A DNA stretch of 64,000 bases from Phoronis australis (taxonomy: Eukaryota; Animalia; Phoronida), in contig NMRA01000631.1 of the NCBI GenBank assembly GCA_002633005.1, positions 105,598 through 169,597 of the forward strand, given 5' to 3'. The position numbers and the translations under genes are program-made. Position 1 is the stretch's first letter; each line of letters opens with the position of its first letter. Below the pieces are notes generated by a model that was not told the origin of the DNA, made no database searches, and worked only from the letters and a program-made list of their open reading frames with translations. Below, piece by piece: positions 1-64,000 of the stretch.

Positions 1-60
1 TCTTGTTTTGAGCCCACTAGGTTATTTTAATAAATGTGGTTATTAAAATAACCACATTTA

Positions 61-1783
61 TTATGCGCCCACATATTTATATGTGGACGCATTATGCCGT
101 CATCTCCGTCCGTCCGTCCGTCTGGGCAGCGTCCGTCCGGCGTCCGCTGCTTTATCTCCAAAACCCTTTGACATACGTTCATGAAATTTGGCACATATGT
201 TCCATTCATGAATGGGACGGCATGAGCAAACTTTCGGCAGATTCGACTACCGGTGTGCTCCCTAATGGCAATTTTAGTTTTTTACGCTTACCTTTGTATC
301 TTCAAAAGTACTGAACGGATTTTCATGAAATTTGGTGTGTAGGCACCTATTAGTGAGATGACGGTATTTTCCCGTTTTCGAATGGATTAGACATAGTTTG
401 CGCCACCTAGTGGCCATTTTTACTGTTTTCGAGTCTGTTTTTTTGCGTCCACCCCTCTATCAACCAAACTGCTCAAAGGATGATTGTGAAAATTGGCATG
501 TATGTGCTTACTATGAAGAGGATAGTTGACGATGATTTTCCAACGATTTCAACTATTGTGGCGCCTTTTGTTTTTTGCGCCTATGGCTGTATCTCCTAAA
601 CCGTTCGCAAGATCTTTACGAAATTTAGTAAGTATATTTATATGATATTAACAACAGACGGCGACGACTTTTGGACAGATCCAAAAACAGGTGTGCCCCC
701 TAATGGCAATTTTATTTTTTTTACGTTTACCTTTGTATCTTCAAAAGTCCTTTATGGATTTTCATGAAATTTAATATGTCGCACATATTAGTGAGTTGAC
801 GCTATCCTCCGGATGGATTTGACGTACTTTGCGCCACCTAGTGGCCATTTTTACTGTTTTCGAGTCTGTTTTTTTGCGTCCACCCCTCTATCAACCAAAC
901 CGCTCAAAGGATGATCGTGAAAATTGGCAGGTATGTGCTTACTATGAAGAGGACGGTTGACGATGATTTTTCGACGATTTCGACTACTGTGGCACCTCCT
1001 AGTGGCAGTTTTGTTTTTGTTGCGCCTATGGCTGTATCTCCTAAACTGTTCGCAGGATCTTTACTTAATTTAGCTAGTGTATTTATATGATGTTGGCTAC
1101 GGATGACGACGACTTTCGGACAGATCTGACTACTGCTGTGCCCCCTAGTGGCAATTTTAGTTTTTTATGTTTAACTCAGTATCTTCAAAGGTCCTCAACA
1201 GATTTTCATAAAATTTTAAGTATAGGCATCTATTGGTGTGATGACGCTATCTTCCTGTTTTTGGATGGAATCGAGGTATTTTGCACCACCTAGTGGCCAT
1301 TTTTGCTGTTTTCAAATCTTGTTTTTGTGTCCACCCCTGTATCAACCAAATCATTTGAAAATTGGCATATATGTTCTCAGTGTGAAGACGACCTTTGATG
1401 ATGGTGACTGACTACTGTGGCGCCTCGTAGTGGTAGTTTTGTTTTGCGCCCATAGTTGTATCTCCTAAAGCCACTGCAGGATCTTTACTAAATTTAGTAA
1501 GTGTATTTATATGAAGATAACGAGAGACGACGACGACGATTTCAGGCGGATCCAACGGACAATGTGCCCACTAGTTGGCAATTTCATTTTATTCTGTTTT
1601 CCTTTGTTTCTCTGAAGTTCCTTGACAGATTTTTATGAAATATGGCATGTTCCTGTTTTTGGATGGATTGTATGTTTTTGCGCCATCTAGTGGCCATTTT
1701 TATGATACAAATAAATAACCCTAAAAGCACACCATTTGCAATGCATTTGTGGGTGCATTTGAATGCTCCACGTTGCTCTTGTT
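61..1783 (+). mobile_element. Non-autonomous Helentron-type element (HINE/DINE-1-like), copy 1, in a ZFYVE1 intron
   Basis: 5' inverted repeat atgcgcccacata..tatgtggacgcat (63-92); (GTCC)n microsatellite ~105-146; central ~145-bp tandem units; 3' subterminal tgtgggtgcat (~1748) inverse to the 5' motif; T-rich ends. Same family at 17531 and 63674. Confidence 0.7.
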
Positions 1784-2168
1784 GCTGTTGAAACTAATTT
1801 TTAAGTGTCACTTAGTTTTTAAACATAGTGGCTTGGATCTTCCTGCTAGTTACTTTCTAGTTTGATTCTATATGCCTGCGGGATTGAAAACTTAGTCTCA
1901 TAGTAGATTTTGTAGACATTATGCAGAAGACATTTTATTGAGCGCTCTTAGGTTTTTGTCTCTGTTTTATCCACAAGCTAGAGCTTGTCTCTTTTGTTTT
2001 AGAATGTACTTTCATAACTTCGCATGCTAGAGAGATACCTTAATACGGGCATTCACTCCACTTGGCATGACTTACAGGGTGAATGCAAAGTAGTTTGGTA
2101 TTGAAAAGCATCCCATCAAGTCACATGACTGTGCACATTAGATCCGTTGTGTCTACAAGTCTCTTACC

Positions 2169-2261
2169 TAGAACAGTGAATGAAAGCTGAGGTGCCTTCT
2201 GTACACTCAAGTCTTACATAGAACAGTGAATGAAAGCTGAGGTACCTTCTGTACACTCAAG
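2169..2261. repeat. Tandem duplication, 50-bp period
   Basis: tagaacagtgaatgaaagctgaggt(g/a)ccttctgtacactcaag occurs twice, 50 bp apart. Confidence 0.85.
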
Positions 2262-2611
2262 AATCTCATGACAACACAAGATCATGAAAGACTGTAAGAT
2301 CATGTGAACAGAATGCACGCACTAGCAAAATGGCCTCCACTGAAGTCATTAGTAAGTGCAGTTGGAATTGGGAATTATAGGATAGTACTAACTTTAAGTG
2401 CATCATGGGTGACTTATGTTTATGGAATGTACCCAAGTTGTTTTTATTTTGTACGCAGAGAATAATAGAAGGCAAGCTGCATTCATAAAGAGAACAAATA
2501 AATTTTTCAAGTTCATGGTAACACTTAAAGCAAGTTTTCAGAGGCAAACCAACAACACTGCACATTTTGATATTACACGAAACAAATAGCCTATTTTCTT
2601 ATGCATTTTAG

Positions 2612-5600
2612 AAGTGCCACAAAAATGGCAAAAGGAGTGTTGTCGTTCCCAAGGCCGCAGCGTCCACAGACAGTCAGTGGTTTGCAGTTGTCACTTACGC
2701 AGTGTCTGGGTGAGTCAACCTTGCATATCGGACTCTTTCAAATTTACTTTATCATGAGATGTTTAAAGCGTGTTTTTATAACTCATTGAATAGTCAATTT
2801 TCCCTGAATTTGACTCATTCTCTGTCAAGTTTGATGATTGAGGTTCCTTCTTGCACACTCTTGTGGTCTCTTGCACAACTTATACATTTTACGCAATATT
2901 CACGGCATGTAATTGTGATGAAAGCTTAGCAAAAATGCAGTTCTCCTGAATTGCATTCCATAAGTGACTACACATCTCAAATTACATCCCATAACTTTCC
3001 ACACATGAGTTGAGAAAAAATACTCATCTCTTTAATTACCTCCCATGAGTTACTACATATCAGTTGAGAGAAAGTACTTGTCTCTTAAATTACTCCCGTA
3101 AGTTACGAATCATCTGCTTGTAAATTTCATCACATAAGTTATTCAACATTAACTGGTATTTAAGTGTAACAATATAAGCCCATTAAAGGACTGATGTTTC
3201 TTTGGGGCTGTCCATGTTAAATTTGCATATAAGAGGGAAGAGATTTAAAACATATGAGAGAATTTTAAGAAACAACAGTGACTGGTTGCCTGGTGACAGT
3301 TTCAGTTGTTTTCTCCTGGTGGTATGTTGAAGTTGTTCTATTTCACAGTGGAGACATGATGAAGTAGGTATATAGAGGTGGAGCCTACAGTGTGATGTCC
3401 ATGTTGTCAGTTTGAGGATAGTTGGATTTGTCAGTTTGGTGCAACCAGCTGCCGTTCCATTGTGGAAGTCTCATTAAATGCTTTAAGTCACCTAGTACCA
3501 GCAGCCTAGTAAATCCATTTAGTAGTCGCAGAACAAGTGCACTATTGACAAGCCATGATTTCCAACTTATTGAATTCTTTCTTAGCAAAAATGATTTGTC
3601 AGTTCTTTAGTTCAGAAATCATTTTTGAGCAAGGTGCAAGATTCAACTTAAAAGACCTCATTTGTAGAAGTGACGGATCTCATTCCAAAGCTGGTGGAGG
3701 CTGGTGCATTGGGATTTTAATGGTAAGGTTGGCTAGCAACTTATGATAGAGCAGTGTTTGAGATAACCTCTTTCTGTTTGCAGCTATGTCCTGGAGTGTC
3801 CACGTTGTGGGGTCATCTACAGAAGTAGACAGCACTGGTACGGTAACAAGGACCCAGAGGAAGGCATTGTAATACCAGAGATACAACATGTTTGGCCAGG
3901 GGTATGTCACATACCGAGTCTTTCAATGGTCCAAGGGTTAAAATAGATTTTTGTAATTTAACAATTATGTGTGCCAGACTTGTCAATTTGTTATCTGGCA
4001 TTTGACAAATGTCCTTCACTGTTAATCCACTTTGGTTTGGAACTCTTTTTTACATGCAAGATTTTTACAAAATCTGCTTAAGAAACACAAAAATTGTAGT
4101 GATAGATTTGTGAATATGATATAACTAACTGCGTAACACAGTAGCTTGTAAAAATCTTCTTTATGGAATAGCACCATCACTAATCAGAAAATGCAGTGCT
4201 ATTTTTACATTTTCTCAATTTTATTGTTCATTGTGCTGATCTGATATTGTGTCTTTTGTCCTTAGAAAAATACTGTCCTCCAAGGGACTCATAATGCTGC
4301 ACGACGAGTGATTGACGGCTTCAACTATGTGTCTGAGGCCGTGTCTAGTGTCAGTGCCAAACCCACACGGGCACTGGGGAAGTTGATTGCCGACAAAATG
4401 GTCAATCCATCATACTGGGTGCCAAATGCTGAAATTCATGTATGTTTGATTGTGTAAATCATCAACTGATATACAGCATTGGCATAATTTTATCTCGCGC
4501 AAATTTTTTTTTTGTACGCCATTGATGTTCACATCTTTTTGTTCATCCTTTCTGCATCAGTTAATTGTCTGTCGTTACTTGAATGAGTTCTTCACAAATT
4601 GCTTGATAGTTTCTGATGAGATCTGAGACAGAATTGTGCAGGTTGAAGGGCTAATTCGAGACAGATTGCACTACTATAGCAGTCTCTGTTGTTTTTTATT
4701 TTCAACATTGTCTGGACTAGAAGACTAAAATGTGGTCTTGGTTTTGTGGGATTTTGACCGTTTTCGTCTGAATTAGATAAAGTTTCCATATTCAGATTTT
4801 GATGTCTGTGGTGTTTAAGTCTTAAAGCATTTCCACTGTAGTTGTCAGTAATCCATCCTCAGCTTTGCCATGTTCTACTTCTGCAGGAGTGCCATGCCTG
4901 TAAGACAACCTTCACACACGATGACACCATTCATCATTGTCGAGCCTGTGGAAAGGGAGTGTGTGACATTTGTTCCAGTCACAGGCGACCTGTACCAGAG
5001 AGGGGCTGGGGCACGGAGCCTGTTCGAGTTTGTGATGTGTGCTACAAAAGCAGCGAGATGATTGGTGAGTGACTTTGAATTGAGATTGTAGTCATTTTGC
5101 TCGATTTGGTTTAGATTTTTTTTTTCATCAGGTGGACTTCTTATTTAAAACTAGCAAGCTTGGTAGAAAGCGTTATGAGTACACCTGAGCAGTTCTAGTA
5201 GCTCTTGTTAAAATTAATGTCATTAAAAATTACAATACCTTATTTGAGTTGACAAATTTGGTGACTGGCAAGAAAACAATATCGTTAGTCTGTTGTCGTG
5301 CAGTTGTCATCAGATGTGCTACATTTGGACAAACTGGGAGGACCGCAAAGTTGCGGCAAACTGAAAAAGCAGTCTTAGCTTATTTCTACAGGTTTGAACC
5401 TGCTTCAATTCTGAACTGATTTGCTTAAATATACTTTTTGGCAGAAATTGTACCTTTAACATAATTAGGGTTTTGGTCAAGCTATTACAAAACATACCTG
5501 TCTACCCAGTGAAAGAAAAACCTTGTGGTTGCCTACCCATCAATCATTACTTATTGAAGACTTTTGATGGTTTCATGACACCAACATCGCTATACAATGC

Positions 5601-6642
5601 ATGATGTGCAATAATCTGAAACCTTCACTGAAATCCTGTATTTCAGTCTTTGCAATGGCACCTCAAGAGATACTAGCCATTGTGTATTGTGGTTCAAAAC
5701 ACTTGACTTATTTAATTAATGAACAATTTTTTGCTTTCAGAATCTACTGGCAGTGATACTAGTGAGAATCGCGTTTCCACTCGCCTGGTGACTGAAACCC
5801 TCACAAGTGCCTTGGGAAAAGTTGCTATGGCAATTGATTACCCTTTAGGTAAGGCAGTGCCATGTAACTTTTAACCATATGCTCATTAATTAGTAAAACA
5901 TCAAAGTACATGAAGCCATATGATCAAGGTTGCTAGTCATCCTTTAGTCAATTTCTTTATTAGCATTTCATTATGGTTTATTACATCAACAGTTCTGTTT
6001 ACAAGTGTTTTAAACAATGTCAAAGTGGGATCATTCACAAGTATGACCATTTTACAAGTGGACAAATGTTAGAAATATATCCCCACCCCCCACCCCCCAA
6101 AAAAATATGCTTTTATAGGCCAGTATATATACTGATGTTTGCCTTCACTCTGTTGTGGTAACATGGAACAAATATTTTCATATAATCCATGACATGCTTT
6201 TGTTTTGGAGGGGCACTTTGTAAGCACTGTATTTGTCTTTTCACATCGCCGATGTTAACAACATCAAAAGCGTACACTTGCGGCAAGCCTCCACCTATCT
6301 CTCCCTGATGAGCTTATTTTGAACACTTTAATGTGAAAATGGTAATAATTGTGAACTGTCCCTTACAAGTTGCTGTTCATGTTGTGACAAAGACATCCAA
6401 TGTTTTCAGAGGTTATCAAAGACTCAGCCAGACCTGCGTACTGGCTGCCAGATGATCAGATAACTCACTGTTGTTGCTGCAATGAGGAGTTTTGCCCTAA
6501 AATTCAGATACATCACTGTCGTGCATGTGGTCAGGGTGTCTGTGATAGCTGCTCACCGCATCGACGACCGGTGCCCTCTAGGGGCTGGGATTACGATGTG
6601 CGCATCTGTAAAAATTGCAATAAAATGAAAGGAAAGTTATAA
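2612..6642 (+). CDS. ZFYVE1: Zinc finger FYVE domain-containing protein 1 (DFCP1), 3' six coding exons; 5' part lies outside the window
   Basis: GT-AG exons in consistent phase: 2612-2709, 3784-3901, 4266-4439, 4887-5064, 5741-5848, 6410-6642 (stop). Translation [54 protein letters not shown] followed by two FYVE fingers (HHCRACGxGVC..RVCDVC / RICKNC), matching the ZFYVE1 C-terminus. Confidence 0.93.
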
Positions 6643-8070
6643 TTACTGGTACTGCTTGTATTTTCACTTGTAACTCATGAATGTATATAACAAGGAATGG
6701 TTTTCTGAATTGGCATACTCTAGGTGTGTTATTAGAAAATATGATTGAGTAATATAAATGTTGTTTTTGAACACTGGGACTATAGTCATCCAAACTCCTA
6801 GCTGTATTCCTCCTAACACTTGTTAGTGACTTACTCTGTGCCTTGGTCATATATCTCTTGATGCTCACCCAATCCCACTAACTGAGTTCTATCTCATGGC
6901 TTAGCCCGATCGGGCAATTTTTTCTTGGATCATTGATAACTTTCAGTGATTTTTGATGCTGACATCTGCTCAACACTCCCACCTGGCTAATCACGTGGCT
7001 TTTTGCCAATGTGTCAGTTTTTTGTCGCAAACTCATTGGACTGGCATCGAAAGCTTCATGTGACCGAGGCACTATTTATTGCGACCCATGCATTGCTTTT
7101 GCCTAGGCCACTTCACAAGTCAAAGTAACAAATTGGCTGTTAGTTTAGTAACATGTTGTTACGTAATTATATAAAAGCTTTTCCATGGGAACACTGTCAA
7201 GGGCTTAAAGGAGAAGGCTGCCATTTTTAGTTTCATTTTTGGTTAAATTAATTTTCAGGTGTTCCTAGATAAAGTTTCAACCAAATTTCCCCAGTTCTTA
7301 ATTAATTATGGATGTGTCATTCTGGAAGTGATGCTGGTGGCCCGATTCATTTCATGTCAGCTTTGTTTACATACACCTCAACCACTGACATAAAATGTTT
7401 CATTGCATAGGTCAGCTTTTAACAAGCTAGACCATTTTTGCCTTTCCTTGAGACTTATTTACTACTCCTGAAAGTTGATGCATACTGGTATGCAAGAATC
7501 ACAAGTTCTCAAGGAATTTAGGAGTTCCATTTCACTGATTTCCAGTGCATTCAAAATCTGATGGAGTTGGCTTCTTTGTGTCAGGAATGCAGCGTTGCCG
7601 GTTCACACCAACTATCACCATCAGATTATGAAAGGGACATGTATGTAGAGATCATACAGGTCATGCTTAACATGTTCTGAAGAAAGATGCCATACCGTTG
7701 GTATTTCCATTCTCTGCTCCATCGCCATCTGATAGGAGTGCTTTTTTGAAATGCGAAGTGTCGCGAGTTGCAGTCATTGTTAGTGATTCAAGGTCATGAA
7801 GTTGATGTCACCTGTGTGGGTGTGTATGAACACTCACTGCAACGTCTAAGGTCAGCAAACAGCACAGCTTCACCATCTACGTGATTCATATCTTTGTGGT
7901 CACGGATGCCAGCCATTTCCCATCCATTACAGACAAGACAATGGCTAAATCTCTATCAACTGAGTTCTTGTTCACTGTAGGATTGTCGGACAATATGCTT
8001 ATAATTACTGCAATTTTTTGGAGACTATACATTTAGTAAATGTCCACATTGCACAATGCTGACGGGAATG

Positions 8071-8212
8071 ATTTTGGCTGGGAAGGTCACTTCTGGAGTG
8101 CTGCATACAGATTCAACAAAAACACAGGCAATTTAAGTAATTTTGGCTGGGAAGGTCACTTCTGGAGTGCTGCGTACAGATTCAACAAAAACACAGGCAA
8201 TTTAAGTAATTT
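8071..8212. repeat. Tandem duplication, 69-bp period
   Basis: attttggctgggaaggtcac...ggcaatttaagta repeated twice with one mismatch. Confidence 0.9.
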
Positions 8213-8985
8213 AATGATTTATGTAGGACAACCAGAAAATTGCAATTTAACGAAAAATGACACTAAAATCGGCTACCCTCATCTTTCAGTTTGGTTTGAA
8301 TTATGTGTTGTCTTTCAGTTTATTTTGCTTCATACAATTTAAAAGATCAAGTATTTATTAAATAAGTCATGTTGAGGTATGATTTAAATTGTAACAATCG
8401 TATAATTAGGAGATATTTTCATAATAAGGTGATAAAACATCTATTTTCTTTTTGTAATATTATGTCCATTATTCTTGAGGACTTGGTAAGTCTCTTGTGA
8501 AATATTACAGCATGTTATTTGAAATGGCAAGACCAGGTCAGTCTTTTTCTGTTGCAAATGTCGTGGTCCTTTGATTTTCATTTCTACTGACCTTCCATTA
8601 TGTATTTTCTAAATGTTTGTTATGATGGATTTTAAAATTTTAATTGGAAATAGCATTTTTTGTGTCTGGACGATTTTTACTTAGCTTGTTATGAAACAAT
8701 GAAAGATAAGTTGGTAAAAGTAATACAAGGATAAAAAGTTGCTCTCCTACCTCGATTTACTCTGTTACAAAAATTCTTTAGATAGATGCATTTTTTATCC
8801 TCTGTGTTGTAAAAAAAGCTTATGATTAGAACCCTGAAATTCACAAATATTCGAAAGTGCAGGAAGTCTGTGATTTTCCATGGGATGAGACAGTGAGACA
8901 TAGCAACAAAAGCTTCTACTGTGCCATTTAGCTTCTTGTCTGTGATTTGGACAGCTAGAGGTCAAAAGAACCATCTGTACATCTG

Positions 8986-9130
8986 GGCCCAGTTGCATAA
9001 AAGTTATAGGCCCTATAGCAACAATGACGTCGCATTATCACAGGTTCTTATTGTTGAACAGTGCACCTGACGTCATGCAACAATCAAAATTATCCAGTGA
9101 ATAACTTTTGAAGCTTTATGCAACTCAGCC
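8986..9130. mobile_element. Short MITE, PIF/Harbinger-like
   Basis: Terminal inverted repeats ggcccagttgcataaaag / ctttatgcaactcagcc, flanked by CTG and CAG. Confidence 0.5.
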
Positions 9131-10206
9131 CAGGTGCTGTCGAAAATTTAGATATACATGTAGTGCCTGCACTTTGCTGTAAAAATAAGCATCTTGTATC
9201 GAAAATGGTATTTGTTTGTTCTTTCCTTTGTTTCCACACACTTGTATTCGCATTATGAAGAAACCAGACCACTGCTTGAGCAGTCTTTGGATAACTCTTA
9301 AAGTTTTTCAGATTATGTAGGTGTGCACGTTGGTGCATCTGTGTGGCAAACTCTTAGTTACAGTACATTGGTGTGTGTGCCTACACATAAAGCACCTGAG
9401 TAAACTGAGATGTGGAATGTGATGAGGGTTCACCTGTCCCTTACAAATCTGCAGGTGCTGACTTACTTTCAATAGTTAGGCTGATTAAGCGGGAATGGAC
9501 TCACAAAATCTTTGGACATGTAGACGGGATTGTAGTCTGGGCTTAGGACCTAGTGTTTGTGTGCGAAAACAGCGTGAAAAATAATTGACAAAACGTATAT
9601 TTTGGAAGTTAATGCTTGTTCGCGCATTTGGGAATAAGAGATCGGTGTTTCACATAAGGTCAACTCATTAATCACAAGAACATATACATTTCCTCGTACT
9701 TGCAAATATTTCTCTGTTTCCCTCAACCAAATGGTAGGGCCAAAGTAAGTGATGAGGGGGGGCACGTGCCCCTCCTGGAGTAATCTGTAGCCGTCGAGGT
9801 GAAAAGCGGCGACCGGCATTGGTGTAGGACTGGAGGTTGTCTAGAAAAGAAAATCGAAGCATGTTACAGAGAAAATTGAACAGGACATTTGTGAACTGCT
9901 GGTGCTTGTCCCTGGCTAAGACATTTTAATTGTAAAGAAGTACCAATTTTTGAAGGACAGATCGTCTAAACGCCTTTGAAAGCGTACTCTTAATTATACA
10001 TAATTGACTCCGATTTTTAGATTCAAGAACTTGAATATAAAACTACTTTTCCGAGGAGCCATCTTTCTTTTCCCGTTTTTCTTGAAATTGTATTTCATTT
10101 GATATAAATTGAGAACCAGATATAAATTGAGAACCAGATGAGGAGAGGCCCTGGTGGTGGCAACAGCTGCTGTAAGTTCTGTTTTTGAAATCATGATCTA
10201 TATTCA

Positions 10207-10375
10207 GGGACCCTGGCCTAGGAGGGGACCCGGACCTAGGAGGGGACTTGGGCCTAGGATGGGACCCGGACCTAGGAGGGTACCCTGGCCTAGGAGGGGA
10301 CCCGGGCTTAGGAGGGGACCTGGGTCTAGGAAGGGACCCGGACTTAGGAGGGTACCCTGACCTAGGACGGGACCC
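10207..10375. repeat. GC-rich 18-bp minisatellite, about 9 copies
   Basis: Unit consensus gggacccggacctaggag repeated head to tail. Confidence 0.9.
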
Positions 10376-10466
10376 GCGTGAATTAGATATCCTTTCCTAC
10401 TCACAGAGGGAGGCATCATCGATGGAGTTAACTGACGCTCTCCTTGTTTTGTGAAATCATACGTTT

Positions 10467-10574
10467 CAGGGGCGGATCCAGGATTTTGAGTTAGGGGGGA
10501 CCGAGGCAGAGTATTAGACAGGATTTTGCCAGTCAGACTTTTGCACCCCTTGGGCCCCCTCTAAATCCGCCACT
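10467..10574. mobile_element. Short MITE (related ends at 10696-10748, 40574-40737, 42609-42769)
   Basis: Imperfect TIRs caggggcggatcca / taaatccgccactg; similar termini recur elsewhere in the window. Confidence 0.45.
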
Positions 10575-11459
10575 GTATTTTATATAGGCTAAGAAAGGTC
10601 CCCTTTTGGAGGGTCACTTCATGAAGGATTTAACTGTCATTCTTTTCCAGTTCTTTAATCATATGACCTTTTGTAATAAGGAGCCCCCTTTCAGACAGGG
10701 CGGCTCAGGGTAATATGTACCTTTGACACCCTATAAATCCGGCGCTGTCAACTATTCACGAAGAGACGCATAAGTAGAAAAAGTTCCAAATGGTCATGGG
10801 ATCTGCAGCATCATCACCACACGCGGCTCAAACAACCAACAAAATGTAAGATTGTCTCAAAAACAACAATAGCACTGACCGCCATCTGAGGATTGAAGTT
10901 TGAATAACTTGAAAACAATTACTTGTGAATTACACCAAAATAGTATTCTCCATGGTTTTAGACGATAAAAACATCGATGCTTTTCCCGAAAGAAATTCAA
11001 GGACGATTTTTTAATGATCGCTGATCAAAAAGCATTGTATGAAGACGGAGTTGTTTATAGGATAGGCTTACTCGTCGCCTTATCGATCATTGGGAATTTT
11101 TGATGTCGTAGTACAGCTTTGCAGGTCTAGGTGCTCAAGGTACATACACTGGCAACCGCGAACATAAAATTCTGCCGTTTTTGGAGAGCAAGTTTACTTT
11201 ATCGGAATGAAACAGATTTCACATTGACACGAATAAATTCTTGGGAGAACCCCCCCCCCCCCGGCGTTGTGCACCATCTTTACTCTTCCGGTTGCCGCCA
11301 AGTATCTATACGCATGCCATCGGTAATATTCTAAATTTACATACAGTAAATCACTGACTTGAAAAAGGTCTACTACTAATTAACAACCTCCAGATTGGTC
11401 AAAAGGAGCGCTGTGTGAGTCGTTGTGTGTAGGTCGATCTAATAAGGGACCTTTCTTGT

Positions 11460-13330
11460 GAAATTTTGTTGAATCACGCGCAGGAACTCAGGTTTCTGGC
11501 AGTTGCCTACCCGCCTCAAATCGGTAAAATCCATGACAATGACAGGAAGGGTGCGAAATTAGTGGCGACCAAGAAGTGCGGAAGTTGTGGGAAAAGGGGG
11601 TTCTGGAACTTGGATCCGCGGGTCGGAGTTTGGCAAAAATTCTGAGAAGCTGAAAATTAGTTTGGGCCAAGTCAACTTATGTCCAGGCGATATATATTAA
11701 CGACGTCACCATGTGATACAGGATTTTTCAGTTACCAAATTAAGCTTTATTTTGAAAGCGAGCCGACCCCAAAAATGTTCAAGAGACCTGGAACGCGAAA
11801 AAACAAATTAAATTGCATTATTCAAAGATTTTCCCTGCCACGGAAATAGAATTCAACATCCCGTGACCAGCTTTTTTACTGTTTGTTCGTTAAGATTATG
11901 AATTTCTGTTGAACGCAAAGCATTTTTTTAGTTTCAAAAATATCAAAAACCCATCTGTTAACTGTTTGTCACTTCGTAGACTTTTCATAAGTGGGAGGAG
12001 AAGATTAGAAACTCGGTGACGACAACAGGTAGGGTTTTTCCTTCGCACGTATTTCAAAAATCTTGAATTTTCTGATTTTTTTCAGAAATTTCCTCACGGC
12101 GGAAAGTGAATAACTCTGTAGTAGACGTCGCGAGTTCGTCAGGAGTTGTTTAAAAGAATATTTTAACGAGATTCTGCATTGCATGCCTCTTTAATAAATA
12201 TTTAAATAATTTGTTAAATCGGCAGCATTGGCCCCGTTCCGTACTTAGTCATCATATATTATTGTAACAAAGGAGCGAAATCGAATTTTCCATATGACGA
12301 CGTTAGTGTATTTTTGCCCAAATCGATCGCAGTCCTCACTGAGTAAGCCTTTTGCAACCAATAATTGTAGTTTCCGATAAAATATTTCGAGATGAAACAC
12401 GTCCCATCTGGAAAATAAGCTGGTGGCCTGAGTCGGAAAAACGGCCGCCCATGACTCGGCGTCAGTCACGAGTCGGTCCCCGGCCGGCGATATCATCGGC
12501 TGCCAAAGTGGCTGGTTTTTCATGCGTGTCTCACAGGCCGCCTAGAGTGCAGGTAAAACGAACATTTCATGTTTGCGGTACTTTGGTGGGCCACTTTTCC
12601 AGTTGCAGGCCGGATTAGCTAGTCCACGCTTCACATAGTTGCCGATTGCACCGGCGGCCGGGCGCCGAGGCCGGTAATCAGTGACGCCAGCCGGAACTTG
12701 GCCGCTCCGGCCGGGCCCTACAGTGACTTGAGAATGATAAAATAAACTATACCCGAAGGAAACCACTTTTATACTGAGGATGCTCTGATTACATGTAAAC
12801 CTAGCGAAAATATGTCAAAATGAACGTAATGCGAGAGAGCTAAGGTTTGGCACGGTCATGTAGCGTTATTCAGTTTGTCAGGGTACGGTTAGTATACTTG
12901 CAAACATATTACTGTACATAATATACACTAGTTGTTTATACATAATTATTGTTATTTTGTCGGTTAATGGCACTTGTGCGAAGTGACTGTGGGGATAGCA
13001 TGATTAATAATTGGCAGTGAAAGGGAAACTGGGGCATGGATCAAAGGAAATCCTGGAAAAGACATTAGATAAGCTGATCAACAGGGAAATGTGCAGGAGA
13101 TACAACTTTTATGACTAATGTTCACAACTATGTGTGTTGAACTCCGGCCCGCCGGGGATTGCACCGGCGTCCCGCGTTATAATTAGGCCTATAGTCGGCA
13201 AACCGTGCGCATCGTTGAGAAACTTTTTTGATACCTAAATGTTTTCGGCGGCAGGTGTCGCTGTGTAAACGGGTAATGATGACGTAGTTCACACTAGTTG
13301 CGAGTTTTAAGCACAGGAGACTGGACAAGA
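11460..13330 (+). promoter_or_regulatory. CpG-rich region upstream of BCKDHA exon 1 (probable promoter, partly repeat-derived)
   Basis: Visibly higher CpG and GC density than the flanking gene bodies, ending at the proposed ATG 13331. Confidence 0.4.
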
Positions 13331-16300
13331 ATGGCCTGGCGTTACTCTGGACGTCAGATCTGGAAGCTGTGTCGTCGATGTAATCTCAATGCGCAGCAAA
13401 AATTCACAGTTTCCTCTGTTCAACTACAGGTGAGCCAAAGTGCTAACCATTTGAAAGTTGAAACAGACAGTGAGACACTTCACACATTTGCATTTTCGAG
13501 TGTCTACTTTCAGTCTTCTGATTTGACATGGACTGAGATGACTCTGTGAGTCTCGACTCCTCCCGTCCCAATCTTGATTAGTAGAAGATGAAGTAAGCTT
13601 ATCTTTAGTTTACCGAGCTTAGCCACAGGCTAGCCTTGGTGCAAAGACAAAGCTGTACACTGATGATGGTTATCGTTATACAGCTTGCTCAACAGGCATT
13701 AGACAGTGTAAGTGATCACCGTCTCTGCAGGCAACCCTGTAAGCTTGTAGAGACGGTGGAGCTCCTATAGGCACTTCCTATGCCGGAAGCTTTTCGGTTA
13801 ATTATGCCTTGCAGTGGCTAAAACGTCAATGTTACGTTGTTATAAATACCTTTTGTGCATAGAGGGACACCTTAGTAGGCCGTCGATGTATTGACACCAC
13901 AGTGGCGACTTCGTAGCAACTTTGGATGTTTCTGAGGTCGACAGGCACAATTTGAGGTCGTTTTGGCAATCTGCAGGTCACCAAATTGAGCAATGCGGTA
14001 TGTCATGTCCAAAACTCGAAATTCACACTACCTCACTATGGCCAGTGAAGCTGGTTCAGACAGCAACATGTCAGTTTTTACAGAATTCCACTCCTACCCA
14101 AGTCAACTGATACCCCCATCAATTTATGTGTTCCAAGCTTATTTAATTTTGTAAAGCAATAACCAAAATCCAAACAAATGTGTCATATTTATGTAAATAG
14201 GCAATACGTCGCTTGTGGATGCCATGGGCACAAAGGCAATGACGTAATGAAACTGGTTTTGACAATCAATTTATTTCTGATTGATATAAAAGAAAGTATG
14301 CAAAACAATAGGTATGAAAACAGTTGCTTGTGAATAAAAGATTAGGTATGAATAAGTAAATTGGCAAAACTGCAGTTATCTCCCTTTCATTTTTTCCTAA
14401 ATGTGCAAATTATAGGTTACTTTACAAAAATATTGTAAATTTTGTCTCCACACGTACACCACACTTACAGCACTTTGAGGTCATGAACACACAGTTACAC
14501 ATCATTGGTTATGTACTTCCTGAGCAATTGGGAAACCCATTTCAGACACCCTCTTGTTGAAATTCTAGGTATTAGGGCCTGGAATGACCCGACAGACCAA
14601 TTACAAAAAAGAGGAAAATTTTCCATGTGAAGTACCGGTTGTGTGATAGCAGTATCTTTTTGTATTGTGAAATTTAACTGAAATAAATGTTTTTGCATGA
14701 ATAAAGTCAAAATAATGATAAAAAGTGACCAAAAAGAGGAAACTGGAAATCAAGTGAGAGGAAATCGAAACTGAAAAAGAGGAAATTAATCCTCTTAAAA
14801 GAGGAAAATTCCAAGCCCTGTGACACTGTGGTTTTGCATTAGCCAGAAGTGGCTAAGTTAATAATTTCCTTCGTAAGTAAAGAAACCTGTCAAAAATAAT
14901 TTACGATTACTGAAGAATCTGCGATAATTTGAAGGATTAAAACACATGGACGGCCTTCACCTTTGGAAAGGTAGTTATAGCAATGTGATGGTTTAGCCAG
15001 AACGAGGGGTAATTTGCTGAAATGCTCCTACATGAGGCCTGTGACATGGCCACTGTCTCTACTGATATGCAAATAACAAGGTGAGTTGTCAGGGCTCAAC
15101 ATTAACTTTTTAAGCCACTTCGGGCAAGTAGTTGAAATTTTTACTTGCTCGAACAACGAATTCACTTGCCCCAAGTACAATCCCAAATAGCACCGTGCAT
15201 GTGCACACCTAGGTAATATGTTACCGTAGGGCTGCCTGTGCTGAGCCTCCTCTTGTGTTGTGCACGCTATATACATGAGGTGCTATTTTTTAACGATTCT
15301 ATTTATACTAGTAAGGTGTGTCAAAACACTAGAGACAAATTAGAAGAGTAACTATGGTATCTGAACCATTGTCACACGTTCACAGGCGCCGAAATGAGCT
15401 AGAGCATGAACTCTAGACACTTCTGTGTATTCATTAGTTTATACGCCCTCATGCATTAAACTTGAGTTGGGGTTGCTAACCTGAATTTCAATTTTTGCTA
15501 TCCGTAAAAATCTTGCAGTTTTGGTCATCGGTACCTTGTATTAAATTAAAATCCAATTTTAATATATAATAATGCCACATATACTTTTATTTTTTAAATA
15601 AATATTTACATTTTTGAAAAATAGATAGACCGCGAAAAAGTCACCCTTCAGACTTCAGAGCGGCAATCCCGAAGACCGTATTCCTCTTCTTTCGGGAGTC
15701 GCCACCGGGAGCTGGGAATTCATAAGAATGTCCTTTGGAATTCCCCTGAATAAATACCAGGCCTTTTAAACTGCTGTGTAGTGTAGAAAATATGTCGTCA
15801 ATCATTCACTTTTTAGCTTTTGCGCTTATCTGTATGACTTACATCCGCTGACGAACGCAGTGCTTCCAGCTGTACATGGGTAAACGCTGGCAAAAATCAA
15901 ACGTCATCCCTTGTTCACTGTCTCGCAGGCCAGAAGACCTAATTTCCCATGACGGAACCCATCCCCGCACTCTTTTCGTTTCATATTATTGCTTTGATTC
16001 TTCCTGAACTCGTTTTTTAGCAAGTAAACCAATGCCGTCCAGGCCTGTTTAGTTGTTTTGCCAGAGTGCAGACGATCAGTAGTATCACGTGACAACTTAT
16101 TCAGAAACTGCAGGGCACTTTTAGAGAATCGAAAGGATTTGACCGCGAGCGTCATATGTGCACGCTGCATCACACTCGTTTTATTTTCCTTTCGGTGCTC
16201 ATTCGAAGACGGGAGTTTCTTTGACGGCCACAGGGACTTTTTCGACGGTTTTTAGGCTTGTGTCGGGGTTCGTTACTTTGGAGCAAATGTCGAGCAGACA

Positions 16301-19300
16301 ATCTTAGGATCTACTTGCCTATGCGGCTAGCTTTTTAACTTGCCCATCGGGCAAGTACTTTTCAAATTCAACTTGCCCGACGCAAAATCTACATGTACAC
16401 GGACAATCGGGCAACCGTTAGTGTTGAGCCCTGGTTGTACAGATCTTTTCATTTCCTGTAGTTTTATTTCCAAGTGGAGATGCTATTAATTTTTTTAAGT
16501 GTTCGTTATCTACCAGCAAGCATGGCTATCTTTAAACAAGTTTCAACTATTGATCATATTTTTCTTGCAGAGTATGAGCACTTCACCGCAAGATCTAGAA
16601 AAGATTTTTGGTGACAAACCACAGTTTCCAGGCTCGCGGTCGTCGTGGACAACTGAGTTGGAGTTCCTTGTTCCAGAACAGTATCCTGGGATTCCTGTTT
16701 ATCGGTTAACAGATCGTGATGGGAACATAATTAATGAAAAGGAAGACCCGAAGGTGTGATGTCCATTGGAAGTTATTAAGTAGCAATTTCTGAGAGCAGT
16801 CCCACAGTTGGTTCTACATCGACCGTCACAGATTTTCCTGAAACTTTATGGTGGCTTGGTCTACCCCTAGATATGCACTAAGTCACCTTTGATTTTCTGG
16901 CACAAGCCTCGTTTTTGTCTTTGTGCTGATCTTGCAAAAATGACTTTTTGGACACTTATTTCAGCAAAAAAGCCGTCAACTTTGCAAGACTATTGACAGA
17001 TCTTAATAATTAGGAACATTTTTTTTTGTCTGTGAAAGTATTTTACCTTAAGATCCAGAAACATGTTTGATGTTTAGGATAAACAGTTTAGCATTTAAGT
17101 ATTGTCTTCTCAACAATTCTGAATTTTTGCGAATTTTCAAACGGATGATTTTGGCCACTTTCACCAAAAAAGCGAACAAAGGATATAGCATGTGTGAATA
17201 TGAAGCCAATGTGATTTTTTGTGTTAATTTAGTACATGGCCACTTAGTGGTTAACATGTACCTTTATTGGTTCCACTTTGGACTATTTGGCTACTCAGAT
17301 ACATTGATTTCATTGAGTGCCTTGTTACTCTTGTAATCTCTGTCAAGACAGTTGTTTTGATATAAGACACGTTTCATTTTACATCAATGTTAATTATTTG
17401 CTATTACAGACCCCTTCCCTCTGTTACCTCTTGGCTCCTTCACTGCCATCATCACCACTACCACCACCATAACCACCACCACCATCACCATCACCCATCT
17501 CGGACACCATCACATTTAAAGCTTTAGCTGTTTTTATACACCCACATATTTGTGGGTGTATATTGCCATCGTCTCTTTTCAGGTATCCTGCGTCGGACAT
17601 CTCCTGCTGTATCTCTTAAATGGCTTGAAGGATTTTAATGAGATTTGGCTAATGTGTTCCTATGAAACTGAAGACAGATGATGATGACTGCGATACCTCT
17701 GTGGCCATTAATTTGCAATTTTAATTTATTTTTATGTTTGGTTCTGTATCTTCAGAGTTCTTTCATGATAGCTTTCTATTAAGGACGCAATATCTTTTCA
17801 TTTTTATACGCCGTTCTATCAACTAAACCGCTTTAGGGATGATTTTAAAAATTGGCATATATGTTCTTACTGTGAAGAGGGCGACTGACGATGATTTTCC
17901 GATGACTTCAACAAGTCTGGCGCCTCCTAGTGGCAGTTTTGTTTGTTTGTTTTTGCGCCCATAGCTGTATCTCCTAAACCCTCACAAGATCTTAATGAGA
18001 TTTAGCAGATGTGTTCCCATGAAGCTGACGACAAATGACAACGAATTTCAGACTTCTCAAAGTACTGTTGTGCCCCCTAGTGCCAATTTTATTTTTTTTT
18101 GCGCATATCTCTGTAGATTTGGAGGTCCTCGACGGATTTTCATAAAATGTGGCAGTTAGGCATCTATTAGTGAGATGATGCCATCCTCCTGTTTTAGGAC
18201 GGATTCCGGGTACTTAGCGCAACGTAGTGGCCATTTTTACTGTATTCGAGTCTGTTTTTTTGGCGTCCGCCATTCTATCAACCAAACCGCTCAAGGGATG
18301 ATTTTGAAAATTGGCATATATGTTCTTACTATGAAGAGGGCGGCTGACGATGTTCAGATGACTTAGACTACTATGGCGCCTTCAAGTGGCAGTTTTGTTT
18401 GTTCTTGCGCCTATGGCTGTGTCTCCTAAATGCTCTACAGGATCTTTATTGAATTTTGCTGGTGTATTTATATGAAGTTGACAACAGAGGATGACGACTT
18501 TCGGACGGATTGGGGCACCAGTGTGCCCCCTAGTGGCAATTTTATTTTTTTATGTTTACCTCTGTATCTTTAAAGGTTGTCAATGGATTTTCATAAAATT
18601 TAGCAGTTAGACATCTATTAGTGAGGTGATGCTATCATCCGGTTTTTGGTAAAATTCGAGGCATTTTGCGCCACCTTGTGGCCATTTTTACTGTTTTCAA
18701 GTCTTGTTATTTGGCATCTTCTCCTCTCTCAACCAAACCACTCTAAGGATGGTTGTAGAAATTGGCATTTATGTTCCTAATGTGAAGAGGAAGTCTTACG
18801 ATGATTTTTCGACAACTTTATCTACTTTGGCACCTCTTAGTGGCAGTTGTGTTTTTTGCGCTTATAGCTTCTTAGTGACAATCGGACTACTGCTTTGCCC
18901 CTCCCATTTGTATCTTTGCAATTCGTTGATAGATTTTCATGGAATTTGGAATTCTATTTGTGGACGACAACACCTTTTCCATTTTTGGACGAGTTTGAAA
19001 TATTCTGCACACACTAGCGGCCATTTTTATAATGCTAACAAACAACCCCGGAAGAATGTTGTTTGCTGTGCAGTCATGGGGGACTTCCAATGCTCTCCAT
19101 TGCTCTTGTTTATTCTGTCTGATCTCTTTTACCCTGAGCACCTTCTGTTTGACCTTTCAGTTTGTAATTAAAAGGATCAGCCCACTACTTGAGATATCAC
19201 ACTCTCACATCTTTACCTTAATCGCATCCTTGAAACTATACATTGTTAGGCATTGTACTAATGATAAATTATTTCTCAGCTTAGCAAGGAAGAATGTCTC

Positions 19301-22300
19301 AAGATGTACAAAACTATGACATCACTAAACAAGTTCGACAGAGTCATGTACGATGCACAGCGTCAAGGTCGAATCTCATTTTTTATGACTTCCTTTGGTG
19401 AAGAAGCCACCCACGTTGGCTCTGCTGCCGCGCTCAACCCCAAGGATCTGGTCTTCGGACAGTACAGAGAAACTGGTATGTTAGAGAGACTATGGCAACA
19501 ACATATAATTATGCAGAATCATAAAAACTGTGGTGATATTTGGCATCATCTACTTGCAGTGTTCTTATGAAACCCATGCCTGGTAGAAATTAATTATGTA
19601 TATATAGGTGCAAGAGTGCAGTAATAGCATTTTTAAAGCCATGTTTTGTACTGTTGTACTATAGGTAATTCTTCTTTAATTTGTTTTTTAATGCACTTGT
19701 ATTGTAGGATGTCAATGTTGTATTAAACTAGTCTTGTTTAATGACATTTCTTTGTTACTGTATGCTTATAGAGGCATACCGTGTTCCCTTTCAGGCATCC
19801 CAAAATCGCTTAGTAATACATACTTTAAACATACCAATGTTGTGTAGTTTAACAATTCAAAAGGGATACCTAATAGCCTGCTTCAACCATAGTATGCTGG
19901 TGGAAATCTAACATGTCTTCAGAACTTGGTTTGTCATCTGATAGATGCAAAATCGAAATGAAACAACTCTACAATGAATCTGCACGTATGTCCCAAATTG
20001 TCATACTAGGTGTGTGCTCTGAAGTGAGTGTGTGTAATACTGCTTTAGTGCTGTGATTAAATGATGATATTGTTCACTCAAGGTTGAATATTAGTATTTC
20101 ACCATTTCTTGTAAAGCACCTGTTGGGGAGTCTTAAGTACATTGCTATTCGAATGCAAAGTTGAAAACGATTCAAACATGTAGTCTCACTCAGTACAAAA
20201 TACAAAGAACATGGTAAGCATTTTTTCAGTCTTTTGTAAACAATAACATGATAAATGTCTTACGTGGGATAAGCCAGAATTCCACATAAAAATACTGCAG
20301 ATTAGAAATCGACCACCAAGGGGCCGTGGTGGTAACAAAATTATGCCAGCCCAAACTTGACCCCAATTACAGTGGTTGTTTTCGTCAATCTTGAGCAACT
20401 TTTTGTTATTCTTGTCTTATTATGTGTTACGTCAAGTTGTTGTAACTTGACCGGTCAGTGTTGTGTTGCAGGTGTATTATTCTACAGGGGCTTTCCACTC
20501 AGCAGTGCCATGCACCAGTGTTATGGCAATAACTTGGATGGGGGCAAGGGGAAACAGATGCCTGTCCACTACGGCTCCCCAGAACTTCACTATGTCACTA
20601 TCTCCTCTACACTGGCTACACAAATGCCTCAGGGTAGGAGTTAATGTATTAAAGTTGGAAGTTGCATGGTAATTCTTTAGTTTGTGTCTTACACGCCATA
20701 CGTTGGTCCCATTACATCACCTGTTGTTGAGTCTGAAAACATCTCTGTCCATACCGGTGTGATGTGACCAACAGATGGTGTGTAAGGGACTATTGATTTT
20801 TACACGTGCCATATCAATGCATTGATATATACCAGCACGTTTATTTAACAACACGTTTATAATTTGTTGTGTTACTTTCCACAAGAATAATTGCTCTATC
20901 AAATAATCAAATCGATGTGACAAACATGTGGTGTGTAAGAGACTAATAATTCGAGGCACTGATATGTAACAGCACATTCATAATTTATTGGTTATTTGAC
21001 ACAAGAGCTATAAACAAATATAGAGTTCAATTTATTTAACGTTTGTTCACTACTTGCATGAATTCACCATTGCCTTTTTGGTTGAAAATGAGGTGTTGTG
21101 TCCTAACTATTTTTGGGTTCTGCGTGTTTGGAACACGCTCACTTTCACTTTTGCATTCTTAAAATTGATGATAAAATGAGGCATTGTGTCCAAAATAACG
21201 ATGCGCAACAATCTTTTTTGCAGCACCACCAAATTGCACAAGTAGTAAATATTTGTTGAAAAATTCCACTTGTGGGCCATAGTGTGTGCCAGAATGCTGG
21301 CACAATACTCAGTTTATAACATGGACACAAACTGTATGTCATTGTCTGTCACAAGATGGATGTGAAGAACACAGCTATTTTGAAAAAAAAAATCGAAAAT
21401 CACAGTGATTCTCAAGAGGTGTTTTTGTCAGAAACAAATCTTGTTTTGACTTTATGAGATTCTATTAGCTTGTGAAAAGTTGCTGCCAACATACACAAGT
21501 TTAAAATAAATGGAATAAGGATTCGTAAATTTAAAGCAAATAAACAAATTAATGAGATGGGTGGTTCTTGCCTTGATTTGCTTACATTAATAAAAAATCA
21601 CTGAGTCTTGAACAGACATCTTGAGTTGGTATAAAAATCACTGAGCCATTAACAGACATCTTGAGTTGATATATAAAGCACTGAGCCATGAGTAGATACC
21701 TTGAGTTGCTATAAAAAACACTGAGTCATGAACAGACATCTTGAGTTGGTATAAAATAAACACGTTTACCTAACTGCCACTTTTCAGTGCTGAACAGAGA
21801 AGACAAAGTGACTGGGTACACAATCACGAATGTACCCCTTATGGTGTACACATTTGAGAAAATATCCCCTCTGGTGTACACAATCAAGAAAATACCCCCT
21901 CTGGTATACACAATTCACAACTCTTTGTTTTGAGTTTCCCCTAAGTTGAAATTAACATTTGTCTGTACTAGGGTTTAGACTGTCTTTCATTCGTTCATTT
22001 AATAATGACGGTCCACAAATTAATACTCTGCTATACAACACAATACATCATAGTAAGAAATTCATACTTTCAGACAGATAAGATATGGTAGAAGTACAAA
22101 ATGAATTAAAATCATGGATAATTTATGTAAAAAAAGTTATTGCCATTGTGGTCTGCGAAAATTATTTGTGCCTTTTCTTTGAATATATTATTCAGATAAG
22201 CAAAGTTTATGAACTGTAAATTTATTGTGTAAAACTTCAAAATCTCACACATTAAATATTCCCCATTTCTACTGTGCTGTAAAAAAACCTAACTTTTAGC

Positions 22301-25300
22301 CATGTCTTACTAATAGTGATCATTATACATTGCAGCCAGCGGAGCAGCTTTTGCATACAAACGTGCCCAGAACGGGCTTTGTGTGATCTGTTACTTTGGT
22401 GACGGTGCTGCCTCGGAGGGCGATGCCCACGCTGCATTCAACTTTGCTGCCACTCTCGACTGTCCCATCATCTTTTTCTGGTAAATTGCCTGTCCATGTT
22501 TTTCGTGTTGTCTGTTGGCCCATTGCTTGCTGTTAATTGTTGTGTGATGTTTCACTCTGTTTTAACTTATTTTAACAAGATGAAAATAAAATTTGATATT
22601 AAAAGTTAGAATTATATTTAAAGAAGTTGACTATTTTAAGTTTTGGCTTGATTTTGAGTAGAAAGAAGGGCATTAAGGATGTGTGTATTCAATAAAGCAT
22701 TTTAAAGCAAATCAATAATACCATGAAAGTAAAAATTGCTGTTTTACAAAAATTGATAAACAGTTTTTTTAAAGTTTGTCTACCGTAATCGTTCGGGTTA
22801 ACGCCCTGGGCGGTTAAATTGGCGAACCCAAAAAATCGGGGGTGGGCGGTTAACCAGACATGGGCGCTTAAACGTGAAATTTCAAGAAATCGGGGGGGNT
22901 CTCACACATTAAATATTCCCCATTTCTACTGTGCTGTAAAAAAACCTAACTTTTAGCCATGTCTTACTAATAGTGATCATTATACATTGCAGCCAGCGGA
23001 GCAGCTTTTGCATACAAACGTGCCCAGAACGGGCTTTGTGTGATCTGTTATTTTGGTGACGGTGCTGCCTCGGAGGGCGACGCCCACGCTGCATTCAACT
23101 TTGCTGCCACGCTCGACTGTCCCATCATCTTTTTCTGGTAAATTGCCTGTCCATGTGTTTCCTGTTGTCTGTTGGCCCATTGCTTCCTGTTAATTGTTGT
23201 GTGATGTTTCACTCTGTTTTAACTTATTTTAACAAGATGAAAATAAAATTTGATATTAAAAGTTAGAATTATATTTAATTAAGTTGACTATTTTAAGTTT
23301 TGGCTTGATTTTGAGTAGAAAGAAGCGCAGAAGTTCATAACGTTCAGGATGTGTGTATCCAATAAAGCGTTTTAAAGCAAATTGATAATACCATGAAAGT
23401 AAAAATTGCTGTTTTACAAAAATTGATAAACAGTTAAAGTTTGTCTAAACTAGGATGTGATGACTGCATGTGTATTTCAGTCGAAACAACGGTTATGCCA
23501 TCTCCACGCCAACAAGGGAACAGTATAGAGGGGATGGTATTGGTGAGTAACACTCAATTGCTGTATGGTGTTTAAGTTGCAGGGATGTAGCAAGACGTCT
23601 TGACTGGTATGAAACCACCCCTTGGTCTGAGTGTTGGGTTACTGTACTCATCCTGATTTATGCTAAAGGTTTTCAAATTGAGAAATACAAGAATTTGAAG
23701 TGTGGATTAAGTGGGGTCCCCAAAGAACATGGGTATTTATTTGAAGTTGTTTGGTTTTTTTTGCAGCATTAGCTGAGTGTGAGTGTTAACGAGTTTGATA
23801 CTTTTCTCTTTACATATACCATGGACACGGTACTGAGACTGAATAGATCAAATGTTGTGTATTTTTGATCATGAAAATTCTCAAATTTTGTTGAATCTGG
23901 ATTTTGCAGAAGCTAGTTCTTTACACTTTCACTTTGTGCCTTGTGTGACTTTAATGCTCCATGCACATTGTATTTGTGGTGTAGGAGTCCATTAACCAAC
24001 CTGACATTATACTGTATATTTTGCTGGAATTCAAATACAAGCCAGAAATTAGTTACCTTTAATTTATACCTGCTGTTCCTCTCATTTCCAAATGAACGTC
24101 CTCTATTGGATATTCTTGTGGAAAAGCAGCTTTGTTATAAAAAATGTGAATTTCTACTGGAACTTGTTTTTCCCAAATATGTTTTAGACGATAGAGTTTA
24201 TCTTCATAGTCATTTGATTCCCACTGTCCACAACCACACCATTTTATTAACTTTGATTGCTATATTCAGAGGTCTATGCAATGAATTGTTGAATTCACCA
24301 TATGGTGCCCTGCCCCCTGATGACATGTCATCATTGCTATCTCCTGGAGAACGTGGCTATGGAATGCCAGTGTCACCATGATTTATAGAATTACGCACAC
24401 CAGATCCTTTCAGTGTTGCCCAGTGTTCAGTACCATCATATTAAATGTTGGTAAGTTTTAGAGGACCTTGCAGTAGAATGTTGAATTTGCCATATGGCTT
24501 GTTTTCGTGTTTTTACCATGTCATTTTGTTTACATTGTTAGCTTCTAGAGGGCCCGGCTATGGAATGCCAAGTATACGGGTGGATGGTAATGATGTCTTT
24601 GCTGTTTACAACGTTACCAAGAAGGCAAGAGAAATTGCAGTTAATCAGAATAGACCAGTTCTTATTGAAGCGATGACGTACAGGTAAGTTATAATTCCTG
24701 TAACTTTAACAAGGTCTTGCGCATACCTGCTTTTGTCAAGTAAAAATCATTATCATCGATATTATGAAATTGTATGTGTCCAGTATTTAAGCAAGAGCCT
24801 TCCCAATTCTAGATCTGTGGACAATACAGAAGTTTTTGTGGAATTACATAAATGTTTTGTTCTTGAAAGTTATTGTGGTTATTACAAGCTTATGAAATGT
24901 CTTTGTATTCAACTGATATTTTAATACTATTAAAATGAAAACTTACAGTAGTCCAAAAATGAAAATCAATCCAATTTTATTGTTGTGGCTTCAGGCTTGG
25001 GCACCATAGTACATCTGATGACAGCACTGCCTATAGGTCAACGGATGAAGTGAGCTACTGGGACAAGGAAGACCATCCGATTGGTCGCCTAAGGAAATAC
25101 ATGATCAAGAATGACTACTGGAGTGAGGAGGAAGACAAGGAGTGGGATACAGAGTGTAGGAAGCAGGTTAGTATAATTGTATTTTATCCCATATGTGTTG
25201 AATCTGTCGAGGGAAATACAGCGCCATGTAATAAAGTTTTCCGTATTCACCTCCCGCACTACTTCAACAGTGACCTCCGACATGGAAAGTTCAAAAGGTA

Positions 25301-26469
25301 GGTCAATGTCGACTCAACGTTGTTAGCCGGTTCGATCACCAAATTTTCGGAAAATAGTTTAAAGTAATACAATTATAGCAGTGTAAATAACACTCAACAT
25401 ACTATCAGGTCTCAATCGTAACATTTGGAACAGGACTGTTAATTATATGACAGTTCTGTTTCAATTTTCATTTGCTAAATATTTTATCGTCTGCAACTCG
25501 GGCGACGATTTCTCGATAACTACTATATCAAATGTTGTTATTTAACTATTTTCAGGAGATGTTACAAGTTCAATGAAAAGTTACCCTTGTTTTCATTTTT
25601 GTTATCTCTTTTCAAGTAATAAATCATCACTTTTAAAACAGTTTCTTTTACTAGTGAAAACTTGCAGCCTAACGCACAAGTACATACATGTAGGATGTGA
25701 TATGTCACGTGAACAGTCTGAGTGAAATATTTAAAACATCTGCAGAAAAAAATGAAAGAAACTTAGGAATTCGAAGCGTATGGGATAAATACAAAACATA
25801 CTTCCATTGGCGTACATTATTCCGCGTATCGACCAAGACCGAGGGTCGAGGTCGATACGCGGAATAATGTCGAGTGAGATTTTACTTCATGAACGCCACT
25901 CTCTGTATGTTTTGTGTATTTACAGCACTTGCTTTTATAACACTAGTCTCAACTTGTTCCAAACTCAGATGAGAAAATGGGTGGTAAAAATCTGGCAGTT
26001 TGTTATTACTTGATAATTTGTTCAACAAATAAAATGACAAACCTACTTGTTGAGCCTGATCACTCATTAACGAATTGTCAGTTGTGTTGAAGCTCAGATA
26101 GTAAATTGCATCTGGTGACAGTGAGGAAGAGGCAGAGACCAATTCCATGTCTTATAGTGGTCTAAATTGTAAGTTATTTTTTGATAAAAGATGGGTTCAT
26201 AACAGCAGATTATTACATTTGCATGTATTTTGACAGAAGGGCAGCTTTAAGTGAGAAACAGAATGGATTAGGCTATAATTTATTTCTTCCAGGTGATTAC
26301 AGCATTCAGTAATGCTGAGAAAGTCAAGAAACCACACCCTGGCGAAGTTCTATTGGATGTCTACAAAGACTCAACTCCTCAACTTGAAAAACAGTACGAG
26401 GACTTGAGAACCCACTTGGACCAATACAAAGAACACTATCCCATGGAGAACTTTGAGAAAATGAAGTGA
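13331..26469 (+). CDS. BCKDHA: Branched-chain 2-oxo acid dehydrogenase E1 alpha subunit, mitochondrial (complete, 9 exons, 445 aa)
   Basis: Exons 13331-13429 (basic transit-peptide-like, less certain), 16571-16753, 19280-19475, 20472-20633, 22336-22480 (second copy 22993-23137), 23481-23542, 24542-24683, 24995-25166, 26293-26469. Total 1338 nt with consistent phases. Motifs [23 protein letters not shown]-binding [11 protein letters not shown], and kinase site [11 protein letters not shown]. Confidence 0.96.
15090..16433 (-). mobile_element. Non-autonomous hAT-like DNA transposon with 5-bp TSD, in BCKDHA intron 1
   Basis: TIRs cagggctcaacattaac / gttagtgttgagccctg; GTTGT on both flanks; subterminal cgggcaagt/acttgcccg repeats at both ends; decayed minus-strand reading [30 protein letters not shown] resembling a TTF-type zinc finger. 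Confidence 0.75.
17441..17496. repeat. (CAC/CAT)n imperfect microsatellite
   Basis: catcatcaccactaccaccaccataaccaccaccaccatcaccatcacc. Confidence 0.8.
17531..19111 (+). mobile_element. Helentron-type element copy 2 (more diverged), BCKDHA intron 2
   Basis: 5' palindrome tatacacccaca..tgtgggtgtata, the same ~145-bp units (cctagtggc cores) and the same 3' end tgctctccattgctcttgtt as copy 1. Confidence 0.7.
21590..21912. repeat. Two adjacent minisatellites (40-bp x ~4 and 30-bp x ~4)
   Basis: ataaaaaNcactgagtcNtgaacagacatcttgagttg unit at 21590-21755; ctggtgtacacaatc..tacccc unit at 21812-21912. Confidence 0.75.
22243..23446 (+). other. Near-identical duplication of BCKDHA exon 5 and flanks across an N join (probably two haplotypes)
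   Basis: 22243-22782 is repeated from 22900 (offset 657); N at 22899; the exon copies differ only by synonymous changes. Confidence 0.8.
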
Positions 26470-27362
26470 CGCTCAACTGGGTGTGTATAGTACTGGATGG
26501 ATGATCAAATCTTAATGCAGTACAAGACAGATCCAAAACCATAGTAAAGATTCTCCAATGCTGGACAAGAATTTTCTTTATCTCAAAGGCTCGCAGTGTT
26601 GTTTCAAACACTCGTAATTTCACCAGAATTATTTGATTTTAGCTGCATAATGCGGATCATGCTGACGATTCATATTAAAGTAAAACTTATTTTTGTTCTG
26701 TATTTCCTCTTTGCAGTCACACTGTGTCCTTAACTCCATATTTTTTGTTTATTGTAAATCAAATTATTGAAACTGCTAATTAATCTTTGATTCTTTTTTC
26801 AAATTTATCACTGATTGAAATCCTATACGAGAGATTATTGGCAAATGAATTTTTCAACATTAACGTAATATAGACTTTCTGTTCCTGAGAACTAGTTGTT
26901 TGAGACTAATCAAGATTTCATCCATTAATTTTTGAAAGTTGTCACCAAGTTACTTTTAGTTTGTGCGAGCTGATCAAAGAATGTCATTGTGTGAAAGAGC
27001 CGTTATAGTAGTTATTCAGAGCTTCTTGTTCGCAATTGTTCCCTCTCATAACAGCCAGTGCTGCTTACAACAAAAATGATGAGTTAGGATTGTTCTCTGC
27101 GACATAACTCTTCGTACAGAATAGCATTACAAGCGCGTTAACTTTCAGATAAATGTCCTCATCATTCGTGACCATGACAGATGGCTACTGTTCTAGTGAA
27201 GTTCACTTCTGCTCTGCCATCACTACAGGAGAATTCCCAGTCATTTTGATCAATTTGCTTTGGTGTGTTCTGTTTTCTTTTGTTGTGATCATGGCTGATG
27301 TTCTAGAACAGCAAGTTGTAAAGGTTGCTCTCAAAAACAATATACACTATTTATTAAAATTA

Positions 27363-28309
27363 TAGTTGGCTTAGTTTACGCCCATGCTCATGTGTACACC
27401 ACTTCATTGTGAAGATTGTTGATAAATGTAAGGCCTGAAATATTTTTGTTATGCCATTCAGTATTGTTTTGTTTTATTTTGGGTTTATTATGAGACTCTT
27501 GGTTTATAACTTTGTTATGTTGTGTTAATAGTGCTTGAATATGTTAATTGCTGCCAGACAAATTGTTCTTCATTTGGTGAAGGCACGAGATAACCAATTG
27601 AGGTCTCACAATTGATGGGGGGTCTATTTGGAAGCTTGTACAGCTTAAACTTTAGGAGGGCTCCTCTATACTGGATGGCTCCTCTATGCTGGGGGGCTCC
27701 TCTATACTGGAGGGCTCCTCTATGTAGCTGAAGCAAGATTTTTTGGTGAAATTTCAGGTGAATGAGTGGCCAGTTGGTGGATTTAAAATGTTGGAATCTG
27801 ATTTGTAAAAAGTGACTTAAGACTTGAGCCAAAATNTAGTTGGCTTAGTTTACGCCCATGCTCATGTGTACAGAACTTCATTGTGAAGATTGTTGATAAA
27901 TGTAAGGCCTGAAATATTTTTGTTATGCCATTCAGTATTGTTTTGTTTTATTTTGGGTTTATTATGAGACTCTTGGTTTATAACTTTGTAATGTTGTGTT
28001 AATAGTGCTTGAATATGTTAATTGCTGCCAGACAAATTGTTCTTCATTTGGTGAAGGCACGAGATAACCAATTGAGGTCTCACAATTGATGGGGGGTCTA
28101 TTTGGAAGCTTGTACAGCTTAAACTTTAGGAGGGCTCCTCTATACTGGATGGCTCCTCTATGCTGGGGGGCTCCTCTATACTGGAGGGCTCCTCTATGTA
28201 GCTGAAGCAAGATTTTTTGGTGAAATTTCAGGTGAATGAGTGGCCAGTTGGTGGATTTAAAATGTTGGAATCTGATTTGTAAAAAGTGACTTAAGACTTG
28301 AGCCAAAAT
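27363..28309. other. 473-bp duplication across an N join (assembly overlap)
   Basis: 27363-27835 is repeated at 27837-28309 with few mismatches; N at 27836. Confidence 0.85.
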
Positions 28310-30367
28310 TTCGTCTTATGGTTCACACAACTATTTCTGAAAATAATCAAATTTTACTTGCCAATGACAAAAAGTGTAGTCTCTGAAATTGATAGATAAC
28401 TGCTAGATATTGAAGTAATTACTAAACATTAGTTCTATACTGTGATGTGCTTATAATTACATGGCTAAAGCTTATCCCACAACTGTGAAGTGCAAGTGTG
28501 AGACCAAATAGTCTTAAGTCTTTCACTTAAAAGTCACTCTCATGAAACAGATCCAGACCCCCAGTTATGATTTCTATTTTTGCTTGCTTCAGGGCCCACA
28601 TTATTGATCAAGCTTTAGGCTGCCCAAAGTGTAATTCGCAAGTGCTCACAACTTTTTTCTAATGACAAAGAAACTTCCATAAGATACAAGTACCAGTCAG
28701 TTCAAATCAACTCCATAGGTTCACACTCAAGAGTTGCAGACCTGCTGAAGGGGGTATTACAACTTTGCTGGAGGTTGGTTGAAATTTTGCTCGAGATTGG
28801 ACAAATTGATCAAATTTTGCTTGAGGTTCCTGGCGATATCTTCACTAACTATCAAACTTTATATATTCTAAAATATAAGACTTAACTAGTCATATTACAT
28901 TTAAAAAACCCTTTTATAAGCGTAGAAAACTAGGTTTTTGAAAACTTACGACCAAAAAATTCATTTTGCATGAGATAGCTTAAGGCTTGTGTGAGTGCGT
29001 TAGGCAGTGGCCAAATGCGTGAGACTCGCGCGAGATGCGTGAGACTTGGCAGGCTTGGAGTTGGTTTACACTAAATCTGTAGCAATGTCTGGTTGGTTAT
29101 ACCGGAATATGCAAGGAAGAACCGGATAATTTACTGTAATGTTATATTGAATAAAAAAATACTGCAATGTTCAAGGTAGACAATCTTCCTTGCGAATTGC
29201 AAGGGCATTCTCATTATCAGGGTTGTTTTCTCATTAGTACAGTGTTCCCCAAGAGCTGCAATCCTGTTCTTACAAAAATCTTTTCTCGTTAGCTGTATAT
29301 GTTGCTGGTTGAGTACTGACAGATTTTAATATATTGTTCTACACGTGTACTGTCAAGCACCTGCAGCTGGCGCCACCTGTCAATTGTGTATAGGACTGTT
29401 GGTGTTTGATGAGTTTATAAGAGAAAGAAAGACTGTGTACTCTGTTGTGGACATTTTCAGGTTTGTGAAGGGCAGCTAATGAGCGGATATTAAATGATAT
29501 GAATAAAAATATACAAAATCATTTGATATGTTCATGATCTCAAGTTAATACAGGCAAAGTACTAATTGAATGCACTGTTCATGAGCACAAAAAGATCACA
29601 AAGAAAAAGAGGTCAAGTATAAATGTGTTCACTGGCTCAATCAACATCAAAAGATAACACTCTCTTTGCAACAAACTATTACTATTTGTTTTTCACCAAA
29701 AATAAAGTGGAAGATGCAGCAATTTCCCTTACGGCAAAATTATAGGCACAACTTTAATTTGGTGCAGATGAGCAAAGCACAATAAATGCATTTCGCAATT
29801 TTCACTTATATTAGACAGTTAACATAATTTCATTTTGCTTCCATATTTAAAAAATAGAATACACCTCCAATACCACACAGAAGAAATTCCAAAAAATATG
29901 AATTTCTGAAAATGTTAACAATTTTGAAATTTGAAATAAAAAATGTTTTCTGTTGATGGAACAGGAAGACATCCATTGAAGTTCATTTAAAACACCTTCA
30001 AAGATTTGAAAAAATCATCCTGTTACATAACAAGTGCAAACGTAGAGCTGTGTGAACTTTTCAAATCACTTAAACTATCATTCATTAGGCTCACACAGAA
30101 TTGATCAAGCACCACAAACTCGGGGATTGAAATCAGCACTTTCACAGGTTAGGTTCTTACTACACTATCGATTTCAGCTGTTTTCCGTAAAGGAAAATAG
30201 TCGGCATGCCATCAGTTCCACTCATTCAGTATTGGGTTGGGATATAAAAATGGGCTGTCAGAAGGCACCAGTGAACAACAGGGGTAATATCTGTAAACAC
30301 ATCTCATGTTTAGGAAGAGGAAAGATTACTTTTAAAAAAATAGACCAACAAAACCTGGTCACATGAC

Positions 30368-32935
30368 CTAGCCAAACTTCCTTTCTTCTTGCTTCAAGTT
30401 CAATGTTGACAGATGCGAATTAACGTAAGATCCAATGTAGATAGTTCCATCTTTTTCCTCTACTTCACTGGCAGCCTTTACCACCTTTCCCGTTGGATCT
30501 TGTAAACTCTGCACAATCCGTCCTTCCTTATCCAGTTCAACAATTAACCCTTCCTTGCTCAAGAACAATTTCTTTAAAGCCTCTTGACTAACCACCTGTG
30601 AAAGTGTCAAGGAATGAGTCTTGTTATTCATTAGATTGTAAAAACGAAACAGATGGAGCCATTAACAACAATGAACTTGAATTAAAGAAATTTAACCTTT
30701 CAAAGGAGACAGTGAGATTGGGTAAAATACATGTTATGAATACAATGCCCTTCATCAGTGGCAATACCAGTGAAGCAGGTTACAGACCAATGCAAAGGTG
30801 ACTGGTACACATTGCCTCATATGTGTCTACCACAAATATAAAGGGTAGATGACATCCCCAATGAGAGAATTTTATTCTATAAATACAATGCACAAATAAT
30901 TTACATCTCACTAGTTATTCATTAACTGATTAACAAATGCGGCAAGGAGTTGACTGTCATGGAATTATATCGGTTACGTTTACGTAGGACTTTATTGACT
31001 GACAAGTCTGCTTATTTAGTCAAATACCAATGAAACTATAGACTTTAACTCAATAAAAGTAATTATTTTCTGAAAGTAGGAGGCCTATAGAGTTTGATTT
31101 GGGGCTTTTTATCTATTAGCGAACAATTGGGTCATGCGACCATGTCTTAAGTAAAAATTAGTAAAAAGTATAACATGGACAGCAAGACCACAGTATTAAC
31201 AACATGAACAAAATTTTGTTTAAGGTGAAATCTCAAAAACCTTGTTACAGTTTTCAAAATTACCAATTCATTTTCATCAACTTTTAATTTTCTGTCACTT
31301 AAAATCATAAAATGGAATTCCGTTAATTTATAAAATAAAAATACGAAATGCAATTTTATGTTTGCTTAAATGGATTTCTATTTTTGAATGGAAAACCAGG
31401 TTTACGACAGCCCACAATACTACCTTTGCCACTAGTTTCCGAAGCCATGGCCTTGAAGCAGTAAAGTCAAACATGGAAAATTTATCAGCTTTCCGCGTGG
31501 TTGCCATGGCTACCCAATAAGTTCCACGTCCTGACCGGCGAATGTTATCAGGTAAACCCGGCAGATTATTGGCAAAAATATCCACTTGACCTTTCTTGTC
31601 CCCCTTCAGCCATAACCTAAACAACAAACATGATTCATAAGCAGATGTTAGTTTCTAAAATTTATAGTCATTAAAACCAATAAAATAATTAGGTAACATT
31701 TTCTATTTGGAAATTTTGCAATTTCTCTTGTCTGCTACATTGTGTGCTTAATAGTAGGGATAGGATGAAATAAATATTTAGAAATTCAGTTTCATTTTTT
31801 AGGAAGAATTCTTTTTTACAAATTAACCCATTTTTTTTCTCAAATATAAAATTGTTATAAAATTGCAACTAATCAATGATACTGTGCTGTTTATTGGTTC
31901 AATAATAATAATACTAAAAGATACAAAAAGTCGTTGAGTTTGTTACGACACCAGATGGCAAAAATTGGAGCTTAGAATTTAATCAAAAAGTGCCTTAAAT
32001 TGGAATATCAATTTCAAAATCGGTCGCTCCTGCATCGAGACTAGATTACAATTCAATTTAATGAAGCATCCTAATCCATTAGATGAAGAATTACAGTAAT
32101 ATAAGATGTTGCAGTAAAATGATATCGTTCTTCTCAGCAGTGTGGGTCCCTTTGAAACTTTGAAATGGGAATAAACAGAACATGACTGTATAAAAATTGA
32201 CACCAAGCATAATATTAGTAGTAGAAAAACAATAGCTGTTTGAGAAATATACTTTAACTTTAGTTTAATGCACAACATTTTGCACGTCCCATTCATTAGG
32301 CAAATCTAGACAAGGGAGCATGCACTGTGTACCCCAGAGAATCCAGCGGCATATCAAAGACTTCATGGCACCATCACAGATTGAAGTGGTCTACGGTAGT
32401 CACTATTCATGGGCGTGGCTGAACGTGCTGGATGAGATATGTTGTCGTAAACCAACACGCTTGTTTAGGGTTTGAGTTTCAAAGTCAAAAAATGAACAAC
32501 AAGTTAGGCATCAACATGACTATTTTTAAAATTAAAAAGTAAATAGTAGCAATATGAGAATTTTTAAAAACGATGCATTATAAGTGAAAATAACGAATAG
32601 ATTGTCTTCAGCATCGCTGCTAAGCCACGAGCATTAATTTGTGAATCGATTACGATGGGTTAGTCACAGTCTGGCTTAGGTTCTCTTAGGTGTTGGGGTT
32701 AAAGCAAAACCAAAAATATTATCTCATCTCAATTCCATATGTCTACAAGTTCCAAATCTCTACTCATAAATGTCAAGACAATTAACAAAAATTACAATAC
32801 CTCTGTATTCTTGCTAAAAGTGTTTCAGCCACAAGTATGTAATCTTCTTTATAAGACAAGACCACACCATTGGCAAAATTGAGATTAGAAAGCAGCACTT
32901 TCACTTCTTCAGTTTCCGGGTTGATTTCAAGTAGC
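30368..32935 (-). CDS. APMAP: Adipocyte plasma membrane-associated protein (strictosidine synthase-like beta-propeller), last three exons only
   Basis: Exons 32935-32801, 31616-31424, 30595-30368 in phase. RLLEINPETEEVKVLLSNLNFANGVVLS..VAET..RIQR / FANNLPGLPDNIRRSGRGTYWVAM..FSMFDF / IVEL..SLQDPTG..SEVEE..YIGS match the APMAP C-terminal half. Confidence 0.9.
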
Positions 32936-33428
32936 CTGAAACAGTCAATGCAGCCAAGAGAAAATCAAGTTGATCATAACTTGTTTTCTAAAATATTATA
33001 AAAGTTAGGCTGTCTGTGGTGTCCATCTAATTCTTACATTTCACTCTCCATTTTACCACACTTAAGTGGGTCAATATCCAGGAGCAATACATTGATCGAG
33101 ACTAAAAGTCAGGTGTGAGTGTCAAGTCGAGTATGAGTGTTTATTAGACTTTTCACAAATTCAAAGTGTGTGCTTGTATCCACATGACTGTTTCAATCAA
33201 AATCCTGACAACTCATATTCAGTGGACATTTCAGGCCTTGCAAGATGAAATCAATTAAAAACAGTCACCAAATATGAGGCAAAATGTACTGTTTGTTTGT
33301 CACACAAATCGTGATTTATCGTTGAGTGTTGACTTCAGACAAGGGGTTTCCAAATACAAATACTAAACGTACCCACATACTTTTGTCTGGTATCATGGGT
33401 GACTCGACACACACCAACTATCTACCAT

Positions 33429-33749
33429 TGTTAGAGTATGATCTCATATCCCAGTGAGTGCATGTGTAGGAGTAGTTCAGAGAATTAACCATTATGTAAT
33501 ACACCCCCAACATGAGGAATTGTAGTAAACATGTTTGTTCAGTATATCCTGTTATGATTCATGTATGTCACTATATAAGTGTATGATCGCATGGATTGTA
33601 ACAGACTCAGTAGTATCAGCAGAAGAGTATGTAATAAAACTATTATCCTCCTTCAGACTAGTATTATCCTTGGACCGCGTTCTCGCACTGTGTCGCGCAT
33701 TCAACGTTCCTAACCGAACAGAATGCCTTTCGCTGCTAGCACATCAACA
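33429..33749 (+). repeat. copia 5' LTR (321 bp)
   Basis: tgttagagtatg...acatcaaca; near-identical to 39508-39827; contains tataag and aataaa. Confidence 0.95.
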
Positions 33750-33767
33750 GGTTATGGGCCCAGCACG
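33750..33767 (+). other. Primer-binding site complementary to the anticodon region of tRNA-iMet (half-tRNA primer)
   Basis: ggttatgggcccagcacg is the reverse complement of CGTGCTGGGCCCATAACC in eukaryotic initiator tRNA; same type as Drosophila copia. Confidence 0.9.
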
Positions 33768-36700
33768 GCCAGCAGTTCCAGCACTAGCGTGAGCAGAGGT
33801 TCAGGAAGACTGAGTCGGCTATGTTTTGATGGAGATGAAAGAAGGTATGAACTGTGGGAAATTAAGTTTCTCGGACATTTGAAATCGCTAGATCTGAAAG
33901 CGACAATTGAATCCGACGCAGAAACCGTCGATGATGCGAAGAATGAAGAAGCATTCTGCGAACTAGTTCAATACTTGGACGACAAAAGTTTGAACTTAAT
34001 AATTCGAGATGTTAGAAATGACGGCCGTTAGGCTCTCAAGATTTTACGAGAACATTATACGGGGTGCAGTAAGCCACGAATAATTGGGCTATACAGCGAA
34101 CTGACGGCACTAAAAATGGAAGCTAATGAGTCTGTGACAGACTATCTGATCAGGGCAGAACGTGCCGCAACTTACCTGCGAACAGCAGAAGAGGTTATAA
34201 GCGATAGCCTGTTGATTGCGATGGCCATGAAGGGATTACCAGACAAATTCGGACCCTTCATCGTTTATGTGTCTCAGAACACAGGTAAAATAACGTTTGG
34301 AGACTTCAAAGTGAAGTTAAAGTCTTTTGAAGAAAATGANCGGAAGAGGTTATAAGCGATAGCCTGTTGATCGCGATGGCCATGAAGGGATTACCAGACA
34401 AATTCGGACCCTTCATTGTTTATGTCTCAGAACACAGATAAAATAACGTTTGGAGACTTCAAAGTGAAGTTAAAGTCTTTTGAAGAAAATGAAAATGCAA
34501 GACAAACAGAAGACTCCGTAATGAGGTCGGCAACCTACCGACGGAAGAAACCAATGGAATGTTGGACGTGCGGTCGAAAAGGGCACAAGGCACAAGATTG
34601 CAGAACAAGATGGTGCAGACTGTGTAAAAACAGCTCCCACAACTTCGAAGATTGCCGAAGAAGGAAAGGAACAAGTAAAGCCCACAAAGCAGCTGAGGAA
34701 CAAGACCAGCAGGGAAGTAGATTTAATGATTTCAGTTTTAAGGTTAGCGATGATAGGTTTAAACATGATCAGATGTTAGTAAACAAACTGTTAGTTGATA
34801 CAGGGGCAACATCCCATATTGTTACAGACAGGTCTAAGTTTAAATGTTTTGATGAGAAATTTGATCCGTCTAGTCACTGNTTAGTTGATACTGGGGCAAC
34901 ATCCCATATTGTTACAGACAGGTCCAAGTTTAAATGTTTTGATGAGAAATTTGATCTAATCACTGCATAGACTTGGCAGATGGGACTAGGACAACTGGTA
35001 TAGCACAGGCACGGTGGTGATGTTGACATTAGGCTAATAGACAGTAAGGGCAATGTCATCTGTTCCACATTGACAAATGTTTTGTACATACCAAGCTATC
35101 CACAGGAAATATTCTCTGTCCAGGCTGCTGTTGCTAATGGAGCTTCAGTCATTTTTGAATCAGAAAATGCAAAATTAATTGCTCATGATGGGACAGAATT
35201 CGAAATTGAAAAACGTGGAAAATTGTTATTTGGATTATTTGGATGTATTGGCTTCTGACACAGCAAATAAAGTCAGAGAGCATGACCAGTCTGTGTACAT
35301 GGCACAAAATTTTTGGCCATTGTAACAATGATGACGTATTGAGATTAGAAACCGTTGTTAGAGGTATGAAAATTACTGACAAGGCTAAGGTGGATTGTGA
35401 CGTTTGTACTCTGGGGAAAATGACTAATACTAGGAATAGGAATCCAGATGCCCGCAGTACGAAAGCATTAGAATTCGCTCATTGTGATTTGGCAGGACCG
35501 ATTGATCCCATTTCAAAAGATGGATTTAGATATGCAATATCCTTCGTTGATGATTNGATGCCCGCAGTACGAAAGCATTAGAATTTGTTCATTGTGATTT
35601 GGCAGGACCGATTGATCCCATTTCAAAAGATGAATTTAGATACGTATGCAATATCCTTCGTTGATGATTTTAGTGGGGTGAATATGGTATATTTTATGAA
35701 ACAGAAGTCAGACACAGTCAAGGCCACAAAACGTTTTATAGCGGACTGTGCACCCTATGGAAAAGTGAAGCGTATGCGTACCGACAATGGTACAGAGTTT
35801 ACATCCAGCAAATTTCAGGAACTTATGCTGAGCCACAGTATTAATCAGCCCCCTATTCCCCACACCAAAATGGGACAGTTGAACGAGGGTGGCGCACTTT
35901 ATTTGAAATGGCCAGATGCTTGTTGATAAATGCCAATTTGCCAAAAAGATTTTGGACTTATGCGGTTATGTCTGCTGCATATATTAGAAACAGATGTTTC
36001 AACTCAAATATTAAGAAAACCCCAGTGGAAGGGTTCACTGGACGACAACCCGATGTAAGCAACATGCATATTTTCGGAAGCATGTGTTATGCATATGATA
36101 ATGATCCCAAGAGGAACAAACTTGATGCAAAAAGCATAAGGGGTATTGTTGTTGGATATGACAGGGGGAGTCTCGCATATCTTGTTTATGATCCTGAGAG
36201 TGACAGAATTCTCAGAAGTCGGTTAGTAAAATTCCCTGATAATTTTGATTTGTCAGATGCCACACCAAATGAGTGTGATGAAGAACTGGTGCGATTGCCA
36301 AGAATGAATCCTGAAACTAAGGAAGAGAAAAATGGCGAAATTAAGACTGAATCCAGTCAAATAAAGAATGAGTCAAATGAGAATAATGACGCAACTGAGG
36401 GTGGTCAAAGAAGATATCCTCTCAGAGAAAGAAGACCCCCAAGTTATTTGAATGATTATGTGGCCGGAAATATTGATTATTGCTACAAAATTATGGGAAT
36501 TCCTCAAACGTATGAGGAGGCAATGAATTAAATGAATCAGAATTTTGGGAAAAGGCCATGAATGACGAAATGGACTCATTAAGGGAGAATGATACATTTA
36601 CATTAACCAAACTGCCTGAAGGACGCAATGATATTGTTGGCGGCAGATGGGTGTTTGCCATTAAGGAAGATAGCAAGGGAAATATAACTCACAAGGCGAG

Positions 36701-38051
36701 ATTTGTGGCAAAAGGCTATAGCCAAATTCCTGGAAGATATTATTATGATACATATGCTCCAACTGTGAAATTGAGTACAATTAGGGCAGTAATTCAATTA
36801 GCTGTTGAGAACGACTTACATGTAAACCAAATGGAAGTGAAAACGGCCTATCTAAATGCACCGATTGATTGCGAAATTTATATGACACAACCACAAGGTT
36901 TCAAGGAATTATAAGAAACTGGTGAAAAACTTGTTTGGAAACTTAACAAGTCACTGTATGGCTTGAAGCAAAGTGGTCGGAATTGGAATTACGTTCTCAG
37001 AAATTATCTTTTTGAGATGGGGTATAAACAGGACGAAGTTGACCCGTGTATGTTTACTAGTTGTGATCCAAAGGGATCCATGACATTGCTGTTGATTTGG
37101 GTCGATGATATAATAATCGTAGCAAGTGATGAGGTGTTACTCAGAAATACCAAGCAGATGTTATGTAATAAGTTTAAGATGAAAGATCTTGGTAAAATTG
37201 CCTATTTTCTTGGAATAGAGTTTGAGCATAAACAAGGCGAAATTGATATGAGTCAGCGGAAGTATTTGAGAAAACTGTTAGATAAATTTGGGATGACAGA
37301 TTGTAAACCCAGATTGACTCCTTGTGAACAAGATGTTACTCAAGCGTGCAATGACGTAGCAGTAGTAGACAAAACAGTGTATCGTGAAATAGTGGGAAGT
37401 TTGATTTATGCAATGACGTGTACAAGACCAGACTTATGTTTTGTTGTGACAAAATTATCTCAGAAACTGTCAGAGCCAATTGAGGCTGACATGATTAAAT
37501 TGAAACAGGTGTTACGCTATTTGAAAGGAACTATGGATTATTCACTCAGATTTAGAAAGTCTGAAAATGGTTTGAGAATTATTGGTTTTAGTGATGCAGA
37601 CTGGGGATCATCTGATGACAGACACAGTATTACTGGATATTGTTTATGTGAAAACAGTGCAGCGATTTCATGGAAATCAATGAAGCAATCTACAATTGCT
37701 TTATCTACTTGTGAAGCCGAATATATAGCAATGTCGAATGCTATTCAAGAATTGTTATTTCTGAAGCAAATGTTAATGTGTATGGAAAAACAAATTGATG
37801 TGTATTGTCCAATCTTGTACGGTGACAATCAAGGCGCAATTGCACTGTGTAAGAATAGTGTAACTCATCAGAGATCAAAACATATTGATATCAGGTATCA
37901 TTTTATCAGAGAACAGGTTGAGAAAGGTTCTGTAAACCTATTGTATGTTCCATCATCAGAAAACATTGCAGATATGTTTACGAAGTTGTTGTCAAAAGTG
38001 AAACTACGGAGGTTTGTTAGCTATGTTTTTGGAAATGATGTTTGTAATTAA
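33754..38051 (+). pseudogene. copia gag-pol polyprotein with stops and frameshifts
   Basis: Gag CCHC (CWTCGRKGHKAQDC, CRLCKNSSHNFEDC), protease LVDTGATSHI, integrase WHKIFGH..CDVC, DLAGP, RTDNGTEF, RT KARFVAKGYSQ and IWVDD, RNase H FSDADW..STCEAEY..SKHIDIRYHFIRE..NIADMFTK. Confidence 0.92.
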
Positions 38052-38133
38052 AGACTGCGTAATAAATGTGACGAATATGAGATCAAGGGGGAGTGTTAGA
38101 GTATGATCTCATATCCCAGTGAGTGCATGTGTN

Positions 38134-39463
38134 AAGATATCCTCTCAGAGAAAGAAGACCCCCAAGTTATTTGAATGATTATGTGGCCGGAAATATTGAT
38201 TACTGCTACAAAATTATGGGAATTCCTCAAACGTATGAGGAGGCAATGAATTCAAATGAATCAGAATTCTGGGAAAAGGCCAGGAATGACGAAGTGGACT
38301 CATTAAGGGAGAATGATACATTTACATTGACCAAACTGCCTGAGGGACGCAATGATATTGTTGGCGGCAGATGGGTGTTTGCGATTAAGGAAGATAGCAA
38401 GGGAAATATAACTCACAAGGCGAGATTTGTGGCAAAAGGCTACAGCCAAATTCCTGGAAGAGATTACTATGATACATATGCTCCAACTGTGAAATTGAGT
38501 ATTTTTTTGGGCCAGTAATTCAATTAGCTGTTGAGAACGACTTACATGTACACCAAATGGATGGGAAAACGGCCTATTTAAATGCACCGATTGATTGCGA
38601 AATTTATATGACACAACCACAAGGTTTCGAGGAATTATCAGAAACTGGTGAAAAACTTGTTTGGAAACTTAACAAGTCACTGTATGGCTTGAAGCAAAGT
38701 GGCCGGAATTGGAATTACGTTCTCAGAAATTATCTTATTGAGATGGGGTATAAACAGAATGAAGTTGACTGGTGTATGTTTACAAGTTGTGATCCAAAGG
38801 GATCCATGACATTGCTGTTGATTTGGGTCGATGATATAATAATCGTAGCAAGTGATGAGGTTTTACTCAGAAATACCAAGCAGATGTTATGTAATAAGTT
38901 TAAGATGAAAGATCTTGGTAAAATTGCCTATTTTCTTGGAATAGAGTTTGAGCACAAACAAGGTATGAGTCAGAGGAAGTATTTGAGAAAACTGTTAGAT
39001 AAATTTGGAATGACAGATTGTGAACCCAGATTGACTCCTTGTGAACAAGATGTTACTCAAGCGTGCAATGACGTAGCAGTAGTAGACAAAACAATGTATC
39101 GTGAAATAGTGGGAAGTTTAATTTATGCAATGACGTGTACAAGACCAGACTTATGTTTTGTTGTGACAAAATTATCTCAGAAACTGTCAGAGCCAATTGA
39201 GGCTGACATGATTAAATTGAAACAGGTGTTACGCTATTTGAAAGCAACTATGGATTATTCACTCAGATTTAGAAAGTCTGAAAATGGTTTGAGAATTATT
39301 GGTTTTAGTGATGCAGATTGGGGATCATCTGATGACGGACACAGTATTACTGGATATTGTTTTGGCTGATGTGAAAACATTGCAGATATGTTTACAAAGT
39401 TGTTGTCAAAAGTGAAACTATAGAAGTTTGTTAACTATGTTTTTGGAAATGATGTTTGTAATT
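38134..39463 (+). pseudogene. Second copy of the copia RT-RNase H region with an internal RNase H deletion
   Basis: Repeats 36410-38051 after the N at 38133; about 310 bp of RNase H are missing at ~39372, joined at the microhomology gaaaaca. Confidence 0.88.
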
Positions 39464-39507
39464 AAAGATTGCATAATAAATGTGACGAATATGAGATCAA
39501 GAGGGAG

Positions 39508-39827
39508 TGTTAGAGTATGATCTCATATCCCAGTGAGTGCATGTGTAGGAGTAGTTCAGAGAATTAACCATTATGTAATACATCCCCAACATGAGGAATT
39601 GTAGTAAACATGTTTGTTCAGTTTCTCCTGTTATGATTCATGTATGTCCTATATAAGTGTATGATCGCATGGATTGTAACAGACTCAGTAGTATCAGCAG
39701 AAGAGTATGTAATAAAACTATTATCCTCCTTCAGACTAGTATTATCCTTGGACTGCGTTCTCGCACTGTGTCGCGCCTTCAACGTTCCTAACCGAACAGA
39801 ATGCCTTTCGCTGCTAGCACATCAACA
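39508..39827 (+). repeat. copia 3' LTR (320 bp)
   Basis: Preceded by PPT aagagggag; TG..CA termini. Confidence 0.95.
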
Positions 39828-42800
39828 TAAATCGTTACCTTAGACTTTATTTGTAAGTTTGTAATCTTTTTGTCTCAAATTATCGCTGATAAAACATTTT
39901 TTGTAAGCTTTTTGTAGCGCACGATTTTCCGCCATGCGATCAACTTTCGAAAAAGTACCTCTTGTTCCTCCTATCCAAAAGAGCACTATACTCTCAAATA
40001 CAAACATGAAATTTGGACAGGATGTAGTTTAGATGCGTGCGCATCTCCGCAAGTTGTTTTCTCGAAGTCAAGGCCAAGTTTTCATGGCGAGTTTTCGATC
40101 GTCCGGAAGGCCTAATTTTGGTCGGTCGGGAGATTGATGTTTTTCCAGTTGCGCAACATGCCCCCCCGATTTTTAGATGAGGAATTTATCACTCTTTTAA
40201 TTGGTAATTATTTCATTTTCAGAAATTCTGTCAAATTGCTACGCATTGGCACTTTTCAAACAGCAGTCATTAGTTCACTAAGTCGCCGCATCTCAGCGCC
40301 ACCAGCGGCTACGTTGAAGTTCAATGGCATCGCAACTTCACCGTTCGAAATAAAGTTGTTACTAAGTTTTTGTTGCGTAAATGATGAAATCCTTCATGTC
40401 AAGAGTGATTTGTTTTCCCAAATGGTCTTTTGTCTACTTTTTGATGTTTTTTGCCATAATACGATCTAATAGTACATGGGTGGCACCCAACACTGAAAAA
40501 AGTGGGGGAGCTATAGCCTCCCCCAGCCCCCTGTCACTGTCAGGCAATGATGTGTTGCCCGTGTAGCAGTATTCAGGGGCAGATCTAGGGTTTTTAGATA
40601 GGAGGGGGGGGCGGCAGGGCAGAGTATTATGCAGGATTTTACCCGTAAGATATTTGCACTCTCAAACTGCCAAATGAAATATGGGAGTTTTAGGGGGGCC
40701 ACGGGCCAGGCCCCCTTGCCCCCCCCAAATCCACCAATATGATCTTGTGATTTGATGTGAAATTTCCTCCTAGCTCAGATGTATTTATTTCTGAGCTGAT
40801 GTGGTGTCTTTGCTCTTTACCTTTTAAGCTGTGTAATCCATTGTTTTCATCGAACATGATGAGCCTGTTCTATATGCTATAACAACACACTTAAACAGCA
40901 ATATCTCTGTAGAAATCGATCCAAAATTTATGTAATACACACCACCATGTTTGTCTCAATGAGACGAATCTTTTTATATGCAGCACATGTATATTCTTTT
41001 ATTTTTTACGAAATTAGGTAAAAAGGCAGATATTTTACGCATTATCGTCGCCTTTCAACGGCCATTTTCTCGTCAACCGCTCATCCAATTTTTCTGATTT
41101 TTGCACCATTTCATTTCTCACACCAAGGGCTTTTCAAAAATGTATGACACATGGGTATTGTATAAAAAATTAAAAAACGTCCTCCCAGTGACAGGACATT
41201 TTTGCCCCTGAAGCTAAGTTGAACAAGTGATGTTTTAAAAAGAGAGCACCTTATTACCTTGAAAATGACAAAACACTTCAAGAATTACTATGGCTTAGTG
41301 AACATGTTTCTTTTGCTCCAAAAGATTTCGAGATAATTCTAAAAATGAAATTTGCATAACAAATGAATTCAAAATGAGCAAAAACCAGAAAACTAGTCTT
41401 TTTCAGAGTATTTGTTATTTATTTAAAAACCTGTGAGGTTATGTAAATTAATCTTTTTTTCCCAAGTAAGATCAATGTTTTCACAATCTTAAGTTGCACA
41501 CCAAATGACAAAAAATGATAGTATGCATTTTTAATTAAACAAAATTAAATTGGACCCTAAAATTTCAACGAATTTAAATCATTTTTATTCCTATCAAATA
41601 ATATAGAAACTGAGAGGTGTTGTGTTGGTGACTATCCAAAAAGAGCATATTTGTATTCTAAAATGTTTTGATGCACTGCAGCGTTGACTGAACATTTATT
41701 TTGGTGAAATATGTAATTTTCTAAAAATGAAACTGATCACAGCGCCCCCACGAGGTAGTAAAAGTGTAACAAAAAATATTTTTGAAGAAAATAGAAAGTA
41801 AATGACTCTATACCCAAAATTGAAGTAAATTAAATTTTAAAAGGATTCTATATTATTTAATGAAAATATTTTACCAGGTTTGGGCCACTTTTTGTAATTT
41901 AGAGAAGTTTTGACTGGTTCTGTTGAATATATTCAAAGACGCTAACAAGACTTTTCACCAAGGCCGCCGCCATTATTGTGTCATGGACCGTGGCGACACC
42001 TAGCGGGTGTGTGTGGGCCGACGAAGTACGCAAGGCATTCACTATGGCCGATCTTAGTTTGTCAAATTCAAAATTGTCAGTGAAGTGTCTGTTTAAAATA
42101 TTGAAAACAAAAAACACGAGCACTGTAATGGAAAAATACACATAGGCAAAATATAGAGTAAACCAAGAAAAAATTTGGGCAGCAAAGGTAATATAAATTA
42201 CGAGAAATAAATCATAAGCAAGAGGGAGACTCAGTAATAAGAGCTGAGCAGATGAAAATAGGTTATTGGAGAATGTGCAAGTACGGAACCTGTAGGATTT
42301 TGTCCCGGGGGGTCAGGAATGTAATAAACATCAAATGGATCTGCTGAAGAAGAGATAGTAGTGGGGGGTGCCCCTCAACCAATTGAAAGGTTAGGGGCAG
42401 AGCTAGCTTTCTACCCCCAATAATCCAGGTGTTAATATCAATTAATTAACAATTAATTATGTAAGCTTTTAACACACAAACTTTGTTTTAAAATAAAATG
42501 GAGAAATTAGTAGGTCTTTCTTTCGAAAATTCACATCTTAAAGACGTTCTAGATTCAAGCAGTTGTGTCTGTGCCCATTTACATGAAACTGTCCCAAATA
42601 TCGACCCAACAGGGTCATATCCAGGATTTTTTAAAGGGGGGGTCGGATAATGACTTTTTTAAGAAATGTGGCCCAAGTCAACAATTTGAAAATTCTAGCA
42701 TTGATATCACTACAATCAAGGAAAATGGGGGGTCCAGACCACTTTGACCTGCCACCCTGGATCTGCCTGTACTCAACTGAGTTGGTAAATCTTTTAGGCA

Positions 42801-44563
42801 TTTTTTTGTTCTTTGCTCACAGTTTTTATATTTTTCTATCATTTTATCTTTATTATGGACTCCTCTTTTGACTTATGTTTTATAATAATATAACTAAAAA
42901 CTGAGCTCTTAATTCAGTCAAAACATTTAGGGACTTAGTCCTTAAATTAGGTGCATTGCATGAAATGATCCCTACTTATTTTCAATCATTGAGAATTCAA
43001 CGTAGAAAACTCCCAAAAACGTAGTAGTTTTAGGCAACAGTGGAGTCGCTACTTGGGACTGATTCACTGGACTCCAAGCATCCGTGCCCGATGGTATCTG
43101 AAATGGGAAGCGCATTGGGGTGGGTTGTGGTGAATGAAACTGGAGGCAAGAGGGGTACGGGTTCCAAACCTGCAAGAGGTGGAATTCCTGCCTGAAGTCC
43201 AGTAAACCTGCCTGAATGCCCCCATAAAACAGCCAAGATGCCTATTGAATATGCAATCCATTTTGGATATTTTTTACTAAGCTTTCCAGCTCTCATAAAT
43301 CACTCGCATTTTTAAATCAACTATCAGCAGTTAGTTAAAGGCATATTCAGCCTGCGTTGGCAGGCCAACTTCATAGTAAATAACATAACGACGCCTTATT
43401 TCTTGACTTGATGTTTTAAAACCCATGTCAAAACAAAAATCTAAACAAACAACATCGTCACTGAAGTGTAACAAGTTTCCAAGGTAATACACATACCACC
43501 GAAGTGTCCACAGATGTATGGCTCAATGTGCCTTTAAAAGAACACTTCCTTCACCACTTCCTATGGCAAATAATCAAGTAGGTTACCAAACCATAAACAT
43601 AATAGTTATTATGCACTGAAGTACATATCATGATCATATTATACAGATTATTGATCAACGACAGCCAGGATGTTGACTGTATGGGATCACAAGAAATAAT
43701 TTAAATAAGTAATAGCAAATAAACAATAATAAATAATCAAGAATAGCAATAAAAATAAATATATGATAAAAACAATAACAAAATTAGTAAATAATAGTAA
43801 GTATAATTATCTTTTAGATCTGAATGTATTGAGACTGCAGAACGAAATGAAAAAAGTAATTAGAAGCATCAATGGGCATAGAATAAACTAATCAGTAGTT
43901 TCCAAAATCATGCAAACAATTTATGACAATTTTCTATATCAGCAATCAAATGCAGGAAACAGTAAAGACACCCAGTCCATCACTGAATGACTGGCAAGAG
44001 ATTCACGCAGAAATATCCTCTGTTTCAATCATGAACATCACCTATCTTAATCATTGAGGAAGCAAAAAAGCATGAGTCACGAATTTTCAATTAACTGTTG
44101 CTGCAGCCGTAGGCAGTGCAAAAAGCACCATTGCTTTTTTACTGACGGGAGCCGTGATATCTTGCCACATTTGTTTATTGCACGCACACTCGCTAGACGT
44201 GTCTACAGTCCATGAAACAACAATGTCCACCAGTGGCCGTCCGATGGGATTTCGCTAGGTGGACTGTCTCCCTATCTACGGTCTCTGATAGTAGCACCAA
44301 AGATGCTGAAGTTAATGGCGCCATGCCTAATCCGACAGCACCACTGACAATTCCCTCTACAGTCACGGGCACAATAGGGACCGCTGGGTGCAGACTTTTC
44401 GGCATCCCCACTTGACTTACTTTCTCATGCAAGTCAACAACTTTCTGAAATGAATGAATACAAAAATACATTTACACATGTTAACTACCTACAACTGTCT
44501 ACTTGTCCACACCCAGATTTTTAACAAACAGCCTGGCTCAAGACTCATCCTCTGATTTTCAGC

Positions 44564-44704
44564 AGTCCGCTTTTTTATAACTATAGTAAGTAGAGAGGTT
44601 AGCTTCAAGTAGCAATACAATAGATATAACAACATAGTCCGCTTTTTTATAACTATAGTAAGTAGAGAGGTGAGCTTCAGGTAGCAATACAATAGGTATA
44701 ACAA
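44564..44704. repeat. Tandem duplication, 72-bp period
   Basis: agtccgctttttt..agtagagagg..gtagcaatacaatag occurs twice. Confidence 0.85.
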
Positions 44705-45115
44705 AACCATCAGTCATGGAGGATGAAATTATGGTCATTATCAATTATGTCCTATTACCTCACCTAAGAGCTTTACTAAAGCAGCACTGCATGGTGCTCA
44801 GCAGATGGGGGTGTTTCACTGGGCTCACTCGTGGCGTAGCTGTGATCTATTGGCTGGAAAAATATCATTTATATTATAACAAATACAACATGCAGGAAAA
44901 ATATGTGGCATCAGCAATATTCTCTATAATGCAGCGTCACTCACTCTTTCCCATTATTGCAGCTAAGTAATAACCCTTCGGAGTAATGTTGCTTTGGAAT
45001 AACACCTGATTGATATATTTTTCAAGTAATGACCCTTCGGACTATAGGTCCTTCAAAGTACAATGAATGCCCATCACAGTAAAGACCTAACTAAACCCAT
45101 ACTAGTCTACTGGAC

Positions 45116-45261
45116 CAGTGCTGTAGTGGGGCGTAGGCGCAGCCAACCACCTTTTGGCATTTGAAAGTAGCGCCTACGCACCGTAAGTTACGTTCAGTGC
45201 TCAATGTGATACGGTGGGCTTTAGGCACCTACTTACCTCTAATTTTACCTCTACAGCACTG
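45116..45261. mobile_element. hAT-type MITE
   Basis: TIRs cagtgctgtag / ctacagcactg; 8-bp flanks tactggac / tactggaa (7 of 8 match). Confidence 0.7.
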
Positions 45262-46727
45262 TACTGGAACAAGTTAACATCACAGCATTTCTCCTTAGCA
45301 GGTCCTCACACTTGCTGTTTATCACCTATCTCTTGGATCTGAATGTATAAACACTGAAGTGAATTGAAGAAGTGAAAGAAATTACAGTTTAGAGCCAATC
45401 ATAGAATAGAAACACAAGTTATCAGTAGGCCCTAAGTCATGAAACACATGCAGGACAATTTCGGTTATAGTTTGATAGGTGGGTCCCACACTCAAAATTC
45501 ATTTGAGAACCAGTTACTACTACTGAATAACGGGCGTAATTCATTGGGAGTAACTCAGTAACTGGCTCTAAAATCAAGTACTAGTACCCATCATCCCGGC
45601 CATATGTAACGGATTACCACAATTTTGCTTTGAGTAATCAAATAAAACCTTGAAACTTAAAGGTAAGACAAGTTCAAATCACTCTGCCAACATCAATGGT
45701 TCACAGGCAGCATTTTCACAAAAAGAATTCTTTGTATCACTCGTATATCTCACCTGTCTTTATCAGTAGTGGGGAGTGCAAGTCCCGGTTTTTCTGAAGC
45801 GCAAAAAGCTCTTCTGATCCTCTTTTTAGGGACTGCAGCCGGCATATCTTGTTTTGAAGTTACTTGACACAGCACTACCCTCAGAGGTATTAACTATGGG
45901 AAATCTATATGAACTACATGATCAGATAAAATATCTCGTCTCTGTGACCGCTGACCACGAGTATCAGCCATATTCCTTTTTTCCCCACACACACACCCGC
46001 CAGACGTCTCTACGGTCCATGGAACAACAATGGCCGCCAGTGGCCGTCCAATAGGATTTTGCTAGGTGAAACGTCTCCCTCTCTACGGTCTCTGATATAT
46101 TTAACCAATCAGGTTCGAGTTTAGTTTGAACCCTGGAAAGGTCAACATGGTTCTTGAAAAATGACTGAAGTTACCTTTTTAGAAGTGTTCCTAAATGGAA
46201 ATGGTGAGATAAAGTGAAAAAATTTGATCGGGAATGGATTAGGACATGATAAGTGATTATGACATTGAGTGTACACTTTCAGGATTTTTCCAGGTGAGAG
46301 AGTGGCGAGGCAGTAAATTGAAAAAAGTACATTTTCTCATATTTTTGTCAAAAAAATAAAAAGTGTACACTCAGGGTTGAAAGCAGAATTTTGTACCAAA
46401 CAGTTTGATATAAATATCATTAAAATCGGTTCGGTAACAGCCATTTAACAGCTGAAAGTTTGACCCCTACTGAAAGTCACAAGAATTTGCAGGCGAGTGA
46501 AAAATTTGTGAAGTGCTCGCTTTACTTCAATTTTTAAAAATACTCATTAATGCCCAAAGTTTTTGTAATGGATATCAATAGAAAGAAGAAAAATTAAATA
46601 TTTCACTGGCATACTTTTCATTTTTCACCACTTAGTATGCTAGTAGATATGAGCTTGTGAAAATCATGAAAAATGGCAAAATTTCGCTCTTGCTGAATTT
46701 CCGCCATATTGGTTTGCTCACCCTATC

Positions 46728-47003
46728 TATAGTAACGCGGCCTATAATTCATGAGATACAGCCAACTTACCTAACTTCTTGTCCGGACTCTACATCTGTG
46801 TCCCACTTTTAAGAGTGCCTCTCCTTACACTATCAAGAGCGTCTATCTTTCACCACACCCTGGCATAGACTCCCCGATTTTTCCCCTCGTGCCCAGAGTC
46901 ACGTGACCTATCACTGGCTCACTATGTCAACACCACACACACAGAGGCGAACAAAGACAACACCACATGACGCCACACAACGAGAGAATACACGTTCACG
47001 ACA
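46728..47003 (-). repeat. gypsy 3' LTR (276 bp)
   Basis: Minus strand tgtcgtg...gttactata, directly after the polypurine tract ggaagggggga(g). Confidence 0.93.
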
Positions 47004-47553
47004 CTCCCCCCTTCCTAAAAAGAATAGGCATAACTTTAATTCCTAACATCCCCAAACAAATGTTAGAAGACCAACAGTCGTACCAAATGTAACAAAAAGA
47101 AACATCAAGTAGTTTCGCAGAAAGAAAGAAAAAATAAAATAACTTACTCAAAAAAAATTACATTTGATGTGACGTTAGTAGCACTCCACAACTAAGCCTT
47201 CCCTCCCAAAAGAAAATTATCCTAAACATAGTGGCCTGAAGAACAATGACTAAAAACAAAACCTATTGACTTTAAAAAGAAAAGGGCACTCAATGAAAAG
47301 GAAAAACCAAAAAAAAAACACCCCAAAAACCCGTCCCCTTACTCTCAAGTAAGAACTTAATACACAAAAACAACAAAAAACAAAAAAGAAACAACTAATA
47401 TAATCCCCAAGAAGTCCGAACAGACGAGACGGAAATGCCCCTAAATATAAAATAAAGAGGCATAAACAAAAAAAAATATATATATATATATAAAAAACAG
47501 AAAGGGAAAAAAAACTATTTCTATAATATCTCATATACCACCCTCAAGCCCCT

Positions 47554-48386
47554 CTATAATCGGTATAAGCTTCGTCCATTACGAACGCTCTCGTCCAGAA
47601 CCACCTCAGTGGACACCCCCCTTAGCTTTGCCACAACTTCCGCGACCTCCCCTATAAACTGAGGGTAATTAGGATTAGTATTTACCGGAAGGTGAGGGGA
47701 ATCGGTTTCCAACAACAACCGCTGCAGAGGAACCGTGTCTAACGCTGCAACCTGCAAGCGGTTGTACCTGCATATCAAACCTGAAAAGCCAAAATAACGA
47801 AGGAAATTCTTCACAGAAGTCGCGCACGACATTTGTATTTCCAACAGAGGTGTGTAGGTGCATACGAATACTCTGCGGAGCATGACGCCGCAAAATCTCA
47901 CGGAGTGTAGCAAAACCCCAATCATAATGAACATCATGCTTGACACCTTCCTACGATATTCAGTTTCTTTCTTTTCCAGCTGACAAAAATGAATTATCAA
48001 ATCTTCTAATGCACGCGCCTGCCATACCTCGTCCCTACCTTGTTCCAATCCGACTTCCCCAAGCCCTGCTACCTTTGGTTCTGACAGCAACCCCAACATA
48101 ACTTCCCGCGCACGGAAATCCAATTTGGAGAGCTGTTTAGGATGGATGCCTACGACTGCCTTCCATCCTGCAGGAAGCTGCTTCAAATAGGCACCCAGGT
48201 CAATGCGGATGTCATGTGCATCGCAAAAAACAACGATCCCCCACAGAGGGTCACTGGCACCGTCGGTTGCCTGCTTATATCCGCCGCCAGGAGTTCTGGT
48301 ACTGACAGCCATCTGTCCACTGTCCGTACGCCCGTTTTCTCACGATGGGCCACAGATAACCTATTAATGTGGAAATGCGAGTCCAA
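47554..48386 (-). pseudogene. TatD-family metal-dependent nuclease domain carried inside the LTR element (frameshifted)
   Basis: Motifs in TatD order across three frames: LDSHFH (48386), VGIHP, GLGEVGL, MHLHTSVG, YFGFSG, VPLQRLLLETDSP, VAEVVAKLRGVS..V..N..LY. Confidence 0.88.
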
Positions 48387-49336
48387 AGCCTGAGGATTCG
48401 CTTTTACTTTGCGTGGAGTTGAAATCGCAGTAGGTGCCCCCCCGGCCTAGACGAACACTCTGCAACTACCTGAGCAAAAGTGGTGAACGATGTAGTCACA
48501 GGCCCCGTTGTTAACGGTGCATTCACCGGTCCGTTCGTAGGAGTCGACGCAACGTCTACCCCAGTAGATGTCTGATGCAGTGGCGCCGCTAAAGGAATAA
48601 ATGGTACTTCCTGCATTTCGGTAGATTCGGACTCCTCATCACACCAACGGATCCACTCAGAGCGAAGGGCCTCCGACACGCGTGCCATCATCCCCAAAAT
48701 AATATACCAGAGGAACACACATGCTGGATTCTCTAAGCGACCATCCGGTGCGATAAAACGAGATGGTATCGGCCATCCCATCACACGGCATGTTAAGAAC
48801 ATCGACACCTCGTCCACCAACAACACAGATGGTATACATGGCAAACTGCGCACGATCAACCCCCCATATCCATCAAATCGCTGTATGACACCAATTCCCT
48901 ACCCTCTATGTAAGAAAACAGGCGAAGAATCGCCCAAGCGCGACGACGCTGTAACCCCGGAAACGCAAGTATGTGAATAGATGATATATTGAATATTTTC
49001 GGAAGATGTAATAGGGCGTGTGCCCGAAACCCGGCCTCCGACCCCGTAAAAGGACATAACGGGCACGAAAAGGAGGGAGATGGAAGACCCGCAGAACTTA
49101 CCGAACTCTGACTAGATTCTCGCAGGACTAACTGGCGTTTTAATCGATGACTGTGTTTCGTCTACAGCCGCAACTGTACAATCTGTTCACCTTGGCATTC
49201 AGTTGACTTACCCACTACTGACTCTGCATCCATAGGAACTACCTCAACAGCCCCGGACTCACCTTCGTTGAAGGTCGCTATTGGAAGATCTCTGGGTTTG
49301 TTCGCAAACGAACATCTGAACACGCGAACTGGACAT
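48387..49336 (-). pseudogene. N-terminal part of the extra ORF: C2H2-like finger plus unknown domain and linker leading into TatD
   Basis: CPLCPFTGSEAGFRAHALLHLP (~49065-49000); the reading continues through single-base shifts at the G runs 48860-48865 and 48436-48443 into the DSHFH frame; one in-frame TAG at 49162-49164. Confidence 0.6.
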
Positions 49337-49380
49337 CTACAACAAAAACATGGTTATGTAATTATTACATCATAATGATG

Positions 49381-52300
49381 TTATGGCTTACACCAATAAG
49401 TGTCAATTTCCCGTGCATCAGTAGCGGTAATATCAACACATTCCCCATGAAGCCAGTCATCACAAGATTCGCACTGAATCATGAGCCCCCCTGTGATCGG
49501 GCTTGCGACAAATGCGAAAAAGTTCCGGATCCCTATTCCCGGTATTGGTGTTGATGACATTTCCAGCAGAAATGACTCTTTTTAACCAATCAGGCAATTC
49601 AGTATATTGCGTTGTACATAATTTTATTCTGTCATGATGAACTACCGAAACTGAATTCTTAACTCTTACCCGGTACAACGCTGGAGTTAAGACTTCCGTA
49701 ATAATATCCAGCCCCTTCCACGGAGGAGATAATTTTTTACATTTTCCTTTCACAGTTGCCGAGTCAAAGATATACACGAGATCACCCAGATGAAACACGC
49801 GCTTAAACACTGAAAGATCATAGTCACGTTTCATCAAAGATTGACTAGTTTGAAGAAATTGATGCGCCGTTTCATGAGCCTTGCTTATTGCCCCTTGAAG
49901 TCTCCCGACATAATCACCAGATGGTTGATTATTAACTGACGTGACCACCGGAAATATAAGATCTATCGGCTGATTTACTTCTCGTCCCAACATCATCATA
50001 TTTGGAGAGAAACCAGTATGTCGGTTGACTGATGAGCGAATCGCCCCAGCAATTTGCGGAATAAACATATCCCAGTCGTCTTGATAATCACTCACGTAAC
50101 ATCTCACCGCGTCCATGAGCGTGCGATTAAATCGCTCTACCTGTCCATTCGCAGACGGGCGGTATGGAGTTGTTCTTGACTTATTTATGTGCAGGAGGTC
50201 GCACAGTGACTTAAAAAGTTTGCTGTCGAAATTCCTTCCCTGATCTGAAAAAATATGAAACGGATATCCGAATCGTGTGAAGAACTCGTTGACCGCCGCA
50301 TGGGCCGTGACCTCGGCCGTTTGGGAAGGTAACGGAATGCACTCGACCCATTTGGTGAACTGATCAACGATCGTTAAAACATGTTCATTACCGCGGTTTG
50401 TCACAGGTAATGGCCCCAGGAAATCCACATGAACCCGTTCCATCGGCGCACCAGCATGATAACGAATCATCGGAAATTGACCATGTCTACTGCCCTGCTT
50501 GTTCTGATTGCAGGCCCCACAGGAACCTATGAATTGTTTGACATCTTTCGTCAAACCATACCAGAAATATTTTAATCTTATTTTTGACTTAGTCCGGAAA
50601 ATACCCTGATGGGCCGCCGATGGTATGATATGGCACATTTTCAGGACCTCCGATTTTAATTCTGTAGGAATTACCATTAAACCTCGGTCATCCTCCGGAC
50701 ACTTCCAAAACAACACATCACCTTGAATATAAAACCGATCTTTGTTTATCCAGTAAAACTTGTTGACGGACTAGACAGGAACAATTCGTGCTCTGTAGGA
50801 ACTACCTGTTCCTTTAACCAGTTGAAAACAAAAGTCATATCCACATCAGCTTTTTGTTTAGTTGGCAACTCAGCTTCATTAAGATACCCGCAGGAGTTTG
50901 AGCTGGTCGAGTTGTTGTTGACAACGCAAAATTCCGATTCAACAAAAACATTATCACTCGAATTTGAAAGATTTGGATTAACCACAGCCAATCCAAATTC
51001 CTGCTCTGCTAGATCATCAGGTATATACCGAGACAAATCCGACTCTTGACTTCCAACAGAAGCCGTAATTACCTGTCTCCCTGTACCAATACATTTATGT
51101 ACTTTTGTGACCACCACGCTACCAAGAGATGTTGAATCATCAACTTCTTGTGAAAACTATACCAGTCATTATGAGCTTTTTGACATTTTCCACAACCCCC
51201 GCGGGGAAGCTGTTCTGGAGAAACTCCCAGTTTATAGTTGCTGCAAATATCTACAGAAATACGGGAAAGTGCATCTGTATTAATATGCTTTATACCCGGC
51301 CGATACTCTATCTTCATACCCGGAAATTGTTGCAGCTGCAGAATCCAACGCGCTATCTGACCACTTGGAGATTTAAAATTCAACTACCATGTTAAGCTGT
51401 TATGATCCGTCCGCACGCGGAAATTCCGACCCAGCAAATAATGTCGATATTGAGTAAAACGAACCACAGCCATTAATTCCTTCCTAGTCGTGCAATATCG
51501 CTTTTGCTCATCCACCAACGCAAAACTCGAATATGAGATAACCTTTTCCTCGCCATTCTGAACTTGCGACAAACAAGCACCAATTGCAAGATCAGAAGCG
51601 TCACAGTCGAGGATAAATTCATCATAATTATTGGGTAACGACAGTACGGGTGGCGATGTTAAAGCCACCTTAAGCTCTTCAAAAGCTAATTGCTGCTTCT
51701 CCACCCACGCAAAGGGAGAGGACCCAGTGACTTCGTAAAGTGGCATCGCAATGCGAGCAAAATCCTTGATAAAAAGACGATGATAATTTTCGAAAAAAAG
51801 GAAAACTCTGACACTGTTTTTTACTTCTTGGAACAGGCCAGGTTTTTACCTTGTCAATATTATCTTGACCCATTTCTGACCCCTCAGGGCCCACCCATCG
51901 TCCTAAGAAATCAACGCGTTTTTGAAACAATAAACATTTCTTGGGTTTCAATCTCATTTGATATTTCCTAAAACGATCAAAAACCTCCCGCAGGTTGTTT
52001 AAATTCACGTCAAAACTAGAACCCAAGACCAAAATGTCGTCGAGAAAAGCAAGAACTGTGTGCCAGTTTAGCCCCGCAGAACTAAACTCATTGCCCGTGA
52101 AAGGGTTGAGGGAGCCCCACAGAGCCCAAAAGGCATTGACTTGAACTCGAAAAGACCATATTTAGTTATGAAAGCCATTTTCTTACGGTCTTCTTCGCGT
52201 ATTTTGATTTGCCAGTACGCCGAATTAGCATCTAATTTGCTAAACCACACATTACCTGCAAGTAAATCAATGCACTTGTCTATCAATGGTAAAGGCCAGG

Positions 52301-53893
52301 AGTCCTTTTTGGTTACCCGATTTAGCTTCCTGTAGTCGATGCAATACCGGACTGAACCGTCAATTTTCTTTCTGATTAAAACCGGAGCCGCAGCCCACTC
52401 ACTCATAGACGGAGTAATCACGCCAGCCTTGAGCATTTTGTCTAGATGACCTCCTCCGAAATGAAACAACTCGGAGTACGCCGCATAGCCTTTTTTATTG
52501 GCTGAGCATCTCCCGTATCAATTACATGCTCTACGGCTGTAAAATTGCCCAAATCCATATCATCGGCTGCAAATACATCGGTATAATCAGAAAGTAATCG
52601 ATGTAATTTTGACGACTCGTCATCCGAAAGTGAAACTTTAGATTTGTCAAAAAGGCCCTGAAGTTTGGATGGTAAGCTAATCTGATCCTTATTGACATCT
52701 GACTGATCAACAACTTTTCTAGCCGAAACATCATCTTCATCAAAGGGAGTAATGGAATTCAAATGAACCTCAGTCCATTCATCCACACTTTGTACTGAAC
52801 CCAGTGATGACCCAGCCACCAGCCTAACTTGATGCTCCGAAGTGTTGAAAATCGTCAAAGCTGGCTCATCCTCAAAATCATACAAAGCGCGAGGTACTGA
52901 TAATCGCGGATCCAGATTCATCAAATCGGCCTCAACCAACACTGTTGACTGAAATTTTGGGTTTTTTACACATTTAACCCGTTTCACAGTATTTGGAGGT
53001 ATACTAACAGACCTAGCCAGTACTACAGTACGTAATAGCTTCGCAGGGAAACCATACTTCATTTCTGAAGTTTTGTTATCCAACGTGATGCAATCTTTTT
53101 TCATATTAATAACTGCATTTAGCCGTTTCATAACATCCAGACCTAATAAACAATCATCGTTAATATTAGCCACAACTAATGAAACATCACAGGTCTGATG
53201 CTGAAACGTGAGAGTTACTGGTTGTGTTCGAAAACCTAGCATAGCCATATCTTCTCCAGCCGTATGTACATTAATGTTATGTGAATAAACAACGTTGTCT
53301 AACAAATTGTACAACCGGTGTGAGATTATGGTGCTGTCAGCTTCGCAATCAATAATGGCATCAACAACAGTGCCATTAATTCTAATCGGTATATAATACA
53401 TATTACCCGTTGCACTCTTCTTTACTCCAACAGTCTCGAGGGAATCGAAGAAACTATCAGCATCGACTGACATCTTAACGCTTCCACCTGTTGATTCCAC
53501 CGGAACAGAGCCGGATGGAGCCAGCCCTCCCGACACAGATGGAGAGTTACTTTGTGAATTCATGTGTAATGAATCTATCCCAGTCTCATAACTGTTCGTC
53601 ACCTCCTCAACAATAACCGGAACCGTTTCCCCACACATCTTGTCTGAAGATACACTCTCCGTTACGTTAGAATTTGTAGGACTACTTAACTCTGAAACAG
53701 ATTTATGACAATCGGCAGAAGTTTTTCTCTCAAAGGAACAATCCGTTTCAGATGAATTGGAATCCCGACTAAGCTTTTTAACAAATTTCTTGATGCACCC
53801 CACGAGGCCGACTAATTTCGCAACATCAGGAGGGTCTTGGCACTTACTACGGACTGGGGTCAGACCCGATCGCCCAGTCCTTAGGCGTTTAAA
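49381..53893 (-). pseudogene. gypsy pol (protease, RT, RNase H, integrase, C-terminal PHD finger), frameshifted
   Basis: PR AIIDCEADSTIIS..LLGLD; RT YCIDYRKLN, MPFGLCGAP, AFLDDILV; RH LDCDASDLAIGACLSQ, RTDH; IN H..H..CGAC, VDFLGP, SDQGRNF, NGQVERFN; PHD at 49381-49525. Confidence 0.93.
53851..53893 (-). other. Programmed -1 ribosomal frameshift signal (gag-pol)
   Basis: T TTA AAC heptamer (53893-53887) in the gag frame, 6-nt spacer, then stem GGACTGGG..CCCAGTCC. The -1 frame is open into the protease ORF (FKRLRTG..LVGCIKK). Confidence 0.85.
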
Positions 53894-55271
53894 TCATCCT
53901 CTTTGCTATCCACACTAGCCCTACGTGCCGACGTCGATGGACAATTACTCTGATAATGCCCCAGTTGATTACACTTAAAACACCTCGGTGTATATGGACA
54001 TTTAGGTGAAGAACCTGGTGAATTTCGCTGACGAATGTCAGACCTCGGAGAATTCGGCGATAACCGCTGTTCCCTCGACTCCTGCGGTTGTCTCGGCGAC
54101 TGAGTTTGTAGTATTGAAAATAGTTTACTCACCGAAATTGCTATTCATTTCAGTCTTCATGCGGTCTATTTTCTTATGAATTTGAGAATTGTCTGATTTC
54201 AGGGAAACAATATCCGATTGCATTTCAAGACTAGATGATTCAAGGAACGCGAATTTCCCCTCAAGGGCGTCCAACCGCGACTCAATAGTATCCCGTGGGG
54301 TAAATTTAAGACTAGGCTTACGATTAACCTGTCTCACGTCGACATTCTCGAATACATCGTCGGCATAAGATTCGCGACAAAATGTCACTGACCTGGGCGA
54401 TGCATGCATTAGGTTTTTAGTGGTCGAAAACCAACGAGCCGATGTCAACGCGTCAACAACAGTCGCTGGTTTATTATTAATTGTGAATTGGCCCACATCT
54501 TTATCGCGCATTCCCAGACAAAACCTCAGTACTGACTGTGATTTCTCCGAAGGTCTGGGGTCCGGAAAAGCCTTGAGGAACAAACTAGTAAGGCGATCTG
54601 CCCACTGTTCAAGAGACTCATCCCTCTCTTGAAATGCTGAATGGAAACGAAGCTGATGTACCTCAATACTCTGAACCTCGGATCCAAATCTATTAGACAT
54701 TATCTCGATGATGTCATCAAACTCTGCGCCCGGATATTCTTTTATATAATTGGAAAACCACCGAGCTGCATCCCCCTCAAGGCACAACCCCAACTCAGTG
54801 CGACACTTATGTGTCGGCCAAAAATAATCACGTGCCAAACTTTGGAGCTTCCATTGAAAATCCTCCCATGTTCCCCTTTTTCCCGAAAAAACTAGCTTAC
54901 TGGGAGCATGTGATCTGATATCATATTTACACTCCAAACTTGCATTTGTGCTTCCCGGGAATTTTGCGGCCATCTTTGCCGAAGAGGGAGTGTGACCTGC
55001 ACTCTTTGTTTTTGCAGGCATGTTTCTCGAATTCCTCACATACCCCGATAATTTTGTGAAATTCGTACTCTGGACTCGCGCTGAAATCAATAGTATTACA
55101 GACCGCCTTAGTGACTTTCCACCCTGAATTAATATAGTTAACATTTTCCGGTAATATTTGAGTGGATGACCGGAACTTCAAAATATCTTTAGCAATTTCC
55201 TCGGAAACCCCTGGAATTTCTAACAACTCTCCCATGGGACAGAAATTAATAGACACTTTCCCGGAAGCCAT
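53881..55271 (-). pseudogene. gypsy gag with N-terminal helix-hairpin-helix domain, capsid and CCHC knuckle (two frameshifts)
   Basis: MASGKVSINFCPMGELLEIPGVSEEIAKDILKFR; FSGKRGTWEDF..LEGDAARWF..QERDESLEQWADRL; CFKCNQLGHYQSNC. Confidence 0.85.
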
Positions 55272-55518
55272 AATTATCAACTAATATCAAACCTGCAAGT
55301 TTAATATTTCCTAGAACCAATATCAAAGAGGAACTGAGAACCGCGCACGGAATCAAATGGACATGCAGTATTTACTCACTACAAGATTACAACAAATAAC
55401 CAGTAATGACAGTAATATATAGGCTAGCTACACGAGAAAACGCACGTGTACAAATTACCCTCCCACTCCCGTAAGGGTACTGGCGCGAAAAACACACGGT
55501 TTATAAGTTGGCACTCTT

Positions 55519-55538
55519 GAATCCTGCCGACTACGCCA
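55519..55538 (-). other. Primer-binding site, tRNA-Ser (AGA-type)
   Basis: tggcgtagtcggcaggattc, a 20-nt complement of the tRNA-Ser 3' end GAATCCTGCCGACTACG-CCA, 2 nt after the LTR. Confidence 0.92.
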
Positions 55539-55540
55539 AT

Positions 55541-55757
55541 TATAGTAACGTGGCCTATAATTCATGAGATACAGCCAACTTACCTAACTTCTTGTCCGGA
55601 CTCGACATCTGTGTCCCACTTTTAAGAGCGCCTCTCCTTACACTATCAAGAGCGTCTATCTTTCACCACACTCTATCATAGACTCCCCGATTTTTCCCCT
55701 CGTGCCCAGAGTCACGTGACCTATCACTGGCTCACGATGTCAACACCACACACGACA
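55541..55757 (-). repeat. gypsy 5' LTR (217 bp; 59 bp shorter than the 3' LTR)
   Basis: Aligns to 46728-47003 apart from a deletion near the TG end. Confidence 0.92.
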
Positions 55758-56202
55758 GCTCTACTTGCCTCTACTTGTAGTAAGTACTTGTTGATTGATA
55801 ACTACCGTCGGAGGTCCTAAAAAGTCAAATTAAGTCGTGAACGATCTCATTTCCTTTTCTGCGCGGTCCGCGACATCTAGCGTTGAAGTTTCCAGCGTTC
55901 GTCTGCTTACGAACGTCAAACAAATACCCTTACTTGTTGATATTCACAATAGCATAATAAACAGTGAGTGTGGGCTTCATTTTTCAAGTGTATCTTTAAA
56001 AAAACAGCATATTTCAATAATCTACTTTTTTGTGCCTTTTCAGAATATATTTTCGAAAACATACATCGTTCAGACTTGCTCAAACACGCGCTCCAGGGGT
56101 AGCTTGAACATTGTATCAAAATGTCCCAGGGTCGATCATGTTTTGTAAGGACAAAGCAATAAAATACACTTAGATGATGCTGGGTTCTAAGCGTTTTACA
56201 TA

Positions 56203-59200
56203 TGTGATGTATGAATGATTTAGTTTACGTCTAGTCACGTGATGGTTTCACCATCAGTTTGTAGTTGTACGTGCACTGCTTGTATTACCACGATCACGAA
56301 TAGACGTATTTCAGTATCACTCGAATAATTGGTGTTCCTTCCACTCTGGCTACCCAACGATAAACGTAACATTGGCGACGAGAAATGGCTTCGAGGACGA
56401 TTCAGTTCGAGGAGTACAACAAACGGGAAGATATGGACAGCTATTTGGAACGTTTGGAACAATTTTTAGTTACGGCCGATTTATCGGACAAAGCAGTCAA
56501 GAAACGGGCGGTTTTGCTGAGCAGCATGGGGGCAGACTGCTACCAAGTTGTGAAAGACTTAGCATTTCCCGCCAGTCCTGCGACGAAATCATATGATGAC
56601 ATATGTACCTTGCTTAAAAATCATTTTAAGCCAACGAGACTGAAAACGGCGGAGAGATATAGGTTCCATTCCATAGTCCAAAAAGAGGGACAATCAGTCA
56701 TGGAATTTGTACGGGAGCTTCGAAAAATGGCTGGAACTTGCGAATTTACGGCAGACGCACTGAATGACAATCTAAGAGACAGGTTCATTTGTGGAATACG
56801 ATCTGACAACATCAAAAAGAGACTGCTTGCCAAAGAATTTACATTTGACGAGGCGATCAAAGAAGCGGTTGCGCAGGAAACAGCGGCAAAGGACATGAAG
56901 GACATTCATCCGGGAGGCAATAGCGCGGAGAATGCTGCAACGGGTGCAGTGAATCAAGTTCAAGGAAGGAAATCGTTGTATAACGCGAACCCGAGAGCGA
57001 GAAGTACCCCTCGCATGCCGAGAAACGAAACACAGTCACGCGGAACGCAGAGAAATGGTCAAGGAACTCAGCGGAAACAGTGTTGGCGCTGTGGGCTCAA
57101 CAACCACACACCGGACAACTGTAGACACAAAAACAGTAAGTGTTTTAAATGTAATAACATTGGCCATTTGAAATCGGAATGTCAGAAAGGGGCACAAAAT
57201 CGGGCACATTTCGTTGAAGATGATGACATGACCCTTGATTTATTATTTGCCACTGATGAAACGTCCTCACCCGTACCGCCATCAATCAAGGTTCCTATTA
57301 AGATTGAGGGAATTCTATTCAATATGGAATTTGACCCTGGCGCAGGATCATCGGTCATAAGTTTCGCTGACTGAGAAACAATTCAAATATATTCCCTTGA
57401 AACCTAGACAGCAGAATATGCACGCATATGCCGGAGCGCAATTAGATGTTGCGGGACAAATCACCGTAGATGTTGAATATGAAGGCCAAAATGTGGCATT
57501 GCCATTAACGATCGTACGAGCGGATCGCCACGCCCCTCATTTGTTGGGTCGAGTGTGGCTGAGTCATTTATTTGGTGCCGCGCAGAGATTGCAACGATGG
57601 GCAGTGACCTTGTCAGCTTTCAATTACGACATACGATACATCACGTCTAAACAAAATGCTATCGCTGACGCTTTATCACGGTTGCCACTGCCTACCACAA
57701 GGGGTGAAGAAGTCAACTGCATCGAAACCAAACAATTGGATGGACTTCCTGTCAGCAGCAAGGCCATTAGTCATGCTACGAGGAACGATCCTGTTCTGTC
57801 ACGAGTGATACATTTTGTACAGTACGGGTGGCCTAGCGAAATTGACGACGTGCGGTTTACACCATTTCTCAGAAGAAAACATGAGCTCACGACCGAGCAA
57901 GGGTGCATCATATGGGGAATGCGTGTGGTTATTCCCGAGAAATACCGCAAAGATATACTTGACGAATTACACAATGCACATGTAGGTATTGTGCGCATGA
58001 AAGAACTTGCTCGCAGTTACGTATGGTGGCTTCAAGTTGACCAGGATATTGAACAGTTGGTGCGAACGTGCGGTGCGTGCCAACATGTGCGAAATTTACC
58101 GCCAGCGACACCACTAATGCCCTGGGTATGGCCAAGTAAGCCTTGGCACCGGGTTCACGCGGACTTCGCGGAAAAGGACGGTCAACACTTTCTGATAGTG
58201 ATTGACGCGCACTCAAAGTGGCCGGAAATATTCCATATGACCAGCACGACGTCAAATGCGACCATTGCGGTTTTGCGAGAGTTATTTGGTAGATATGGAG
58301 TACCAGTGCAATTTGTTAGTGATAACGGTCCGCAATTTATAAGCCAAGAGTTCAAAAATTTCTTGAAAATGAATGCGGTTAAGCAAGTGCTAGTTGCACC
58401 GTACCACGCAGCGAGTAACGGGGCAGCAGAACGAATGGTACAATCGTTCAAACGTGCGCTGAATACGAGCAAGTCAACCGGAAAGTCGCACAACGGATTG
58501 CGAGTTTTCTCTTGTCGTACCGGTCGACAGCACACGCCACTACCGGACAGTCTCCTGCATTTTTATTTCTGGGTCGCGAACTCAGAACGCGGTTATCTGC
58601 AATACACCCCAGCGTAGAGGAAAAAGTGCTGGACAAGCAGGAGAGTCAAAAGCGTTATTATGACACGAAATGCCACCAACGGGACTTTATGGTCGGTGAA
58701 GAAGTGTTTATCAAAGATTTCCAAGTAAAGGAAAAATGGTGGCCGGCTACAGTGATGGAGAAAACCGCACCGAAGTCCTATGTTGTTGCATTAGAAAACG
58801 GTCAAGTGTGGAAACTACATGTAGACCAGATGCGCACACGACATCTGTCATCGGACATGTCCAAATCTTGCGATCAACACGATGACACACTTGGAGTACC
58901 ACCGATACTTTACCCAGTTGTCAATAGAGACAGCACCGGAAACTGCTGTTAGTAAACCGGAGTTAGCCGAAGCAGAATCGCCTGCATCGCGTTCGGACAT
59001 CTCAGACTCGGTGGAAGCTAAAACGCCAGACGTACAATTACCTGAGACTATGCAATTACCGAGACGTTCAAAGCGAACGGTGAAACAACCAGAGAGACTG
59101 GATTTGTAATAGCTGTGGCAAACATTTGTTTAAAAGACTCTCATGTAGTGTTGTATTTATGCTAGTTGCTAACGATATGTAGTTTCAGCTCAGGAGGAAA

Positions 59201-59407
59201 GAGTGTGATGTATGAATGATTTAGTTTACGCCATGTACTATTTTTAGAGATCACGTGTTATGTTATGTTGTCACGTGATGGTTTCACCATCAGTTTGTAG
59301 TTGTACGTGCACTGCTTGTATTACCACGATCACGAATAGACGTATTTCGGTATCACTCGAATAATTGGTGTTCCTTCCACTCTGGCTACCCAACGATAAA
59401 CGTAACA
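56203..59407 (+). mobile_element. Ty3/gypsy (Mag/K02A2.6-like) element lacking RT; non-autonomous
   Basis: LTRs 56203-56371 and 59204-59407 (TG..CA); PBS tggcgacgag (tRNA-Ser GCT type) 56373-56382; PPT aggaggaaagag; flanks ACATA / ATATA. Confidence 0.93.
56385..59109 (+). pseudogene. gag-protease-(RT/RH deleted)-integrase
   Basis: Gag SYLERLEQF..LRDRFICGI with two knuckles (CWRCG..H..C, CFKCNNIGHLKSEC); protease MEFDPGA..LLGRVWL joined directly to AQRLQRWA (RNase H end); IN ELHNAHVG..CGAC, PWHRVHADFA, SDNGPQF, SNGAAERMV. Confidence 0.9.
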
Positions 59408-62038
59408 ATATAAACATTCTCAATGAAAACGTCTGTGCACATCGGAGTTGGGTGCAAAACACACAACAATTTATTTCAATTGAAACTGAAATAATAAACA
59501 ATGCAATGCGTTTTTATGTCGTCTAGAAACTGAAATAATAAAAAATGCAATGCGTTTTTATGTCGTCTAGAGTAACTGTAAGCACTGTAGTTGATCTGTG
59601 TGGTCTTAAGTTACTTTGTGCATTACAGTTTAAACGAAACGGTCACAACTTTAGGGCCTCATCAGGCGATATCAGCGACCGTTTAAAAACTCTGCTTACG
59701 GAGACAAACATGGGTTGAAGACTGAAAAAACACGTATATTTGTGAAGGCTGATACATGTTCATGACATCACATGAGCAGCTGCTAACGAACATTGGGTAG
59801 TAGTACAATCAGCTGCTTTTTATGCTTATATTCATGACTTTAGGTCAACAGAGTCTATAACATATAAGTTTCACGACTAGGTGACAATCAGAACTACCCA
59901 GGCCTTGTGAAATTTCAGGGTCTAACGGAACTCAATACACAGTGGTACCTGGCTTTATTATGACAATAGCCTTCATACAGCTAGCTGGCTGGCTACGGGA
60001 GTAAAGGGACTTGCACCTCTGTTATGTCGACCTCCAACATTTCTTGAGGAAACCCAGGCCCAGGGTCAGATAGGAGACTTGTAAATGCCAGGACTAATTA
60101 TCTAATACCACTGGCACTGTCACGTCTACTATTTTCTGAACTGAGGCCACCCACGGTTTTGTAAGTTCTCCCAAAATGAGTTGGGGACCTGTTCAGTCTA
60201 TCATGTGTCAGCCACTCAAGCTAAGCCTGCAAGCAAGTCGTACTTTTCGGTGAATTATGCATCACTCTGAGTAGAAGGACACCCAGGAGGCCATCAGTGT
60301 CTTTATTTCCTTCCAACTCCAACAAATACTCCCATAATCAAACTTATTTTAGAGCAGTCCTTCATTCAGTTGCCCAAATGATCAACTGGCCATTTTTAAC
60401 ACTGTGCGTGCTGCTGGTAGGCGCGGTAAAAATAAGAGCACGCATAGTGTAGAAATAGCCAGTTGTCGAGATGGGCAACTGAATGAAGGACTGCTTTAAG
60501 AAAAAGTATGATTGGAGTGTTGACAGACTCCTAAGTTGTCCCTCTATGCGCAAAAGGTACTTATAGCAATGTCACTTTGAAGTTTTAATCAATGTGAGGC
60601 ATAATTCGCCGAAAAGCTTCCGGCTTCACCGTCTGTACTGGGGCCAGCTAGAGACGGTGTTCGCTGTCTTTGGGAGTATTTGCTCGAGTTGGAAGAAATG
60701 AAAGACATCAACAGCCTCCTAAGATGTCCCTCTACGTGCAAAAATTACTTATGGAATCATGACTGATGGTTTAGTCACTGTGAAGCATAATGTGCGGAAA
60801 ACCTTCTGAGGCATGAAAGGCCTATGAGATGGCCACGGTCTCTACTGCCTGTTGAGATGGTGGTGCTGCCTAGAATATCACAGGATTACCGGAAGTCTGA
60901 ATTACACATCAAAAACGGGAAGGACTCATTCATGAGGCATGCATAAGCAACATGAATGGATGATTCACTTCATCCTTACTAGTAGTTACTAGTAGGTACT
61001 TTTAAGTTGGTACTAGTAGGAGGTGAGCTCTGAGGGAGAAATTGGTCATCACCAAGCAGGTAGCATACTCCTAGTCGTACTTTTTCCAGTTGAGCGGAAA
61101 AAATGCTGCCCTGTAGTTTTTGGATGCATAGAACCATATCAGAGATCTCGTGCTTTATCTCGGGTGTTTTGCGCAATGGGCCCAACCATGAGACCTGCGC
61201 ACGTCTGATTCACCGTAAATGACGTCAGGTCTCCTGCACTGTTTTTTGGATGCTCTGCTGGATGTTTCCACAGGCACTGGTTTTTCCATTAAGATGTGCC
61301 GTTTATTCATTTTTGACTGCTGCCGACTACGAGTCATTTGTGGTGTTCATGACTTTTGCCCCTTCCCCCTTGTTTTGGTGAGCTCATTTTTTGAGTTTGG
61401 AGACCTAGGAATTTTTCCAGGTCGGATTTAGCAAGTTGACATACGAAGCGTCGATCCCTGTAAAGCACCCGCCTTCAGACAATTTCTCTTTGGCTGACTA
61501 GTGATGACACCTGGCTTTAAAGCAGGAGGTACAGGGTTCAAAAACTTGGAACAAGGTCATTTTTCATTTTATGGGTGTCCATAGGGGCAATATATCGCCT
61601 GTGGACGCTGTGGCCCAAACATGCAGGTGATGACCATGTAATGGATTGATTAAATAAAGTTTACAAAAATGTGTATGGACACAGTTACCTGCCTCGGAAT
61701 TTTGACGAAATTTCTAAGAGGTTTTGCCCATGTCGTAAACCTGAGATGAGTTTAGGATTCCCTTTATGCCAATCTTACCCTGAAAGTTTCATAACAACCA
61801 ACCAACAGTACTTTGACTGATCCACTCCATACATTCTCAATATTTGTTTGGCACTGGGAAGTGCACTTCTTAAAAAAAAAGTTGTGAATGTGTTAAGAAA
61901 GGGAATAGCATATTCAATGATGTGAGTGAATCCTCGAACAGTTCATAGTAGCATACTGTTGTTAATTATATAGATTGTTGTTTTTTCGTATTAACTGTCA
62001 TAACAGCCATGTTTTCCAGGTAGTGACAGATCTGTTCA

Positions 62039-63649
62039 ATGGCAGAGTTTCACACCCCTCCTCAAGGAGTGTCGACAGTACGTGATTCACAAACAGGAAC
62101 AAGGAAGCACACACCATATACAAAGACACCCAGGACTCGAAGAATCACTGGTGGGTGAAAGACATTAGCAATACGTTGACAGTTAGCATCAATTGGCTTT
62201 GATATGATTCTTATGCATGTTGAGAATGATGAATTATCAGGAATGTGCACTGTAATGAAAAGTGCAAGTTTTTTAAATTAAGATATAGACCTTAGTCCTT
62301 ATAGCATGTTTACAGTAAGACTTGGAACATAGTCCATATTGCATGTCGTTCTATTCACCAATGAGTTGGTCATTTTTATGTCATCCAAGGACCAGACTTG
62401 GAGAAGTGGCATTCCAGTTTTGTGTCACTCGTCGTGCAGATATTATATAACATGTTTCCTCAGGAGGACGAGCCAGGCTTTCAAGAACAAGAACACCCGA
62501 GGATGACCTCAATCTCGAAGGTATGTTCAACTTCAGTCATTGCAAGTGGTCTGATACACGATGCATTAGACGTGCACAAGCTTTGCACCTCGCACCTGAC
62601 ACCTGAAACCAATTTTCATTAATTAATGTACCGTACACATATGCACACACTAAGACTGAGCTGAGGAGCCAGAGACTTGACTCAAGGGTCTAGCTGGGGG
62701 TTCCAGTGGGATTTGTACCCATGTCCTTGAGAAAAGGAGGCAGACACTCAATCCACTAGACCACACTGTTTCCTTAATGTGTTTTCAAATGCTTATCCGC
62801 GGCACTGTAGACTGCTAAGTATAGACAAGCAAAACAAGTGAAGACATTATTTTAAGTATACTCTCATTTTGCCACTTGCTAATGTGTCACTGCCGTCTCA
62901 CGTGTTTGGTAAAAGTAAGATTCAACTAAAAACACATGCTTTCTATGTCACAGAATGAATATCAGGGTTGTTGGTGTGTAGTCTATTCCTACAGTTTTGT
63001 GTAACTTGCTTCAGGCTTTTGAGGGTGGATAAAGTTTACCAAGCATTATTCTGTTTTAGAGAGCTGGATGGGAAAGTAACTGTTAATATTCTGTCAATAG
63101 GCAAAAAGTGGTCTTAGTGACCTTTTAAGGAGATGTTATGCAGAGACTTGGGCTTCAAAATTTCACATCTCGCTGCTTTTGGTGGAGTATCAACATGACA
63201 GTTTGAAATACCATTAACATTATTTTTGTGTATATTTCTGTACTAGTGTCAATAGTGTACAATAAAATCTAACCAGTGTAGGACACGTGATGTATTTCAT
63301 AAACATTATGTTGCACCGTATTAAATTCTTTGCCATGTTCAAGTTCTGTATCATACCTTATGTATGACAATGTTTTGAAAAAGCAGGAATTCACAACTGT
63401 GTAAAAACACCTTGAAAATGAAAAGGGAAATTTTAAAAATTATTTTTGACTAAATTTGCCAAGATACGACCATAATGCTGATTCTGGTCTTGCATTAGAA
63501 TATAATGAGCTGATTAACTTGCTGCTAAATTTTCAGAGATTGCTAACAAAACATGGAGAGCCTACAAGGTGACCCCGCTTTTCCAGTTCAACCATGGCGC
63601 TCAGGATTTGAAAGTTTACTCAAAATTACTAGGTGCTTATCTTGAAGCA
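62039..63649 (+). CDS. CENPL: Centromere protein L-like, first three coding exons (continues beyond the window)
   Basis: In-phase GT-AG exons 62039-62150, 62464-62520, 63537-63649. Product ends IANKTWRAYKVTPLFQFNHGAQDLKVYSKLLGAYLEA, resembling the conserved start of the CENP-L domain (vertebrate LLHKQWTLYSLTPLYKFSYSNLKEYSRLLNAFI, recalled from memory). Confidence 0.75.
62698..62766 (-). repeat. Degenerate tRNA-derived sequence (SINE head or tRNA pseudogene)
   Basis: Minus strand has A-box tggtctagtgg and B-box-like ggtacaaatcc at tRNA-like spacing; no clean cloverleaf. Confidence 0.45.
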
Positions 63650-63673
63650 GTAAGTGGACGGATTTGTGTTTTA

Positions 63674-64000
63674 TTATGCGCCCACATATTTATATGTGGA
63701 CGCATTATGCCGTCATCTCTGTCCGTCCGGGCGGCGGTCCGGCGTCCGCTGCAAAACCCTTTGACATACGTTCATGAAATTTGGCACATATGTTCCATTC
63801 ATGAATGGGACGGCATGTGCGAACTTTCGGATGGATCCGACTACCGGTGTGCCCCCTAGTGGCAATTTTAGTTTTTTACGCTTACCTTTGTATCTTCAAA
63901 AGTCCTGAACGGATTTTCATGAAATTTGGTATGTAGGCACCTAGTAGTGAGATGACGCTATCCTGCCGTTTTCGGATGGATTCGACATAGTTTGCGCCAC
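63674..64000 (+). mobile_element. Helentron-type element copy 3 (5' part, runs off the window), CENPL intron
   Basis: Highly similar to 61-410 (same palindrome, GTCC repeat and first units). Confidence 0.8.

What the first reader, a model, noticed from the sequence alone, without database searches (positions are those of the whole stretch)
47554..48386. A TatD nuclease gene carried inside a Ty3/gypsy LTR retrotransposon, at the env position
Seen: between the integrase and the PPT/3' LTR, on the element's sense strand and without introns, is a domain with TatD motifs in order (DSHFH, GIHP, GEVGL, HLH, FSG, LLLETDSP, terminal RG.S..V..N helix). Known: TatD proteins are TIM-barrel metal-dependent 3'-5' exonucleases/AP endonucleases and are not a standard LTR retrotransposon domain. 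Inference: this is a gypsy lineage that captured a nuclease as cargo, possibly for cDNA end processing, removal of damaged or R-loop intermediates, or counter-defence. I know of no formal description of this architecture, but cannot rule one out.
Basis: partly seen in the sequence, partly recalled or inferred. Interest (0 to 1): 0.92.

Follow-up and report, generated by a model that had tools for sequence, protein, structure and literature searches.

The report
Jumping-gene clade carries a TatD nuclease
This broken jumping gene belongs to an old, widespread group in marine invertebrates that carries a third gene for a TatD-type nuclease, likely made from its own spliced message and predicted to help the element by digesting RNA stuck to DNA.

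Summary
Confirmed and extended. The window holds a decayed Ty3/gypsy element (minus strand, 46728-55757) whose TatD domain (Pfam E 2e-19) lies between integrase and the 3' LTR. TatD ends a longer third gene (from about 49336) that also has an unmatched zinc-finger/helical domain; gag starts with a helix-hairpin-helix and integrase ends in a PHD finger. The layout is clade-wide: 19 of 21 related loci with enough upstream DNA have PHD-tipped integrase upstream, two are intact gag-pol-ORF3 elements, integrase and TatD trees share 6 of 7 splits, dN/dS is 0.18-0.44, and 111 of 126 relatives keep all six metal ligands. Named relatives come from oysters, scallop, pearl oyster and acorn worms, annotated as host genes. 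One contig and conserved splice sites point to an env-like spliced message. This copy's TatD is broken in three places and lacks one recognisable ligand. Function, substrate and donor are untested; an R-loop/hybrid-clearing accessory nuclease is my best guess. Ten literature searches found no description; Repbase was not searchable. The scan noted this architecture before on other DNA (sea urchin, flatworm). Closest precedent: rotifer elements with a DEDDy exonuclease ORF3.

The parts
55541..55757 (-). 5' LTR; about 59 bases shorter than the 3' LTR near its start
   Evidence: 7 differences in 210 aligned bases
55578..55608 (-). ATG (55608) and consensus splice donor AG|GTAAGT (exon ends at 55584) inside the 5' LTR
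   Evidence: a contig of run X5 joins this sequence to 49337; contigs of runs X1 and X2 leave the LTR at 55584
55521..55538 (-). Primer binding site (begins TGG; match to tRNA-Ser is recalled, not tested)
53881..55271 (-). gag, broken: N-terminal helix-hairpin-helix, capsid-like region, CCHC knuckle
   Evidence: HHH_3 E 1.1e-4 (below cut-off), Retrotrans_gag E 3.3e-4, zf-CCHC E 3.4e-6; intact relatives HHH_3 E 8e-14 and 2e-11
49519..53893 (-). pol, broken into several frames: protease, reverse transcriptase, RNase H, integrase (Ty3/gypsy order)
49380..49518 (-). PHD finger at the integrase C-terminus
   Evidence: PF00628 E 1.4e-9; in one frame with pol in L001 and L003
49337..49352 (-). Splice acceptor (pyrimidine run then TAG) just behind the pol stop
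49290..49322 (-). ORF3: short family motif CxDVRL
   Evidence: weak profile hit, iE 0.048; in frame with the LTR ATG across the proposed junction
48611..49107 (-). ORF3: C2H2-like zinc finger plus helical domain of no known family, broken
   Evidence: family profile iE 6.8e-5 and 1.7e-7
47554..48398 (-). ORF3: TatD domain, HxH (class II) type, in four frame pieces
47004..47016 (-). Polypurine tract
   Evidence: read from the sequence
46728..47003 (-). 3' LTR
   Evidence: contigs of X1 and X2 leave the element at 47003

Best explanation
This is a decayed copy of an old Ty3/gypsy clade whose third gene encodes a TatD domain, likely an active metal-dependent 3'-5' nuclease made from its own spliced message, which would work as an accessory protein that clears RNA from RNA:DNA hybrids (R-loops) on the element's own copies or at its insertion sites. 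Shown: the layout HhH-gag / pol ending in PHD / ORF3 (low-complexity linker, zinc-finger-helical domain, TatD), its spread, its joint descent with integrase, and conservation of the metal ligands. Inferred: splicing from a donor at the end of the 5' LTR to an acceptor behind the pol stop, as for retroviral env (one contig plus conserved sites); catalytic activity (from ligands); capture from a host TATDN2-like gene (motif likeness recalled, not tested). Guessed: the substrate and purpose; the PHD finger would steer integration to active promoters, where R-loops are common, and the nuclease would free hybrids there or on the element's own transcribed copies. My odds: clade-wide selected cargo 0.95; spliced message 0.8; active nuclease 0.85; hybrid/R-loop role about 0.4.
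For: Position: of 51 element-type loci, 25 show PHD and/or integrase upstream on the same strand; of the 21 with at least 2.7 kb upstream, 19 do. L001 and L003 hold open gag, pol and ORF3 frames, ORF3 beginning 16 and 20 bases after the pol stop. Joint descent: 6 of 7 splits shared between integrase and TatD trees of 10 loci, Mantel rho 0.61, p 0.001, at TatD identities of 28-67%; 6 of 8 with the window added. Selection: the five unsaturated pairs give dN/dS 0.18-0.44, the best-powered one 0.19; other close pairs have saturated synonymous sites at pN 0.16-0.31. Catalytic residues: 56 of 57 and 111 of 126 keep all six ligands; the model of L003 ORF3 matches E. coli YcfH (Foldseek E 4e-14). Splicing: X5 contig joint, read ends piling at 49334 in X6 (10 of 18) and X7 (5 of 10); acceptor score at least 11 in 12 of 25 loci against 12 of 114 background windows, p 4e-6; ATG within 15 bases of the acceptor in 17 of 25 against 308 of 1428, and in frame in 9 of 9 open ORF3s. 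Substrate lead: human TATDN2, also class II with a long disordered N-terminus, degrades the RNA of R-loops (PMC10711561) and protects fish germ cells (PMC12709183).
Against: No activity, localisation or substrate was tested. No host TATDN2 sequence was available, so the donor is not shown; the best solved relative is bacterial YcfH, and YcfH, TATDN1 and TATDN3 act on DNA (PMC10085689). The junction rests on one contig with 19 letters on the short side, from a run only guessed to be RNA; most raw reads near the acceptor (33 in X6, 18 in X7) leave the window's sequence at 49262, so they come from another, rearranged or diverged copy; depth over TatD itself was about 1 or less in three RNA runs read to 18-19%. 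A donor just before the primer site was seen in only 4 of 9 relatives' stretches. Loci were picked through TatD, so the share of this pol clade that lacks TatD is unknown; L042 and L048 have no pol upstream, and one X3 contig skips the whole PHD-TatD stretch. Several loci are near-duplicates from few data sets, so the p values overstate independence.
Confidence: 0.55

Rival explanations
1. The nuclease is a counter-defence protein: it destroys small guide RNAs, silencing-related nascent RNA, or stray cDNA that the host would sense.
For: Separate expression and a modular build with fast-changing linkers are typical of accessory proteins; TatD diverges faster than integrase (median identity 35% against 61%). 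The same idea was raised for the rotifer DEDDy ORF3 (PMC5408684, Discussion). TatDs of Plasmodium and trypanosomes degrade host DNA traps (PMC10085689, passage).
Against: No sign of positive selection in the pairs measured; no small-RNA data; TatD exonucleases are processive on single strands in general, with no known preference for guide RNAs.
Confidence: 0.22
2. The protein is packaged with the particle or joins the integration complex and trims cDNA ends or repairs abasic and damaged sites during reverse transcription and integration.
For: YcfH, TATDN1 and TATDN3 have AP-endonuclease and 3'-exonuclease activity on DNA (PMC10085689); the clade's gag has a DNA-binding-type HhH motif, hinting at unusual DNA handling.
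Against: ORF3 is not fused to pol in the intact elements nor in 25 of the longer relatives scanned with Pfam; a processive single-strand exonuclease inside the particle would endanger the cDNA; the element has its own RNase H.
Confidence: 0.17
3. ORF3 stands in for an envelope gene and helps the element move between cells.
For: It occupies the env position and is likely expressed the same way.
Against: None of 28 ORF3 proteins has a hydrophobic 19-residue stretch at the usual membrane threshold (maximum 1.72); the only Pfam families are TatD and occasional zinc fingers.
Confidence: 0.03
4. The TatD is a host gene, or a one-off insertion, that happens to lie inside this element.
For: Public annotations list the relatives as ordinary host or bacterial proteins; no target-site duplication flanks the window's copy.
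Against: Same position in 19 of 21 informative loci, congruent trees, 150 distinct clusters at 50% identity of which 89 of 90 long ones share the ORF3-specific domain.
Confidence: 0.03

Closest known systems
Juno and Vesta LTR retrotransposons of bdelloid rotifers with a DEDDy 3'-5' exonuclease ORF3 (PMC5408684; abstract, section 3.3 and Discussion read)
   Same: A gypsy-like element with an enzymatic 3'-5' exonuclease gene in the env position, catalytic residues intact, function unproven.
   Different: Different fold (TatD TIM barrel, not DnaQ-like). The rotifer ORFs are described as recent, family-specific and near neutral within the genome; this one is old, descends with integrase, shows purifying selection, spans at least molluscs and hemichordates, and carries extra folded domains.
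TatD class II (HxH) nucleases: E. coli YcfH and YjjV, human TATDN2 and TATDN3 (PMC10085689; PMC10711561)
   Same: HxH motif, the acidic and histidine ligands, TIM-barrel fold; like TATDN2, a long largely disordered N-terminal part before a C-terminal TatD domain.
   Different: Encoded by a mobile element, intronless in its coding body, fused to a zinc-finger-helical domain with no match in Pfam, PDB or BFVD; forms a group apart from the 37 bacterial TatDs sampled.
Chromoviruses (Ty3/gypsy with a chromodomain after integrase; recalled, and described in a passage of PMC13524379)
   Same: A chromatin-reader module at the integrase C-terminus.
Orchid Ty3/gypsy elements with an AlkB m6A demethylase ORF (PMC9289625; abstract read)
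   Same: A captured nucleic-acid enzyme kept as an additional ORF.
   Different: Recent and limited to one plant genus; a demethylase with shown activity, not a nuclease.

Membership tests
Ty3/gypsy LTR retrotransposon | Two direct LTRs with PBS and PPT | tested here: met
Ty3/gypsy LTR retrotransposon | pol order protease-RT-RNase H-integrase | tested here: met
   intact relative
Ty3/gypsy LTR retrotransposon | Target-site duplication | tested here: not met
   No 4-5 base duplication at the flanks; the 5' LTR is partly deleted and both flanks are repeats, so decay or recombination may explain it
Named Gypsy clade (MolGy, Mag, CsRn1 and others) | Placement in an RT/RNase H tree with reference elements | not testable with these tools
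   No reference sequences on hand; the supplements of PMC6238403 that could be read did not hold the two RT motifs searched
TatD family, class II | PF01026 above the curated cut-off | tested here: met
   70.3 bits against 27; intact relatives 124-127 bits
TatD family, class II | N-terminal HxH motif | tested here: met
   DSHFH in the window; 57 of 57 relatives
TatD family, class II | All six metal ligands present in this copy | tested here: inconclusive
   Five are plain; the sixth falls at a break. Relatives: 56 of 57 and 111 of 126
TatD family, class II | TIM-barrel fold like YcfH | tested here: met
   Model of relative L003, Foldseek E 4e-14, TM 0.76 by target length
TatD family, class II | Metal-dependent 3'-5' exonuclease or AP-endonuclease activity | not testable with these tools
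   Needs an assay
TATDN2 orthologous clade | Nesting among animal TATDN2 in a tree with TATDN1, 2 and 3 | not tested
   No named host TATDN2 sequence came back; profile scores favour YcfH (E 5e-34) over TATDN1 and TATDN3 (about 1e-12)
Bacterial YcfH/TatD equivalogs | NCBIfam curated cut-offs | tested here: not met
   TIGR00010 64-128 bits against 206 for the window and 6 relatives; a bacterial control scored 304
env-carrying Ty3/gypsy (errantiviruses) | ORF3 is a membrane glycoprotein | tested here: not met
   0 of 28 ORF3s with a membrane-like stretch; no env family in Pfam scans
env-carrying Ty3/gypsy (errantiviruses) | ORF3 expressed from a spliced subgenomic RNA | tested here: inconclusive
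   One junction contig and conserved acceptor plus ATG; no raw read across the junction was listed
Chromoviruses | Chromodomain after integrase | tested here: not met
   PHD finger instead

The most novel reading that the evidence does not exclude
An undescribed, ancient Ty3/gypsy clade spanning protostomes and deuterostomes runs a three-part chromatin kit: an HhH-tipped gag, a PHD-tipped integrase, and an env-like spliced ORF3 that joins a new zinc-finger-helical fold to an active TATDN2-type nuclease, used to resolve R-loops at active promoters so that the element can be transcribed and inserted there; hundreds of 'TatD hydrolase' genes annotated in bivalve and acorn-worm genomes are in fact this cargo.
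Probability: 0.35. Interest if true: 0.88.

Novelty: new variant of a known kind. Interest (0 to 1): 0.72.

Why it matters
Long-kept extra enzymes in LTR retrotransposons are rare and each points to a host barrier the element must overcome. A nuclease kept with integrase across deep divergence, with its active site intact, makes a testable case that handling RNA:DNA hybrids, small RNAs or stray cDNA limits transposition in marine invertebrate germ lines. It also supplies a large natural series of class II TatD enzymes, a confidently folded domain with no structural match, and a correction for annotation: many 'TatD' genes in oysters, scallops, acorn worms and even symbiont genome bins are likely transposon cargo.

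Tried and rejected
No whole genome is held for this window, so copy number and an in-genome dN/dS could not be measured. Four scans of viral contigs found no relative, so the pol-first test (how many elements of this clade lack TatD) stayed open. No RNA holder was listed by the run search. The zinc-finger-helical domain found no match: best Z 3.6 among 48,161 chains, nothing at E 0.001 in PDB or BFVD; this does not prove a new fold. The ESM Atlas gave only generic TatD clusters for P0021 and did not answer for the zinc-finger domain. The 'ORF3upstreamDomain' column was faulty and was not used. The first Mantel test included the window's partly out-of-frame ORF and was redone without it. The careful TatD tree did not finish; the quick tree is cited. 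Four loci (L044, L045, L046, L050) were dropped from the counts as ordinary bacterial TatD (neighbours of L044 and L050; all four among bacterial rows). A bacterial origin of the relatives labelled Sedimenticola or Thiodiazotropha was rejected: the contigs are whole LTR elements, most likely host DNA binned with symbionts (inference). An attempt to name the Gypsy clade through supplements failed (one PDF and one slide file unreadable).

Full report
Observation. The window holds a 9.0 kb LTR retrotransposon on the minus strand. Its LTRs lie at 55757-55541 and 47003-46728 and differ at 7 of 210 aligned bases; a primer site follows the first and a polypurine tract precedes the second. Pfam finds protease, RT, RNase H and integrase in Ty3/gypsy order, and TatD_DNase at E 2.3e-19 in the frame 48339-47557. 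The copy is dead: pol is broken into several frames, the 5' LTR is shorter than the 3' one, and no target-site duplication is seen.

Integrase ends in a PHD finger (E 1.4e-9) and gag begins with a helix-hairpin-helix motif. TatD is the end of a longer third gene. A profile of 40 long relatives also matches a C2H2-like finger at 49107-48895 and a helical domain at 48811-48611, and weakly a short CxDVRL motif at 49322-49290. An N-terminal helical domain that many relatives have was not found in this copy.

The family. A search with the window's ORF gave one close relative among 19 hits; a profile search gave 85, about 60 of them of this type, with names from Saccostrea, Magallana/Crassostrea, Argopecten, Pinctada, Ptychodera and Glandiceps, all annotated as uncharacterised proteins or TatD/YcfH-like hydrolases. 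The best 150 representatives at 50% identity all score above 280 bits; 89 of the 90 with at least 200 residues before TatD carry the zinc-finger-helical domain. These proteins come without genomic context.

Context. Two scans fetched 55 loci; four are ordinary bacterial TatD and were dropped. Of the other 51, 25 show PHD and/or integrase upstream on the same strand, 1.2-2.7 kb from TatD; of the 21 with at least 2.7 kb upstream, 19 do, the misses being L042 and L048. L001 and L003 hold open HhH-gag, pol-PHD and ORF3 frames of 932 and 809 codons. The loci come from few data sets, were chosen through TatD, and include near-duplicates. In the window's own organism, contigs of four DNA runs cover the TatD stretch (X2 with one gap) at summed depths like those over pol, with other letters and length differences at several places in ORF3 and pol; one X3 contig skips 47243-49790. 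Depth there is no copy number.

Descent and selection. For the 10 loci with both domains in one open piece, integrase and TatD trees share 6 of 7 splits; Mantel rho 0.61, p 0.001; TatD identities run from 28 to 67%. With the window added, 6 of 8 splits are shared and its place is weakly supported. Among the 16 closest TatD pairs, five are unsaturated, with dN/dS 0.18-0.44 (only L007/L020, 0.19, has many changes); the other eleven have saturated synonymous sites. All six metal ligands are kept in 56 of 57 domains and in 111 of the 126 representatives that cover all six sites. A quick tree separates 58 element-type rows, window included, from 37 bacterial rows (SH-aLRT 99). No host TATDN2 was in the tree.

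Structure. A model of L003 ORF3 has three folded domains joined by disordered linkers; the last matches YcfH best (E 4e-14), as does the sequence profile (E 5e-34, against about 1e-12 for human TATDN1 and TATDN3). The zinc-finger-helical domain alone folds at pLDDT 94.9. None of 28 ORF3s has a membrane-like stretch, so this is not an envelope.

Expression. In run X5 (RNA by guess) one contig covers 49122-49337 and goes on with 19 letters; 15 of them were searched and match, with one difference, the LTR directly before a consensus donor at 55584. The element side ends at a pyrimidine run plus TAG, and an ATG at 55608 is in frame across this junction with the CxDVRL motif. Raw-read ends pile at 49334 in X6 (10 of 18) and X7 (5 of 10), though most of those reads leave the window's sequence at 49262 and TatD itself is barely covered. 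None of the 15 joints listed for the DNA runs is this one; 3 were not shown. In relatives, the best acceptor within about 110 bases of the PHD scores at least 11 in 12 of 25 against 12 of 114 background windows; an ATG follows within 15 bases in 17 of 25 against 308 of 1428, and it opens ORF3 in all 9 loci where ORF3 is open to TatD; a donor lies 14-27 bases before a primer-site-like TGG in 4 of 9 stretches. An earlier scan note on a sea-urchin element (e1-9984778, unchecked) had suggested such splicing and primed me to look.

Mechanism. Shown: architecture, spread, joint descent, conserved ligands. Inferred: an env-like spliced message and an active nuclease made apart from pol. Which substrate is a guess. 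Class II TatDs bind two metals, and YcfH, TATDN1 and TATDN3 have 3'-exonuclease and AP-endonuclease activity on DNA (PMC10085689). Human TATDN2 degrades the RNA strand of R-loops, needs the glutamates that correspond to E. coli TatD E91 and E201, and needs its long disordered N-terminus for binding (PMC10711561); fish tatdn2 protects primordial germ cells from R-loop damage (PMC12709183). The element proteins share that gross layout, and from memory their FCDP and HxHCFTG motifs look most like TATDN2. I therefore favour a nuclear accessory nuclease acting on RNA:DNA hybrids, paired with PHD-guided insertion at active chromatin (about 0.4), over counter-defence, cDNA or damage processing, and env replacement.

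Literature. Searches: TatD+retrotransposon+gypsy, 1 paper; TatD+retrotransposon, 21; TatD+LTR+ORF3, 0; TatD+transposon+gene family expansion+mollusc, 0; TatD+endogenous retrovirus+captured+nuclease, 0; for neighbours. By their listings none describes this. Seen: PMC5408684 abstract, section 3.3, Discussion; PMC10085689 abstract, one results section, Discussion, passages; PMC10711561 abstract and passages; PMC12709183 and PMC9289625 abstracts; PMC6338049, PMC13524379 and PMC8556966 passages (no 'TatD' or 'PHD' in their main texts); PMC6238403 passages and a search of four readable supplements (no 'TatD'). Subscription journals, Repbase Reports and preprint supplements were not searchable and may hold an earlier mention. 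The scan itself noted the same layout in a sea-urchin genome and a ligand-less, J-domain-fused version in a flatworm; these are unchecked notes, not support.

Verdict. A real, clade-wide, apparently undescribed cargo gene: a new variant of the known kind 'LTR retrotransposon with an enzymatic ORF3'. The window's copy is a decayed member; the case rests on its intact relatives. Interest 0.72.

Noticed in passing
window 49380-49518 (-); 21 of 21 loci with integrase upstream of TatD: Integrase ends in a PHD finger where chromoviruses have a chromodomain.
   Followed up: partly
window 54927-55280 (-); L001 and L003 gag starts: gag begins with a ComEA-like helix-hairpin-helix motif; its role is unexplained.
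   Followed up: partly
window 55584, runs X1 and X2: Contigs from runs taken as DNA leave the LTR exactly at the splice donor and go on into other sequence: possibly a reverse-transcribed spliced message, or an LTR-driven host transcript fixed as DNA.
   Followed up: no
window 49262-49337, runs X6 and X7: The best-expressed piece of the element is about 75 bases behind the acceptor, joined at 49262 to unrelated sequence (33 and 18 reads): another copy may drive a chimeric transcript.
   Followed up: no
L003:7901-8350; window 48611-49107: A 140-residue zinc-finger plus helical domain folds at pLDDT 95 and matches nothing in Pfam, PDB or BFVD; P0119 has it twice.
   Followed up: partly
L001-L007: Whole or partial retrotransposons sit in genome bins titled Sedimenticola and Thiodiazotropha, likely host DNA contaminating symbiont bins; L001, L003 and L012 look circularly assembled.
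   Followed up: partly
window 33429-39827 (+): A Copia-like element with LTR-like repeats and an internal duplication of about 1.7 kb in its RT region.
   Followed up: no
window 56234-59407 (+): A second, unrelated short gypsy-like element (gag and integrase, 138-base terminal repeats, no RT seen, no TatD); its integrase is 30% identical to this one.
   Followed up: partly
P0185: A database protein joins a long sulfatase-like part (label recalled) to this TatD: a likely gene-calling chimera of a host gene and element cargo.
   Followed up: no
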